Assembly: GCF_001447785.1 (NCBI RefSeq)
Contig: NW_015167060.1
Span: 1,367,473 to 1,431,472, forward strand
Source of the DNA: Gekko japonicus
Lineage: Eukaryota
Length of the DNA: 64,000 nt
Direction: 5' to 3'
The stretch's first letter is position 1, and every line of letters begins with the position of its first letter. Position numbers and translations under genes: made by a program. Below are positions 1-64,000 of the stretch, in pieces. Below the pieces are notes generated by a model. It was not told the origin of the DNA. It worked only from the letters and a program-made list of their open reading frames with translations, and searched no databases.

Positions 1-749
1 GAGGACAATCCCTCACGCTCTGTAAGTGCCTGCATCCCTCTCAGACACAACCTCTTAACCTGCATGTCTCATTTGTTCCATTCGCCCCTGTATACTTCCT
101 GCATTCTTCCCAGATTCTGTGTACATTCACTGCATGCCTTTCTATGGCCCCATCGTGCGCCTCCAAGTTCTTGCGTACCTTGCACATTACCCCTGGCACT
201 GCACAGGCCCTTTTAACGATCACTCGAGTGCTCCATGGCCGCTGCCCCAAGAAGCAACAGCTACATTAACCTGGGAGTAGCTAAACAGTGGCTAAAGGCA
301 GTTGACTAGAAGTCAATAGGAATCTACCCCTAATGCAACCAGGAGACATATGGCAATTAATAAATGCCATCCAAGTGTAATGCACATTTCCTCAGGGTCT
401 TATGGGCATCAGAAAAACCCTGCTGTATCTGGCCAAATGTCCACCTAGTCCAGCAGCTTTGGCTTCCTGGGAGTTTAAAAGCAGAGCAGGAGGGATATAC
501 CCAGAGTGGTAGTCCTCCCTGGTTGTCGGTCCCCAGCATCTGGCACTCTTGAGTATCCCGGCCTCTGATCGTATAGCAGAGACTCTGCTAATAGTGGTCT
601 TCCGCACAGAACACATACACCAGAAAAAAAGTCTTTCTTTTCTAAGTTACTTTGCATTCCCTAAGAAGTTCATTATTTCATTGGGTCATCGTAGGTCAGA
701 AGCAACTTGATGGCACTTCACATACACACACATAGAAGGGGTGTGTGTA

Positions 750-1040
750 GAGAGCCAGTTTGGTGTAGTGGTTAAGTGCGCGGACTCTAATCTGGGAGAA
801 CCGGGTTTGATTCCCCACTCCTCCACTTGCACCTGCTGGATGACCTTGGGCAAGCCATAACTCTGGCACAGCTGTTCTTGAAAAAAAGAGTATTTTCTGT
901 CAAGAGCTCTCTCAGCCCCACCTACCTCACAGGGTGTCTGTTGTGGGGAGGGGAAGGGAAAAGAGCTTGTAAGCCGCTCTGAGACACCTTTGGGTAGTGA
1001 AGGGCAGGGTATAAATCCAATCTCTTCTTCTTCTTCTTCC
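750..1040 (+). mobile_element. tRNA-derived SINE (Squam3-like, gecko type)
   Basis: Head GAGAGCCAGTTTGGTGTAGTGGTTAAG with A-box and GGTTTGATTCCC B-box-like motif; (TTC)n tail; many near-identical copies in the window. Confidence 0.85.
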
Positions 1041-1902
1041 ATCTAGCTGGGCAGGGCACAGAATCCATCATCATACTACATGTGCCTAGGACCTAGATGC
1101 CTAGGCTGGTTGTGAAATCTCTTTCTTTGGGGATTTTCGAGGAAAGGCTGGATAACAGGTTATCTGCCAGAGATGTTGTAGGGATGGGATATTTTGCTAT
1201 AGCAGAGATGGTCCACGAGATCCCAGTTCCCAGGAGCTCTCAAGGAGGCGATGGTCCGCCCTCTCTTAAAAAAACCAACCTTAGACCCGGCCAAATTGGA
1301 CAGCTATCGGCCGGTGTCCAATTTGCCCTATTTGGGCAAATTGATTGAGAGGGCGGTGGCGGTACAGCTGCAGGGTTTTCTGGATGACGCTTCTACTCTT
1401 GATCCCTTCCAGTCCGGCTTCCGCCCGGGTCACGGGACGGAGACGGCATTGGTCACCCTTACTGACGACCTCCGTAGGCACCTGGATCGGGGTGGTTCGG
1501 CGGTGCTGCTGTTGCTAGACCGGTCGTGGGCAAGCCATAACTCTGGCACAGCTGTTCTTGAAAAAAAGAGTATTTTCTGTCAAGAGCTCTCTCAGCCCCA
1601 CCTACCTCACAGGGTGTCTGTTGTGGGGAGGGGAAGGGAAAAGAGCTTGTAAGCCGCTCTGAGACACCTTTGGGTAGTGAAGGGCAGGGTATAAATCCAA
1701 TCTCTTCTTCTTCTTCTTCCATCTAGCTGGGCAGGGCACAGAATCCATCATCATACTACATGTGCCTAGGACCTAGATGCCTAGGCTGGTTGTGAAATCT
1801 CTTTCTTTGGGGATTTTCGAGGAAAGGCTGGATAACAGGTTATCTGCCAGAGATGTTGTAGGGATGGGATATTTTGCTATAGCAGAGATGGTCCACGAGA
1901 TC
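847..1902. repeat. Identical 376-bp direct duplication (847-1222 and 1527-1902) flanking an L2 fragment
   Basis: Both copies run TGGGCAAGCCATAAC...GTCCACGAGATC at an offset of 680 bp; no differences seen by eye. Confidence 0.9.
1223..1526 (+). mobile_element. L2 LINE ORF2 internal fragment (start of RT domain)
   Basis: Translation VRPLLKKPTLDP..YRPVSNLPYLGKLIERAV..DPFQSGFRPGHGTETALV..LLLLD is typical L2 RT; CpG-rich and frame is open. Confidence 0.9.
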
Positions 1903-2125
1903 GTATCATATTCTATGATTTGGTGTGCTAGATTTGAAAATTATTGCAAAGCTGAAAAACCAAGTCCACTGAACCTTTTGTCTTTCAATGTTTTGCCTCT
2001 GGGAAAGGCAAGATTCTTTTTCTGCACTGGCGAGATCTTTTTCTGTAATCCTGTTCAATGGTTTGGGGAAGAAGAAGTATACTCCTCATCTCACACCTAG
2101 CAATTCGTTAATCTAGTTCTACACC

Positions 2126-2550
2126 CAGGGGTCGTTTCGTAGAAAAAGAGCTAGGGGAACTCATTAGCATAACTCATTAGCATATGCCACACCCCCTGAC
2201 ATCACCGGAAGTGTGTCATAAGGCCACACACCCCGCCCCCAACAGTCCTGGCCCCCGCCGCCATGCAGCTTCACTACCGAGCCCCATGAGGGGCCGGGCG
2301 GTGGACCTGCAAGGCCGGTGGGAGTGCAAGGAGGCCCCGCGAAAGCCCTCCCTGGCCCCAGGCAGGCAGGGTTGGGGAGAGGCAGGGAGGAAGCAACTTA
2401 CCCTCCCTGTTCTCCTTCCTCCTCCTGGCTGAATGAGGGCCGGAAGCGGGGCGGCTGGAAGCAGGGGGTGGGGCTTCGTCATGTGCCCCGCCCCCCGTAC
2501 CTCACCCGGGGGGACTGCGATCCCCCGCGATCCCCCCGAAATGACCTCTG
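2126..2550 (+). mobile_element. hAT-type MITE (CAGGGGTC family)
   Basis: TIR CAGGGGTCGTTTCG / CGAAATGACCTCTG; 8-bp TSD TCTACACC on both sides. Confidence 0.85.
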
Positions 2551-3119
2551 TCTACACCCCTCACACATATTCTTGATTCTATTTCATGAATGTTCCTACC
2601 TTTGACTGATCTGATTGGGAACTGGTAATATTGTCTCAGATACATGTTTTCCCAGTAGGCACATGTTCTGGATACTCAGGCAAGCTCTCTTTGTGGTAAC
2701 TTTATTAACTCCGAGTGGGCACCACAGGGTGCCCTCTATTCATAACTCATTCAAAACTTCAGCACAAGGGCCAGAGCTATGTACTGGGAACATCCATGAG
2801 TTCACTGGGATTGATATCTGAAGCAAAACTGGGCTTTAAAAATCAAGTTTCTTGTCCTTATGGTTGCGGAGAAAATCTTGAAAACTTGGAGGGCAATCTC
2901 TGGCAAAATCTCACAGAAAAGGCTACTGGGGAACATGGTATATGTGTGTTGGGGGAGGGGGGGGAGAGATTGTGCCTGCTGGTAGCATTAGTGTCCCGTA
3001 ATGCTTCTCTTCCCCAGCAATGGGAAGTTCAAAGCAGCCTTTACAAAGTCAGTCTCTTTGTAAAGTCGGGGGGACGGGGGGGACAGGTGAGTGGCAATGT
3101 AACAATCTGATTGCTTACC

Positions 3120-3514
3120 CAGGGCTCTTTTTGCAGAAAAAGCCCAGCAGGAACTCATTAGCATAATAGGCCACACCCAACAGCAGAAACACATTAGCAT
3201 ATTAGGCCACACCCCTTACAGAGCAGCTCATTAGCATATTTGGCCGCACCCCCATGTTACCAGAAGTGTGGTCATGCAACCACCCCCACCTTTTGCTTCT
3301 TATTCTGTTTACCCTGTTTGTTGTCAAAACCCAGGGCTTTTTTGTAGCAGGAACTCCTTTGCATGTTAGGCCACACACCCCTAATGTAGCCAATCCTAAT
3401 GAGTTCCTGCTGTTGGGTGTGGCCTATTATGCTAATGAGTTCCTGCTGGGCGTGGCCAACTTGGGAGCCAGCCGGAACTCTGTTCCTGTGCGTTCCTGCC
3501 CAAAAATAGCCCTG
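3120..3514 (+). mobile_element. hAT-type MITE (CAGGGCT family), with a second internal left end near 3331
   Basis: TIR CAGGGCT...AGCCCTG; imperfect TSD GCTTAC; repeated ATTAGCAT motifs; homologous to 55796-56109. Confidence 0.75.
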
Positions 3515-3523
3515 GCTTACACA

Positions 3524-3930
3524 CATCCAGGGAAGGGCAACCAGGTTAGTGAGAGGTATAGAAACCAACCTCTATGAGGAAAGGTTGAAAGAGCTTGAAG
3601 AAGAGAGGACTAAGGGGAGATGTGATTGCTGTCTTCATGCATCTGAAGGGCTGTCATGTAGAAGATGAGTGGACGGGTGATCTTGTGCTCAAGAGGGCAG
3701 GACTAATGAGTGGAGATTGTATGGAAGTAGATGTCAGTTCAATATTAGAAAAAACTTCCTAATGGTAAGAGTTGTACAATACTGGAACAGACTACATCGG
3801 GAGGTGACAGACTCTCCTGCACTGGAAGTCTTTGGGCAGTGACCAGATAGGGATCTATCAGGGATGCTGTAGTTGCATGTTTCTGACTTGAGCAGGGGGG
3901 TTGATTAAATGACCTCCAAGGTCCCTTCTC
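3524..3930 (+). mobile_element. CR1 LINE 3' fragment
   Basis: Degenerate CR1 ORF2 C-terminus (YEERLKEL..RRLRGD) and CR1 tail GACCTCCAAGGTCCCTTC. Confidence 0.8.
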
Positions 3931-4509
3931 ACACACGATGACCCTAAAGGCTGAGCAGGTATCACACTGGTGCAGAAGCTAGCACACAGGCATGTAGTGA
4001 CAGTCCAAAAGTATCCCTGCTAAAATACAAACTCTCTGCCAGCCAAAAGCCAACCTGCTCCTTTCAGCTGTTCTCAGAGAAACTCTGCCAGACAAAACTG
4101 AAAACAGCCATGCCACTTCAGTAAGAAGGGCTATCTTCAGATACGTTCCAGGCAGCTGGATTCTAAACAATTGCCCATTCGTTCCTAGTTGCTCACCATC
4201 AGAGGCAGGCCACATCAGAGCCTAAAAGAGACAGCTGCTTCTCAGTTTTTCATAATACAACAGCACGGCTCTCTGCAATGCTGCTATAAGCTTCCTCTCC
4301 CCAATCACCACCATCCATTTTCCTATTAGCCATTTCATTCTGGGGGGGGGGATCCCTTCCCCAAAGTGAAAATTGGCTCAAGGGCAAAATAAATGATGCA
4401 GAAACTAGGGGATATGTGTAAACATGCTTGCATTTATTTGGGTTGGGAAAGTGTGTAGTTCCTTGGGGGAGGGCTACATTTGGATATATTTATTCTTCAT
4501 TTATTTATT

Positions 4510-4700
4510 ATTTATTTTTGCCATCAAGTCACAGCTGACTCGTGGCAACCACTCATGGGATTTCAAGGCAAGAGACATTCAGAGGTGGTTTGCTATTGCT
4601 TACCTCTGTGTAGCAACCCTGGGCTTCCTTGGTGATCTCCCAGCCAAATACTAACCAGGGCCAACCCTGCTTAGCTTCCGAGATCTGAAAAGATTGAGCT
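4510..4700 (-). mobile_element. 5S rRNA-derived SINE (5S-Sauria-like)
   Basis: Reverse complement contains GATCTCGGAAGCTAAGCAGGGT..TGGTTAGTATTTGG (5S internal promoter region) followed by a BovB/Sauria-like tail. Confidence 0.75.
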
Positions 4701-4704
4701 TTAT

Positions 4705-4892
4705 TTATTTAGCCCTCTTTAATTTCGCCCTTTCTCTAAGGAGCTCAGGGCAGTGTGTATTATTCTTCCATTGATGCTCACAAAAAACCCTGCAAGGCAT
4801 GCTGGGAGTGACTAGCCCAAGGTCACCCAGCGAGCTTCCATGGCAGAGCAGTGATTTGAACCTGGGTCTCCCAGCTCCTCGTCTGACACTCT
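4705..4892 (-). mobile_element. Older tRNA-SINE with L2-like tail
   Basis: Minus-strand GGTTCAAATC B-box and CTGCCATGGAAGCT core; related copies at about 14085-14295, 16920-17120, 57090-57300 and 61660-61880. Confidence 0.65.
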
Positions 4893-5782
4893 GTTTTAAT
4901 TTTAATAAGAGAACACAGTTGTAACTGTGGCGCCCAGCGAGCATTATTCCTCAGAGGCAAAACTAAGCTCACAATCAAGTGCTATGGCTCGCTCAATTCT
5001 GTATCCTTCCAGGTTGGATGAGAAAAAAGGGAATCCAAACCAAGCTCTATGCATCGGGGAGATGCTAAATGTGGAAACTGTGGTTGTGCGAAATAACAAC
5101 AAAGTCCCCTCTCAAAAAGTGCAAAAGCTGTGGGTTATTTGAAGGATGCATGCCAAGAGTACAGGAATTGTTTATTAAACCTTTTGACAGCAGCAAAAAT
5201 CATCACTGCTAAGGCAAAGAAGTCTGCCGAAAGATTGGCTTGCTAAACTGTGAGAAATTGCAGAGATGTAGAAACTGGCATTTTATGTTCATCTGAGAGA
5301 AAAGGATATTAAATATAGAATCATTGGTGAGTAAGTGGAAATTATTTTTGAATTGCGGGGATAATGTGAAAGGGGCAGATCTAGTCTCCCAGCATGATTT
5401 GTTTTTTGAGCAAGTGAGGCCAACGGGGGTGTGACCCGTGATGCAATTTTGTCCATGCAGTCCTAAGACAGTCCCCTGTTGACGGTGTCCAGTTGGTCTC
5501 AGAGGTCACAGGAGGCTTTCGTAAAGGGAGTGAAATTTACTGCTTTGGCTTCTTCTTCTGACCAGTGCTGGCATCGACTTCTACCCGTGTGGTGCCCCCT
5601 CTGTTCTAAGTGTGCAAGAGAGTTGCCAGGATCAGACCAGAGTGGGAGGACAACAAGGACTCTTTCTGTGGGCACCTAGAAGAGCAAGACAGGCACTTCC
5701 ACTGTCCTCACCTACCCTCCGGTATGTTCTGAACGGAGTGTGATTCCACAGCAAGGGAAGGACCAGCTTCTGAGCTCTGGGT

Positions 5783-6251
5783 AGGGTTGCCAACCTCCAG
5801 GTGGGGCCTGGATACCTCCTGCCATTAGAATTGATCTCCAGGGAACTGCTCTCTGTTGCTGTTTTAGAGGGCGTTTTAGAGGGTGGACTCTATGGCACTG
5901 GAATAGGAGTTGTTTTTTATTCCCTGTTTTTCACTACCTGGAGTCTTGAAGAGGCTTACAACTGCCTTCCCTTCCTCTCCCCACAACAGACACCATGTGA
6001 GATAGGTGGGGCAGAGAGAGCTCTGAGAGAGCTGTGACTGACCCAAGGTCACCCAGCTGGCTACATGTGGAGGAGTAGGGAATCAGACCTGGTTATCCAG
6101 ATTAGAGCCCGCCTCTCTTAACCATTTATATCCTATCGCAGCTGGCTGTCATTGTACCCTGCTGAAGTCCCTCCCCTCCACAAACCCCCCCCTTCTCAGG
6201 TTCCACTCCCCAAATCTCCAGGTATTTCACAAACCAGAGCTGGCAACCCTA
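5783..6251. mobile_element. TAGGGTTGCC-family hAT MITE interrupted by a minus-strand Squam3-like SINE (about 5900-6130)
   Basis: Termini TAGGGTTGCC...GGCAACCCTA; SINE body lies inside. Confidence 0.7.
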
Positions 6252-9200
6252 TGCATTGGGGCCACACAGAGCACCACCATCACCACCACCCCTGGTTCTT
6301 GTTTACACAGACTGTTTCCAATTCAAATAATAATATTTTTCTCTGACATATACCTGACCAGGGCCAAAATGGGATTCTTATTCATGCTTACATGATTTCA
6401 GGACTACTGCCGCTGGAGCTCCTGGCCTTGGCCTAGCCAGTCTTTTCCTGCCCTACCTAGAACTGGCCACTTTTCTTCTTTGCCCTGCACAGGGTCCATG
6501 TCCACCGCGGCATACGGTTGTTTCCATGAGCTTCTGCACCAAGTCCTTGCAGCCACCTAATGGATCCTATCTCATCACCTTTCCCGTCTCTGCTCTGCAG
6601 TTTCTCAGATGGCCAGAAGAGGGCACTGTGCATCACTCCCTTGCTGAGTCAGCCCTCCACCCACTGGTCCCATGTCAGCCAGATGTGCGCTGACACAGAC
6701 CACTCACTGCAGCTAGAAGAGAGAGGAAGGCAGGAACCAGAGAGCTCCCAGGGAGCCAACCTGCCAGGCATTGCACCCCGCTCACGTCTGGCTGCCGAGT
6801 GTAGTAAGGTACTGCAGCTAATTTACGTGGGGAAGATAAACGGCGCCATAACGCTCCGGTTATTACCCCTCAGCACTTTTACAGCGTTGCTGGCAATTAA
6901 TTTAATTAAAACCCCTGTCCTGGATATAAAGGCATTTCATAATTCACTGATTTAACAACTCTCACTCCCCCCCCATCCCAGCCCCCACCTCTGTTGCCGG
7001 CAGCTCAACCAGGGGGCATCTGGATCCAACAAACACTCGCGCACACACGCGTCTGCACACAGAGAGAAGTCTGTATACCTGCCAATCAGACAATCCTGCC
7101 ATAAAATATTCACTGGTGGCAAGCATGCTGCTTTTTGTACACAGAATTCATACATACTACGTGTTGGAAACACATACTGTAGTCTTCACCCATGTCCACT
7201 GAGGTGTAGTATACCAAAAGGGACACATTAAAAATAGAGCATGGAGCATCTCAGCACGTATGAGCACATGAGGTACTGTGTAGGCCAGCCATTGAAAGAG
7301 AGATAAAAATCCAAGTACATTGCAATCCCACCAAATGTGCACATGGGATCCAAAAGCATACCTGACATGGGCACACAGCTTTGCCCATAGCCACTCCATT
7401 CACACCTCGAACACCATGACAGTAATCCTGAATTGCGCAGCCTCCTCTGGTCCTACAGAAACATATCCTGTGTATCTGCCTGATCCACCTACTGCTGGGC
7501 TACTTACCTACAGGCAGGAACATCATCTTATTGGGAACAGCTTTATTTATTCCATTTACTCCCCTCCCCAACACATTATGGCTATAAAGCGCAATATGTC
7601 CTTTTCCTTCCACTCACCAGCCAAAGGTTTCTTGTGTCTGGCACAGAGAAACAGCACCTGGCAATGCAAGAGTGTGTCTGCAGAGCCCTGCGCTTTTAAT
7701 CCCGCCATGCGAAGTGAATTTAGCAGCCTCTAAAATTGGGCATTCAGCTTTGTCACAAAAACTAATGCACACAATCTAGCACAGAAGCACGAGCAATAGT
7801 CCCTGGTAGAAGAAATTCTGGAGCGGGAAGTTATGCAGGGGTTGAGAATTGGGGATAGCAGGTGGGGTGGGACAGAACACAAGCGAGAGGGGCTGGGAGA
7901 CAGTGTGACAGTGAAACCCAGAAATAAAAGCTCAGGACGCTTCAGGTTGGTGTGATACTGGCAAGCACTGAGTGTTGTCCATAAGCTGGTGTGGGATAGA
8001 AAAGGTTTATGGGATGAGGCGCATTTGCAGTGCGGTGTGTATGGAAGCACACAGCTGGACTTCTGGAAAGGTGCTGAAAGGTCAGGATTGAGAGATATTG
8101 GCAGAGTTTGCAGGGTGGGAGGGAGGGAAGGAGGACAATCAGGTGCTGGACAAGACAGGAATGATGTGCTGGGACGCTGCATTGCCGTGGTCAAACGGCA
8201 GACTGCAGAGTATGTATGTTGTCACCAGGAAAAGGATGGCTTTTTCTCCTCTGCCAGCTCATCTCTGTTGAATTATGCTTTTGATGGTTATACCCGTGAC
8301 CCTCATTGACTAAGGTCTTGTCTATATCTGCGGTGGAATAAAACGGTAAAATCTAATGGTGGCAGAGTGGAATGCATCATTTCAAACTGTAGGCAGAGGG
8401 GCCCACATTTTTAAACGCTCCCCTGATTTTAAACATTTGATGCAAGTGGGGGGGGGGTTGTACCCTGCTGAAGTCCCTCCCCTCCACAAACCCCACCCTT
8501 CTCAGGTTCCACTCCCCAAATCTCCAGGTATTTCACAAACCAGAGCTGGCAACCCTATGCATTGGGGCCACACAGAGCACCACCATCACCACCACCCCTG
8601 GTTCTTGTTTACACAGACTGTTTCCAATTCAAATAATAATATTTTTCTCTGACATATACCTGACCAGGGCCAAAATGGGATTCTTATTCATGCTTACATG
8701 ATTTCAGGACTACTGCCGCTGGAGCTCCTGGCCTTGGCCTAGCCAGTCTTTTCCTGCCCTACCTAGAACTGGCCACTTTTCTTCTTTGCCCTGCACAGGG
8801 TCCATGTCCACCGCGGCGTACGGTTGTTTCCATGCGCTTCTGCACCAAGTCCTTGCAGCCGCCTAATGGATCCTGTCTCATCACCTTTCCCATCTCTGCT
8901 CTGCAGTTTCTCAGATGGCCAGAAGAGGGCACTGTGCATCACTCCCTTGCTGAGTCAGCCCTCCACCCACTGGTCCCATGTCAGCCAGATGTGCGCTGAC
9001 ACAGACCACTCGCTGCAGCTAGAAGAGAGAGGAAGGCAGGAACCAGAGAGCTCCCAGGGAGCCAACCTGCCAGGCATTGCACCCCGCTCACGTCTGGCTG
9101 CCGAGTGTAGTAAGGTACTGCAGCTAATTTACGTGGGGAAGATAAACGGCGCCATAACGCTCCGGTTATTACCCCTCAGCACTTTTACAGCGTTGCTGGC

Positions 9201-10694
9201 AATTAATTTAATTAAAACCCCTGTCCTGGATATAAAGGCATTTCATAATTCACTGATTTAACAACTCTCACTCCCCCCCCATCCCAGCCCCCACCTCTGT
9301 TGCCGGCAGCTCAACCAGGGGGCATCTGGATCCAGCAAACACTCGCGTGGTGGCAAACATGCTGCTTTTTGTACACAGAATTCATACATACTACGTGTTG
9401 GAAACACACACAGTAGTCTTCACCCATGTCCACTGAGGTGTAGCATACCAAAAGGGGCACATTAAAAATAGAGCATGGAGCATCTCGGCACGTATGAGCA
9501 CATGAGGTACTGTGTAGGCCAGCCATTGAAAGAGAGATAAAAATCCAAGTACATTGCAATCCCACCAAATGTGCACATGGGATCCAAAAGCATACCTGAC
9601 ATGGGCACACAGCTTTGCCCATAGCCACTCCATTCACACCTCGAACACCATGACAGTAATCCTGAATTGCGCAGCCTCCTCTGGTCCTACAGAAACGTAA
9701 CCTGTGTATCTGCCTGATCCACCTACTGCTGGGCTACTTACCTACAGGCAGAAACATCATCTTATTGGGAACAGCTTTATTTATATTCCATTTACTCTCC
9801 TCCCCAACACATTATGGCTATAAAGCGCAATATGTCCTTTTCCTTCCACTCACCAGCCAAAGGTTTCTTGTGTCTGGCACAGGGAAACAGCACCTGGCAA
9901 TGCAAGAGTGTGTCTGCAGAGCCCTGCGCTTTTAATCCCGCCATGCGAAGTGAATTTAGCAGCCTCTAAAATTGGGCATTCAGCTTTGTCACAAAAACTA
10001 ATGCACACAATCTAGCACAGAAGCACGAGCAATAGTCCCTGGTAGAAGAAATTCTGGAGCGGGAAGTTATGCAGGGGTTGAGAATTGGGGATAGCAGGTG
10101 GGGTGGGACAGAACACAAGCGAGAGGGGCTGGGAGACAGTGTGACAGTGAAACCCAGAAATAAAAGCTCAGGACGCTTCAGGTTGGTGTGATACTGGCAA
10201 GCACTGAGTGTTGTCCATAAGCTGGTGTGGGATAGAAAAGGTTTATGGGATGAGGCGCATTTGCAGTGCGGTGTGTATGGAAGCACACAGCTGGACTTCT
10301 GGAAAGGTGCTGAAAGGTCAGGATTGAGAGATATTGGCAGAGTTTGCAGGGTGGGAGGGAGGGAAGGAGGACAATCAGGTGCTGGACAAGACAGGAATGA
10401 TGTGCTGGGACGCTGCATTGCCGTGGTCAAACGGCAGACTGCAGAGTATGTATGTTGTCACCAGGAAAAGGATGGCTTTTTCTCCTCTGCCAGCTCATCT
10501 CTGTTGAATTATGCTTTTGATGGTTATACCCGTGACCCTCATTGACTAAGGTCTTGTCTATATCTGCGGTGGAATAAAACGGTAAAATCTAATGGTGGCA
10601 GAGTGGAATGCATCATTTCAAACTGTAGGCAGAGGGGCCCACATTTTTAAACGCTCCCCTGATTTTAAACATTTGATGCAAGTGGGGGGGGGGG
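6152..10694. repeat. About 2.3-kb tandem duplication (6152-8457 and 8458-10694)
   Basis: Near-identical copies with scattered SNPs and an indel of about 70 bp (7040-7115 absent from copy 2); junction lies in a poly-G run. Confidence 0.92.
6810..6955. promoter_or_regulatory. Candidate conserved non-coding element/enhancer (second copy 9116-9261)
   Basis: Non-repetitive, rich in TAAT/ATTA (CAATTAATTTAATTAAAA), GATAA, retained CpGs; conservation not tested. Confidence 0.5.
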
Positions 10695-12360
10695 AACTGG
10701 CACATCAGAGAAAAACGTTTTAGCATAGCGCGGCTTTCATCCTACTGTGCTAGTTCTACTTTCAGGGAGCCGTTTCATGCAGGGGAGCTTTCAAAAAGCA
10801 ATCCCTCATCAGCAGTCTGAAGACGTAGAGGCCACTCTACCACCTCAGGATTTCCCCACCTCATTCGCATGTCATGGTGCCGCACTGGGTAGATCCTGTC
10901 TGAATCGGTGAGATGACCTGGAATGTTTAATTAGTTGCTCAGGAAACCAAACAGTTTGCAGTCCAGTTCCAGTAAGGGAATGGAAAGCTGTCAGGTTAGC
11001 TGGGAATGTGAAACCTCACATGAAGCAGGTTGGGGTGTGTGTGTGTGTGTCACAGAATCTAAAACACAGGGAGCCCAGAGGGCAGAAGAGAGAGTTAGAA
11101 GAGGCAGTGGACTGAGAAAAAGAGCTTGAAGGAAGAGTAGGTAGAGGCTGAAGCTTGAGGGGGAAAACTGAATCAGGGCACTGAAAGGGGCTCAAAGAGA
11201 GGACTCTTAAGAAACTTCGCAGTGTTTAATATCAGGGCAGCCATAGCCATGGGACATATAGGGCAGTTGCCACGGACCCTGCATGGGGGGGGGGCTCCTG
11301 CCACTGCACAGCCAGATGCCCTAGCCACTGCTCTGAATCTACCACTGCCACAAGTTGTTGCTGTAGCAGCTTCAGGGAAGCTCAGCTGTAGGGTGGTTGG
11401 AAGGCCTCCCACTGCTCCACAGCTGGTTGCTTCTCTGCCTGGCAGAGGTCACTGTCCTCAACTCCAGAGGCTTTGGAACTGTGCAGGGGTGGCAGCTTTG
11501 CTCAGACTGGGTGGCAATCAGCTGCAGGGGGTGGGGCCCCTTCCAACAACCCTGCATCTCTAAGCTGCCCGGAAGCCCCCACTGCCACAGCTCCCGAGGC
11601 TCCAGAGTCATGAACGGCAGCTCACATGCCATCTGCCACCAGTTGGGATGGGATGCCTGACCCAACTTACAGGCAGGCATGACAACAGGAAACTAGTGTT
11701 CCCAAGGTCTTCAGGCTTGCTTGGGCTCAGGAGCATGGTGTGAGGGGGAGGGGGAGGGGCTTCAGCCTTACCTCCTGCACCATTTGTACAAAGGCACAGA
11801 TTAGCCATAGGAGGTCCTGTTTTCCCTGATGTGGGACTTCACGGGCACCCCAACCCAACTCGTGGCAGATGTCATGTCTAGTTTGGCCTGGCAGCAGCCG
11901 GTATCAGTCAGCTATAGTGGGGTGTGCCACCCCGCCCACTGCACCCGGTGGTTCTGGGGCTCCATCCTTGACTTTTGGCCAGGTGCCCAGAATCACTAAT
12001 ATTGCCCCTGTTGAGCACCAATATAGGCTTGGGCTAAGGAGGGCTAGGTAGGTTGGTTGAGGGGAGAAGAAGTGGGGAAAGTAGGGCTTTAAAGGTTTTG
12101 TGGGTACCTGAGAATATTCTAGACAATATGGTGGGAGTTTTGCAACTGGACTGTCCAGTATTTTTAAAGATCCGGTTACCAGGTTGAGACCTGATTCAGA
12201 TGGGGATCATCATGACACAAAGGGGGAAGATGTTTACGTTTTCCCCATGCTGTTTTTCCAAGCCAAAATGGGCCTGGAGACTATTTGCTCCATTGGGACA
12301 GTTGCATGTTTCCCAAAAAGGCCAAATAGCAACTCTTCAGGGTCATTTTGATCAGGAAAA

Positions 12361-13545
12361 TAGTTTATTTATTTATTTATTAGTTTGATTTATATCCCGC
12401 CCCCCCAAAGGCTCAGGGCGGCTCACATGTGGCAAAGCCGAGTGCAAAATACAATACACCATACAACAAACACAACATTTAAAATCAGAATAAAACCTTC
12501 CAATGGTATGGTGCTATGCCTATATTAATCCTCCAAGATGGGAACAACCCCCCCAGATTTGGTGGCCAGCTGTCTCAGTAGCGTGGTCTCCCACTACACT
12601 GTCTCGAACTTCTGCCTGGGCCCGCTTGCCCCCGTTTTTATAGGGCAGCCAATGACTTGCCACCTCGGTGGTAGAATAGTGGCGGCGGCGGCTCCTACTC
12701 AAACGCCTGGTGGAAGAACTCCATCTTGCAGGCCCTGCGGAACTGCATAAGGTCCCGCAGGGGCCAGATCTCCTCTGGGAGCTTGTTCCACCAGGTAGGA
12801 GCCGACACCGAAAAATGCCCTGGCCCTAGTAGAGGCAAACTTAATCTCTTGGGGACCTGGCACTCCGAGGAGGTGGAGATTCCCCAATCGTAGTGCTCTT
12901 GAGGGAACATACGGGAAGAGACGGTCCTTCAGGTAAGCTTAATGTCAGTGCCGTGGCAGGCGCGCGCGAGGGTGGGGTTTCCCCCGGGCCCCGATTTTGC
13001 GGGAGTGGAAAGCGGGGCTCGAAAGCGGGGGGGGGAAAATCCGCCCCCCGAGGGCATTTGGCAGCCCTAGGTAAGCTGGACCCTGGCCATTCAGGGCTTT
13101 AAAGGTGAGAACCAGCACTTTGAAGTGAATCCGGTATGCTATCGGCAGCCAGTGCAGCGCTTGCAGCCCAGGCCGAATATAGTCTCGCCTAGAGAGGCAC
13201 AACAACAACCTGGCCGCAGCATTCTGCACTAGCTGCAGTTTCCGGATTTGTGACAGAGGCAGCCCTAAGTAGAGAGCGTTACAGTAGTCAAGCCTCGAGG
13301 TGACCGTCGTGTGGATCACAGTGGCCAGGCCTCCACGATCAAGGTAGGGAACCAACTGCCGGGCCAGCCGCAGATGATAAAAGGCCGCCTTGGCAGTGGC
13401 TGCTACCTGGGCCTCCATTGTCAACGAGGAGTCCAGGAGCACCCCCAGACTCCTAGCCTCCCGGTGAGGCACCAATGGTACCCCGTTGAAGACCGGGAGT
13501 GGGAGCCCCAACCCCAGACCGGTCCGACTTAGGCCCAGTATGGAC
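12361..13545 (-). mobile_element. Young 5'-truncated L2 LINE (ORF2 C-terminus, 3' UTR, (TAAA)n tail), interrupted at about 12940-13069
   Basis: ARSLGVLLDSSLTM..TSRLDYCNALYLGLP..KLQLVQNAAARLL..LHWLPI..RIHFKVLVLTFKALNG.GPAYL; GGTAAGCT duplicated around the inserted segment. Confidence 0.92.
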
Positions 13546-14642
13546 GTAACTTCCCACTTTCCCTTATACCATGGTCCCAATCCATAATGAATCCCCCACA
13601 TGCCTGTTAATTGAAAGTCAAACATAATCTAGGTGCTCTGGACACAAAACTCCCATCATCTGGTTTGGCCTGGAGGGATGTGGGAACACGGGTAGAAAAA
13701 AGGAACAATTGGAGCAAAACTGGGAAGCAGAACTAGAAACCAACACTGTCGGCAGGGAGAAAGTGGGCAGACAAAGGAAGGTTGGAGAGTTGGGGACTTG
13801 AGCCAGGGAGCATGTGGGAACTAGGCCTAAGGCCCTGAGTGGAGCAGCATTGTGACCTGGCAACCCTAGAAAGGCAACATGGGCCAAAAAAAGGAGGAGA
13901 AGAAGAGAGGCTGACCATGCCATTATCTGTGCTAGTCATCTGAGGCTTATCAGTGCTTTGAAAAAACACAAAATGAATCAAATATTCTAGTCTAAAGAAA
14001 GCTTCCCTTTATAGTCACCTGGAGGAGTTTCTTACCTCAGGTGACCAGCAGCATGCTGGTTTACAAACCTCCCTTATGTACTTCACTTATACCCGACCTT
14101 TCTCCCCAAAGGGGACCCAAAGCCGCTTACATCATTCCCCTCTTCCTATCCTCCATTTTATCCTGATAACAACCCTGTGAGGTAGGTTAGGCTGAGAGAG
14201 TCTGACTGGCCCAGCAAGCTTCCATGGCAGAGTAGGGATTCGACCCTGGGGTTACTGGTTCCTAGTCTGACACTCTAGCTACTACACCACACTACCTCTC
14301 TCTCTGTGAATGTTTACACCCTGTTTTTCCATGGTAAAACTCCTCAAGGTAGTTTGCAATCTTTGGGGAAAAAATGGCTAAAACTTGAATAAAAACAGTC
14401 AACAATAAAAATTCAAACTTTTAGCACTACAAGCAACAATAAAAACCCATAAAAGTTAGTTACTATGAAAACCTCAAGGGAACAGGATGGACTTCGCTGG
14501 GCACCTCAGTGATACTAGCAATGGTTCCTCACAAATCTGCCTGGGGAAGGATTTCAAAAGCTGGGATACCAACACAGAAAAGGCCCTCACTCCAGCAGCT
14601 ACCTTTCCTGCTTCTGAAGGCACCTGGAGAAGGTCTCAAGAC

Positions 14643-14849
14643 CAGTGTTCCCTCTAAGCTGAGTTAGTGTGAGCCAGCTCACAGTTTTTTAGCCTCCGGC
14701 TCACACATTTTTTGTCTCAGCTCAGGAAGGATGGCTCCAGAGCAAACTAACTTATGCAGGAGCCAAATCGCTCCCTCACAACTTTAATGCCAGCAGCTCA
14801 GAAAGTAGAACTGTTGCTCACAAGACTCCACAGCTTAGAGGGAACGCTG
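14643..14849 (+). mobile_element. hAT MITE (CAGTGTTCCCTCTAAGCTG family)
   Basis: TIR of about 19 bp; 8-bp TSD CTCAAGAC. Confidence 0.9.
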
Positions 14850-14889
14850 CTCAAGACAGGTTGGGGTTTTTTTTGGGGGGGAGGTGGTT

Positions 14890-15105
14890 TTTCAAGTGTG
14901 TGCATGTGCACCTGGAAGTCATGGTGACCTCTGGTGACTGACCCCTACTGGGGGCCTGGAGGATATTCAGAGAGGTGATTGAATAAAGCCGGCCCCCACC
15001 TTCCAACTGCTGGTATTCCTGTGGAGGTCTCCCATCCAAGTACTTGCCAGAGTCGGCCCCGCTTAACTTCCGAGATCGGGCTTGCCTGGGCTACCCAGGC
15101 CAGGG
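14890..15105 (-). mobile_element. 5S-derived SINE
   Basis: Minus strand has GATCTCGGAAGTTAAGC..AGTACTTGGATGGGAGACC, matching 5S rRNA boxes A and C. Confidence 0.75.
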
Positions 15106-15139
15106 CATTCTCAGGCAGGTTTGTATGGGAGAAAGTGGT

Positions 15140-15330
15140 TGTTTAGATCGAGGCCATTCGCTGTAGTGAGCCTCTGACAGCACAAGTGACGAGCAACGCA
15201 AGCCCCAGCACTTGCGACAGTGGCATCGGTTTGTCAACTTCTATTTTAAACGCGTCATTTTGTGTTTTCGTCAGCTGTGTGCGTTCCCCCTGATGTGCTG
15301 CTGAAGTGCTGCTGTGCTTATCCAGCACCA
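15140..15330. promoter_or_regulatory. Candidate CNE/enhancer
   Basis: Unique CpG-retaining block with TGACAG (TALE) and CAGCTG E-box motifs; conservation not tested. Confidence 0.35.
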
Positions 15331-17271
15331 GTTTTTTAAAAAGTAAAAACAGTGGAAAAAAAGAACGCTGCCCCTTGCGCCCCCCCCCCCCACTGCCATT
15401 TCAGGAACCTTTACACAAAGCTATTTTTTTTCTAGTTTCCTTGCTGCCTGTGCGCTCCCCTGCTGTGCAAAGCCGGCTCTGGAGAGCTACTTAACAAAAA
15501 CAAGAGGCAAACTGCGGCAAGGATACTGCCCTGATCTATTATGTGGGGTTGAATTGTCATGCAACGGGGGTTGGACCAGGGCTGACGCAAATATGTAGTG
15601 CTAGGCATAAACCTCCATTTTTGTATATTCTGGAAAGGCTCTGGGTTTTCATAGCCTAACAGAAATGTTTGCACCCCAATCCTTTTCACTCACAAGATGA
15701 GAATCTCCACAGATTCTCCTTCCTTGGCTGTTACAGAAACAGAATATCAAATTGTTTGCTATCATCTTAGTCAATTCAATAGTTCAGTGACTATCCCAAG
15801 AACTGTTTCCTGGGGGTAAGGCTCACTGAACATACGAGAGTAGGATTCTGTGTAAGTGACCCTAAGCAGGTCTACTCAGAATCCTGTTCAGGTCTGTTTC
15901 TTCCAGGAAAGAGTTCTTAGGACTGCACTGAAACAGTAACAGTGCAGTCCTAGCCAGCATTATACCCCTGAAAGTCCATTGACTTCAATATGGACTGTTT
16001 AGGATTCCACTGCAATTTGCCAACCAATCCCACTTACTGCTGGCTATGCAGGCCCAGAGGTTTGCCATATGAATGTTCCAGGCAACAGTTGTTTTTAGAG
16101 TAATTACTGAATTCTGAGCAAAGTAGAATTTGGGGCAAAATCTGGGCTTGTGTCACCACGTTTCCTTTTAAAAATATTACCCAGGATCCGGGCATGGGCC
16201 CTGATGGCTGAGACATATACCATGTTGTTCTCACTCTTGCTTATTTCTCACATACTCTTCACATGCCCTTTGAACAGGAAAAAAAGAGAGTAATGGCATG
16301 ATTCCACCAGGAGTGGAGGGGTGTGGTCTTTGTACTCTCCTTCCCCCCCCCAGAGTAGCTCCAAAACTAGGACAACAATGACACATATTATGTAAAGCAG
16401 CCAAATGAACTAGATCTCATAAATGAAACATAATTTGTAGAATTTATTCCCATTAAAGAATTTAGTACAAAATTAGGGAACCCCCAGGTGATAATACTCC
16501 GCTGAATTCGTAGCTGATAATGCTTCATTTTACCATGGCTAGATTTACCTACCCTCTGGTACTTAAGCAGTAAAAAAACTGCAGTATGCACACCTGCCAA
16601 CCTCCTAATCTCAGTAACACATCTCCATGGCATTACTGGAGAATGGTATTGCCCATACCCCCCCACACACACCCCTCAATCAGTGGCAGGGTGACATCTG
16701 GCATGTCTCTCATTCCACCCCGGTTATCCAAGCTGAACCCATGGAATTGTGAAGTGGAATTAAGCTGGGGATGCTTTAGCCCAACCACCTTTTTCCTTCT
16801 GAGGGCAGACTCAGAGCTTCATCGCACCTGACAGGATTTCCCATAGAGTGCAATGAATGGTTCAGTTCATAGCATGTAAGCAGATCCCCACAATCCAACA
16901 CAGATCAATCTCTCTACTACATTTTTATCCTGATCTCCCTCCAAATATCTCAGGGTGGCACACATGGATCTCCCTTCCTCACTCTGCCCTCACAACATCC
17001 CTGTAAGGTAGGTTAGGTTGAGAGAGGGGCCCCCCCAAAATGACCCAGCCAGCTTCCATGACAGTGAGGATTTGAACTCAGTTCTCCCTGGTTCTAGTCC
17101 AGCACTATGCTACACTGGATCTAATGAATGGTTCCTCCACTCAGAGACTTATAATATTTACAAGTACACTAAGAACCTATCCTATCCCATTTATTGTACA
17201 CCGATTAGTCCAAAAAGAACCTCCCCATGCATGTTCTGTGAGTTCATATACTCACTGCTGAATGCAAAGTA

Positions 17272-17627
17272 AAAGGTAAAGGTAAAGGTTCCCTTGCTCG
17301 AAAGCCAGTCGAACCCGACTCTAGGGTTGCGGTGCTCATCTCCGTTTCAAAGCCAAAGAGCCAGCGCAGTCTGAAGACGTTTCCGTGGTCATGTGGCCGG
17401 CATGACTAAACACCAAGGCGCACGGAACGCTGTTACCTTCCCACTGAAGTGGTACCTATTTATCTACTTGCAATTTCTTGCTTTCGAACTGCTAGGTTGG
17501 CAGGAGCTGGAACTAGAGATGGGAGCTCACTTCATCATGCGGCACACCCGGGTCTCGAACTGCTGAACTACTGACCTTCCACAGTCTGCAGTTCAGCATC
17601 TTAACCACTCGAGCCACCGCAGCTCCA
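17272..17627 (-). mobile_element. Sauria SINE, full length
   Basis: (ACCTTT)n tail, GGTCATGTGGCCGGCATGACT core; TSD AATGCAAAGTA at 17261-17271 and 17628-17638. Confidence 0.9.
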
Positions 17628-17889
17628 AATGCAAAGTACTTATATACATATGCCTGCCACCCCTACTCACATTTAAACTAAGGTCCAAGGCAATATGTGC
17701 AACCTAAGATTAACTTGGTGAAAGGTGGGCATGGCCTAAGGTTGCCCCAGCAGCAATACCACTAAGGTCGGTGGGGGGTTCCCCTGGATCTGGATCAGGA
17801 CAGTGAAGCACACCCCCCCCCCCGCAGCAAACTGGCCTGATAGTCTCCATCCCCACAAAACTGGTGAAGTCCCTTGTGGCAGGCTCCCA

Positions 17890-18230
17890 CCTGATGGCTC
17901 TAATTAGCCCTCAACCCATTTAATTGCCCGCTGTCCCTGTAATTACCATCTTGTTTCTCTCAATGAGCACAACGGGAGCTTGGGGGCTGCTTTGATTTTG
18001 TGTTTCCCTGTCAGCTCATTATCTTCCCAACCCCTTTAATAGCTGGGGATGTGGCTGGGGGTGGGAGAAGGAGGGGCGGAGTGCACGGAGGAGGAGGCGT
18101 CGGCTGGGAGCAAAGTGAATCCCTTCCTCCTGCCAGGTGGCAGCAACTTCAAGGAGCTGCCGCCTTTAATTACCCTAATGGCTGTAATAGGGAACCAGTC
18201 TGTTTGCACCATTCAGTGCTGGTGTGGAAA
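17890..18230. promoter_or_regulatory. Candidate CNE/enhancer
   Basis: Clustered CTAATTAG, TTTAATTG, GTAATTAC and TTTAATTA homeodomain motifs in unique sequence. Confidence 0.45.
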
Positions 18231-18362
18231 TGAGCATGTGGTGCACACACATACAGTCCAGCTCTTTCTTCTGCAAAGGAGTCTGCTGTCCAGTGAGGCA
18301 GGAGGAAAGCTAAGTTGGTTAAGTGGCAAAGGGGCCACTGAAGTAGCCCTGTGGAACATTAC

Positions 18363-18825
18363 TGTTGGGTATTACAAGTTGAAAACACTCAGTATATCTG
18401 GGGTTAAATGTTTGTTTATGTTACTCACAGGAAGTCACATGGTTCACATGGTTCTCATGTAACCAATGTTCTTTAGATGTGGAAAGCCCGGGGAATTTTC
18501 TCCCTGATCTAGGGATTTGATTGGGACTAAAGTGTCAAGGTATATTACCATTTTATGGCTTCTCTTCCCATCTTTGTTTTGGTGTTCTGAAGAAGAGAGC
18601 AGCCATAACTCTCTCTTCTAGTTTTGTCTTTGTAGTGTAAGGATGTAGCCGATTATGCTCTGTTGTTATTTTCATCCCAGTTACCCTTCCCATGCTAGAA
18701 TTTAGTAAAAACTTTATATTTTAATCACACATGGACTCTGTGTCTGAATTATTTTACTCTGGCTCTGCTGGACTATCTTATCTCTGCTAAATACCATTTT
18801 TTCAATATCTCACTATCACCCAACA
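18363..18825 (+). mobile_element. Solo LTR, family A
   Basis: TGTTGGGT...ACCCAACA termini; 5-bp TSD ATTAC. Confidence 0.9.
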
Positions 18826-18995
18826 ATTACACAGGAGTACCTATAGTATTTACATTCAGCATAGTAATCCTCATGAAAAAAGCAAATTCTATTATTGTTT
18901 CTTGTGGGGTTGTCAACTCTGGGCTGGGAAATACCTGGAGATATTAGGGGTGGAGCCTGGGGAGGACAGGGTTTGGAGAGGGGAGGGACCTCAGC

Positions 18996-19140
18996 AGAGC
19001 CAGTTTGGTGTAGTGGTTAAGAGCACAGACTCTAATCTGGGAGAACTGAGTTTGATTCCCCACTCCTCCACTTGCACCTGGCTGGATGACCTTGGGCAAG
19101 CCGTAGTTCTCAAAAGAGCTGTCTCAGCCCCACCTACATC
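18996..19140 (+). mobile_element. Squam3-like SINE, partial, inside a TAGGG-family MITE remnant
   Basis: Same head sequence as 750-1040. Confidence 0.7.
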
Positions 19141-19559
19141 CCAGTCTTCTTCTTCTTTGTCTTCGTTGTAGTCTCCTGGAGGTTGGTAATCCATCTTCTC
19201 ATGAGGTTTGGCATGGTGTCCAGTCCTGCCAATCAGCCACCACCACTCAGGTGAATTATTCAGCCTCCCTCTTTGCATCAGATGTGATTCAGTTATTTCT
19301 AACACAGAAATGGGGCAGAATTACCCAGTTTCCAGGAAAGTTGCCTGTTGTGTCTCTATGTAAATTACTGCTCTGGGCTTACCCCTTTCCAATCAGATGG
19401 TACAAGTCAAATACAGAACTTTGAGAATGACATCCACTTCCATGGGCAGGTAATTTTTATACACTGTACAAGTATACTTTTGGAATTACAAAAGTAGCAT
19501 GTTTGCAGTATTAATGGGGGGGGGGGGAGAAGAATCCTAGATTACTAAGCATCATCTTA

Positions 19560-20050
19560 GTTTGGTGGAATATGTTCCCACGTGAGATCAGGGCCCTACA
19601 GGACCTATTGCCATTCTGCAGGGCCTGTAAAATGGAGCTGTTCCGCCAGGCCCTTGGTTGAGGTGATGGGCATTCAGTGGAAAAAGTTGGCCTCCCCTGC
19701 TGAAGTCCACCATTGCTGTGTGGCCCAGTTCAAATAGACCTCAGGGACCCAATGACACCAGCTTAGGAGATTGTGGGCACAAACAGTGCAATCTGTTTAA
19801 AATTATTGTTCCTAACTGTTTTAATCTGATTATTGTACTGCCAAATGGCCTTGTGATCCAAGATCCAATGACACCAGCTTTGGAGATCGTGGGCACAAAC
19901 AAATAGTACAATCTGTTTTAAATTATTGTTCCTATCTGTTTGAATCTCATTATTAATGTATTGTACTGCCAAATGGCCTTGTGATCCACCCTGAGTCCAC
20001 TTGTGGGGAGGGTGGAATATAAATCTGAAAAATAAAATAAAAAATAAATA
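19560..20050 (+). mobile_element. L2 3' fragment with an internal tandem duplication of about 120 bp (about 19745-19860 and 19865-19988)
   Basis: L2 end motif GAGCTGTTCCGCCAGGCC; (AAAAT)n tail; repeated CCAATGACACCAGCTT...TGTGATCCA. Confidence 0.65.
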
Positions 20051-20794
20051 AAACAGTACTAAGTCAGTCACTTTCTCTATGCCTCACCTGCCTCACAGGG
20101 TTGTTGTGAGGATAAAATGAGAAAGTAAGAACTGTGGTACACTGCTCTGAGCTCCTTGGAGAAAGGGTGAGCTAGAAATGTATTTGATAGAGAGCATTCA
20201 CACGGTACTTTTAGACTGCTTATAAATATGGTAGTCCTTACAACAGCCCTGAAATATGGGTCCATATTATTATTCCCATATTACGCATGATGGAGCTGAT
20301 GCTGCCTAGTGAGTTCAAGGGACAAAGAGGTGGAACGGGGTCCTAAATCACGTCGAGGCAGGCTTGCTCCAGCACAGTTGCCTTGATGGATCCCAGGCAA
20401 CATACGCTGGGACAGCACACACCCCAGGCTTCCCAATACTAAATGGCTGGCACCCGCAAGGGTAGCCTACATGCTAGCAGCAGTTGTGGGGCTGGCGGGG
20501 GAGAACAGCTCTGATTGCTGTATGGCCACCCTCTTGCCTTTGCTGCCCCATTCACCTGCTTCAGGATCGTCATGGAAACAGGCTCCACGCTTTTGAAGTC
20601 ACCTAGGTGATGGATCGGAGCTATATTTCCCAGACATGAGGCAGAAAGCGGGAGTAGGGGGTGAGGCTTGCCGGAGGACTAGGTGGACGGGAGGCCAGGA
20701 GCCAGACAGCAGGCAGGCAGGCAGCCATCACCCCGTGGAAAAAGATGCCAGCAGCTCCCACCAAGACCCCGCAAGGAGGTGCCTGCAGCTGTGC

Positions 20795-21015
20795 CCGGCC
20801 AGTATTTATGAGCATCGAGCTGCAGTATATAACCATGGGGATGGGGCTGATTGAGCAGCCTGTTATCTCAGCAGCTAAATGGGTAATTGGGAGCAGGAGA
20901 CGCTATCGGCGGCGATAAATCCCCCAGCAAAGCCAGTGCATTAACCAGGGCTTTAGTATCAATTATCCCTCCCAGCAGCATTGAACGGAGAAAGTGATGT
21001 CTTTAAACATTGCAG
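20795..21015. promoter_or_regulatory. Candidate CNE/enhancer
   Basis: TTTATG, TAATTG and GATAA motifs with retained CpGs in unique sequence. Confidence 0.45.
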
Positions 21016-21754
21016 GGGGTTCCAGCTGCCCCCGCCCCAAACCCCAAGCAAAGGAGACAGAAGCCAAAATGCCAGAAGTGTCTCCAAGACTTTGGGGCAG
21101 CATTATTACTATGGGACAGGAGGGCAACTAGGGGGGTGGGTTGAAAGTTAAAGAGCAGTCTTGGCTTGAAATGTACAAACTAATCGGATTTGTTGGGAGT
21201 GGAAGAAGCTGGAAATAGACTAGATTTTAGAAAACCCACTACACTGTTTTACAGCAGGAACGTAAAAACATATGCTATGATACAGGGACGAGTGCCTGGG
21301 AACATGTGCAAAAGACCTGTCCATAACCAGCGCGCAACCACATCCAGGGCCCCCCCCCCCATGTTGCAGAGTAGAAGGGAAGACTTCACAGTCGGAAGAT
21401 GCAATATCTAAAGAGGTCTCTGCCTTTCCGATTAGAAATTAAACTGTGCTCTATAAGCCGCATAAATGCAATCCAGTCCTCTCAGGGGCTGCAAATATTG
21501 TGCAAATTAGATACTACTGCTGAGTTTCAATTTGCTGTGTCTTTGCATCAAGTCAAAATCTGGGCCTGACAGTCAAGCTCTACCATCAAAGAACTAATCC
21601 ATGAAGCAACACCAGGGCTTATCTCAGGGCATTTCCACTCACTTTGTTCCTGTCGGCCAGCACAATGCTGGTGTACACCCCGCCCCCACACACACAGTGA
21701 TCCTGTTCCCAGGGAATGATGGATTCGGGCAACCCATGCCCTGGGTCTCTCTGT

Positions 21755-21850
21755 GTAGAAGGACAAGATTTTAGTCCAGTAGCACCTGAAAGATCAACAA
21801 GATTTGCAGGGTGTGAGCTTTCAAGTGTCAAAGCTCCCTTCATCTCGCTG
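21755..21850. mobile_element. Penelope-like terminal fragment
   Basis: GTCCAGTAGCACCT..AAGATCAACAAGATT..GAGCTTTC pattern; similar remnants at about 26005-26080, 48700-49150 and 63290-63480. Confidence 0.45.
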
Positions 21851-22125
21851 TTATTCTGTAGACTGACATGGCCGGCCATCTGAAATTTTCTTTGTAGAGG
21901 GGCATTGCCTCACGCCTCTTGGGACTTCAGTTACCTGACCTAATAATTAAGATGTAGGAGTGTTTCTTCTTACTCTTTAGTTGGTCCTGAGTTACACTTA
22001 TGTACTGGGGCGAAGGAAGAAGATTGACAAAGGACCTCTAAGTTAGGTTACTGTGAACACTGAAATGAACAAAAGATCCAAGACATGGCCCAGAAGACCA
22101 AAGAGAGAGGGAGGCTGTACACCAC

Positions 22126-22761
22126 TAGGGATGCCAGCCTCCAGGTGGGACCTGGGAATCCCCTGGAATTACAGCTCATTTCCAGAGTACAGAGATCAGT
22201 TCCCCTGGAGAAAATGGATGCTTTGGAGGGTGGTGTCAGAACCCACAGCCAACAACAGTGTACACGCTTTCAGGAAAGGTAATACTTTTATTGAAGAGCT
22301 ATAGATGCGTTAACAGTCACTGTTAAGAATGGGAGTTGCCCCTTGGACATAATAAGATATAGGGTATTCGTATGCACACCCCCACTGCGCTGGCCAATTA
22401 GGCACCCTCCTGCACGCGGGATGAAGCTAGCAAACGGTTTCTAGCCGAAGCTGGGAACTCGCCTTCTCCCACGGCTCCCTGGAAAAAAGCAGACAACACA
22501 ACTCCCACCTGCACATCGTTACAGATAAGCATGTCAGCGCAAAGCACAAAAAGGAATGCAATAGCAATTACACTGACTCTGCCTGACCATCCCAACCCCC
22601 ATGGCAGCATAGCTGACAGGTGGACTCTATGGCATTGGGCCCCACTGAGGTCCCTGCCCTCCCAAGGCTCCATCCCCATACCTCCAGGAGTTTCCCAACC
22701 TGGATCTGGCAACGCTACCCCCCATCCCCAGCCAGTAGCCAGGGAGGACGTGGCAACTCTA
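22126..22761. mobile_element. TAGGG-family hAT MITE hosting a solo LTR
   Basis: Termini TAGGGATGCC / GGCAACTCTA; near-TSD TACACCAC / TACACTAC. Confidence 0.75.
22234..22618 (-). mobile_element. Solo LTR, family B
   Basis: TGTCAG...CTGACA termini; 5-bp TSD GGTGG; AATAAA on the minus strand. Confidence 0.8.
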
Positions 22762-22790
22762 TACACTACAGTAATGAACTGGGTGGAAAT

Positions 22791-23201
22791 CAGTGTTCCC
22801 TCTAAGCTGAGTTAGTGTGAGCTAGCTCACAGTTTTTTAGCCTCCTGCTCACAGATTTTTTTTATTTTCTATAATTTATTTATTTGACCTTACATTCATT
22901 CTTTAGATTCTCTTCTTGCCTCTTTGAACAAACCCAAAATAAATTTTGCTACTGGAACTGTAATAGCTGGATCATAACCACTGAGCAAAAATTGGAGCTT
23001 TCTTGCTACAGGCATGTCTATATTGGGAATTAACGGATCAATCACCTGTGTTCTTTTTTTTTTTTGTCTTCACTCAGGAAGGACAGCTCCAGAGCAGACT
23101 AACTTATGCAGCGGCCAAATCTCTTGCTCACAACTTTAATGCCAAGAGCACACAAAGTAGAATTTTGGCTCACTAGACTCCACAGCTTAGAGGGAACATT
23201 G
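22791..23201 (+). mobile_element. CAGTGTTCCCTCTAAG hAT MITE with a LINE tail inserted in its poly-T
   Basis: TIRs intact; TSD GTGGAAAT / GCGGAAAT; about 200 bp longer than sister copies. Confidence 0.85.
22856..23053 (-). mobile_element. 5'-truncated LINE 3' end (ORF2 C-terminus, possibly RTEX clade)
   Basis: Minus frame reads QVIDPLIPNIDMPVARKLQFLLSGYDPAITVPVAKFILGLFKEARRESKE*, followed by a (TAAA)/A-rich tail. Confidence 0.6.
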
Positions 23202-23929
23202 GCGGAAATGCTGTCCCACATCATGACAGTTGCTCCAGATCAGCAAGAAACTGAGGAAACAGTAATTGGTGGTGTTTAGGGGATGTCTCCCCATGTGAAC
23301 TTCATGTTTTTGACCAGATGGCATATCTGCTTCTTTTCTTTCTAGGCTGACATAAGCGAGGCCTGTCTTTTCCCAGTCACTCCGCCCTGTTGCAAAATCC
23401 TGAAGGTGTCAGGCATGTGTTCCCTGTCAGCACATTGCCACTAGGGTGGGGGAATGAAGGAGGGCTAGTGGGGCAGGGATGGAGGGAGGTGCCAGGAGCT
23501 GATTTTTGAGTCAGGAGCTAGCAGTAAGATTTATAGCCAAGAGTTCATTTCTAAAAGGGGAGATGCAGCACTCGGGCCTGGAATCATGTCCTGTGCCCTG
23601 GAAGCATTACAGCGCAACCCTCAGCACAGTTACACCCTTGAAGTTAATGTGTTTAGAAGGCTATACCTCTGTTCTGGCTAGCATGGCTAAGCTCAGATCT
23701 ACTGGAAAGCTGGTTGTGCATTTAAACAATCACTTCCTTATTTGTAGCAAGTAAAGGTTGCTTCCAGACAACCAGGCAAAGAAGCTTTTAGAAAATGAAA
23801 AATAGTTGGTTTGGGTCACACACACCCTTCAAGCTGTTAAGTGTCATAAATTACTAACATAGCTATGTTTGGGCAGGTAGGCTACCTGACTTTTGTGGAC
23901 TTATTTGGAAGACTGCCCTACTTGGTGGC

Positions 23930-24413
23930 TAGGGGTGCCAGCCTCCAGGTGGGCAGGGCTGGCTCACTCACTAGGCAAACTAGGCAATCACCTAGAGCAG
24001 GACGGCCCTTAGGGGTGCCAAACTGAACCCGGCCCCGTACTCTGGAAGTTTCTTGATTATTTGTGTTTTTCATTCTTCCTAAGATACATTTATTTTTGAA
24101 AATTGGTGGGCACACGGGGGGGAGGGGGGCACCAAAAGGGATCCTCGCCTAGGGTACAAAATAAGCTGGGGCTGGCCCTGCAGGTGGGACCCGGGGATCC
24201 CCTGGAACTACAGCTGATCTCCAAACTACAGAGATCAGTTCCCCTGGAGAACATGGATGCTTTGGAGGGTGGCATCTAGGGCACTGTACCCCACCGATGT
24301 CCCTATCCTCCTCCCCAGGCTCCACAGGAGTTTCCCAACCTGGATCTGGCAACCCTACCCCCCCACACACACCCCATCTCCCACTGGTGGCCAGAGGGGA
24401 CCTGGCAACCCTA
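23930..24413. mobile_element. TAGGG-family MITE with a nested CAGGGCTGGC MITE (23954-24180)
   Basis: Nested element has TIR CAGGGC/GCCCTG and 8-bp TSD CAGGTGGG. Confidence 0.8.
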
Positions 24414-24762
24414 CCTAGTGGTAAGGTACTGTGCTCCAAGATGGCTTATTTATTATTACTTTCATATGTTCCTAAAGTTTCACTCTGGCACTGATGACAG
24501 GTTCTGAAGCTCGAGTCCATTTCTTAACAAAAAGTTTGTAGTCAGGTAGAGTACCCAGGTAGAAATGTTATCTCTAAAGATAGCAGGAGTAAGAACACAT
24601 TGATAACGGATGACAGAGATGTATGTGTGTTATAACTCAATCAGCGAACAAATCTGTATTAGAAAGAGAGATTAAAATCGTTCGGCCAACTCAGAAAACT
24701 AACTCCTTTCTGTAAAGCTCACAGGTTGAAAAGGATGAAAGAGCGTTACTGAGCCAGGTCTA

Positions 24763-24792
24763 TCACACTTCAGCCTGATGGGAGAAGGTTGC
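24763..24792 (-). other. Candidate downstream exon start (phase 0 reads ATFSHQAEV*)
   Basis: Acceptor ctttccttttacag|GCAACC located 273 nt downstream of the microexon donor. Confidence 0.3.
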
Positions 24793-25065
24793 CTGTAAAA
24801 GGAAAGTGTAACAGAGGAACTTGATTACCAGAGGCTGAGGCCCCTTACACTCATTACTTTGTTTCGGTGTGTACTACTGAGATGTCTTAAGTGTAAATAT
24901 AAAAATGTATAGTGCGAATGTAACAAACACAGGGTTGGCAAATACAAATATCTGCCAGCTACACTTATCAAAGGGCCGGGACTGACGGCAGCTCCCTGAT
25001 GAGTGTAAAGCAAATCGAATTTGTTTTTGCATGTGGTGTGAAATGGCATTGCTGCCACCACTTAC

Positions 25066-25086
25066 CTTTTCTTTCGTATAAGAGGC
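25066..25086 (-). other. Candidate 21-nt microexon
   Basis: ttggttttacag|GCCTCTTATACGAAAGAAAAG|gtaagt: strong acceptor, consensus donor, length divisible by 3, embedded in unique CNE-like sequence. Confidence 0.5.
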
Positions 25087-26667
25087 CTGTAAAACCAAAT
25101 TTGAGGAATGAGTAAGGGAGTGTGTATATAACCTGAGAGAAATGTAAGCACCCTCTTCTTCAGAGCTCGAGAAAACCTTTGTGCTCTCTCTCCCTACACC
25201 CGAACTACAGATCACACTCACAAAGAAGTCAGCAATTAAACAAGGCTTCAGAAAATGAGGTCAGAATGCATGAATTTTCCAGATGCACACACAATAGACA
25301 ACAGTTCACAAATGTAATGCTCTGAGAGGCACACAAACCAAAGACCAATCCAATCCACTGACTAAATACATCCTCAGTTGGCTGCTAAGACAGGCACAAG
25401 AGACTTGCGATATAAACAGCATCAGACAAAACAGTCAGAGGTCAAAGTTCATTGCAAAGCTCAGGCTACAATATGAAGAAAACGTTTTATTTTTTAAAGG
25501 CAATCTATGCAAAGCTTAGGCTGGTAACATCACAACCCGTGCTGTGTCTGCATCCACTCTTGGCACTGGGCCAAGTGGATATTAAAACCAATTATCTCAT
25601 GATTTAAAACTTAAATTAATATGTAAATTTTTAGGTAAGCGCATTTGCCAAAATGTCACATTTTTTCATAAGTGGGTATCAGAGGGGGAATTGAGGAAAC
25701 CACAGAAAGGGCAGAGATGGGCCAATTTTCCCATTAAAGGTGCTCTACAGCTTGTTAAGATACTTCACTGAGCTTAGGTTTTAGGTAGCCATGCTGGTGC
25801 ATAAAAACATTCCAAAAACAGCAGTTCTTGAACACCGTTGCATTAGGACCATCCAAAATCTCACAAAAGCAGCAGTTTGAGTTTCCCACCTCTCTTCATC
25901 AGGCTAGATGTGCAGTACAACCCCCCCTCTAAAAAGGGGGGGATGTGTAAGCTTCTCCAAATAGATTTTTGTCTCCCTCCCTCCTTTATTTGTACTGAAA
26001 TCCATCTTGATGAAGAGTTCTGGAGCACAAGAATGCTTGCTGTGTTGTGCTATTTTGATTGGTCCTAATAAAAAGGCATCCCACCACTGTCTGTCACTTA
26101 TGGAATTCATTCGGGCTGGGGATGGCTCCTCCCTCCCTAACTGATGGTACCAGTTCATCTTACACATTCCATTGCAGTGAGGCTCAATTAACATGCAAAT
26201 CTGGGGAAAGTGCATCTCCCAAACTTCATCTCCTTGGTATAAATTCATCACCTTTTCAGCCAGCTCTGGTTACCAGACAACAAAATTGCTTTAGCCTAGC
26301 TATACAAATATATGGTTCTTTTAGACAAGAGGATGAGAATAAAATACAACAATAATCATACAGCCAATCCATCTTAATGCTAGCTTATCTTGACAGGATC
26401 CTTCTGCCAGGAAAAGAGAGCGCCTTCTTTTTTTATTATTGAAGTGCCCATTGTTTCAACCTCTCCTAGTTGCAGGCCTGTCTTTTATAGCAAAACCACA
26501 AAGATCTTTTACAAAATCTCCAAATAGCAAGGCACAGAACATTTTTTTACCACAATTTAACCACAGCTAGCCTGGCCAGATTCTCAAATAACAGGCATAT
26601 GTCCTTTCAGTATATCACTTGTTTGTGTTCACTTTGCACACTGCCTGAGTGCCACCTCAGTTCAGTT

Positions 26668-26958
26668 TGAGAGCCAGTTTGGTATAGTGGTTAAGTGCGC
26701 AGACTCTAATCTGGGAGAACCGGGTTTGATTCCCCACTCCTCCACTTGCACCTGCTGGATGACCTTGGGCAAACCGTAGTTCTGATAAGAGCTGTTCTCG
26801 AAAAAGAACAGTTTTTGTCAAGAGCTCTCTCAGCCCCACCTACCTCACAGGGTGTCTGTTGTGGGGAGGGAAAGGGAAAGGAGTTTGTAAGCTGCTCTGA
26901 GACACCTTTGGGTAGTGAAGGGCGGGGTATAAATCCAATCTCCTCCTCCTCCTCCTCC
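26668..26958 (+). mobile_element. Squam3-like SINE
   Basis: Full head to (TCC)n tail; highly similar to 750-1040. Confidence 0.85.
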
Positions 26959-27245
26959 ACCTCCTTTTACTCACACCCTTAACCACATCAGCCATTTCAA
27001 CAACACATTTTGTATTCCACTCTGGTCAACTTAATTTAACTGCATTATCTCAAAAGCAAGAGATGGGATTACATAGCTCAAGAGTAGGCATAACATGGAT
27101 AAACTGATAACAACGATGGATCTGAGATTCCAAAGGCCATCTTCAGTGCTAAAATTCTGTCTCTGATACCCCTAATTCTTCAGCTGGCCCTGGGTAGGCA
27201 GGGATTTGGTACTTAGTTATCTTTACTTCTGAACAAAGTATCCTT

Positions 27246-29648
27246 TGTTAGTAGTTCTAAAAGAACTTTCGTCCCCAGATCCAGCATGCTCGACCCTTTC
27301 CCTTCTTCAGAAGAGCGAATGATTTCACCTAGTGCTAAAGCAATAGCTCACCTATTAGCTTGGGTCATCACTCTGAGCGTGAAGCAGGCACTGCTCTTAT
27401 CTCTGTATTAAGCCACTTTTTTGTAAGTGCTCCTTTTGCAAGGAGTAAGGAGACGAAGAGAGCCTTGATGTGTCTGCTGCTGAGGATTGCAGGGTTAGGG
27501 GCTCAGTGAAGTGTATGAGTGTGTGAAGAAATGCATTTGATCTTTGGAGGTTTGAAATGAGCAAAACCTTCACTCTGGGTTTTAAAAGTTTTTTCTCTCT
27601 CTGGGCAGAGAACAGGCAAGGAGGAGGGAAGTCAGTTCAATTGCTTTCCAAACTTACCTCAGCCCACCTTCATACAAATGCTAATAGGTCTAGCTAGAGA
27701 CAAATGAATGAGCCAGCCCACCCCCCAAGCAGGGAACAGAGATTTGGAGGAATTCAGACTAGAAAGACTTCAGGAAGAAATTTCTGGAGACTTCAGGAAA
27801 AGCTTCCTTGACCTGGCCTGACCGGGTCAGTGGGAAGGCAAAGGGAGAAAATAAAACTCCTGGAAGCAAGGAGGAAGGTCTCTTTTGTGCTGAGTCCATC
27901 AGAGCAGACAGAACTCTTAACTGAGGTCTGGAGGAGGCAGCCATCAACCATGTGCTGGCCTGGACAGCTGGAGGAAGCTTCAAGGCAATGGAGACTCTGT
28001 AGAGATCTGTAACTTCCTAACCGAAGGCACCTGTCCTATATTTTAACATCTGATAGGGCATGTACAGAGAAGGACACAGGAAATGTGTTTTACCCGTTTC
28101 TTTTGAATCCCTTGCTCAACCTGGTGCTGAGCTAAAAGTATGCTTGTGAACATTTTCTTTTTAATAAGTACTTTATAACTTTTGATGCTAGTAGTGGTTC
28201 TGTGTACCACATAGACCTCCACTGTCTTGGACATGCTATTTTAAAAGGAGGGCTGGGGGAAGGCAGTCAGTTGGCAAATGGCTAGTCCTCCAGTGGCACA
28301 CGGCAGTAAATGGTCCCTATGGTGACCAGGCACTGGGCAGTGGGAGAGACAGAGGCAAAACCTCAGAACTTGGAAGAGAAGCTGGGAGTCCTGACCCCCC
28401 CCGTGTGGAATTCCTTTCAAAGGTCAGGTGGTGGCAACGGGCTACTGGAGAGAGAGAGAAAAACCCTCTCCAGGTGTTGGGAAAACCCTGGAGGGCAGGG
28501 TGGAACAGGGCCTGCAGGCCAGAGCAGACCCATTCTGCCACAGAGTACATGCACATGTGTTTGGGAGGCTCACAGTTGCTGCTTCTGCCAGCTCCATAGA
28601 GAGACTGGGTTCTTCCCCTTGAGATTATTTGTTGGGTGCCTGTGCCAGGCATCCCCGCATTGGGTCTTCAAACAGAAAAGAGGTTGCTAGCCCCCCCCCC
28701 CCACTCTTGGGACAGAAAGAAACAATCATTTGAGCATATCCACTAAGTCCGAGGAGGCAAAGGAACTCTGTATCAATCATTGAGTATATGTGTGCGATGT
28801 GTTCTAAAATCACAGTGAATAGAGGCAGTGGTTAATGTTAGCTTCCAGCCATTCGATAGCCCGAAGTCTACCATCTTTGTCCATCCTATAATGTCTATCT
28901 GCTCCATGCGTCTCACTCAGTCTCTCTTCACCTTCTGTGCCTTTGTGTATTCCTGTTCCAGACTCAGGTCCTTTCAGCTCTCCCAAAGGACCACTTATTG
29001 GCTCACAATACTGACAGATCTCACAGGGCAAGATCACTGCTCAGCCCAACCCCCATTTCTTGCTGCACCTTGGGGCCTCTCCTGGGTTCAAAGTGACTCC
29101 CCAATCGCAGAGACCAGCAGGTCATTTTGGGGAGTCAGCAGCTCTCTCTTCAAGCCCCTAGCTTGTCTCTCCAGCTTGCCAATCTCCTCCTTTCTTCTTG
29201 CTGGATGAGAAGGACTTGGCGCTGTCCCTTTGCCTCAGTCTTCAGGAGGTCACCATAGATTTAGTCAGATAGATAGGTCAGGACACACACAGTATCCTTT
29301 CCTTCCTGTTATCTGATCCTATCCCCTTTGAAGTAGAATGCTATTCTTAGGGATGAGTTTCCTTCCTTCTGACTTGACACCTCACCATCTCACAAAAAGG
29401 GGCATGTTTATCTCCATCTTTGAATGATGGATGCAGGGGCACTCTTCCTTTATCGATACCCATCCTAGGTAGTTAGAGTAGATTCTATCCCTGTCTCTCA
29501 TCTAGACTGTCTAGAATGGAATTCCGTATAATAAAGAACCCTTATTAGTTTTGAATCTGCCTACTGGCTCTGTGTAACTTTGTAAGTCTTCTAGCACATT
29601 CAGTACCTAAGCTCCGCTGCGTGCGAATGCCTAGTGCACTCGGCTACA
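27246..29648. mobile_element. Rearranged LTR-like complex (family C), homologous in part to 61898-62847
   Basis: 27520-28012 matches 62027-62517 directly; 28013-28338 matches 62518-62847 inverted; AATAAA at about 29530 and CA end at 29648. Confidence 0.6.
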
Positions 29649-30511
29649 TTAATATGGATTCCTAGCTCTACTAAAACCAGAGAATCCAAAACTTCTGTGC
29701 CTGGCCTTCTGCCTGTTCTTGAGCTGGCAGGCTGGTAGTCTATCGGTTAGCTCTAGAATGAAATCTGGGTTGGAGGCCTCTTCATCTGAGCCAGCGTGTG
29801 GTTTTGTCTGCCACCCTGATGAGGAAGCTGTCACAGAGCTGCCACCTCAGGGTTCAGTTGGCGCCGCCCCTCCTCCTATTGTTCATCTTGCCAGGGAAAG
29901 TGACTTGTGCCCTTAGCTTGCGTCTCCGGATTGCTCATAAGAGAGGTGGCTGCATTGCAGAGGACAGACCAGGTACATGGAGAAGGATGACTCACTGCTC
30001 ACCCCCTTCCCCTGAATGCCTGCACTTCTCTGAATCAGCTCACCTTAATGCCATGGTGTTCATAAGAACCTTCCCCCCACAAATTCTATGGAAGACTGGA
30101 CAAGATGTAAGTATTGTGGGTGCTATGCTGAACCTCGTGTTCATGCTGGGTACAAGACCAGGATTCAGATCAATGGAGAGGCTTGTCCAAGATCCAAGGA
30201 CTCAGCTTGCGCCCTCCTGAAGGCAAAGGAATGGCTGCCCCAGTGCCTGCCAGAGACTTCAGGTGCTGCTCAACATGGCTATTTCTGTCTATGGTAATGT
30301 TATGTATCTACACAAAGGAGACATGTATCAGAAAGCTCACCTCTTCCCAGCCTGGTTAGTTATTACAGCCCTGACAGGGGGAAGGAACTGCCAACCAGAG
30401 TGTGAGCTCATTTAGGGAAATGGATGCATTGTGAGAGGCATGAATATTATGTGCAGTTGCACGCTGTGGGAGGCCACTGCCAGGCACGCACACGTCCATG
30501 CAAAGATACAG

Positions 30512-30543
<32 letters not shown>

Positions 30544-31714
30544 AGAGAGGTCTTATGATAGAAATTCAGATCCCTTGGCTAGTAAGGGATAGGGATTGTC
30601 CCTATGATGGTGGGAGTGGGGGGGATGGGGGGTGTTGGTGAGAGCCTCTGGAACGAGCTCCCCCTGGCTGCTGATGAGGGGCTGCTGTTTCCTTTCTAGG
30701 AGTGCTCCTGTCTCCTTCCACAGAAGGGCAAGTGAAAGACAGGCAAGGTCAAACAACTCACCAAGCCACAATGAATGGCTGGGCTAATGGAACTGGTGTG
30801 TGTGTGTGTGTGTGTGTGTGTGTAGTGCATAGCAACAGTTCAGACAGAAAACACAATGCCATCAGTGTTGCTGCGGAACCTCAGAACCTTGTCGCCAGCC
30901 AGCACGGCAGCCAGTTCTCAGAGAGCCAACGTTAAGCATTTGGAAGGGGCTGGGGGGCTGAGGGAGAGCAAGGGTGATGGATGGATGTGCTCCAGACCCA
31001 GAGGCTGCCTTGGCTTATTACTTTACACCAGCTGGGCCCCACTGAGCTGCATCCATGAGAGTTAACAAACCAGATGCACGTTCATCTAGCACAGCCGTCA
31101 CCCTGGCCCAAAAGTGATGTCCCCTCTGCCCCAAGAAAAGGTCCCCGCTGCCCACTGGTGCTTGCATGGGACCCCTGCCACCTTTTGTCCTCAGCAGATC
31201 AGGGTGGCTGTCTCTCCACACTTCCTTTTGTACAGCGCCCCCCCCCCGTTAGCCATTAGTCGCTTCCATCCACTGCTCTGTAGAGCCACCTCTCACTTAC
31301 AGAGTATCATTTGGAGAGTCCAAGGCATTTCTCAGTCTTGATTTCAAAAGCCTTTACAACAACAATGTAAAATGGGCCAGTATCCTTATCTTTATAATCC
31401 CCATGGCAAGCTGCAGCTGAGTGTGTGGCTGGCCAAAGGCCTCCCAGGGAGTTCACACCTGGGGCAAAATTTGATCCAGGGATTTCCATGCTCGTTTGTC
31501 TAACTATATGTTATGTTTCCGCCAGAGCTGGCCTTGGGTTGGGTGGGGAGGCATGCTCTGAAGTTCCATGCTATTATGGAAATGTAACAGGTGCATCAAC
31601 AAGACACAAGCCGCTTCCAGGTGGGCAAACAGCATCCCCTAGGGCCCTCCTCTGAGCTCAGAGAAATGGTATCTGTGGGGGAAGTCTAAGACACCCCCCC
31701 TCCTGACAGCATAC

Positions 31715-32085
31715 TGTTCTGTATGGGGTCAAGATGACAGCCTGGTAATGTTAAATGGTGTAGATCATCCTGATCTGGAATGACAGTTGAGAGAGTCACA
31801 TGATGTGTCACCAGGTACAGGATTGCATCTAAGTTGCATCAGCCAAAATGATGTCACCATGAATCAGCACTGGACACTGATTGGTGCTGTGTATGTATAT
31901 ATTGTGTACAGTACTTGAGCAGTCACTTCACTCTGGTGGATGACTTGTATGCGAAGCACTCTGACGATTTGGAGTCTAGAAGTGCTTAAAGACTGTGTGT
32001 AAATATCTGTGTAAATAAATCCACTGTTTATAGTCAGCACTAGCCAACCTGGTACGTGGGGTTACTGGACGCTTCAACGCTAACA
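31715..32085 (+). mobile_element. Probable solo LTR (Gypsy-like)
   Basis: TGTT...AACA termini, TATA-like run, AATAAA about 70 bp from the 3' end; TSD not clean. Confidence 0.4.
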
Positions 32086-32344
32086 CCTCCATGTGCCATG
32101 CTTCTGATCCAAACTGGGCCCACACATACTTGAGAAGCATAGAGGTTAAGAATACATCTCTCCATTCAACCCAGGGGCATCTCTGGGGACAATGCAATGT
32201 ATAGTTAGGCCTTTAGCCATTATGTTACACCAAATTCTAGAACCAGATCCATGGGAACTCCGGATATGGAAACACATCTTTAGCTAAATTATGTGGAAAC
32301 ATTTCATGCATAGTCATTATTCTAGAAACACACCTGGCGCTCTA

Positions 32345-32525
32345 CGGCCCCCTAGAGTTTTCAAGGCAAGAGATTAACAGAGGTGGTTTGCCATTGCCTT
32401 CCTCTGTTTAGAGACCCCGGAATTCCTTGGAGGCCTCCCATCCAAATACTTCCCAGGGCCAACACTGATTGGCTTCTGAGATCTGGTGAGAATGGACTCC
32501 TTGGGCCATCCAGGTCAGGGCAGGA
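32345..32525 (-). mobile_element. 5S-derived SINE
   Basis: Homologous to 4510-4700 and 43117-43800. Confidence 0.7.
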
Positions 32526-32825
32526 CTGAAATGCCTTTCTCACATTACTCTAAGCCATCACCCAAATCTCCCGACAGGTCTCTTCCAAGAAAATCTAGCC
32601 TGAAAGCCTAGCTGTTACTTTGTTCATGTTCTAAAGCCATCACTGGGTTAGACTGACTCCTTACTTTTCTCCCCTCCTTCCCACAATGGGCATAAACCAG
32701 AGGATACTGTCAGTTTGGAGCCAAGCACCATCTAAAGAAGTACAATATCCATGAGGAGCCAGGACAGACACTCTCCTATGGTCTGGAAAGCAGTGGGTGA
32801 GTTCATTGACTTATCTGTTCATGTG

Positions 32826-33108
32826 AGAAGAAGAAGAAGAGAAGAGATTGGATTTATACCCCGCCCTTCACTACTCAGAGCGGCTTACAAACTCCTTTCC
32901 CTTCCCCTCCCCACAACAGACACCCTGTGAGGTGGGTGGGGCTGAGGGAGCTCTTGACACAAACTGCTCTTTTTCAAGGACAGCTCCTTATCAGAGCTAG
33001 GGCTTGCCCAAGGCCATCCAGCCAGGTGCAAGTGGAGGAGTGGGGGAATCAAACCCGGTTCTCCCAGATTAGAGTCCACGCACTTAACCACTACACCAAA
33101 CTGGCTCT
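32826..33108 (-). mobile_element. Squam3-like SINE
   Basis: Reverse complement of the 750-1040 family. Confidence 0.85.
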
Positions 33109-33687
33109 CAAGGAATGTGAACTAAAAATCAAGGAATGTGAGCAAACTGCCCTAGTGCTATGGTGGGGAGTTCTTAACAGACTGCCTTCCTCTCCAAAAC
33201 AGCAAAGAACTCTGGCACTGCCGAGTGACCCAGGGAGAAGCCAGACCTGAAATCCCAAACACATATAGAGTTGTCAACAAAGCAAGCTTTGCACAAACTG
33301 GTTGCCAGCCACCTCTGGCTTGAGAACACAATGGGCTGTTAGTCTGTGTGGTCAGAGCTCACCAACAATAGCCTTCTGGGATTTTTCCTAAGCAAGCCCT
33401 GATAAGCTTCATATTTCTCCAGGAGGAGGAAAGATGAAGTTTGCAGACCAGAGATCCTGACATGTGAGGCTGCTGGGAGCAGACAAGCCCCGGCAGTGTG
33501 CTGGGCTTTATTCCGATGGGTGAGATTAGCATCCTGGGCTAACATGTCCACTTTGGTGACAATGTTAGCACATGGAGCTGAGTGACTCTGACACAGGCCA
33601 TTTATCAAGCCCTTTCTGCTGCAAGTGACACCCTGGTAGTGCTGCTCTGCATGGAACTCTGATCTGGCCTAGATAGCGGAGGAAGCC

Positions 33688-34228
33688 TTCTGTTTTTCTT
33701 TTGCCATAATGCTCTAGGACTATTGGCATGTACGTACATCAGTGTGCCACAATGTGGGCACACGGCACACCCTTTCACAGGAAAACAGTAACACAGGTAA
33801 GAAAAGACTGGTTAAGCCACTGCATGTCCCACCTTCCTCTCTTTTACGGATCACTGCTGCGCTTCCTTTCTCTCTGGGACAAAGTGATGTTAATTTGGGC
33901 ATGAGGGGAGAACACGTTCTCCTTCAGTGGGGGGGGAAGTTATCCAGGAAGTGGTTTAGTTTCTGTTTTTCTTTTGCCATAATGCTCTGGGACTGGCATG
34001 TACGCACATCAGTGTGCCACAATGTGGGCACACGACACACCCTTTCACAGGAAAACAGCAACACAGGTAAGAAAAGACTGGTTAGGCCACTGCATGTCCC
34101 ACCTTCCTCTCTTTTACTGATCACTGCTGCACTTCCTTTCTCTCTGGGACAAAGTGATGGTAATTTGGGCATGAGGGGAGAACAAGTTCTCCTTCAGTGG
34201 GGGGGAAGTTATCCAGGAAGTGGTTTAG
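33688..34228. repeat. Tandem duplication of about 270 bp (33688-33958 and 33961-34228)
   Basis: Two copies of TTCTGTTTTTCTTTTGCC...GGAAGTGGTTTAG with several substitutions and small indels. Confidence 0.9.
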
Positions 34229-34544
34229 GTCATGTCTCTGCTCGCTCGGATAGGCTATGCAAATTTCTTTTGTTGTACTACCCAGCAAAAGCTCCTCTCC
34301 TCCCCTCCCCTTTCATCCAGCCCCAGCCTCAGTGGTGTTTGGTGTGGCCACTGCATCTGTCCACAGTGATGTGGTAGGAGAGGACAGCGACATTACAGAT
34401 GTGGTGTTTTAACTGTTCAAAGGAGAACAGGCTCGCCAGCTCCTCTAAAGCCTGTCCCTGATGATGATGGCGGCAGCGGCAGCATGTCCAAATTTCATAA
34501 CCCGAAGGCATGTGGCCATCACTCACTCCACAGTTACTGTCCCC

Positions 34545-34720
34545 TCAGACTTTGTTAACAAAAGATCAGGCCTGGAACACACCGCTAGCCTCGGCTGCTG
34601 AGCCTAATTAAGCACTGCGGGAGTGTTCCGTTTATGAATGGACAGACACTTCCTCGTACGCTACTTTTGATAAGACGGGTTAAAGGGGATACTAGCAATC
34701 ATCCCTGCTCTAGGAGCCAG
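34545..34720. promoter_or_regulatory. Candidate CNE/enhancer
   Basis: CTAATTAA, TTTATG, TGATAAG, CTTTGTT (Sox-like) motifs and retained CpGs. Confidence 0.35.
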
Positions 34721-37465
34721 CGGGGGGGGGGTTTGGTCTGGATGGAGGGGGAGGAGTAGAGCATTTGCCAGCAAATGGATCCCGCTATTCCCTAACGCCC
34801 AGGTTGCCATCACTCAGGTCCCGAGAGAGGGGATGCTGTCTGTGTCACAAGGGCCACATAGGCAAAATAGCATATTTTTTTAATTTCCCAGGGGAGACTC
34901 TCCAAGTAGTAACACATTGTCGTGGCAGCAAAAAAAACCCTGTTCATCATCCCGCCATGTAGTTCATAGGCACTGTGCACATTTTCAAAAAATGGACACT
35001 GCAGGTATGTGGGAGAAGCATTCAAACATCTAGGCCATGATACCCTTACCTCTGTACCTAGAAATGCTGGGTTTTGCCATGTATGCCAGTGGGTCCACAA
35101 TTTGGATCTGCTTGCTTATTTTACATCATTTATTCTGCTGCTCCTGGTCATGAGGAGATGCAAGGAGCTATAACAGGGCAACGGAACTTTACTCTCTGAT
35201 GACATGAAAGCTTCCACTAATTTCTCAGAGTTCACAAAGCATCACTCATAGACTTTCAAACCTACCCTTGCAGGCTTAAGAGCTAGAAACTTGACACTTT
35301 TAAAAAATAAACCTTAGATTTTCAGGATGCTGTGCCTAACACCAATGCCTTCCTTTAAACAATGCATCCCCACTGCTCTTCATTCATCACACATGCAGCA
35401 ACACTTGGTTCAATCTCCTAGAATCATCCTTGACTGCTTGAAATTATGATTTCTCTTGTCGGGGATGGGGGGGGTGGCACCTGTGCTGAGCATGGACAGC
35501 AGAGTGTGAAAGGGTTCACTGACTTTTGAAGAGCTCTGTAAGGTTTCTACGCTGCCACACTGACTGTCGTCAATGAATTTTAAGCTACAACAGATCTGAA
35601 CTTTCACACCCTCCTCATTCACCTAAACCACCTTCAACGCTATATATAGCCACCTATACAGTGCGCTGATACAGAACTGCCTTGTACTTGTTTGTGCCAT
35701 TAGTTGCACTCTGAGCTCTCCATGGTGCTGAGATTGCTCCATGCCTGCTCCTATGTAACTCTTGGCCTCAGCCTGTATAACTGAGGTTTTAGCTGGTGAA
35801 TTAGCTACTTCCATGTTCCAAGTGTGCTCTCTGGAGCAATCTTTATTTAAGATTCCAGCCCTTTCTGTTGTGCTCTGAAACTGTCTGGAGTCTGTTGACA
35901 AAGGAAGAGAAAACATTTTCACTGAGAGAAAGAGGCCTGTCTGGCATGGATCTTAACTGGAGGGCTATTGTCCCCAACAGGCTCATTGGGGCTGGCAGCA
36001 TGCATCTCCACACTGTATCTGTGTGACTGGGCTATTGTCCACTAAGTGGCTTGCTGAGCCCTCCAGATCCCCGGCACACCACAGCTCCAGTGTCAGTGGA
36101 GGCAGCCAACTGGACACACACAGCGAGTCCAGCCAAGAGTACACAGAGGGGATGTCCCTTTAGGTTATGGCTCAGGCATGCTGGCTGAGCACCAGGCAAA
36201 GAGGCTTCCAAGCCATCCCTCTGTGGAGCTTGGTTCAATCTGTTTGCAGTTCATCATTAAAGCACAATTGAGAATGCAGAAAACTGTGCAGGCACCAGTT
36301 TGTAGGAGCCAGCAGTGGATGGATGAAGGGAGCTGTTCCCAGCTGAAGTTCGCAATCTGTATTGATTGTCTTGAAATTGATTCCCCTGGTGCGACGGCAC
36401 ATGAGCTGACAAAGCCAGGTAACAAGTAAGGAAGCAACACCCTAAAAGTATGTGGGATGATATGTGGCATTTGACGCTTCAGAAAATTCTGGAAAACTGC
36501 ATGGAAAGAGCTACCCGAGTGAAAAGAAAGAAACCCTCTAGAATTTGTAAGTAGCATTTTTGTGATGATGTGAAAAACAAACTCATAAGTAGGCAAATAC
36601 TCTCAAAGTCTCCCCCATCCATGCACCCATAACATACCAAATTTTCAAGGAGCACAATTGTAGAAATCCACAATGGTTCTGGAAATGAATGTAACACAGC
36701 ATGGACCTTGTAGCCCATACCCTTCTGGGTACTACCCACTTAAATAAACAGGAAGTAAGGTACTGCAGATGGAAGAGGCCATTAAAACACATACCAGAGG
36801 GGAAAGCCATAAAGTGTACACAAGGGGAGACAAAGAATATATGAACATATGATAAGAGATACTCCAAGAGACAGAAAACAGGCAAACACATTCAGGCTAA
36901 CCACCACCTGAAGCATGAGTTACATATATGACTGTCCTAATGCCAGTCATGCTCAAGAAAGCAAGTGCATTAGGCACTTACTCAGAGTGGGGGTTACTAA
37001 ATAAATTATTTGCCCTGTGATAAGTCTTTACTATTGCTCTGTCATGCGCCAAAATATATATTTGTTAGTCTGTGCAAACACTTTGAGGCCCTTGGAACAA
37101 TATTGCTGTACGTGGACAGAATCTCAGCACTGGAGGATGCCTTATACCTGTAAGACGCTGCTGCCAAACCCTATGAGTTCTTTTGGCGTTGACCCCTCCC
37201 ACCAACATCATCATCTCTTTGCTAATTCCTCCTTCCTTGGTTGGTTTGTGGAGCCCTTTTCAATATTCCCCAGACACATCCCGGTGGGTATCCTTTGCTA
37301 AAGTTCCTTTCCTTGTGCGATTTTCATTGGGGCCCGGCCCTGGTCATCTGCCTTCTCTTAACTCCTGGTCTATGGGATTCCTGTTCACTCCTTCCTGCTG
37401 TCACTGGCCCTCCCATGCCTGTGAATGCAATATGATGTAACAGTGTTTGTAATCTGCCAGGAGGG

Positions 37466-37948
37466 GGAGAACAAGAGATTGGAATTATACCCCACCCTTT
37501 ACTACGTGAAGGAGTCTCAGAGTTGCTTACAATCTCCTTTCCCTTCCCTTCCCCTCCCCACAACAGACACCCTGTGAGCAGTGTTCCCTCTAAGCTGAGT
37601 TAGTGTGAGCCAGCTCACAGTTTTTTAGCCTTTGGCTCACACATTTTTGTCCTAGCTCAGGAAAGATGGCTCCAGAGCAAACTAATTTATGCAGTAGCCA
37701 AATCGCTGGCTCACAACTTTAATGCCAGTTGCTCCCAAAGTAGAATTTTGGCTCACAAGACTCCACAGCTTAGAGGGAGCATTGCCTGTGAGGTAGGTGA
37801 GACTGAGAGAGCTCTTTCATTAACTGCTTGGGAGATAACAGCTCTGAAATAACTTGTAACTGACCCAAGGTCACACCAGCAGCTGCATGTGGAGGTGTGA
37901 GGAATAAAACCCAGTTCTCCCAGATTAAAGTCTGTGCTCCTAACCACT
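37466..37948 (-). mobile_element. Squam3-like SINE split by a hAT MITE
   Basis: SINE halves are contiguous once 37579-37784 is removed. Confidence 0.8.
37579..37784 (+). mobile_element. CAGTGTTCCCTCTAAG hAT MITE
   Basis: 8-bp TSD CCTGTGAG. Confidence 0.9.
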
Positions 37949-38559
37949 AGGGGTTCAAATCCCTGCTCAGCTTTACGTCTCTCAACCCAACATGTCCCAT
38001 AGGGTTGCTATAAGCGGATAAACTTCATATGAGCATTGTGAACTCCTTGGATGTAAATCAGGATAAATAACTCACATACACCTCTGGGAAAGCTCTATGT
38101 GGAGTCTCCACTCCCCCAGAGCAATATTTTTCCCTACCCACTTTCACCTATAAAATCGAGCTCTGTTTCCTGTCCACTTTAACACTGGACCCTATTTCCA
38201 TAGTGGGAGCTCCTTCCATTTTCTGCAAGGGTTGGGAAACAACTGTTGTAGACGGATGTCAGGGGGCAGTCCAAGAGATTCAGGGCTCAATCATGTTGTA
38301 TCAGCATTTTCAATCCAAACCTATAACAAGGCTATTACAGGTGTGAGGAAAAGGTGCAAAACAGGCTGGCCTTCCCACCAGAGAGTTTTCTGAGGCTGCA
38401 ACAGAGTTTTGTTAGCCCTACCTATGGCAACAGGAAGTGAGTGTCCGGTTGCCTTCTTAATTGCACTTAGTGAGCACCTGGTCCATCTGTGTCCAAGAAG
38501 AGATAGAGACAGACAGACAGACTTGGGTCTCTGGCGCAAGAGATGGCTCCCACTCCACA

Positions 38560-39760
38560 CGTTCCTGACTAGACCCCGCCCCCCAGCCATCCCGGAGAAC
38601 AAATGGCCCTCAGTCTAGACGTGCACGTGGCTGCACTGCGCCATGTTTGCACATGGCTCTGTACTGAAAGCGGGAAGAAAAAAGGGGAAGCGATCGTTGG
38701 CCGGCGCAGCCTGGTTCCACCTCCTGCTGTTCGGAGACTTTAAGCGGCGCCGATCCGCTTCAGAGAGAGCCCGCAGCTGGAGGAGGAGCTTTTGCGAGAG
38801 ATCAGACGAGCAAGCGCGAAGCCTTGCTGCCTGCGCCCGAGCCCGGTCGTCGCTCTTTCCCCCGCTTTGCTTTTCTCGCCTCCTGCCTGCCGGCCTGCCA
38901 AGGCGGGACCGCTCAGTTCAGCGGGGCCGCCAAAATGCATCCTGACATCGCAAGCCCCACACGCCGCCTCAGCGGGCGGGCACAAACGGAGGAGCCGCTC
39001 GCTCCAGCCCGTGAAAGATGCTTCTCTCCCCCCCTCCCCCCTTGTTGAATTATTAAGCAGGTCGCTCCTTGCCAGGTCGATTTCCAAAAATATTTGAAGT
39101 CAACGGGAGAGTCTCACAGTTTCCTAGGAACTGGAGACTCAGCAAGATTCCGGTGCCACTTGCGAAAAGAAAAAACCCAGCAGCAGCAGCAGCAGCAGCC
39201 ACCGCGGTTCCCCCCCCCCCCCCCCCCCCCCCCCCCACCACGGGGAAGGGGGGGGGGGGGGGGTGCACAGACAGGTAGAAGGCAGCGGCGATACTGGAGC
39301 TGGGAAGCCCATTAGCGCAGCTACAGCCTCCCCAGGGACTGGGAGGGGGAGGGAGAAACGGAGGCTGCCACTCAATCCTCAATGTCCCTCTCCCGGCTGC
39401 CCCAGCTCTCTGGCGCGCGCTTTCCTCGCCGTAGCCCGGCGCTTCCCATTCCCTCTAGCACCCTCGCGGGGACAGCCCCGCTGGCGAGACGCTTTAATTA
39501 ATTGCCCCCTAACAAGCACGGGGGAATCTATTAGCGCGCTGGAGTGTCAGGCGGCGGCGGAAGAGTGATGGGGTGGAAGGAAAGCGCCGCTGAGCTTCGG
39601 GCGGGAAGCGAGTGCAGCCCTTCGTCTGCCAGCCAGGGGGCGGGGTCCGGGCCGCGTGGCCTAACCGGCTTCGCCAGCCCGGCGAGACTGCGGGTTTAAC
39701 ATCGGAGAGGCCTTCTGTACACAGGAAAGTGAGCGTCCCCGTAGATATTTTTTCTATTTA
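38560..39760. promoter_or_regulatory. CpG island, probable promoter or first-exon region
   Basis: About 1.2 kb of GC-rich, CpG-dense, TE-free sequence; GC boxes, CACGTG E-box, (CAG)7, C27/G16 runs, TTTAATTAATTG block near 39492. Confidence 0.7.
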
Positions 39761-39899
39761 AAAGGTTTTAATTAAGAAGAACTTCGATTGGTGATTAATT
39801 TCGGGAAAGACAGTCTCTCCCCCGCCCTCGATGAGCTCTCTCTGGAAGTCAAGCCATCTGAGCAATCTGAATCATGTGGTGACAGGCAGGGTAGGGAAA

Positions 39900-40519
39900 N
39901 NNNNNNNNNNNNNNNNNNNNNNNNNNNNNNNNNNNNNNNNNNNNNNNNNNNNNNNNNNNNNNNNNNNNNNNNNNNNNNNNNNNNNNNNNNNNNNNNNNNN
40001 NNNNNNNNNNNNNNNNNNNNNNNNNNNNNNNNNNNNNNNNNNNNNNNNNNNNNNNNNNNNNNNNNNNNNNNNNNNNNNNNNNNNNNNNNNNNNNNNNNNN
40101 NNNNNNNNNNNNNNNNNNNNNNNNNNNNNNNNNNNNNNNNNNNNNNNNNNNNNNNNNNNNNNNNNNNNNNNNNNNNNNNNNNNNNNNNNNNNNNNNNNNN
40201 NNNNNNNNNNNNNNNNNNNNNNNNNNNNNNNNNNNNNNNNNNNNNNNNNNNNNNNNNNNNNNNNNNNNNNNNNNNNNNNNNNNNNNNNNNNNNNNNNNNN
40301 NNNNNNNNNNNNNNNNNNNNNNNNNNNNNNNNNNNNNNNNNNNNNNNNNNNNNNNNNNNNNNNNNNNNNNNNNNNNNNNNNNNNNNNNNNNNNNNNNNNN
40401 NNNNNNNNNNNNNNNNNNNNNNNNNNNNNNNNNNNNNNNNNNNNNNNNNNNNNNNNNNNNNNNNNNNNNNNNNNNNNNNNNNNNNNNNNNNNNNNNNNNN
40501 NNNNNNNNNNNNNNNNNNN
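39900..40519. other. Assembly gap (others at 42280-42375, 44828-45057, 47194-47326, 52662-53460, 55947-55967)
   Basis: Runs of N. Confidence 1.
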
Positions 40520-41899
40520 ACAAATAATAAACCCATAGAGTGGATCCAAGTCTTCAGGAGCTGAGTTTCCTAGGAGGAAGGTACTGGACCAGCCCCCCAC
40601 AGGGGGGGGAAAGCTTTAAAATGCATAAATGATGACTGACAACGCCAGGTAATGTTCCTGCTAGCGAAGTAGGGATTTTTATGTAGTTACTTGTGTTCCC
40701 CGCTCCCCCTACAGATTACAGAATACATAAAATGGTCTGTTTTAATATGATTGACTTACGTTACTGTATGTAAGTTTTTGAGCTACCCAGAACTCTCCAT
40801 CAAAGAGCTGAAATGAGGCAGGAAAAAGATCCTTCTGAGGGGACGTTCTTTGCAGCTTAAGAAATTGCATGTTCTTACATCAAGAGAGGTTGGTCAATGA
40901 AAATGAAGCACTTTACCAATTTATCTATTTTGGATAAGTCTCAAGGGAGCAAAGAGTCCATCATGAGAGACTGTCCACATTTAGACAAGACCTGTAGGCT
41001 TCCAATTCATATTTCCAATGGTTATTTTTTTTAATATGGCCAGAAATGGTTTAATGCATACCTATTTAGTAAAATACACGTGGTCATTTTGTGAAGCAGT
41101 TTATCCTGCGTATCTTGTGCGCTAGTAAGGGGAAGTTAGCTCATACAATTTAGGAAAAGGTTGCCAGGATCACTAGAAGGAAGGGGGCATTTTCTGGTGG
41201 GCCAGCCCTATATTTCTGTACTCACAGCTACAACTCCTCCTGCTCCACAGTATCCTAGAAGGATCAGAATTTGTGTGTGCGCACGCTTCTTGAGGCTTCA
41301 CAGCTACCTGTACAAGGGGCATATGAACTAAAGAGACACTGCCCATAGATGGGGACCATGCCTACTAGGATACATCCTGTTTACTGATCCTATAGACTGC
41401 CATGTTCTAGCCAAGTTTCTGGTATGCACCAACAGAACCAATTGCCTGTTTGCAGGTATTGTGCCAATGCACCTATGCAGCAGGTGTTGTAGACAAACCT
41501 TTGGGTGATACTTAAGGGAGGGCACCCTTTGTACTGCCAAACACTTTTGTGCATCAAAGTTCCCCGTTTAAAGATTCTGTCATTAGTTTTCAGATTCCAG
41601 TTTTAACAATAATGTCAAAGGATAACCCCAGAACATATTTGTGGTGCAGGACTCAGCCTGGCAGCTGACTGAATAATAAAGGAATAATTCTGAGCATATG
41701 AAAAGTGGATTTTCCTCACCAATGATTAACTAGTGTTGAGGCATCATAGATCATATATGTAGCTCGGGTTAAGGAAAAAGGAAGGAGTTGGAAAGTCAGC
41801 ATTGGCAACAGAGATTTGAGTTCTTCCTCCTCCTTCGACCCATTATCTTAAGTGCTTATCTACCCCTCCCCCAGTAACCCCTTCGCTACAGCTTTGGGT

Positions 41900-42610
41900 T
41901 TTCTTATTCGGAGGCCACGCGGCCTCTGCCATGTGCAGGGGCCACCCCTCGCCAAGAGCTGGCCCGCCCCCCCCACACTCCCGGGGGGCCCCTTTAGAGT
42001 CAGCGGGTTTTCACGGCGGAGTTAAAGATACCATCTGGAGCGGTATAAATCGAGTCCCCGCCGCGGGGCTGGCACTCCATTACAATGAAAGATTTTAGCG
42101 CACTTTACAACCTCCCCGGCCCGCGCCGACAGCAGGTAATTAAAGCAATAATTGCTTCTGATGGCGCTTCCTAAACGAGGAAACTTTGGTGTTAACCCTG
42201 CAGGGAAGAAGGGGGGGAGGGTTGGGCCCAGTCTCTGGGTGGGCGGAGCTTGAAAAGCCAGACAACCCCCCCCCCCCGCNNNNNNNNNNNNNNNNNNNNN
42301 NNNNNNNNNNNNNNNNNNNNNNNNNNNNNNNNNNNNNNNNNNNNNNNNNNNNNNNNNNNNNNNNNNNNNNNNNNNCGGTTCCTTGACGCGAGCCATGTGT
42401 GCGTACGCGCATGCAAATAAATCAGTGCCTATATGAGACGAATTGGGGCTGGCTGAGATCCCCTCCCCCCCGGAGCGATTGCGTGAGATCGTGATAGTGG
42501 CTATTTTTTTGGTTAAAAATTAATCATTATGTGAGATTACTCCCAATATTCTTTCATCTTGATGGGCAATTTGACCCCGCTAAAGACAGCAAGAAGGAGA
42601 AGCCCCGGAC
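41900..42610. promoter_or_regulatory. Second CpG-rich CNE-like block, split by a gap
   Basis: GTAATTAAAGCAATAATTG, ACAATG (Sox), ATGCAAAT octamer at 42411, AATTAATCATTA. Confidence 0.5.
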
Positions 42611-43116
42611 CAGGCTAGCTCATGGTACTTCCTGTCAAAGTTAAAAGTCGGGGAACTGCGTTTGGGAGATACCTACATTGTAGTTAAGACAGCACATACT
42701 TGGCTGCGGTGTTGCAGGACTTACTCTGCTGTTGTAGCTAGCCACCTCCTTCAGGTGTTGCCAGTTTCCAGATGAACTAGGTCTGGACAAGAAGGATGTT
42801 ATCCCTTGCCCAAAGGTTTTGGGGTTCTCTTCCCCATACCAAATAATCTTCATTTTTGGTGTATTATTGAAGTATGATATTGTTGCAGGGGGAAGGGAGG
42901 GACCTCAGCGGGGGTATAGAGCCATACAGTCCAACTTCCAAGAGCAGCTGTTTTTCCCCCCAGGGGAACTGGTCCCTGCAGTCTGGAGATCAGTGGTAAT
43001 TCCAGGAGATCTCCAGGCCCCATCCAGAGGTAGTCCACTCTAGACTCTCCTCACACTTTGTCCAATGCTCTAATCATAACTCCACAGTAGTTCTTCAGAA
43101 GATCAAGATGCTTTGA

Positions 43117-43800
43117 GCCCTGACCTGGATAAGCCAGGTGTTGGGTATTACAAGTTGAAAACACTCAGTATATCTGGGGTTAAATGTTTGTTTATGTTAC
43201 TCACAGGAAGTCACATGTTTCTCATGTAACCAATGTTCTTTAGATGTGGAAAGCCCTGGGGAATTTTCTCCCTGATCTAGGGATTTGATTGGGACTAAAG
43301 TGTCAAGGTATATTACCATTTTATGGCTTCTCTTCCCGTCTTTGTTTTGGTGTTCTGAAGAAGAGAGCAGCCATAACTCTCTCTTCTAGTTTTGTCTTTG
43401 TAGTGTAAGGATGTAGCCGATTATGCTCTGCTGTTATTTTCATCCCAGTTACCCTTCCCATGCTAGAATTTAGTAAAAACTTTATATTTTAATCACACAT
43501 GGACTCTCAGTCTGAATTATTTTACTCTGGCTCTACTGGACTATCTTATCTCTGCTAAATACCATTTTTCCAGTATCTCACTATCACCCAACACCAGGCA
43601 AGCCCGATCTTGTCAGATCTCGGAAGCTAAGCTGGGCCAACACTCGTAAGTACTTGGAAGGGAGTCCTCCAGGGAATGCCAAGGCTGGAACGCAGAGGCA
43701 GGCAATAGCAAGCCACCTCTCTGAAATGTCCAACCACCACTAGGGGCTGCCAGAAGTCACCATGACTTCCGGGCTCGCAAGAATACGTGGACACACACAC
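43117..43800 (+). mobile_element. 5S-Sauria-like SINE interrupted by an LTR
   Basis: GCCCGATCTTGTCAGATCTCGGAAGCTAAGC..AGTACTTGGA matches 5S rRNA; (CA)n tail. Confidence 0.8.
43139..43593 (+). mobile_element. Solo LTR, family A
   Basis: TGTTGGGT...ACCCAACA; 5-bp TSD CCAGG. Confidence 0.92.
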
Positions 43801-44220
43801 ACCTGCAAACACATGCACAAAATACAAAAATGAGAGATGCTCTGGAAGTCACAAGAGCAGCCTTTTGATGGCTGGTTGGCTACCGGAGGGGAAGAAGGGG
43901 AGGCACCTTACAGCTGAGTAGAGGATTAAATCAGGGTTTTTGTCTTCATAATTAAAAAAAAAAATTGGGAGACTTCCCCACAGCTTTACAAATTGTGCTA
44001 CAAAAATGCAAATCCCAGTGGTGGCTAGGTAGATGTAAATCCTGTGTGTCCATGGCAGGTTAAATCACACCTGAAGAGCAGCAACAGAATAGGAGTTATA
44101 TAATCTGTGACTGATGGGGAGAACTGGGCAACTGGCTGCAGAATCGGGGTACAGATCAACATGCAGCACTATATCCCTCCCTGCTACAAAGGGATGTGCT
44201 GTGGCTACACCTAGACAGAC

Positions 44221-44507
44221 AGAAGAAGAAGAAAAGAGATTGGATTTATACCCCGCCCTTCACTACCCAAAGGTGTCTCAGAGTGGCTTACAAACTCCTT
44301 TCCCTTCCCCTCCCCACAACAGACACCCTGTGAGGTAGGTGGGGCTGAGAGAACTCTGACAGAAACTGCTCTTTTTCAAGGACATCTGTGCCAGAACTAC
44401 GGCTTGCCCAAGTTCATCCAGCCAGGTGCAAGTAGAGTAGTGATTAATCAAACCCGGTTCTCCCAGATTAGAGTCTGCGTACTTAACCACTACACCAAAC
44501 TGGCTCT
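44221..44507 (-). mobile_element. Squam3-like SINE
   Basis: Reverse complement of the family consensus; (GAA)n tail. Confidence 0.85.
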
Positions 44508-44559
44508 AGTAAGGGACTGGATCCCATCTTGGGCAGAAGGCTGTGGATGGCTGGAAAGA

Positions 44560-46757
44560 TGTTGGGTGATAGTGAGATATTGTGAAAATGGTATTTAGCA
44601 GAGATAAGATAATCCAGCAGTCCCAGAATAAAATAATTCAGACACAGAGTCCGTGTGTGATTAAAATATAAAGTTTTTACTAAATTCTAGCATGGGAAAG
44701 GGTAACTGGGATGAAAATAACAACAGAGCAAAATCTGCTACATCCTTACTCTACAAAGACAAAACTAGAAGAGTGAGATTATGGCTACTCTTCTTCTTCT
44801 TCAGAACACCAAACAAAGACAGGAAGANNNNNNNNNNNNNNNNNNNNNNNNNNNNNNNNNNNNNNNNNNNNNNNNNNNNNNNNNNNNNNNNNNNNNNNNN
44901 NNNNNNNNNNNNNNNNNNNNNNNNNNNNNNNNNNNNNNNNNNNNNNNNNNNNNNNNNNNNNNNNNNNNNNNNNNNNNNNNNNNNNNNNNNNNNNNNNNNN
45001 NNNNNNNNNNNNNNNNNNNNNNNNNNNNNNNNNNNNNNNNNNNNNNNNNNNNNNNNNTAGCAACTCTGCCAGAGTCTCAGGGGTCACTTGGATCAGACCC
45101 TTCATTGGCAATGGTAATTAGTGTCAGTTTACCAGTTACCTTTCCCACTCTGCTGCCAGTTTTCAGAAGGAAGCAGTGGGTCAGTTAATACTCACCATCG
45201 GTTGCACCACTAAGCTGAGTGACCTTTGCAGTGCTGGCTTGTAGCTCTACAGAAACCACTCAGTTTAGCTTCCTTTGGGGCCATTTCACTTCCTAGTCTG
45301 CCCCGTCTACATGCATTCATACCCAGAGCTACTATATGACCCAGGTCTTCTGCTCCTTATGTTGGCTTCCTGCTTATAGACAAATCCCTTGTGAGACGTG
45401 TTGGGTCACAAGGAAGACAATGTAGGAACATGTCAAGTTGTTTTACACTGTTCAACCACTGGTCCATCTACCTTCAAACCAGCAGCAGCTCTTTTGAGTC
45501 TTGGGCCCCTGGTTTCTTTTCTCTTACTCGCTGGCTTCCCTTTTGTTGGGTTTTAAAAATTGGTTTTTAGCAGAGATAAAAATAGCTTAGCAGTGCCAGA
45601 GTAAAATAATTCAGACTCAGAGTCCATGTGTGTTTAAAATAGAAAGTTTTTACTACATTCTAGCATAGGGAAGGGTAACTGGGATGAAAATAACAACAGA
45701 GCTAAATCTCCTACATCCTTACACTACAAAAGACAAGACTAGAAGAGAGCGATAATGGCTTCTCTGCTTCTTCTTGAGAACAGCAAACAAAGACGGGAAG
45801 AGGAGCCATAAAATGCTAAAACACTTTGACACTTTCCTCCCAATCAAACTCCTAGATCAGGGAGAAAATTCCCGGGCTTGTACTCCTAAAACAGCATTGG
45901 TTACGTGAGTAGAGAGCACAACCAGCTGTGCAGCTGGGCTGGACTTTCTGGGAACCTTTCATCCCTGCCACACGCAGCCCATCCATGATGGCTTGCAGGG
46001 TTCTGTCCGTGCATTGGAGTCATTAGCAAGAGGGGTGTGGCTGGGATTTCTCCAGCCTCTTGAGGGTCTATTGGCTGCATTAGGACTTTCCAGAGAAGGC
46101 TGCTTTTGGCCAGTGTGTGTATGGGGGTGGGGATCAGCACGAGAGATTCTTTGGTGGTTTCATCGACCACAAGACAGCATGACCTATTGCAAACTGCATA
46201 CACGCAGGGGCGGACTGGCCATTTAATTTACAAGCAAATTGCCAGTGGGCCACTGGGGCCCAGGAGCAAGCATAACCAAGATTTAGCAACTCTGCCAGAG
46301 TCTCAGGGGTCACTTGGATCAGACCCTTCATTGGCAATGGTAATTAGTGTCAGATCACCAGTTACCTTTCCCACTCTGCTGCCAGTTTTCAGAAAGAAGC
46401 AGTGGGCCAGTTAATACTCACCATCGGTTGCACCACTAAGCTGAGTGACCTTTGCAGTGCTGGCTGGTAGCTCTACAGAAACCAGTCAGTTTAGCTTGCT
46501 TCGGGGCCATTTCACCTCCTAGTCTGCCCCGTCTACATGCAATCGTACCCAGAGCTACTGTATGACCCAGCTCTTCTGCTCCTTATGTGGGCTTCCTGCT
46601 TATAGACAAATCCCTTGTGAGACGTGTTGGGTCACAAGGAAGACAATGTAGGAACATGTCAAGTTGTTTTACACTGTTCAACCACTGGTCCATCTACCTT
46701 CAAACCAACATTTAACCCCAGATATACTGAGTGTAATTTAACTTGTAATACCCAACA
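44560..46757 (-). mobile_element. Composite/tandem family-A LTR structure with inserted cargo
   Basis: LTR pieces at 44560-44827, 45565-45905 and 46703-46757; 45058-45480 is repeated at 46284-46706; outer flanks AAAGA/CCTTT do not match. Confidence 0.7.
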
Positions 46758-46925
46758 CCTTTGATGTAAGCTATTAAATGGTGGGGGTGGGAAGGGGTGG
46801 TGGTTTTTGTCTGCTAGGCTCCTCTCAAAACCGGAACTAGTAGAACTTAATAAGCATTTATACAGCACTTGCGCTGTTGAGTGTTCAAAGTGGTTACCAT
46901 GTTGTCTTCTCATCTTTATAACAAT

Positions 46926-47485
46926 CAGGGGTCATTTCCTGCAGGAGCCCACAGGAGCGGAGCTCCGGCAGTAAAGAGCCCAGGGGGCAGGCACATGCAA
47001 CAAGCCCCACCCCCTGCTCCCAGCAGCCCTCAGTCAGAGCAAAAAGCACCCAGGTAAGTTGCAGAGCTTCCCCCGGCCCAAAACAGTCCAGTGACACCTT
47101 TAAGACCAAGTTTTATTCAGGTACAAGCTCTCCCTCCTCTGCAAGGACAGATCTGCACGTTCCCCCCCCCCCAATCTATCGAAACCAAAAACANNNNNNN
47201 NNNNNNNNNNNNNNNNNNNNNNNNNNNNNNNNNNNNNNNNNNNNNNNNNNNNNNNNNNNNNNNNNNNNNNNNNNNNNNNNNNNNNNNNNNNNNNNNNNNN
47301 NNNNNNNNNNNNNNNNNNNNNNNNNNCCCCCCCCCCCAATAGCTAGCAATCCAAAACAGTCCAGTGGAGCCTGAGCGGTGGGTGTTGCCTTCTGACACAC
47401 TTATGGTGATGTCAGGGGGTGTTGCATATGCAAATAAGTTATGCTAATGAGCGCCTGCACCTCTTTTTCTACGAAATGACCCCTG
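46926..47485 (-). mobile_element. CAGGGGTC hAT MITE
   Basis: TIR CAGGGGTCATTTC; 8-bp TSD ATAACAAT. Confidence 0.9.
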
Positions 47486-47870
47486 ATAACAATCCCATAC
47501 AATATTATTTTATTTATTATTTATTTATTATATTTATACCTCGCCCATCCTGCGAACAGGCTCAGGGCAGCTCACAAAAGCGGTACAAAGTACCTAAGTA
47601 TATAAAACCAATAAAACATTTAAATAACATAAAACAATCAAAATTTATGGTGACCCCATTGGGTTTTCAAGGCAAGAGATTTTAGAGGTGGTTTGCCATT
47701 GCCTGCCTCAGTGTAGCAACCCTGGACTTCCTTCCAACCACGGCTGACCCTGCTTAGCTTCCAAGATCTGATGAGAATGCGCTAGCCCACATTACGGATG
47801 GGCGACTAAGTCTGAGAGTGAGAGGAAATTTGAAACTGGGGCTCCCAGCTCCTAGTCTGATACTTTAAAC

Positions 47871-49274
47871 CAGGGGTGTCAAACATGTGGCCCATGGGCC
47901 GGATCTGACCTGCACAGGGCTCAAATCCGCCCCCCAAGCAAATTCCTTCTGCTTCCTTTCCAGGGATGCTACTGCAGCTGCACCATAGCTTGCTTTTCCC
48001 CCAGCTCTTTCAGTGGCTTTTTGCTTCCCGTTTCCTGCCTCTTGCCTCCCTCCCTCTCCCTCTCTCCCCCCTCTCTCCCTCCTCCCCTCCTCTCTCTCAC
48101 ACACACAGAGCTCTGTGGCTTCTTCCTGCTTCGTGCAGGAGAGAGATGAAGACAAGCCTCTCTCTCTCTCACTCACACGTACAACTTCTGCTTCCTTCTC
48201 CGGGGATGCTCCTCCTCTTTTGGGATTTATTTTTGTTGGGTGATAGTGAGATATTGAAAAAATGGTATTTAGCAGAGATAATATAGCCCAGCAGAGCCTG
48301 AGTAAAATAATTCAGACTGAGAGTCCATGTGTGATTAAAATATAAAGTTTTTACTAAATTCTAGCATGGGGAAGGGTAACTGGGATGAAAATAACAACAG
48401 AGCATAATCGGCTACATCCTTACACTACAAAGACAAAACTAGAAGAGAGTTATGGCTTCTCTTCTTCTTCAGAACAGCAAACAAAGACGGGAAGAGGAGC
48501 CATAAAATGCAAAAACACTTTGACACTTTCGTTGCAATCAAACTCCTAGATCAGCGAGAAATTTCCTGGGCTTCTACTCCTAAAACAACATTGGTTACAT
48601 GAAAAACATGTGACTTCCTGTGAGTAACATAAACAAACATTTAATCCCAGATATACTGAGTGTTTTCAACTTGTAATACCCAACAATTTTCTTTCAAAAA
48701 GACCCTGATTAGGAATTAGAACACTTGGATTGGTCCTTATATCATGGAGAGTGGAGTGATTTCAGATGCCAAATTATAATAGCACAATTGGTAATGAGAC
48801 AGGAAAACTAGTTCTTAATTCAGTCCAGAAGGATGCATTGTCTTGAGCTTCCTTATCAATTGCAATTCAATAGTCTCTCTAATCTCCCTTTGAAATTCCT
48901 TCATAAGAGCACTGCTACTCTTAGGTCAGCAACTGAATGTTGTGGTTTCTAATGTCAGACGTATGTCCATTTAGTCTTTTCATCCTCCTGGGCTGAATCC
49001 TCCTGGATGGAATTGAGACCTAGGTTTCCTGTCTCATTACCAATGCTGGTATCTCCAGCATTGCTCTGCATCTCCAGCTCTGCATCTCACACCTAATCCA
49101 ATCAGGCCTGCTATTGTCATTCACCTGCTATTGCCATTCAACATCTGAAATCACCTTTATAAAGTTTATATCTCTGGTAGCTTGTGTCACATTTTATGGC
49201 ACGCGTGGCCTGGCCCAACAAAGTGACATTTATGTCAGATCCAGCCCTCCTAACAAATGAGTTCGACACCGCTG
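47871..49274. mobile_element. Non-autonomous hAT-Charlie-like element, inserted in a SINE and hosting an LTR
   Basis: TIR CAGGGGTGTCAAAC / GTTCGACACCGCTG; TSD CTTTAAAC / CTTTAAGC. Confidence 0.8.
48234..48685 (-). mobile_element. Solo LTR, family A
   Basis: TGTTGGGT...ACCCAACA; 5-bp TSD ATTTT. Confidence 0.92.
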
Positions 49275-49552
49275 CTTTAAGCACTATACACACTGTCCAC
49301 AGTGGGGGGTTTTGCCACTAAATTATACATCTGCTGATCCATTCACAGGTGCCCAACATCACCTGTAGCTCGGCTATCAGCACTTAGCCAATCTACTACA
49401 GCAGACTGGAAACATTTTCCCCTCCCCTCCTCACTGCACATAGCATAGAGAGGAGTAAAGTCCTTAAACTGAATCCCATGGGTAAACCCAGCATCTGACT
49501 TACCACAACTGTCAGCAGTCCATGCTGAAGGAGAACAGAAGTGTCAGATCCC

Positions 49553-49955
49553 CAGGGGTCATTTCGTAGAAAAAGAGGTGCAGGAGCTCATTAGCATAAC
49601 TCATTAGCATAACTTATTTGCATATGCCACACCCCCTGACATCACCGGAAGTGTGTCAGAAGGCAACACCCACCGCTCAGGCTCCACTGGACTGTTTTGG
49701 ATTGCTAGCTATTGGGGGGGGGACGTGCAGATCTGTCCTCACAGAGGAGGGAGAGCTTGTACCTGAATAAAACTTGGTCTTAAAGATGCCCCTGGACTGT
49801 TTTGGACTGGGGGCCCCGGGGGGGCTCTGCAACTTACCTACGTGCTTCTTGCTCTGACTGAGGGCTGCTGGGAGCAGGGGGTGGGGCTTGTTGCATGTGC
49901 CTGCCCCCTGGGCTCTTTACTGCCAGAGCTCCACTCCTGCAGGAAATGACCCCTG
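49553..49955 (+). mobile_element. CAGGGGTC hAT MITE
   Basis: TIR intact; 8-bp TSD CAGATCCC. Confidence 0.9.
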
Positions 49956-50269
49956 CAGATCCCAATCTATAAAAGAAGGAAGCCTCTGGAGTGATGGGCA
50001 TCTTCCACAATGTGCTGTGGGGAGGGGGTGTTTTGGAATAGGGACTGTTCATTAAGTTTATTGGATATTTTAGGGTAAAGGGTTTTTAAAGACACACATT
50101 TGGCAACCCTAAATCAATAAGCTGTCTTTGATTGGTTCTTCTCTTTCTCAGCTCACAAGTGATGGCAGTTCCATGACTTCCCTGAGAAGGATCCCTTGAT
50201 TCCTTTAACCTTTTCAAGTGCCCAGTATTTCTTACAGTCAGGCATATTCCTTAATATTTGACTTAAAAA

Positions 50270-50660
50270 TCAACCTTCCTGCATCTTAAAACCATTTTCT
50301 GTTGTCCTGCTCTTGCTAAGGAGAGAAAACAACTGTTTCCCATCTTCTTTGTAGCAGCCTTTTACATATTTGAAGACAGTTATCATGTTCTTAATCTTCT
50401 TTTCTCTAAGCCGAATATCCTCCATTCCTTCAACCTTTCCCCCATATGTCTTCCATTCTAAACTGTTTATCATCTTAGCTACTCTCCTTTGAACTTTCTC
50501 CAGTTTGTCTATATCATGGTAGCTGAAACTGGACTCAAAATGCTTTGCCTGCAATCTATCCAGTGCCAAGCAGAGTGATATTATTATAACTCTGTCTTGA
50601 TTCTTTGGTTAGCACAATCCCAAATGACACTTACTGGCTCCCGTTCAGTTTGTGATCTGC
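50270..50660 (-). mobile_element. Old CR1 LINE fragment
   Basis: DIDKLEKVQRRVAKMINSLE..MITVFKYVKGCYKEDG.QLFS matches the CR1 ORF2 C-terminus. Confidence 0.8.
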
Positions 50661-51624
50661 TGTAAGTAGAGCCATCTCTCCTCTTATTACGTTGTGTGCA
50701 TAGAATTTTGTATGGTGTCTGGTGCATAATGTGGATTTCTGATACATTCAGCTCTTTTTTAAGAGGTATGTCTAGCCCTCATAGTGGAGAGAATATTTGA
50801 AAATGGGGAGGCAGACATCTTCAGACAAAGACTTTTGTGCCTTCTGATGCACACAGAGGATTCACGTAAGTATATGCTGCCCCGTTATGGGGAGAGCTAT
50901 GCACATGCTCAGGGGAGCATGGCTATGTCTGGATGTTCCAGGGTTCCTTACCCATAACACATTTCTGGATCATAGCATGTGACCCGGGGGGGGGGGAACG
51001 GGACTCCACTGCCCTCTTCCTGACTTCTGCTCTCTGCCTGGTCACCAGTCCCTTCATGTTGGCCCCCACTTTGGTTGCCTACTGCCACTCACCCACCCTT
51101 GCATCTCTCCCTGCGATTGCCCCAGTCTTTGCCAGAAAGCCCTGCAAATGCTCCTACTACTCAAATATTTAGTGAAGAATAAAGTATGACAAATTAGCAA
51201 GTGATGCTAATTAAGGATATTTACATAAATATATTGGTTTGCATAATACGTTTTAAGCCCGGAATGATAGTACTGGGAGAAGCAGGAAATCTGCCCCCCC
51301 CCCGGATCCTGCACACACATGTCCTTCCCTTCCTCATTGATCCACATTAATCTAGAACAGGGTGCACCATAAACGGAGAGGAAGAGACACAAGTACCCTA
51401 AGTTGTCTTGTGCTGAATTGAGAGTCTTCCTGGGCCATGATGACCAGTTTTGCATTTTGGTGGGATGTAAATACTGATCCAGAGCCAGCAGTACACTACC
51501 CCCTTCAAGCATAATGGATTGAGGATGAGACTACCATTCTCTAGGTCAGGGAGGAATGTGCACCAGTGTTTTCTAGGTCAAGGGAAATATGCTCCAGTGT
51601 TTTCTCCAGAGTGGTGGTGGTGGT

Positions 51625-51835
51625 GGAAAATACCATTAAGTTGCAACCAACTTATGGCAACCTTGTACAGTTTTCAAGGCAAGAGACTTCAGAGGTGGTT
51701 TGTTTGCCATTGCCTGTCTCCACATCACAAGCCTTCATTTCCTTGGTGGTCTCAGATCCAAAATACTAACCAGGACCAACCCTCTTTAGCATCTGAGATT
51801 TGATGAGATTGGGCTAGACTGGGCTATCCAGGTGT
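51625..51835 (-). mobile_element. 5S-derived SINE (another partial copy at about 47650-47790)
   Basis: Homologous to 4510-4700. Confidence 0.7.
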
Positions 51836-53460
51836 GGTCTTTTCTTCAGGGGGACAATGCAAAACTAAATGGGAAAGGGTATGAAGGACAAATTGTGTGG
51901 TGTGATAGTGAGGTAGTGGTGCAGAAAGAAAGGGTAACTGGTCCGGTATGTGCCATATCTAAAGGACTACATGACTGCTTCCCACTACAGTGGTGAACAT
52001 TCCTTCTCTAAAGAGTGTGATTACATGTATTTAAAAAAGCCCTCTTGACTTCGGTAGGAACTACTGTAACGAGTAACACACTTTGTCATGAGCACTAGCA
52101 AACAGGTGGCTGTAACATTTGCAGAGTCACCTTCCCCACAGTGCATTCATAATAATACCAGTCTAGGACAGAACACCTGTGAAGTGCAGTCCATGCATCT
52201 ACATGACCATCAATAAGGGAGCTGAAACATATATGCTCAGCAAGTCCTGCTCATTATTGCTAATGACTCTGGAATGCCGCATTGATGGGCATCCAGCTGG
52301 GCAAACACTAAAGGACTGGGATGTGCCAGCTGGAGTTGTCAAGCACCAATTCTACCTGGGCAGAGCTCCAGTGGGTCAGCAGCCAAAGACCAGCCATGGC
52401 TGGCACACTGCGGCCGGTGTCTTGGCCACTGGGAAGTGGGCTGAGCAAAGGCTAGTTGGGCCAGCCAGGTTCTCACAAGGATTAATGTTTCCCATGGCTT
52501 TCAACAAATTAAAACAAGGTACCTCATTGAGTTTGCCTTTGCTGTCTCAGGGAAAAGGAAACTCATAGGCAAAGTGGAGGCCTGCCCTTTCTCAGTGGAG
52601 GCCCAAGTGTTAACTGTGTCTTAGCTGGGTTGGGAAATACCTGGAGTTTTGGGGGGTGGAGNNNNNNNNNNNNNNNNNNNNNNNNNNNNNNNNNNNNNNN
52701 NNNNNNNNNNNNNNNNNNNNNNNNNNNNNNNNNNNNNNNNNNNNNNNNNNNNNNNNNNNNNNNNNNNNNNNNNNNNNNNNNNNNNNNNNNNNNNNNNNNN
52801 NNNNNNNNNNNNNNNNNNNNNNNNNNNNNNNNNNNNNNNNNNNNNNNNNNNNNNNNNNNNNNNNNNNNNNNNNNNNNNNNNNNNNNNNNNNNNNNNNNNN
52901 NNNNNNNNNNNNNNNNNNNNNNNNNNNNNNNNNNNNNNNNNNNNNNNNNNNNNNNNNNNNNNNNNNNNNNNNNNNNNNNNNNNNNNNNNNNNNNNNNNNN
53001 NNNNNNNNNNNNNNNNNNNNNNNNNNNNNNNNNNNNNNNNNNNNNNNNNNNNNNNNNNNNNNNNNNNNNNNNNNNNNNNNNNNNNNNNNNNNNNNNNNNN
53101 NNNNNNNNNNNNNNNNNNNNNNNNNNNNNNNNNNNNNNNNNNNNNNNNNNNNNNNNNNNNNNNNNNNNNNNNNNNNNNNNNNNNNNNNNNNNNNNNNNNN
53201 NNNNNNNNNNNNNNNNNNNNNNNNNNNNNNNNNNNNNNNNNNNNNNNNNNNNNNNNNNNNNNNNNNNNNNNNNNNNNNNNNNNNNNNNNNNNNNNNNNNN
53301 NNNNNNNNNNNNNNNNNNNNNNNNNNNNNNNNNNNNNNNNNNNNNNNNNNNNNNNNNNNNNNNNNNNNNNNNNNNNNNNNNNNNNNNNNNNNNNNNNNNN
53401 NNNNNNNNNNNNNNNNNNNNNNNNNNNNNNNNNNNNNNNNNNNNNNNNNNNNNNNNNNNN

Positions 53461-53589
53461 TCCCTTTGCCCCGCTTCTATTGGTCAATTTCCCACTCTAA
53501 GCCGTGCAGCTTCGAGTGGGAAATTGACCAATAGAAGCGGGGCAAAGGGAGGCGCGACCACGGCGCAGCTCTTGTGTGAAATCAGTCTA
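53461..53589. repeat. Perfect 37-bp-arm inverted repeat, probably the centre and right end of a PIF/Harbinger-like foldback MITE
   Basis: 53461-53497 is the exact reverse complement of 53514-53550; ends GTGTGAAATCAGTCTA; left side lost in the gap. Confidence 0.65.
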
Positions 53590-54679
53590 GGAGAGAGCTC
53601 ACCTGCTTCCATGCTTCTCCATACCACCTCCATCCCTTCTTGCAGAAAGCTAGGGTCATTTCCACAAGGGTTATACACCCTGTTTTGTTGCTGTTGGAAA
53701 ATGTGTTTCCCCCCTGCTTTGCCACAGTATCAGGGTTCATTTGTGTATGTCCCAATGTTTCCTTGGCTTTTCCCTGACCTTTCCCAAACCTGCTTTGCTC
53801 TGAAGTTTTGGGAATAGGGTTCCCATTTACCTGCTTATAGCAGGAGACCTCCAGGCAATTGTGGCCCTTGCCTGCCAAAACTCACCTGGTTGGTGGGTGG
53901 AAACTGAGGTCAAATGGGGGGGGGGCGCAATCGTCCCGGGGATAAAAATTAAAAAGAAAAATAAGGCCTTTCTACTTACAGGAAATTCTGATGATAAGAG
54001 TTTCTGGCAATTCCTAAAGCTACCCTTGTCACTTCTGGGTAGCTCTAGGAATTACCAGGAATTGTATGCTCAGAACGTTCTATGAGGTAGGGTTGCCCGC
54101 TCCGGCTTGGGAGGTTCCTGGAGATTGGGGAAGTGGCACCCGGGAAGGGACCTCAGCAGGGCATGGTGCCCTACGGCCCTCCTTCCAAAGCAGCCATTTC
54201 TGCCAAGAGAGCTGATCTCTGTGGTCTGGAGATCAGATGTGATTCCAGGACACCTCCAGGCCCAACCTGGAGGATGGCAACCCTATGACATGAGGCCTGT
54301 TTTTTGTTTTGTTTTGTTTTTTTTCTTCTGGGATAGTCCCCTCTCACACAAACCTCCCACCAGTTGCCTGGTAGTAACCCTGTTTGGAAATGACCAGGAA
54401 ATGCCTGGATGACTGCCATGTGGGTGGGAAAGTTCAGATTTCCCACCCACATGACAACCATTTTCTCCACAGCAGCAATTTCCTTTCCCCATCACTGGGG
54501 GCTCTTTTGTTTTTAATCAGCAACTGAATATCATTATACCAATATAATGTTACAAACAATAAGTGTAAGAGAGTCCCTAAATTCCCAGCTTTCATTTTTT
54601 TTAAAAAAAAAGTCTGTAGCAGCTTTTGATGCAGAGATATAAGGTGAAAGGCATACCTCCACAATGAAAGGTGCTAGAG

Positions 54680-55281
54680 CAGGGATCTCCAACATGGTGT
54701 CTGTCATGGTGGCTGCTGACACCTTTTTTGGCACCCGCCAAGTATTTTTGGTAGGGTTCCCAGCCTCCAGGTCCCAGTGGGGTTTCCCCTGCTTTTGAGG
54801 GCTTTGGGAGCCCCCACCTCCAAACAGGGATATTGCTGCACAATGTCCCTGACGCGATGATGTTGCCTGAGAGTGACATCATTGTGTCACTGATGTTGGG
54901 GGTGACACTCTAGGGTCTTTTTTGCAAACTCTATGGTTTTGAAGGCAAAAAACCATAGAGGTTTGCCAAAAAACAAGAGCGTCACCCCCTGACGTAGGCG
55001 ACACAATGATGTCACCCTAATTTTTAGGTGGGTTTTTTACCCAGCAAGGCTTCTGATTGGCCAATGGAGATTTGATTGGCTGTGCAGTTTCTTAAAAATG
55101 TTGCTTTGGCGGCAGCTGCCACTGCACCACAAGGATTTTCACTGTGTGACTGAAGGTAAGCTGTGACAGACATTTTGTGGCTGCCTCCACCTCCTGCAGC
55201 AGCTATTTTGTGAATGTGCCCAGCACACTGTGTCAGAATGCCAAATGTACCCAATGGGCTCAGAAAGGTTGGGGACCCCTG
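54680..55281. mobile_element. hAT-Charlie-like MITE with a nested TAGGG element (about 54752-55019)
   Basis: TIR CAGGGATCTCCAAC / GTTGGGGACCCCTG; 8-bp TSD TGCTAGAG. Confidence 0.85.
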
Positions 55282-55320
55282 TGCTAGAGACTTACTTTTT
55301 AAAAAATGAAAACTGGGAAT

Positions 55321-55578
55321 TAGGGGTCCCAAATCCCTCCGGGGGGCGGAATTCCCCCCGGTTTCGAGCCCTGATTCCGGCTCCCGTGGAATCGGGGCCC
55401 GGGGGAAACCCCACCCCCATGCGTGCGTCACCCGGAAGTGACGTCACACGCTGGGGGAGGGGCGACGCCATTTGAGGGGAAAACAAAGAGTTTCCGAGTG
55501 ACGCAAGCAGGGCGCGCGCACGGGCGGACGCCGTCCGGGAGCCCCCCGCTCCCGGACGAATTTCATTTGGCAACCCCA
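55321..55578. mobile_element. Young CpG-rich TAGGG-family hAT MITE
   Basis: TAGGGGTCCCAAAT / ATTTGGCAACCCCA termini; 8-bp TSD CTGGGAAT. Confidence 0.85.
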
Positions 55579-55795
55579 CTGGGAATTCGTAGAACATGCT
55601 ACACATATTGTTATAACATAATGTTGGTATAACAACATTCAATTGCTGATTTACAAAAACACACCTGGAAAAAACCTGTTGGTGATGTGAGAGGGGGATG
55701 AACCCTGCTGACAGATCAGGACAGAGAAACTATGGGGAATCCTGCCATGTGTTGGCAGCTGTAGCAGTGACAAAGAAAATACACATACCTGTCCC

Positions 55796-56109
55796 CAGGA
55801 CTTTTTTTGTAGAAAAAGCCCAGCAGGAACTCATTAGCATATTAGGCCCCACCCCCATGCCTTCCCTTGGCTTGCCCGGGTGCCCCGTGGTAAGCCAGCC
55901 CTTGGACAGGCCGGGAGAGGGATTTAAATGTATCCCTGTTCCTTGCNNNNNNNNNNNNNNNNNNNNNCGGAGTCGCGGGGGGGGGGAGTCACTCTCCAGG
56001 CCTTCCCTCTGTAGCCACGCACACAGAGGTTTTGGCTGTAGTAGGGGTGGCCAACTCTGAAGCCAGTCGGAACTCCGGTCCTGTGCGTTCCTGCCCAAAA
56101 ATAGCCCTG
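55796..56109 (+). mobile_element. CAGGGCT-family hAT MITE
   Basis: 8-bp TSD CCTGTCCC; homologous to 3120-3514. Confidence 0.85.
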
Positions 56110-56559
56110 CCTGTCCCTGTGTGACAAACACAATGCAGTTAAGGGAAAGGGTTCTAAGTTTACAGTTTTCCTGACATAGGATTGCCAGTTTTGGCTTTGG
56201 AAGTTCCTGGGGATTTCTTTGGGAGTGGTTTCTGGGTTGGAGAGGGAGCCCAGTAGGGATATGATCCCATAGAGTCCATCTTCCAAAGCTGCCATTTTCT
56301 CCAGGAAACCGATCTCTGTAGTCTGAAGATGAGTAGCAATTCCAAGAGTATCCTATACCCCATCTGGAGGCTACCAGCCTGACATGCTAGTTTTGTGTGT
56401 TTGTTTTACTAGAGGAACATGCATTCAATCACATGTACCCTGCACTTGCAAAATGAAGAAGTACACTCCAGAAGCAGTCTTACCACCCCTGTCTAGGCCT
56501 AAAATGTCTTACTACATACTGACCCCCACATACACCATAAGGAGGGTACTTTTAAGGAG

Positions 56560-56945
56560 TGTTGGATGTTACAAGTTAAAACACTTCAGTATTTACTGGG
56601 TTAATGATGCTTGTTAAGTCACATGTTTGTTTGTAACCAATCTATTTAGATTATAGGATGCCTGGGAACTTTGGAGCTAGTTTGTTACTCTGATTGGAAA
56701 CGAAGGTGTCAAGTATTAGCATTTTATGGCTTCTCTTCCCTTCTGTGTGTTTCTTTGTTTTGACTAGAGAAGAAGACGCCATTCCGGCTCTTTAGATGTA
56801 AGGATGTAGGCATATAAGCTCTTTGTTGTTTTATATCCTGTGTACCCTTTCCCATGTTAGGTTTATAGTAAACTTTTATATTTTAATACACACCATGGAC
56901 TCAGTCTCTTAATACTCTGCTGAATTTATCAAAATAATTCCAACA
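56560..56945 (+). mobile_element. Solo LTR, diverged family-A relative
   Basis: TGTTGGA...TCCAACA; 5-bp TSD AGGAG; collinear with 18363-18825. Confidence 0.85.
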
Positions 56946-58102
56946 AGGAGCTACCAGAAGGGGCCATGCTCACAGAAGGCTGAAGTACCTTGTCAAATGC
57001 CCTCCTGAAGCTGCTTTGAATCATAGTGGGGTGGAAGAGGAAGCAATAATATCTTGAAACATATCACGTAAGCAAAAAGGGGGAAGATCTGGCATGGCAC
57101 AGTGGATAGAGTGTTGGACTAGGATCTTGAGAGACTCAAGTTTGAATCTCCACTTCTGCCATGGGAGCTCATGGGGCTGGTCACAAACTCTCAGCCTGGC
57201 CTACCTCACAGGGTTGTTGTTGTGAGAAAATGGAAGAGTGGAAAGCAATGTTCCAAGCCTCTTTGAGTCCCAACTGCGGAGAAAAGCAGGATATAAATAA
57301 ATGAACACAAAAATGCAAGATCCTAGGTGTGGAGGAGAAATACAGAGGAGAAATTGAGCAGGTGTCTGTTCCAAACCCCTGTGTGGTAGACCTTCAGGTT
57401 TATCTACAAAGGGAGGGATTTTAAAGCCAAATATGAAGAACAGATGTAGCAGTGTTATGTTTCCCCTACAATGCGGCTGATGGCTCTTTCACATAGTAAG
57501 GAGGGCCATCCCACAACCCCCCCCCCCACCATTGGCAAAGAATGGGCTGATGGAAGAACAAAATCAGAAACAGAACTTCCTCCGCCCAACTCCTCCTTTT
57601 TACATCCGTCCCATGTCTAGAGCAAGAGCCCAGGTGCCATATCTAGCTAATGCATTTTTAATCCTGCCCTGCTGTTAAGGAGCTCCTGACACTCCTTGCT
57701 GTGCTTACCTCTAGAGCTATTTCTCATTTGTACATCAACATGAAAAGGCATTGCATGTGTTTTACAAAACAGATACAAGCCAAGTAACTGAACGTGGCAG
57801 AGCAAACACCCCCAGAACTAAGACAGAACCCAGGAGGAGTCCTGAGTCAGCCTCCAGTGCATTAGGCACCACACCTAGCCAGAGCCAGGGTCCATGAGTC
57901 ACAGTCCTACCATCTCAAGCCCACTCATCTGAGTCCCCTCCCAGAGGGTGCAGATGGCAGCTCTACACTTCTTCGCAAGCATGCTGAGGGGACTATACCA
58001 GATGAGATTATCAGAAAATTAATGAGGGGCAAAGAGACCTAAAGTATGTGCTCTAATAGTGCAATCCTATGCTGAGTTACTCCAGTCTAACTGCATAGAA
58101 AA

Positions 58103-58339
58103 TAGGGTTGCCAGGTTCTCCTGGCCATGGGGTGGGGGTGCCCGCTCTAGGTTGGGAAACTGGTGGAGATTTTGGGGGTGGAGCCTGGAGGGGGGGGACT
58201 GGGAACTCAGTGGGGTACAATGCCATAGAGTCCAGCCTCCAGAGCATCCATTTTCACCAGGGGAACTGATCTGTGCATTCTGGAAATGAGTTGTAATTCT
58301 GGGGGATTCCTGGGCCCCACCTGGAAGCTGGCATCCCTA
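58103..58339. mobile_element. TAGGG-family MITE (others at about 54088-54285, 56177-56380, 58809-59015 and 42870-43040)
   Basis: TAGGGTTGCCA...TGGCATCCCTA termini; shared GGAACTGATCT core. Confidence 0.75.
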
Positions 58340-58449
58340 GACTGACATAATTCTGCCTAGGATTGTTCTGGAAATATGCTAAATTCATTTATCTTGGGTG
58401 TGTGTGGGGGTGAATTTGTCCTGGCAGATAAAAGATGAGCCATTATGGC

Positions 58450-58515
58450 CAATGTTCCCTCTAAGCTGAGTCAGTGTGAGCTAGCTCACACTGACTCAGC
58501 TTAGAGGGAACACTG
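58450..58515. mobile_element. 66-bp palindromic mini-MITE derived from the CAGTGTTCCC family
   Basis: Palindrome with one mismatch; TSD ATTATGGC / ATTGTGGC. Confidence 0.85.
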
Positions 58516-59299
58516 ATTGTGGCACTTGTCTCATTCTGAAATTATCTTGCTAACAGAACAACTGTGCCTCGCAAAAAAAACAAAAAACAGTGAGCATCTT
58601 TTCAGGCTCTCTTTCCTTTAGCACTGGGGGGAAATTGCTGTTTTGATTTTTTAGGGTCCGCCTTTTGACATGGCCTAGTCTGTGATGGTCCACGTGAACC
58701 GCCCTTTGTATGAAAAGGTGAGGACAGGTAGGAATGTCACACTGCCACTTTCTTGGGTGGGAGCTTAGACATAAGGATGGGATTTTGATCTAAGGGGAGG
58801 GGTGATGTTAGGGGTGCCAGCTTCCAGGTGGGACTTGAGGATCCCCCAGAATTACATCTCATCTCCAGACTATAAAGATCAGTTCCCTGGAGAAACTGAT
58901 GCTTTGGGAGTCCCTGTCCTCGCTCTGTCCTCAAATCTCCAGGAGTTTCCCAACCTGGAGCTGGCAACTCTGCCCCCCATCCCCTGCCAGTGGCCAGGGA
59001 GGACCTGGCAATCCTTGAATGTAGGGAGAAAAGTAAAGAGAGTGAGAATTCTGGAAAGGGGCTGGCAAGAAACAGGCTGGAGGAAAGGCTGCAGGTGCTG
59101 CTATTGCTGATGGAGTTTTGGGGCTAAGCACTGCCTGTGTTCTTGGTTGGCTTGCTTCCTGCCTGTTCTACCTGCATGCTAGCAAATAAACAGATCATCA
59201 CAAATCTCCAGCATTCTTTCCTCACAAGAGCACCCAAAGCTTCTTCTGGAACATCCTGCAGTTCACTGAAGAGTGGAGTGTGAAACATTATGCCCACAG

Positions 59300-60120
59300 A
59301 GACGTCTTGAAAAAGATTAGACGTCCCTAAAATATTTTCTTACCATTGCAATGGGTATTCTCCTGCCCACATGGGTTTCCCTCATAATTGTTTCACACCT
59401 TAGACAGGCTTCTGTTACATTATCTGTGCCCTCTTCATGCCATTGATTCTGCATGAACCACCGCTCACATCCGTCACACCTGGGCCAAGATGCTCTGGTG
59501 GAAGGTCTTGGCTGGCAGTGCTGGAATGGTGCCCACCAGCCAGTCTGAAGCCAGGAGCAGCAAAGGGGTGGGGAGGACACATCAACCATGAAGAGGTTTA
59601 CAAAAACTCTGCTCACTCTGTCTTACTTCCTGCTTGGAGCAGTCCTCCGGAACGTCAAGCCAAACAACCTCATGGTTAACTGCTTCTGAATCACCCACTG
59701 AATGTGAATCTGTTTCTCCAAGAAATCCCTCAAGGGCCCAAATTGACACATTTTTCTCTCTGTGGTATGGTTGTCACAACAGATCTGCTTCCTGGAGTCT
59801 TGGACTACGTGGGCAACCAAAGAAAGTGGCACTTTTACATGCCACCAATGCAGAGCGGGAACTAACCACAGGGAAGCAATATTGTAGCAGTATCTGTATA
59901 GCCGAGGTCATGTATAAATTGGGCCAGACATAACACACCTGCCAAATTCAATTCAGAAATTGATAGGGCATGATGTATTGCTTCCGTCCGAACAGCCCCC
60001 AAAGAGCTGCCTGTCAGGGGTAAATGAGGCCCACCCAGAATGGAATTAGACATGACCAGGTGCTTAATTTCCAAAAAGAGAGATGCCAAGGCTGAAGCCT
60101 CCTTGGATGCCATTGCATCC
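59300..60120 (-). pseudogene. Decayed Ulp1/C48 protease plus PHD finger coding remnant, probably from a DNA transposon
   Basis: Frameshifted motifs ILLP..HW/HF..DS, DCSKQ....SRVFVNLFM and FQHC..WPRCDGCERWF(H)..CLRC. Confidence 0.5.
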
Positions 60121-60419
60121 TATGCCTTGGAAGCTCTGCTTTTCCCTCCTTCGTGTCTGGGAACCAACTATAGTTACTTATTGATGAAGGAAAGATGCTC
60201 TGCACATGCTCAGATATGCTTTTCTTCATTGTAACTTCAAAGGACTCCGCTCTGGGGTTGAAAACTGATTTGGAGACTGGCTGAGCCCCGACAGAAATTA
60301 AGCCCTGGTCAGATGTCACGTTTGGCCTTCATGCCCTAAGCTCATTGTTCAGTCCACTTATAGGGACATCAGAGTTACACCCTTCTGTGCCCAATGATTC
60401 CAATGAAAGGGGGTAACTC

Positions 60420-60905
60420 TAATTTGATTTGATTTATTCGATTTATAGCCTGCCCTCCCTATGTCCAGGCTCAGCGTCGGTGACATCATTAATAAAGCAT
60501 ATTAATCTAATACATTAATAATTCTAAATAAAATAAATCCAGTAAATATAATAAAATAAAATACAATCCAACAATACAGTTAAAAGATGGCATAAAATTG
60601 CAGGGGGGGTGATTTATAATCTGTCTGATATGAAGGGGGGGAAAGGGGGAGGGGAGAAGAGCAGGAGGCTAGAGATGGACATCTGTTGCTGCCCTCAACC
60701 ATAAACCCAGCAGAACAACTCTGTTTTGCAGTCCCTCTGGAATTGCATTAAATCCCGCAGGGCCTGGATCTCACCCGGAAGAGTGTTTCACCATGTAGAG
60801 CCAGGGCAAGCCGGACACTCTTTGGGCAGGGATCACCAGCAGATTTTGATCACTTGAGCATAACACTCTTCTGGGGGGGTATACCAGGAGATGTAATCCC
60901 AAAGG
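60420..60905 (-). mobile_element. L2 3' fragment
   Basis: Homologous to 12361-12900 (3' UTR and ORF2 end). Confidence 0.65.
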
Positions 60906-61304
60906 ATGGGACTGTTAATTTCTTATCCACTATCAGAATAAATCTGTCTACTTTCCCTCCATTTCAGGCACAGTGTGTCACGCGGTCTCTTTTGATGTCA
61001 CACTCCTTGCCTGTATGATTTATTTAAAACATGTCTATACCATTTTGGTACATAGGACAGAAATGTAGCATATAAATAATTTAAATAAATAAAATCTTGC
61101 CCAGGTGCCCAACCGGAGCGGCCTTTCTCCCTCTACCCGTTTCCTCACTCCGGCCGCTTGGAGGAGCTGGGGACTCTTTTCACACAGTCAGTGCCGTTCT
61201 CGCATGGCTTATGCAGTACTTCTTGCTGCCAGACGCTGCTAGGCCGAGGGAGCCAAGCTGAGTTCTACTCATGAGGCTGAAGTTGGTTCCCAGCCTCCTG
61301 TTGT

Positions 61305-61450
61305 ACACACAATAAATTGCAGGGCCAAGTACTGATTAAGTCAGTGATTGTTATAAATGAATTTGTCAGTGGCAGTTTTGCATCACAATGGAATTTAGCT
61401 AATTAAGTATTTCAGCTGATAACACTTCTCCCATTACATGCAATTAGCCA
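61305..61450. promoter_or_regulatory. Candidate CNE/enhancer
   Basis: ACAAT (Sox) twice, TGATTAA, CTAATTAA, CAATTAG, TTTTGCAT/ATGCAATT POU-like motifs. Confidence 0.5.
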
Positions 61451-61897
61451 GCACCAGAGGCTGGAAAGATCTATGCGAGGCCCCCCTTCCAACCACAAGT
61501 GAATGGCTGGGTTGGGCTACGAAAGACCACCCGGAAACCCCTAAAATGGAGGTCGTGTTCAGCACTTGCTGGGACTTTTGCCTTAAAATGTTCAGATCCC
61601 ACTGCATGGCACAATGCCAAAGCAAATGTACTTAATGAGAACGAGTATTGTGGGGCATTTATATTTATTCACTTCAGTTATCTCCTGCCTTTTTTCTCAG
61701 TGAGGACCCAAGGCAGCTGACTTCAGGCTTCTCTCCTCCATTTTATCCTCACAACAATCCTATGAGGTAGGTTAGGCTAAGTGTGTGTGACTGACCCAAA
61801 GTCACTCAGCAAGCTTGCATGGCAGAGTGTGGATTTGAACCTGGGTCTCCTAGATCCTAGTATGAGAGTCTAGCCACAACACCTCACATCCCTCCAT

Positions 61898-62847
61898 TGT
61901 TACTGAGTGAGGAGGCCATTGATCTCCTGTCTTGTAGTAACTAGTTACTTTGAACTCGTTGATCATAGGGTGACTAACTTGTGAACCCACCCCATAGCTA
62001 TATCCCTTTAACAGCAGTTTGATCTGTGTGAAGAAATGCATTTTCTCCTGGAGGGAGGCTGGCAAGCAGCAAGCTTCCACTTAGTGTTTTAAAAGGGTTC
62101 CCCCTACCCCCACCCCGCTGGGAGGGTGGAAGTCCATCAATGACTTTCCAGGCACACCTCTAAAGAAATGGTAATAGAGACAATGGGAGGCTCAGACTTC
62201 CCCCTTCTCCCCCCTCCCCTCTTCAGGCAGAGAGAAGAGGTGTGGAGGTGTAAAATGCTAGATAGGCTTCAGGAAGCAGCTTCCTGGAGGCAACAGGAAA
62301 AGAAGCCTTGACCTGGGTTGACTGGTGTTAAGTGGGCGGAGATAAAGAGTTAATAAAACTTCCCTGCAACAGCAAACAGCTCTTTTTTCTTGGGAATGCT
62401 TGGATGAGGAGGACACTGTTCTGGTCTGCAAGCATGTGGCCATTGAACATGTGGCTGGCCTGGGAGAGCTGGGGCAAGGTTTGAAGGTACTGGGAACTCT
62501 GTGGAGAGTTATAAAAGCCTAGTGCCTGACTACCATCGAGACAGCCTACTGCTTTGTGTGCTTCTGGGGAATGCTGCTTGCCAACCGCTCCCTGGAGCTC
62601 CCTTTAGAATAGCATGTCCAAACTGGTTGGAGGTCTATGTGGTACAGAGAAGTACTACCAGCATCATAAGTTTAAGGTATTTATTTAAAAGTAAGTGTTC
62701 ACAAGCATACTTTTAAGCATAGCACCAGATCTGAGCAAGGGAAAACAAAAGAAGTTGGAAGGAAATGCAAATCCTCTGTCCCTCTGTTATACATGCCCTA
62801 ACTGATGGAAAAATAGGATTGTGCTTGCTCCATGCCATGAAAGTTTA
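61898..62847 (-). mobile_element. Probable solo LTR, family C
   Basis: Homologous to 27520-28338; TGTTAC at the left boundary; TSD not evident. Confidence 0.5.
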
Positions 62848-63680
62848 CCTTCTGATTTTTGCAAATGTTAAATATCTTAGGAAATAAGCCAGGTTACCCC
62901 CATATTCTTTCTGAACTATAGACCTGGTCACTAGATTATGCAGGCACCTTCAAATGGAAAGCCCACCCATGACATCCTGTGCCAACTAGATAGCTAGTGG
63001 CTGTGGCTTAGCTTTGGACCAAGTCACAGCAGCGAGGACTGAGGCCAGTGCTGTCCCAACAGCTCATCATATGCATATGCCCAATAAGGAGCTGAACTCC
63101 AATTTCTGCTTCCTACTGAACTTTCTTAGACCTAGTTCTTACTGAGATGGTATAGCCATATCTGTGCTGTACCACTTCAGAATGCAGGTAGCAGCTCATC
63201 ATAACTGAATGCTCCACTAGAATACCAGGGAGAAGGTGAAGCCAGATCCCGCCTTCCTAGTATTTAGTTGTCTTTCTGGAGGGAACCAGAGGGGTAGTCA
63301 TTGTTTATCTGTTACAGCAAAAATAAACAGAAATCTTACAGCGCCTTAAAGATTAGCACATTTTTATTACAGCATCCCCTTTTATGGACTGGAGGCCACT
63401 TCTTTGGCTGTTACTCAACACCATGTGCGGGAATAAAAAAACGTTAGTCTTTCAGATGCCACAAGACTCCTGTTTATGTGGAGGGTTGTGACCAGCTATG
63501 TCCTTGAAACTGAAAACAGTAGGCACTGTGACTCCTGGGATCTATCTAAACTCCCCTGCTCATCTTAGGTGACACAGTGAAGAAGGGCTCACCTCTTTAT
63601 CCATGTGTCTTTGCATGGTTTAGCTCCTGGGTTCACACTGATCTTCTGCCCTCTGCTGGCTGTACCATTCCTCTTCACTA

Positions 63681-63966
63681 AGAGCCAGTTTGGTGTAGTG
63701 ATTAAGTGCGCGGACTCTAATATGGGAGAACCGGGTTTGATTCCCCCACACCTCCACTTGCACCTGGCTGGATGACCTTGGGCAAGCTATAGTTCTGATA
63801 AGAGCTGTCCTTGAAAAAGAGCAGTTTCTGTCAAGAGCTCTCTCAACCCCACCTACCCCACAGGGTGTCTGTTGTGGGGAGGGGAAGGGAAAGGAGTTTG
63901 TAAGCCGCTCTGAGAGACCTTTGGGTAGTGAAGGGCGGGGTATAAATCCAATCTCCTCCTCCTCCT
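63681..63966 (+). mobile_element. Squam3-like SINE
   Basis: Full head to (TCC)n tail. Confidence 0.85.
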
Positions 63967-64000
63967 TGACACTGGCTTTCCTTCAAAGACCACATCTGCT

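Follow-up and report, generated by a model that had tools for sequence, protein, structure and literature searches.

Introduction

The systems closest to the locus described here are DNA transposons that carry an Ulp1 protease and a PHD finger as accessory domains. In the available text of PMC2836005, Ginger1-9_HM has an Ulp1 domain followed by a PHD finger at the C-terminus, one of the 16 Ginger1 families listed there having both domains, and Mutator/MuDR transposases with Ulp1 and PHD are described from hydra and lancelet. The same source, in which Bao, Kapitonov and Jurka (2010) proposed a role for the two domains in transposition or repair, also records Ginger1-derived genes in Anolis. Relics of Ginger1 have been reported from alligator, turtle, coelacanth and frog and, by alignment, from human (PMC9004415, in its available part), and Peptidase_C48 domains have been captured by Helitron-like elements (PMC11417382, in its available part). 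Ulp1 occurs as a passenger in several superfamilies, so the presence of the cassette does not by itself identify the one that carried it.

Zisupton (KDZ) elements, too, reportedly carry an Ulp1 protease, as is said to have been described by Bohne et al. in 2012, and to our knowledge none has a PHD finger. The available portions of two Zisupton texts (PMC12730594, PMC12062965) do not mention Ulp1, and the available text of PMC4350176 confines Zisupton, among vertebrates, to teleosts. For squamates, we found no report of an Ulp1+PHD DNA transposon in the open literature, as far as its texts were available, subscription journals lying outside the scope of the survey.

An earlier interpretation of a 64,000-nt stretch of Gekko japonicus DNA (the whole of which we call the window), made from the letters alone and referred to below as the sequence-only reading, proposed that positions 59300-60120 hold the remnant of a large DNA-transposon lineage, with Ginger1 (Ulp1 and PHD) and Zisupton (Ulp1) named as known carriers of such domains. 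Its statement that Ginger1 elements carry Ulp1 and PHD accessory domains agrees with what has been published (PMC2836005, available text). Here we analyse the locus itself.

Results

Layout of the minus-strand motifs

Six-frame translation located all the motifs of the sequence-only reading on the minus strand at 59395-59891, with the letters and in the order that had been reported, and distributed over three frames. The features are as follows.

59317-59891, minus: whole putative relic, a C48-like core and then a C-terminal PHD-like finger (motif chaining and forced alignment; lone copy in the window)
59871-59891, minus: TATILLP, a hydrophobic-Pro motif 23 nt ahead of the candidate His; weak alone
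59794-59850, minus: HW-x15-DS (HWW..VVQDS), candidate catalytic His and Asp at the spacing of natural cores
59713-59736, minus: PLRDFLEK, a possible helix in the interval from Asp to Gln, resembling an exon of the intron-split Ulp1 genes L001, L023 and L049
59615-59662, minus: Trp-x9-Gln stretch in a different frame, with the candidate oxyanion-hole Gln at 59632
59590-59613, minus: SRVFVNLF, candidate site of the catalytic Cys-Gly motif, with Ser for Cys and Arg for Gly
59515-59526, minus: FQHC, candidate first PHD ligand pair, first Cys missing
59455-59487, minus: WPRCDGCERWF, candidate PHD core, the strongest signal
59444-59455, minus: candidate PHD His (CAT GCA GAA), one base off frame, then Ser at the expected Cys (from a reading of the letters)
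59395-59406, minus: CLRC, candidate last PHD ligand pair, in a frame that ends at TAA 59317-59319

The proposed reading path costs at least five frameshifts, and the site of the catalytic Cys is separated from the PHD by only 29 codons. Having lost its catalytic Cys and two of its zinc ligands, and with so many frameshifts in the way, the locus is unable to encode a working protease or a working finger. Neighbouring open frames of such length are no rarity, 16 being counted among 5240 pairs. Positions 59892-60120, which had been counted as part of the fossil, gained no support as part of a protein in frameshift-aware profile tests or with hhalign.

A decayed PHD-like finger

The core of a PHD finger follows the pattern W-x2-C-D-x-C-x2-W-F. 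Matches to W-x2-C-D-x-C-x2-W-[FY], as found at the locus, were absent from all 600 simulated Markov windows, and the analytic expectation is 1.1e-4 per window. When textbook motifs were chained in a frameshift-tolerant manner and compared with fourth-order Markov windows as nulls, the locus reached a PHD chain score of 76, the next best in the window being 50 and the reversed and complemented windows giving 43 and 42; none of 400 nulls attained 76 (mean 52.6, maximum 71; Gumbel P 3.1e-4). Six of the eight C4HC3 ligands are visible (five Cys in frame, the His one base off), and the off-frame His and the last Cys pair sit at finger-like spacing. The first and sixth ligands are absent, the sixth position being Ser, and the aromatic residue expected two positions before the last Cys pair is missing. 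The stop comes 25 codons after the PHD and, because it closes the CLRC frame, the finger would be C-terminal.

Among the databases, only the PDB gave leads. A PDB sequence search returned four matches, to proteins whose domains we take to be PHD3 of KDM5A (E 0.053), PHD3 of KDM5B (E 1.2) and the CW-type finger of ASHH2 (E 2.8), and to an unrelated protease (E 0.76), the finger matches being confined to ligand positions. No PHD or C48 model of Pfam was matched by six read-through frames, by 23 pieces and flanks or by three readings across one frameshift, and a single-sequence AlphaFold model (pLDDT 44) was uninformative, with no Foldseek match at E 0.001. We consider it very likely that the core is of PHD origin, and a decayed finger is well supported; this origin is probable and short of proven, because the motifs were picked with the sequence already known and many families could catch a reader's eye.

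A marginal Ulp1/C48-like signal upstream of the finger

Ahead of the finger, the candidate His (59850) and Asp (59799) lie in one frame, 17 codons apart. For comparison, natural C48 genes were collected by scanning GTDB for a DNA pattern, which yielded 71 loci; 26 redundant rows from rhizobia were left out, 30 had no full single-frame core and 15 were used. The His-Asp spacing is 17 in 15/15 of these cores, as it is in the window (the fetch filter permitted 15-19), whereas the Asp-Cys spacing is 62 codons in the window against 42-59 in the natural cores, 12 of which also have a Pro 6-7 residues ahead of the His. The Gln lies 19 nt ahead of the Cys site, and the His-Asp-Gln-Cys motifs, taken over three frames, have a P of 0.003-0.25 depending on the test. 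At the Cys site itself the minus strand reads AGC AGA GTT TTT GTA from 59613, with a Ser codon instead of the catalytic Cys; such a loss is expected in a fossil, and the locus is not a working member of C48. The HW-x15-DS pattern occurs three times in the window against 0.13 expected, two of them by chance at unrelated places.

In general searches this signal was weak. Pfam PF02902 (Peptidase_C48) gave no match up to E 10 in raw frames, in pieces or across one frameshift, while the control loci L033 and L056 matched it at E 1e-38 or better, and four PDB searches returned no SENP. A chain of textbook C48 motifs left the locus outside the top four on its strand, and a frameshift-aware C48 profile search left it outside the window's top five. 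The combined C48+PHD chain scored 134 and was reached by 0/400 nulls; its P of 3.3e-4 is the same as that of the PHD alone (3.1e-4), so the C48 chain, whose share of 58 (by subtraction) is under the null mean of 76, adds nothing to the whole-window test. Over the 500 nt that precede the PHD, a local C48 profile stayed at background in all nine settings (373-1126 of 2000 nulls), mostly aligning the wrong part of the model. Forcing the whole C48 core through the same 500 nt gave a score reached by 95-247 of 3000 nulls (P 0.03-0.08) and by 11-30 of 463 real window tiles, along a path that hits the ILLP, HW, LRDFLEK, Gln and VFV sites in order. Shorter forced cores were reached by 115-769 of 3000 nulls, by 257-397 for the TATILLP part and by 1136-2783, which is background, for the part from the Gln to the C-terminus alone. 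With hhalign, three pieces gave P 0.27, 0.0086 and 0.46 at probabilities of 0.1-4.65%, the SRVFVNLF region, aligned across one frameshift, having the P of 0.0086 and the probability of 4.65%.

The best-fitting C48 profile was one made from four intron-split Ulp1 sequences. When forced, it was reached by 12 and 35 of 4000 nulls and by 3 and 5 of 463 tiles; applied locally, by 100 and 405 of 4000 nulls, with a tile range of 3-55/463 over all settings. The overall P of 0.003-0.1 is optimistic, because one exon pattern was defined after its likeness to PLRDFLEK had been noticed, and the profile was made only then.

Simulated decay helps in judging these values. The locus has a C48 score of 3.7, and real C48 DNA decayed by 35% substitutions and 5 indels has medians of -2.3 to 6.8. 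With 25% substitutions and 4 indels, held-out C48 DNA was still recognised in 32-54 of 60 trials; with 35% and 5 indels, this fell to 6-26 of 60. As heavily decayed C48 DNA is so seldom detected and scores much like the locus, neither the negative results nor the signal are decisive. The intact PHD core suggests a decay under 35%, where canonical C48 scores 23-43 bits, so that a divergent C48 subfamily must be assumed. None of the 71 fetched C48 loci has a PHD motif within 1.5 kb, and a GTDB scan with a C48+PHD DNA pattern returned nothing. From the sequence, then, a C48 domain directly upstream of the PHD is plausible, its significance marginal.

The scan also drew attention to eight contigs from GTDB bacterial bins (L001, L010, L013, L012, L023, L049, L054 and L070) with intron-split, eukaryote-like Ulp1 genes beside transposase-like frames, L001, L010 and L013 being 99% identical copies on three contigs. 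These contigs are probably host DNA that was wrongly binned with bacteria. Besides the integrase core of L012 (below), the frames beside Ulp1 in others of them are, by their motifs, presumably Mutator-like and Sola-like; they have no Pfam match.

Relatives, flanks and ends

No database match fell under E 0.05 anywhere. Word-based protein searches produced 434, 29 and 1 candidates, of which not one reached E 10, phmmer over 1.84 billion representative proteins returned 0 at E 0.001, and tblastn against plasmids and phages gave only E 7-8. Within the window, 59016-60712 has no second copy at E 1e-4, the best match of 59016-60430 being at E 0.26; a 28-nt inverted match between 59816-59843 and 58731-58758 (E 0.26) was set aside. 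Two unrelated repeats lie on either side of the locus.

58809-59015, no strand assigned: unrelated interspersed repeat, the downstream border of the single-copy stretch
60713-60802, minus: 3' fragment of LINE-like type, unrelated to the relic and sharing 75% identity with 12713-12803; it lies upstream, in the place expected of a transposase

Going by motifs, the second of these is presumably of L2 type, together with other LINE-like remains at 12945-13628 (minus strand), which contain a 227-codon frame with no Pfam match at E 0.001.

Pfam scans for a transposase covered 60200-61700 and 61900-63700 on both strands and 57300-59300 on the minus strand, and gave no relevant match. The Gypsy-type integrase of Ginger1 (H2C2, DDE, GPY/F) had no Pfam match at 60200-61700 or 61900-63700, the KDZ transposase and CxC domains had none in the flanks, and we found neither a MULE transposase nearby nor long inverted ends bracketing the locus. 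The window has 169 stop-free frames of at least 82 aa; in the 150 that were scanned, Pfam recognised only a reverse-transcriptase fragment on the plus strand at 1203-1649 (RVT_1, E 1.1e-7). Eight natural frames neighbouring the fetched C48 loci had no match above null in the window; the integrase core that lies upstream in L012 (Pfam rve, E 1.6e-14) gave at best 28 bits, on the opposite strand, a value reached by 10/60 nulls. Ginger1 ends (TGTNR, TIRs of 40-270 bp and a 4-bp CCGG/CCGT duplication) were sought in 55001-64000, where no exact end-plus-target pattern occurs and old ends may have decayed. The target duplication is 8 bp long in Zisupton and about 9 bp in Mutator. No tRNA or Rfam match was found. 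A C48-like word at 61231-61184 (minus strand, 22.4 bits), 1.6 kb upstream, is chance, 12/60 null windows reaching the same score.

For the attribution to a large DNA-transposon lineage, Ginger1 or Zisupton, the window offers no transposase, no terminal repeats, no target duplication and no further copy. The absence of a significant C48 or PHD match in Pfam scans crossing at most one frameshift, and of a paralog within the 64 kb, goes halfway to the refutation that the sequence-only reading set for itself.

Several other repeats were seen in the window. A 66-nt near-perfect palindrome at 58450-58515 (97%, without a spacer) is probably a small non-autonomous element, its halves being found again at 14642-14683, 22788-22831 and 37579-37619, and a repeat of ~285 nt at 63681-63967, 26670-26953, 32831-33108, 751-1033 and 44236-44507 (copies 90-93% identical) is probably a young SINE. 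At 7114-10693 there is a large local duplication, in which the 163-codon open frame at 7730-8221 is repeated without change at 9966-10457; it may reflect a recent tandem duplication or an error of assembly. Two tandem 270-nt copies, 95% alike, occupy 33688-34228 and contain a 219-codon open frame with no Pfam match.

Discussion

We favour, with moderate confidence, the interpretation of this stretch as the dead 3'-end relic of a DNA-transposon gene that encoded an Ulp1/C48 protease and then a C-terminal PHD finger, of the Ginger1/Mutator kind. It probably resembles the tail of a Ginger1 or Mutator element, and we assign it to neither superfamily. Judging from these families, the ancestor would have formed the C-terminus of a protein encoded by a cut-and-paste transposon. 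In the live element, a protease with a His-Asp-Cys triad and a Gln in its oxyanion hole may have cleaved SUMO or ubiquitin off the transposase, chromatin or repair factors; the PHD finger may have bound histone H3 tails and so acted as a chromatin tether. The transposase half would since have been deleted, displaced by later insertions or decayed past detection. If the first codon of the Cys site was TGC, the change from Gly to Arg would be a transition of the CpG type, which methylated DNA undergoes more often than any other change.

An unlikely alternative, which shares with this interpretation a genuine PHD finger, is that the C48 motifs are chance and that the finger came from another mobile element whose other parts were lost, for example the ORF1 of a CR1/L2 LINE. 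PHD fingers are common in CR1 and L2 ORF1s, although the exclusively vertebrate subgroups have an esterase ORF1 (both from the available text of PMC4120745). The window does contain LINE remains (RVT_1 at 1203-1649), yet the same strand downstream of the locus (57300-59300) has no RRM, endonuclease or reverse-transcriptase match; and the C48 signal is marginal or absent in most tests, yet forced alignments hit the same sites in order.

That everything is chance, motif-like words put together across the three frames of unremarkable intergenic sequence, we judge distinctly unlikely. The PHD core and chain went unmatched in 600 and 400 nulls, the chain collapsed on reversal and complementation (43 and 42 against 76), and the spacing of the off-frame His and last Cys pair is that of a finger. 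Such an origin would nonetheless agree with the lack of any database match under E 0.05, with the frequency of long adjacent open frames (16/5240) and with the two further HW-x15-DS patterns in the window; the motifs were, moreover, chosen after reading, and anyone who looks for many families in many windows will come upon events as rare as 1e-4.

Highly improbable, finally, is descent from a host PHD-finger gene, KDM5-like or other, by way of an old processed pseudogene or a duplicated exon: the best PDB matches are indeed host KDM5A and KDM5B fingers and the locus is single-copy within the window, but these matches are weak (E 0.05 or worse, ligand positions only) and a recent pseudogene should have shown in the phmmer search, whose library, by its description, contains vertebrate proteins. 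We know of no vertebrate SENP gene with a PHD finger.

If the transposon relic is real, the fossil record of Ulp1+PHD DNA transposons gains one more amniote lineage, the architecture itself (PMC2836005) and Ginger1 relics in turtle, alligator and frog (PMC9004415) being already known, as the available texts state. A lone dead fragment makes no open question testable, and its value is only as a probe for intact copies. It is very doubtful that an undescribed Ulp1+PHD transposon family was once active in this reptile lineage, that its protease has diverged too far for Pfam and is missing from protein databases, and that younger, or even intact or domesticated, copies exist elsewhere in the genome; were this true, it would offer a vertebrate system in which to ask whether the SUMO proteases and histone readers of transposons act against silencing.

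Among known systems, the host PHD3 fingers of KDM5A/KDM5B and the host SENP/Ulp1 proteases share with the locus the ligand pattern and the His-Asp spacing, the similarity being limited to motif residues at E 0.05 or worse. Zisupton (KDZ) is set apart by the lack of any KDZ or CxC match near the locus. The intron-split Ulp1 genes L001, L012, L023, L049 and L054, from eukaryote-like contigs in GTDB bins, provide the best C48 fit and adjoin transposase-like ORFs, but they differ in having introns, an intact triad, no PHD motif within 1.5 kb and neighbouring ORFs that find no match in the window. Mutator/MuDR elements have both accessory domains in common with the putative relic and differ from it in that the locus has no nearby MULE match or long inverted ends. 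Compared with Ginger1, by description and not by sequence, the window is without a Gypsy-type integrase, TGTNR ends with a CCGG/CCGT duplication (in 55001-64000) or copies, and the catalytic Cys is lost; with Ginger1-9_HM, the locus shares the C-terminal order of Ulp1 followed by PHD.
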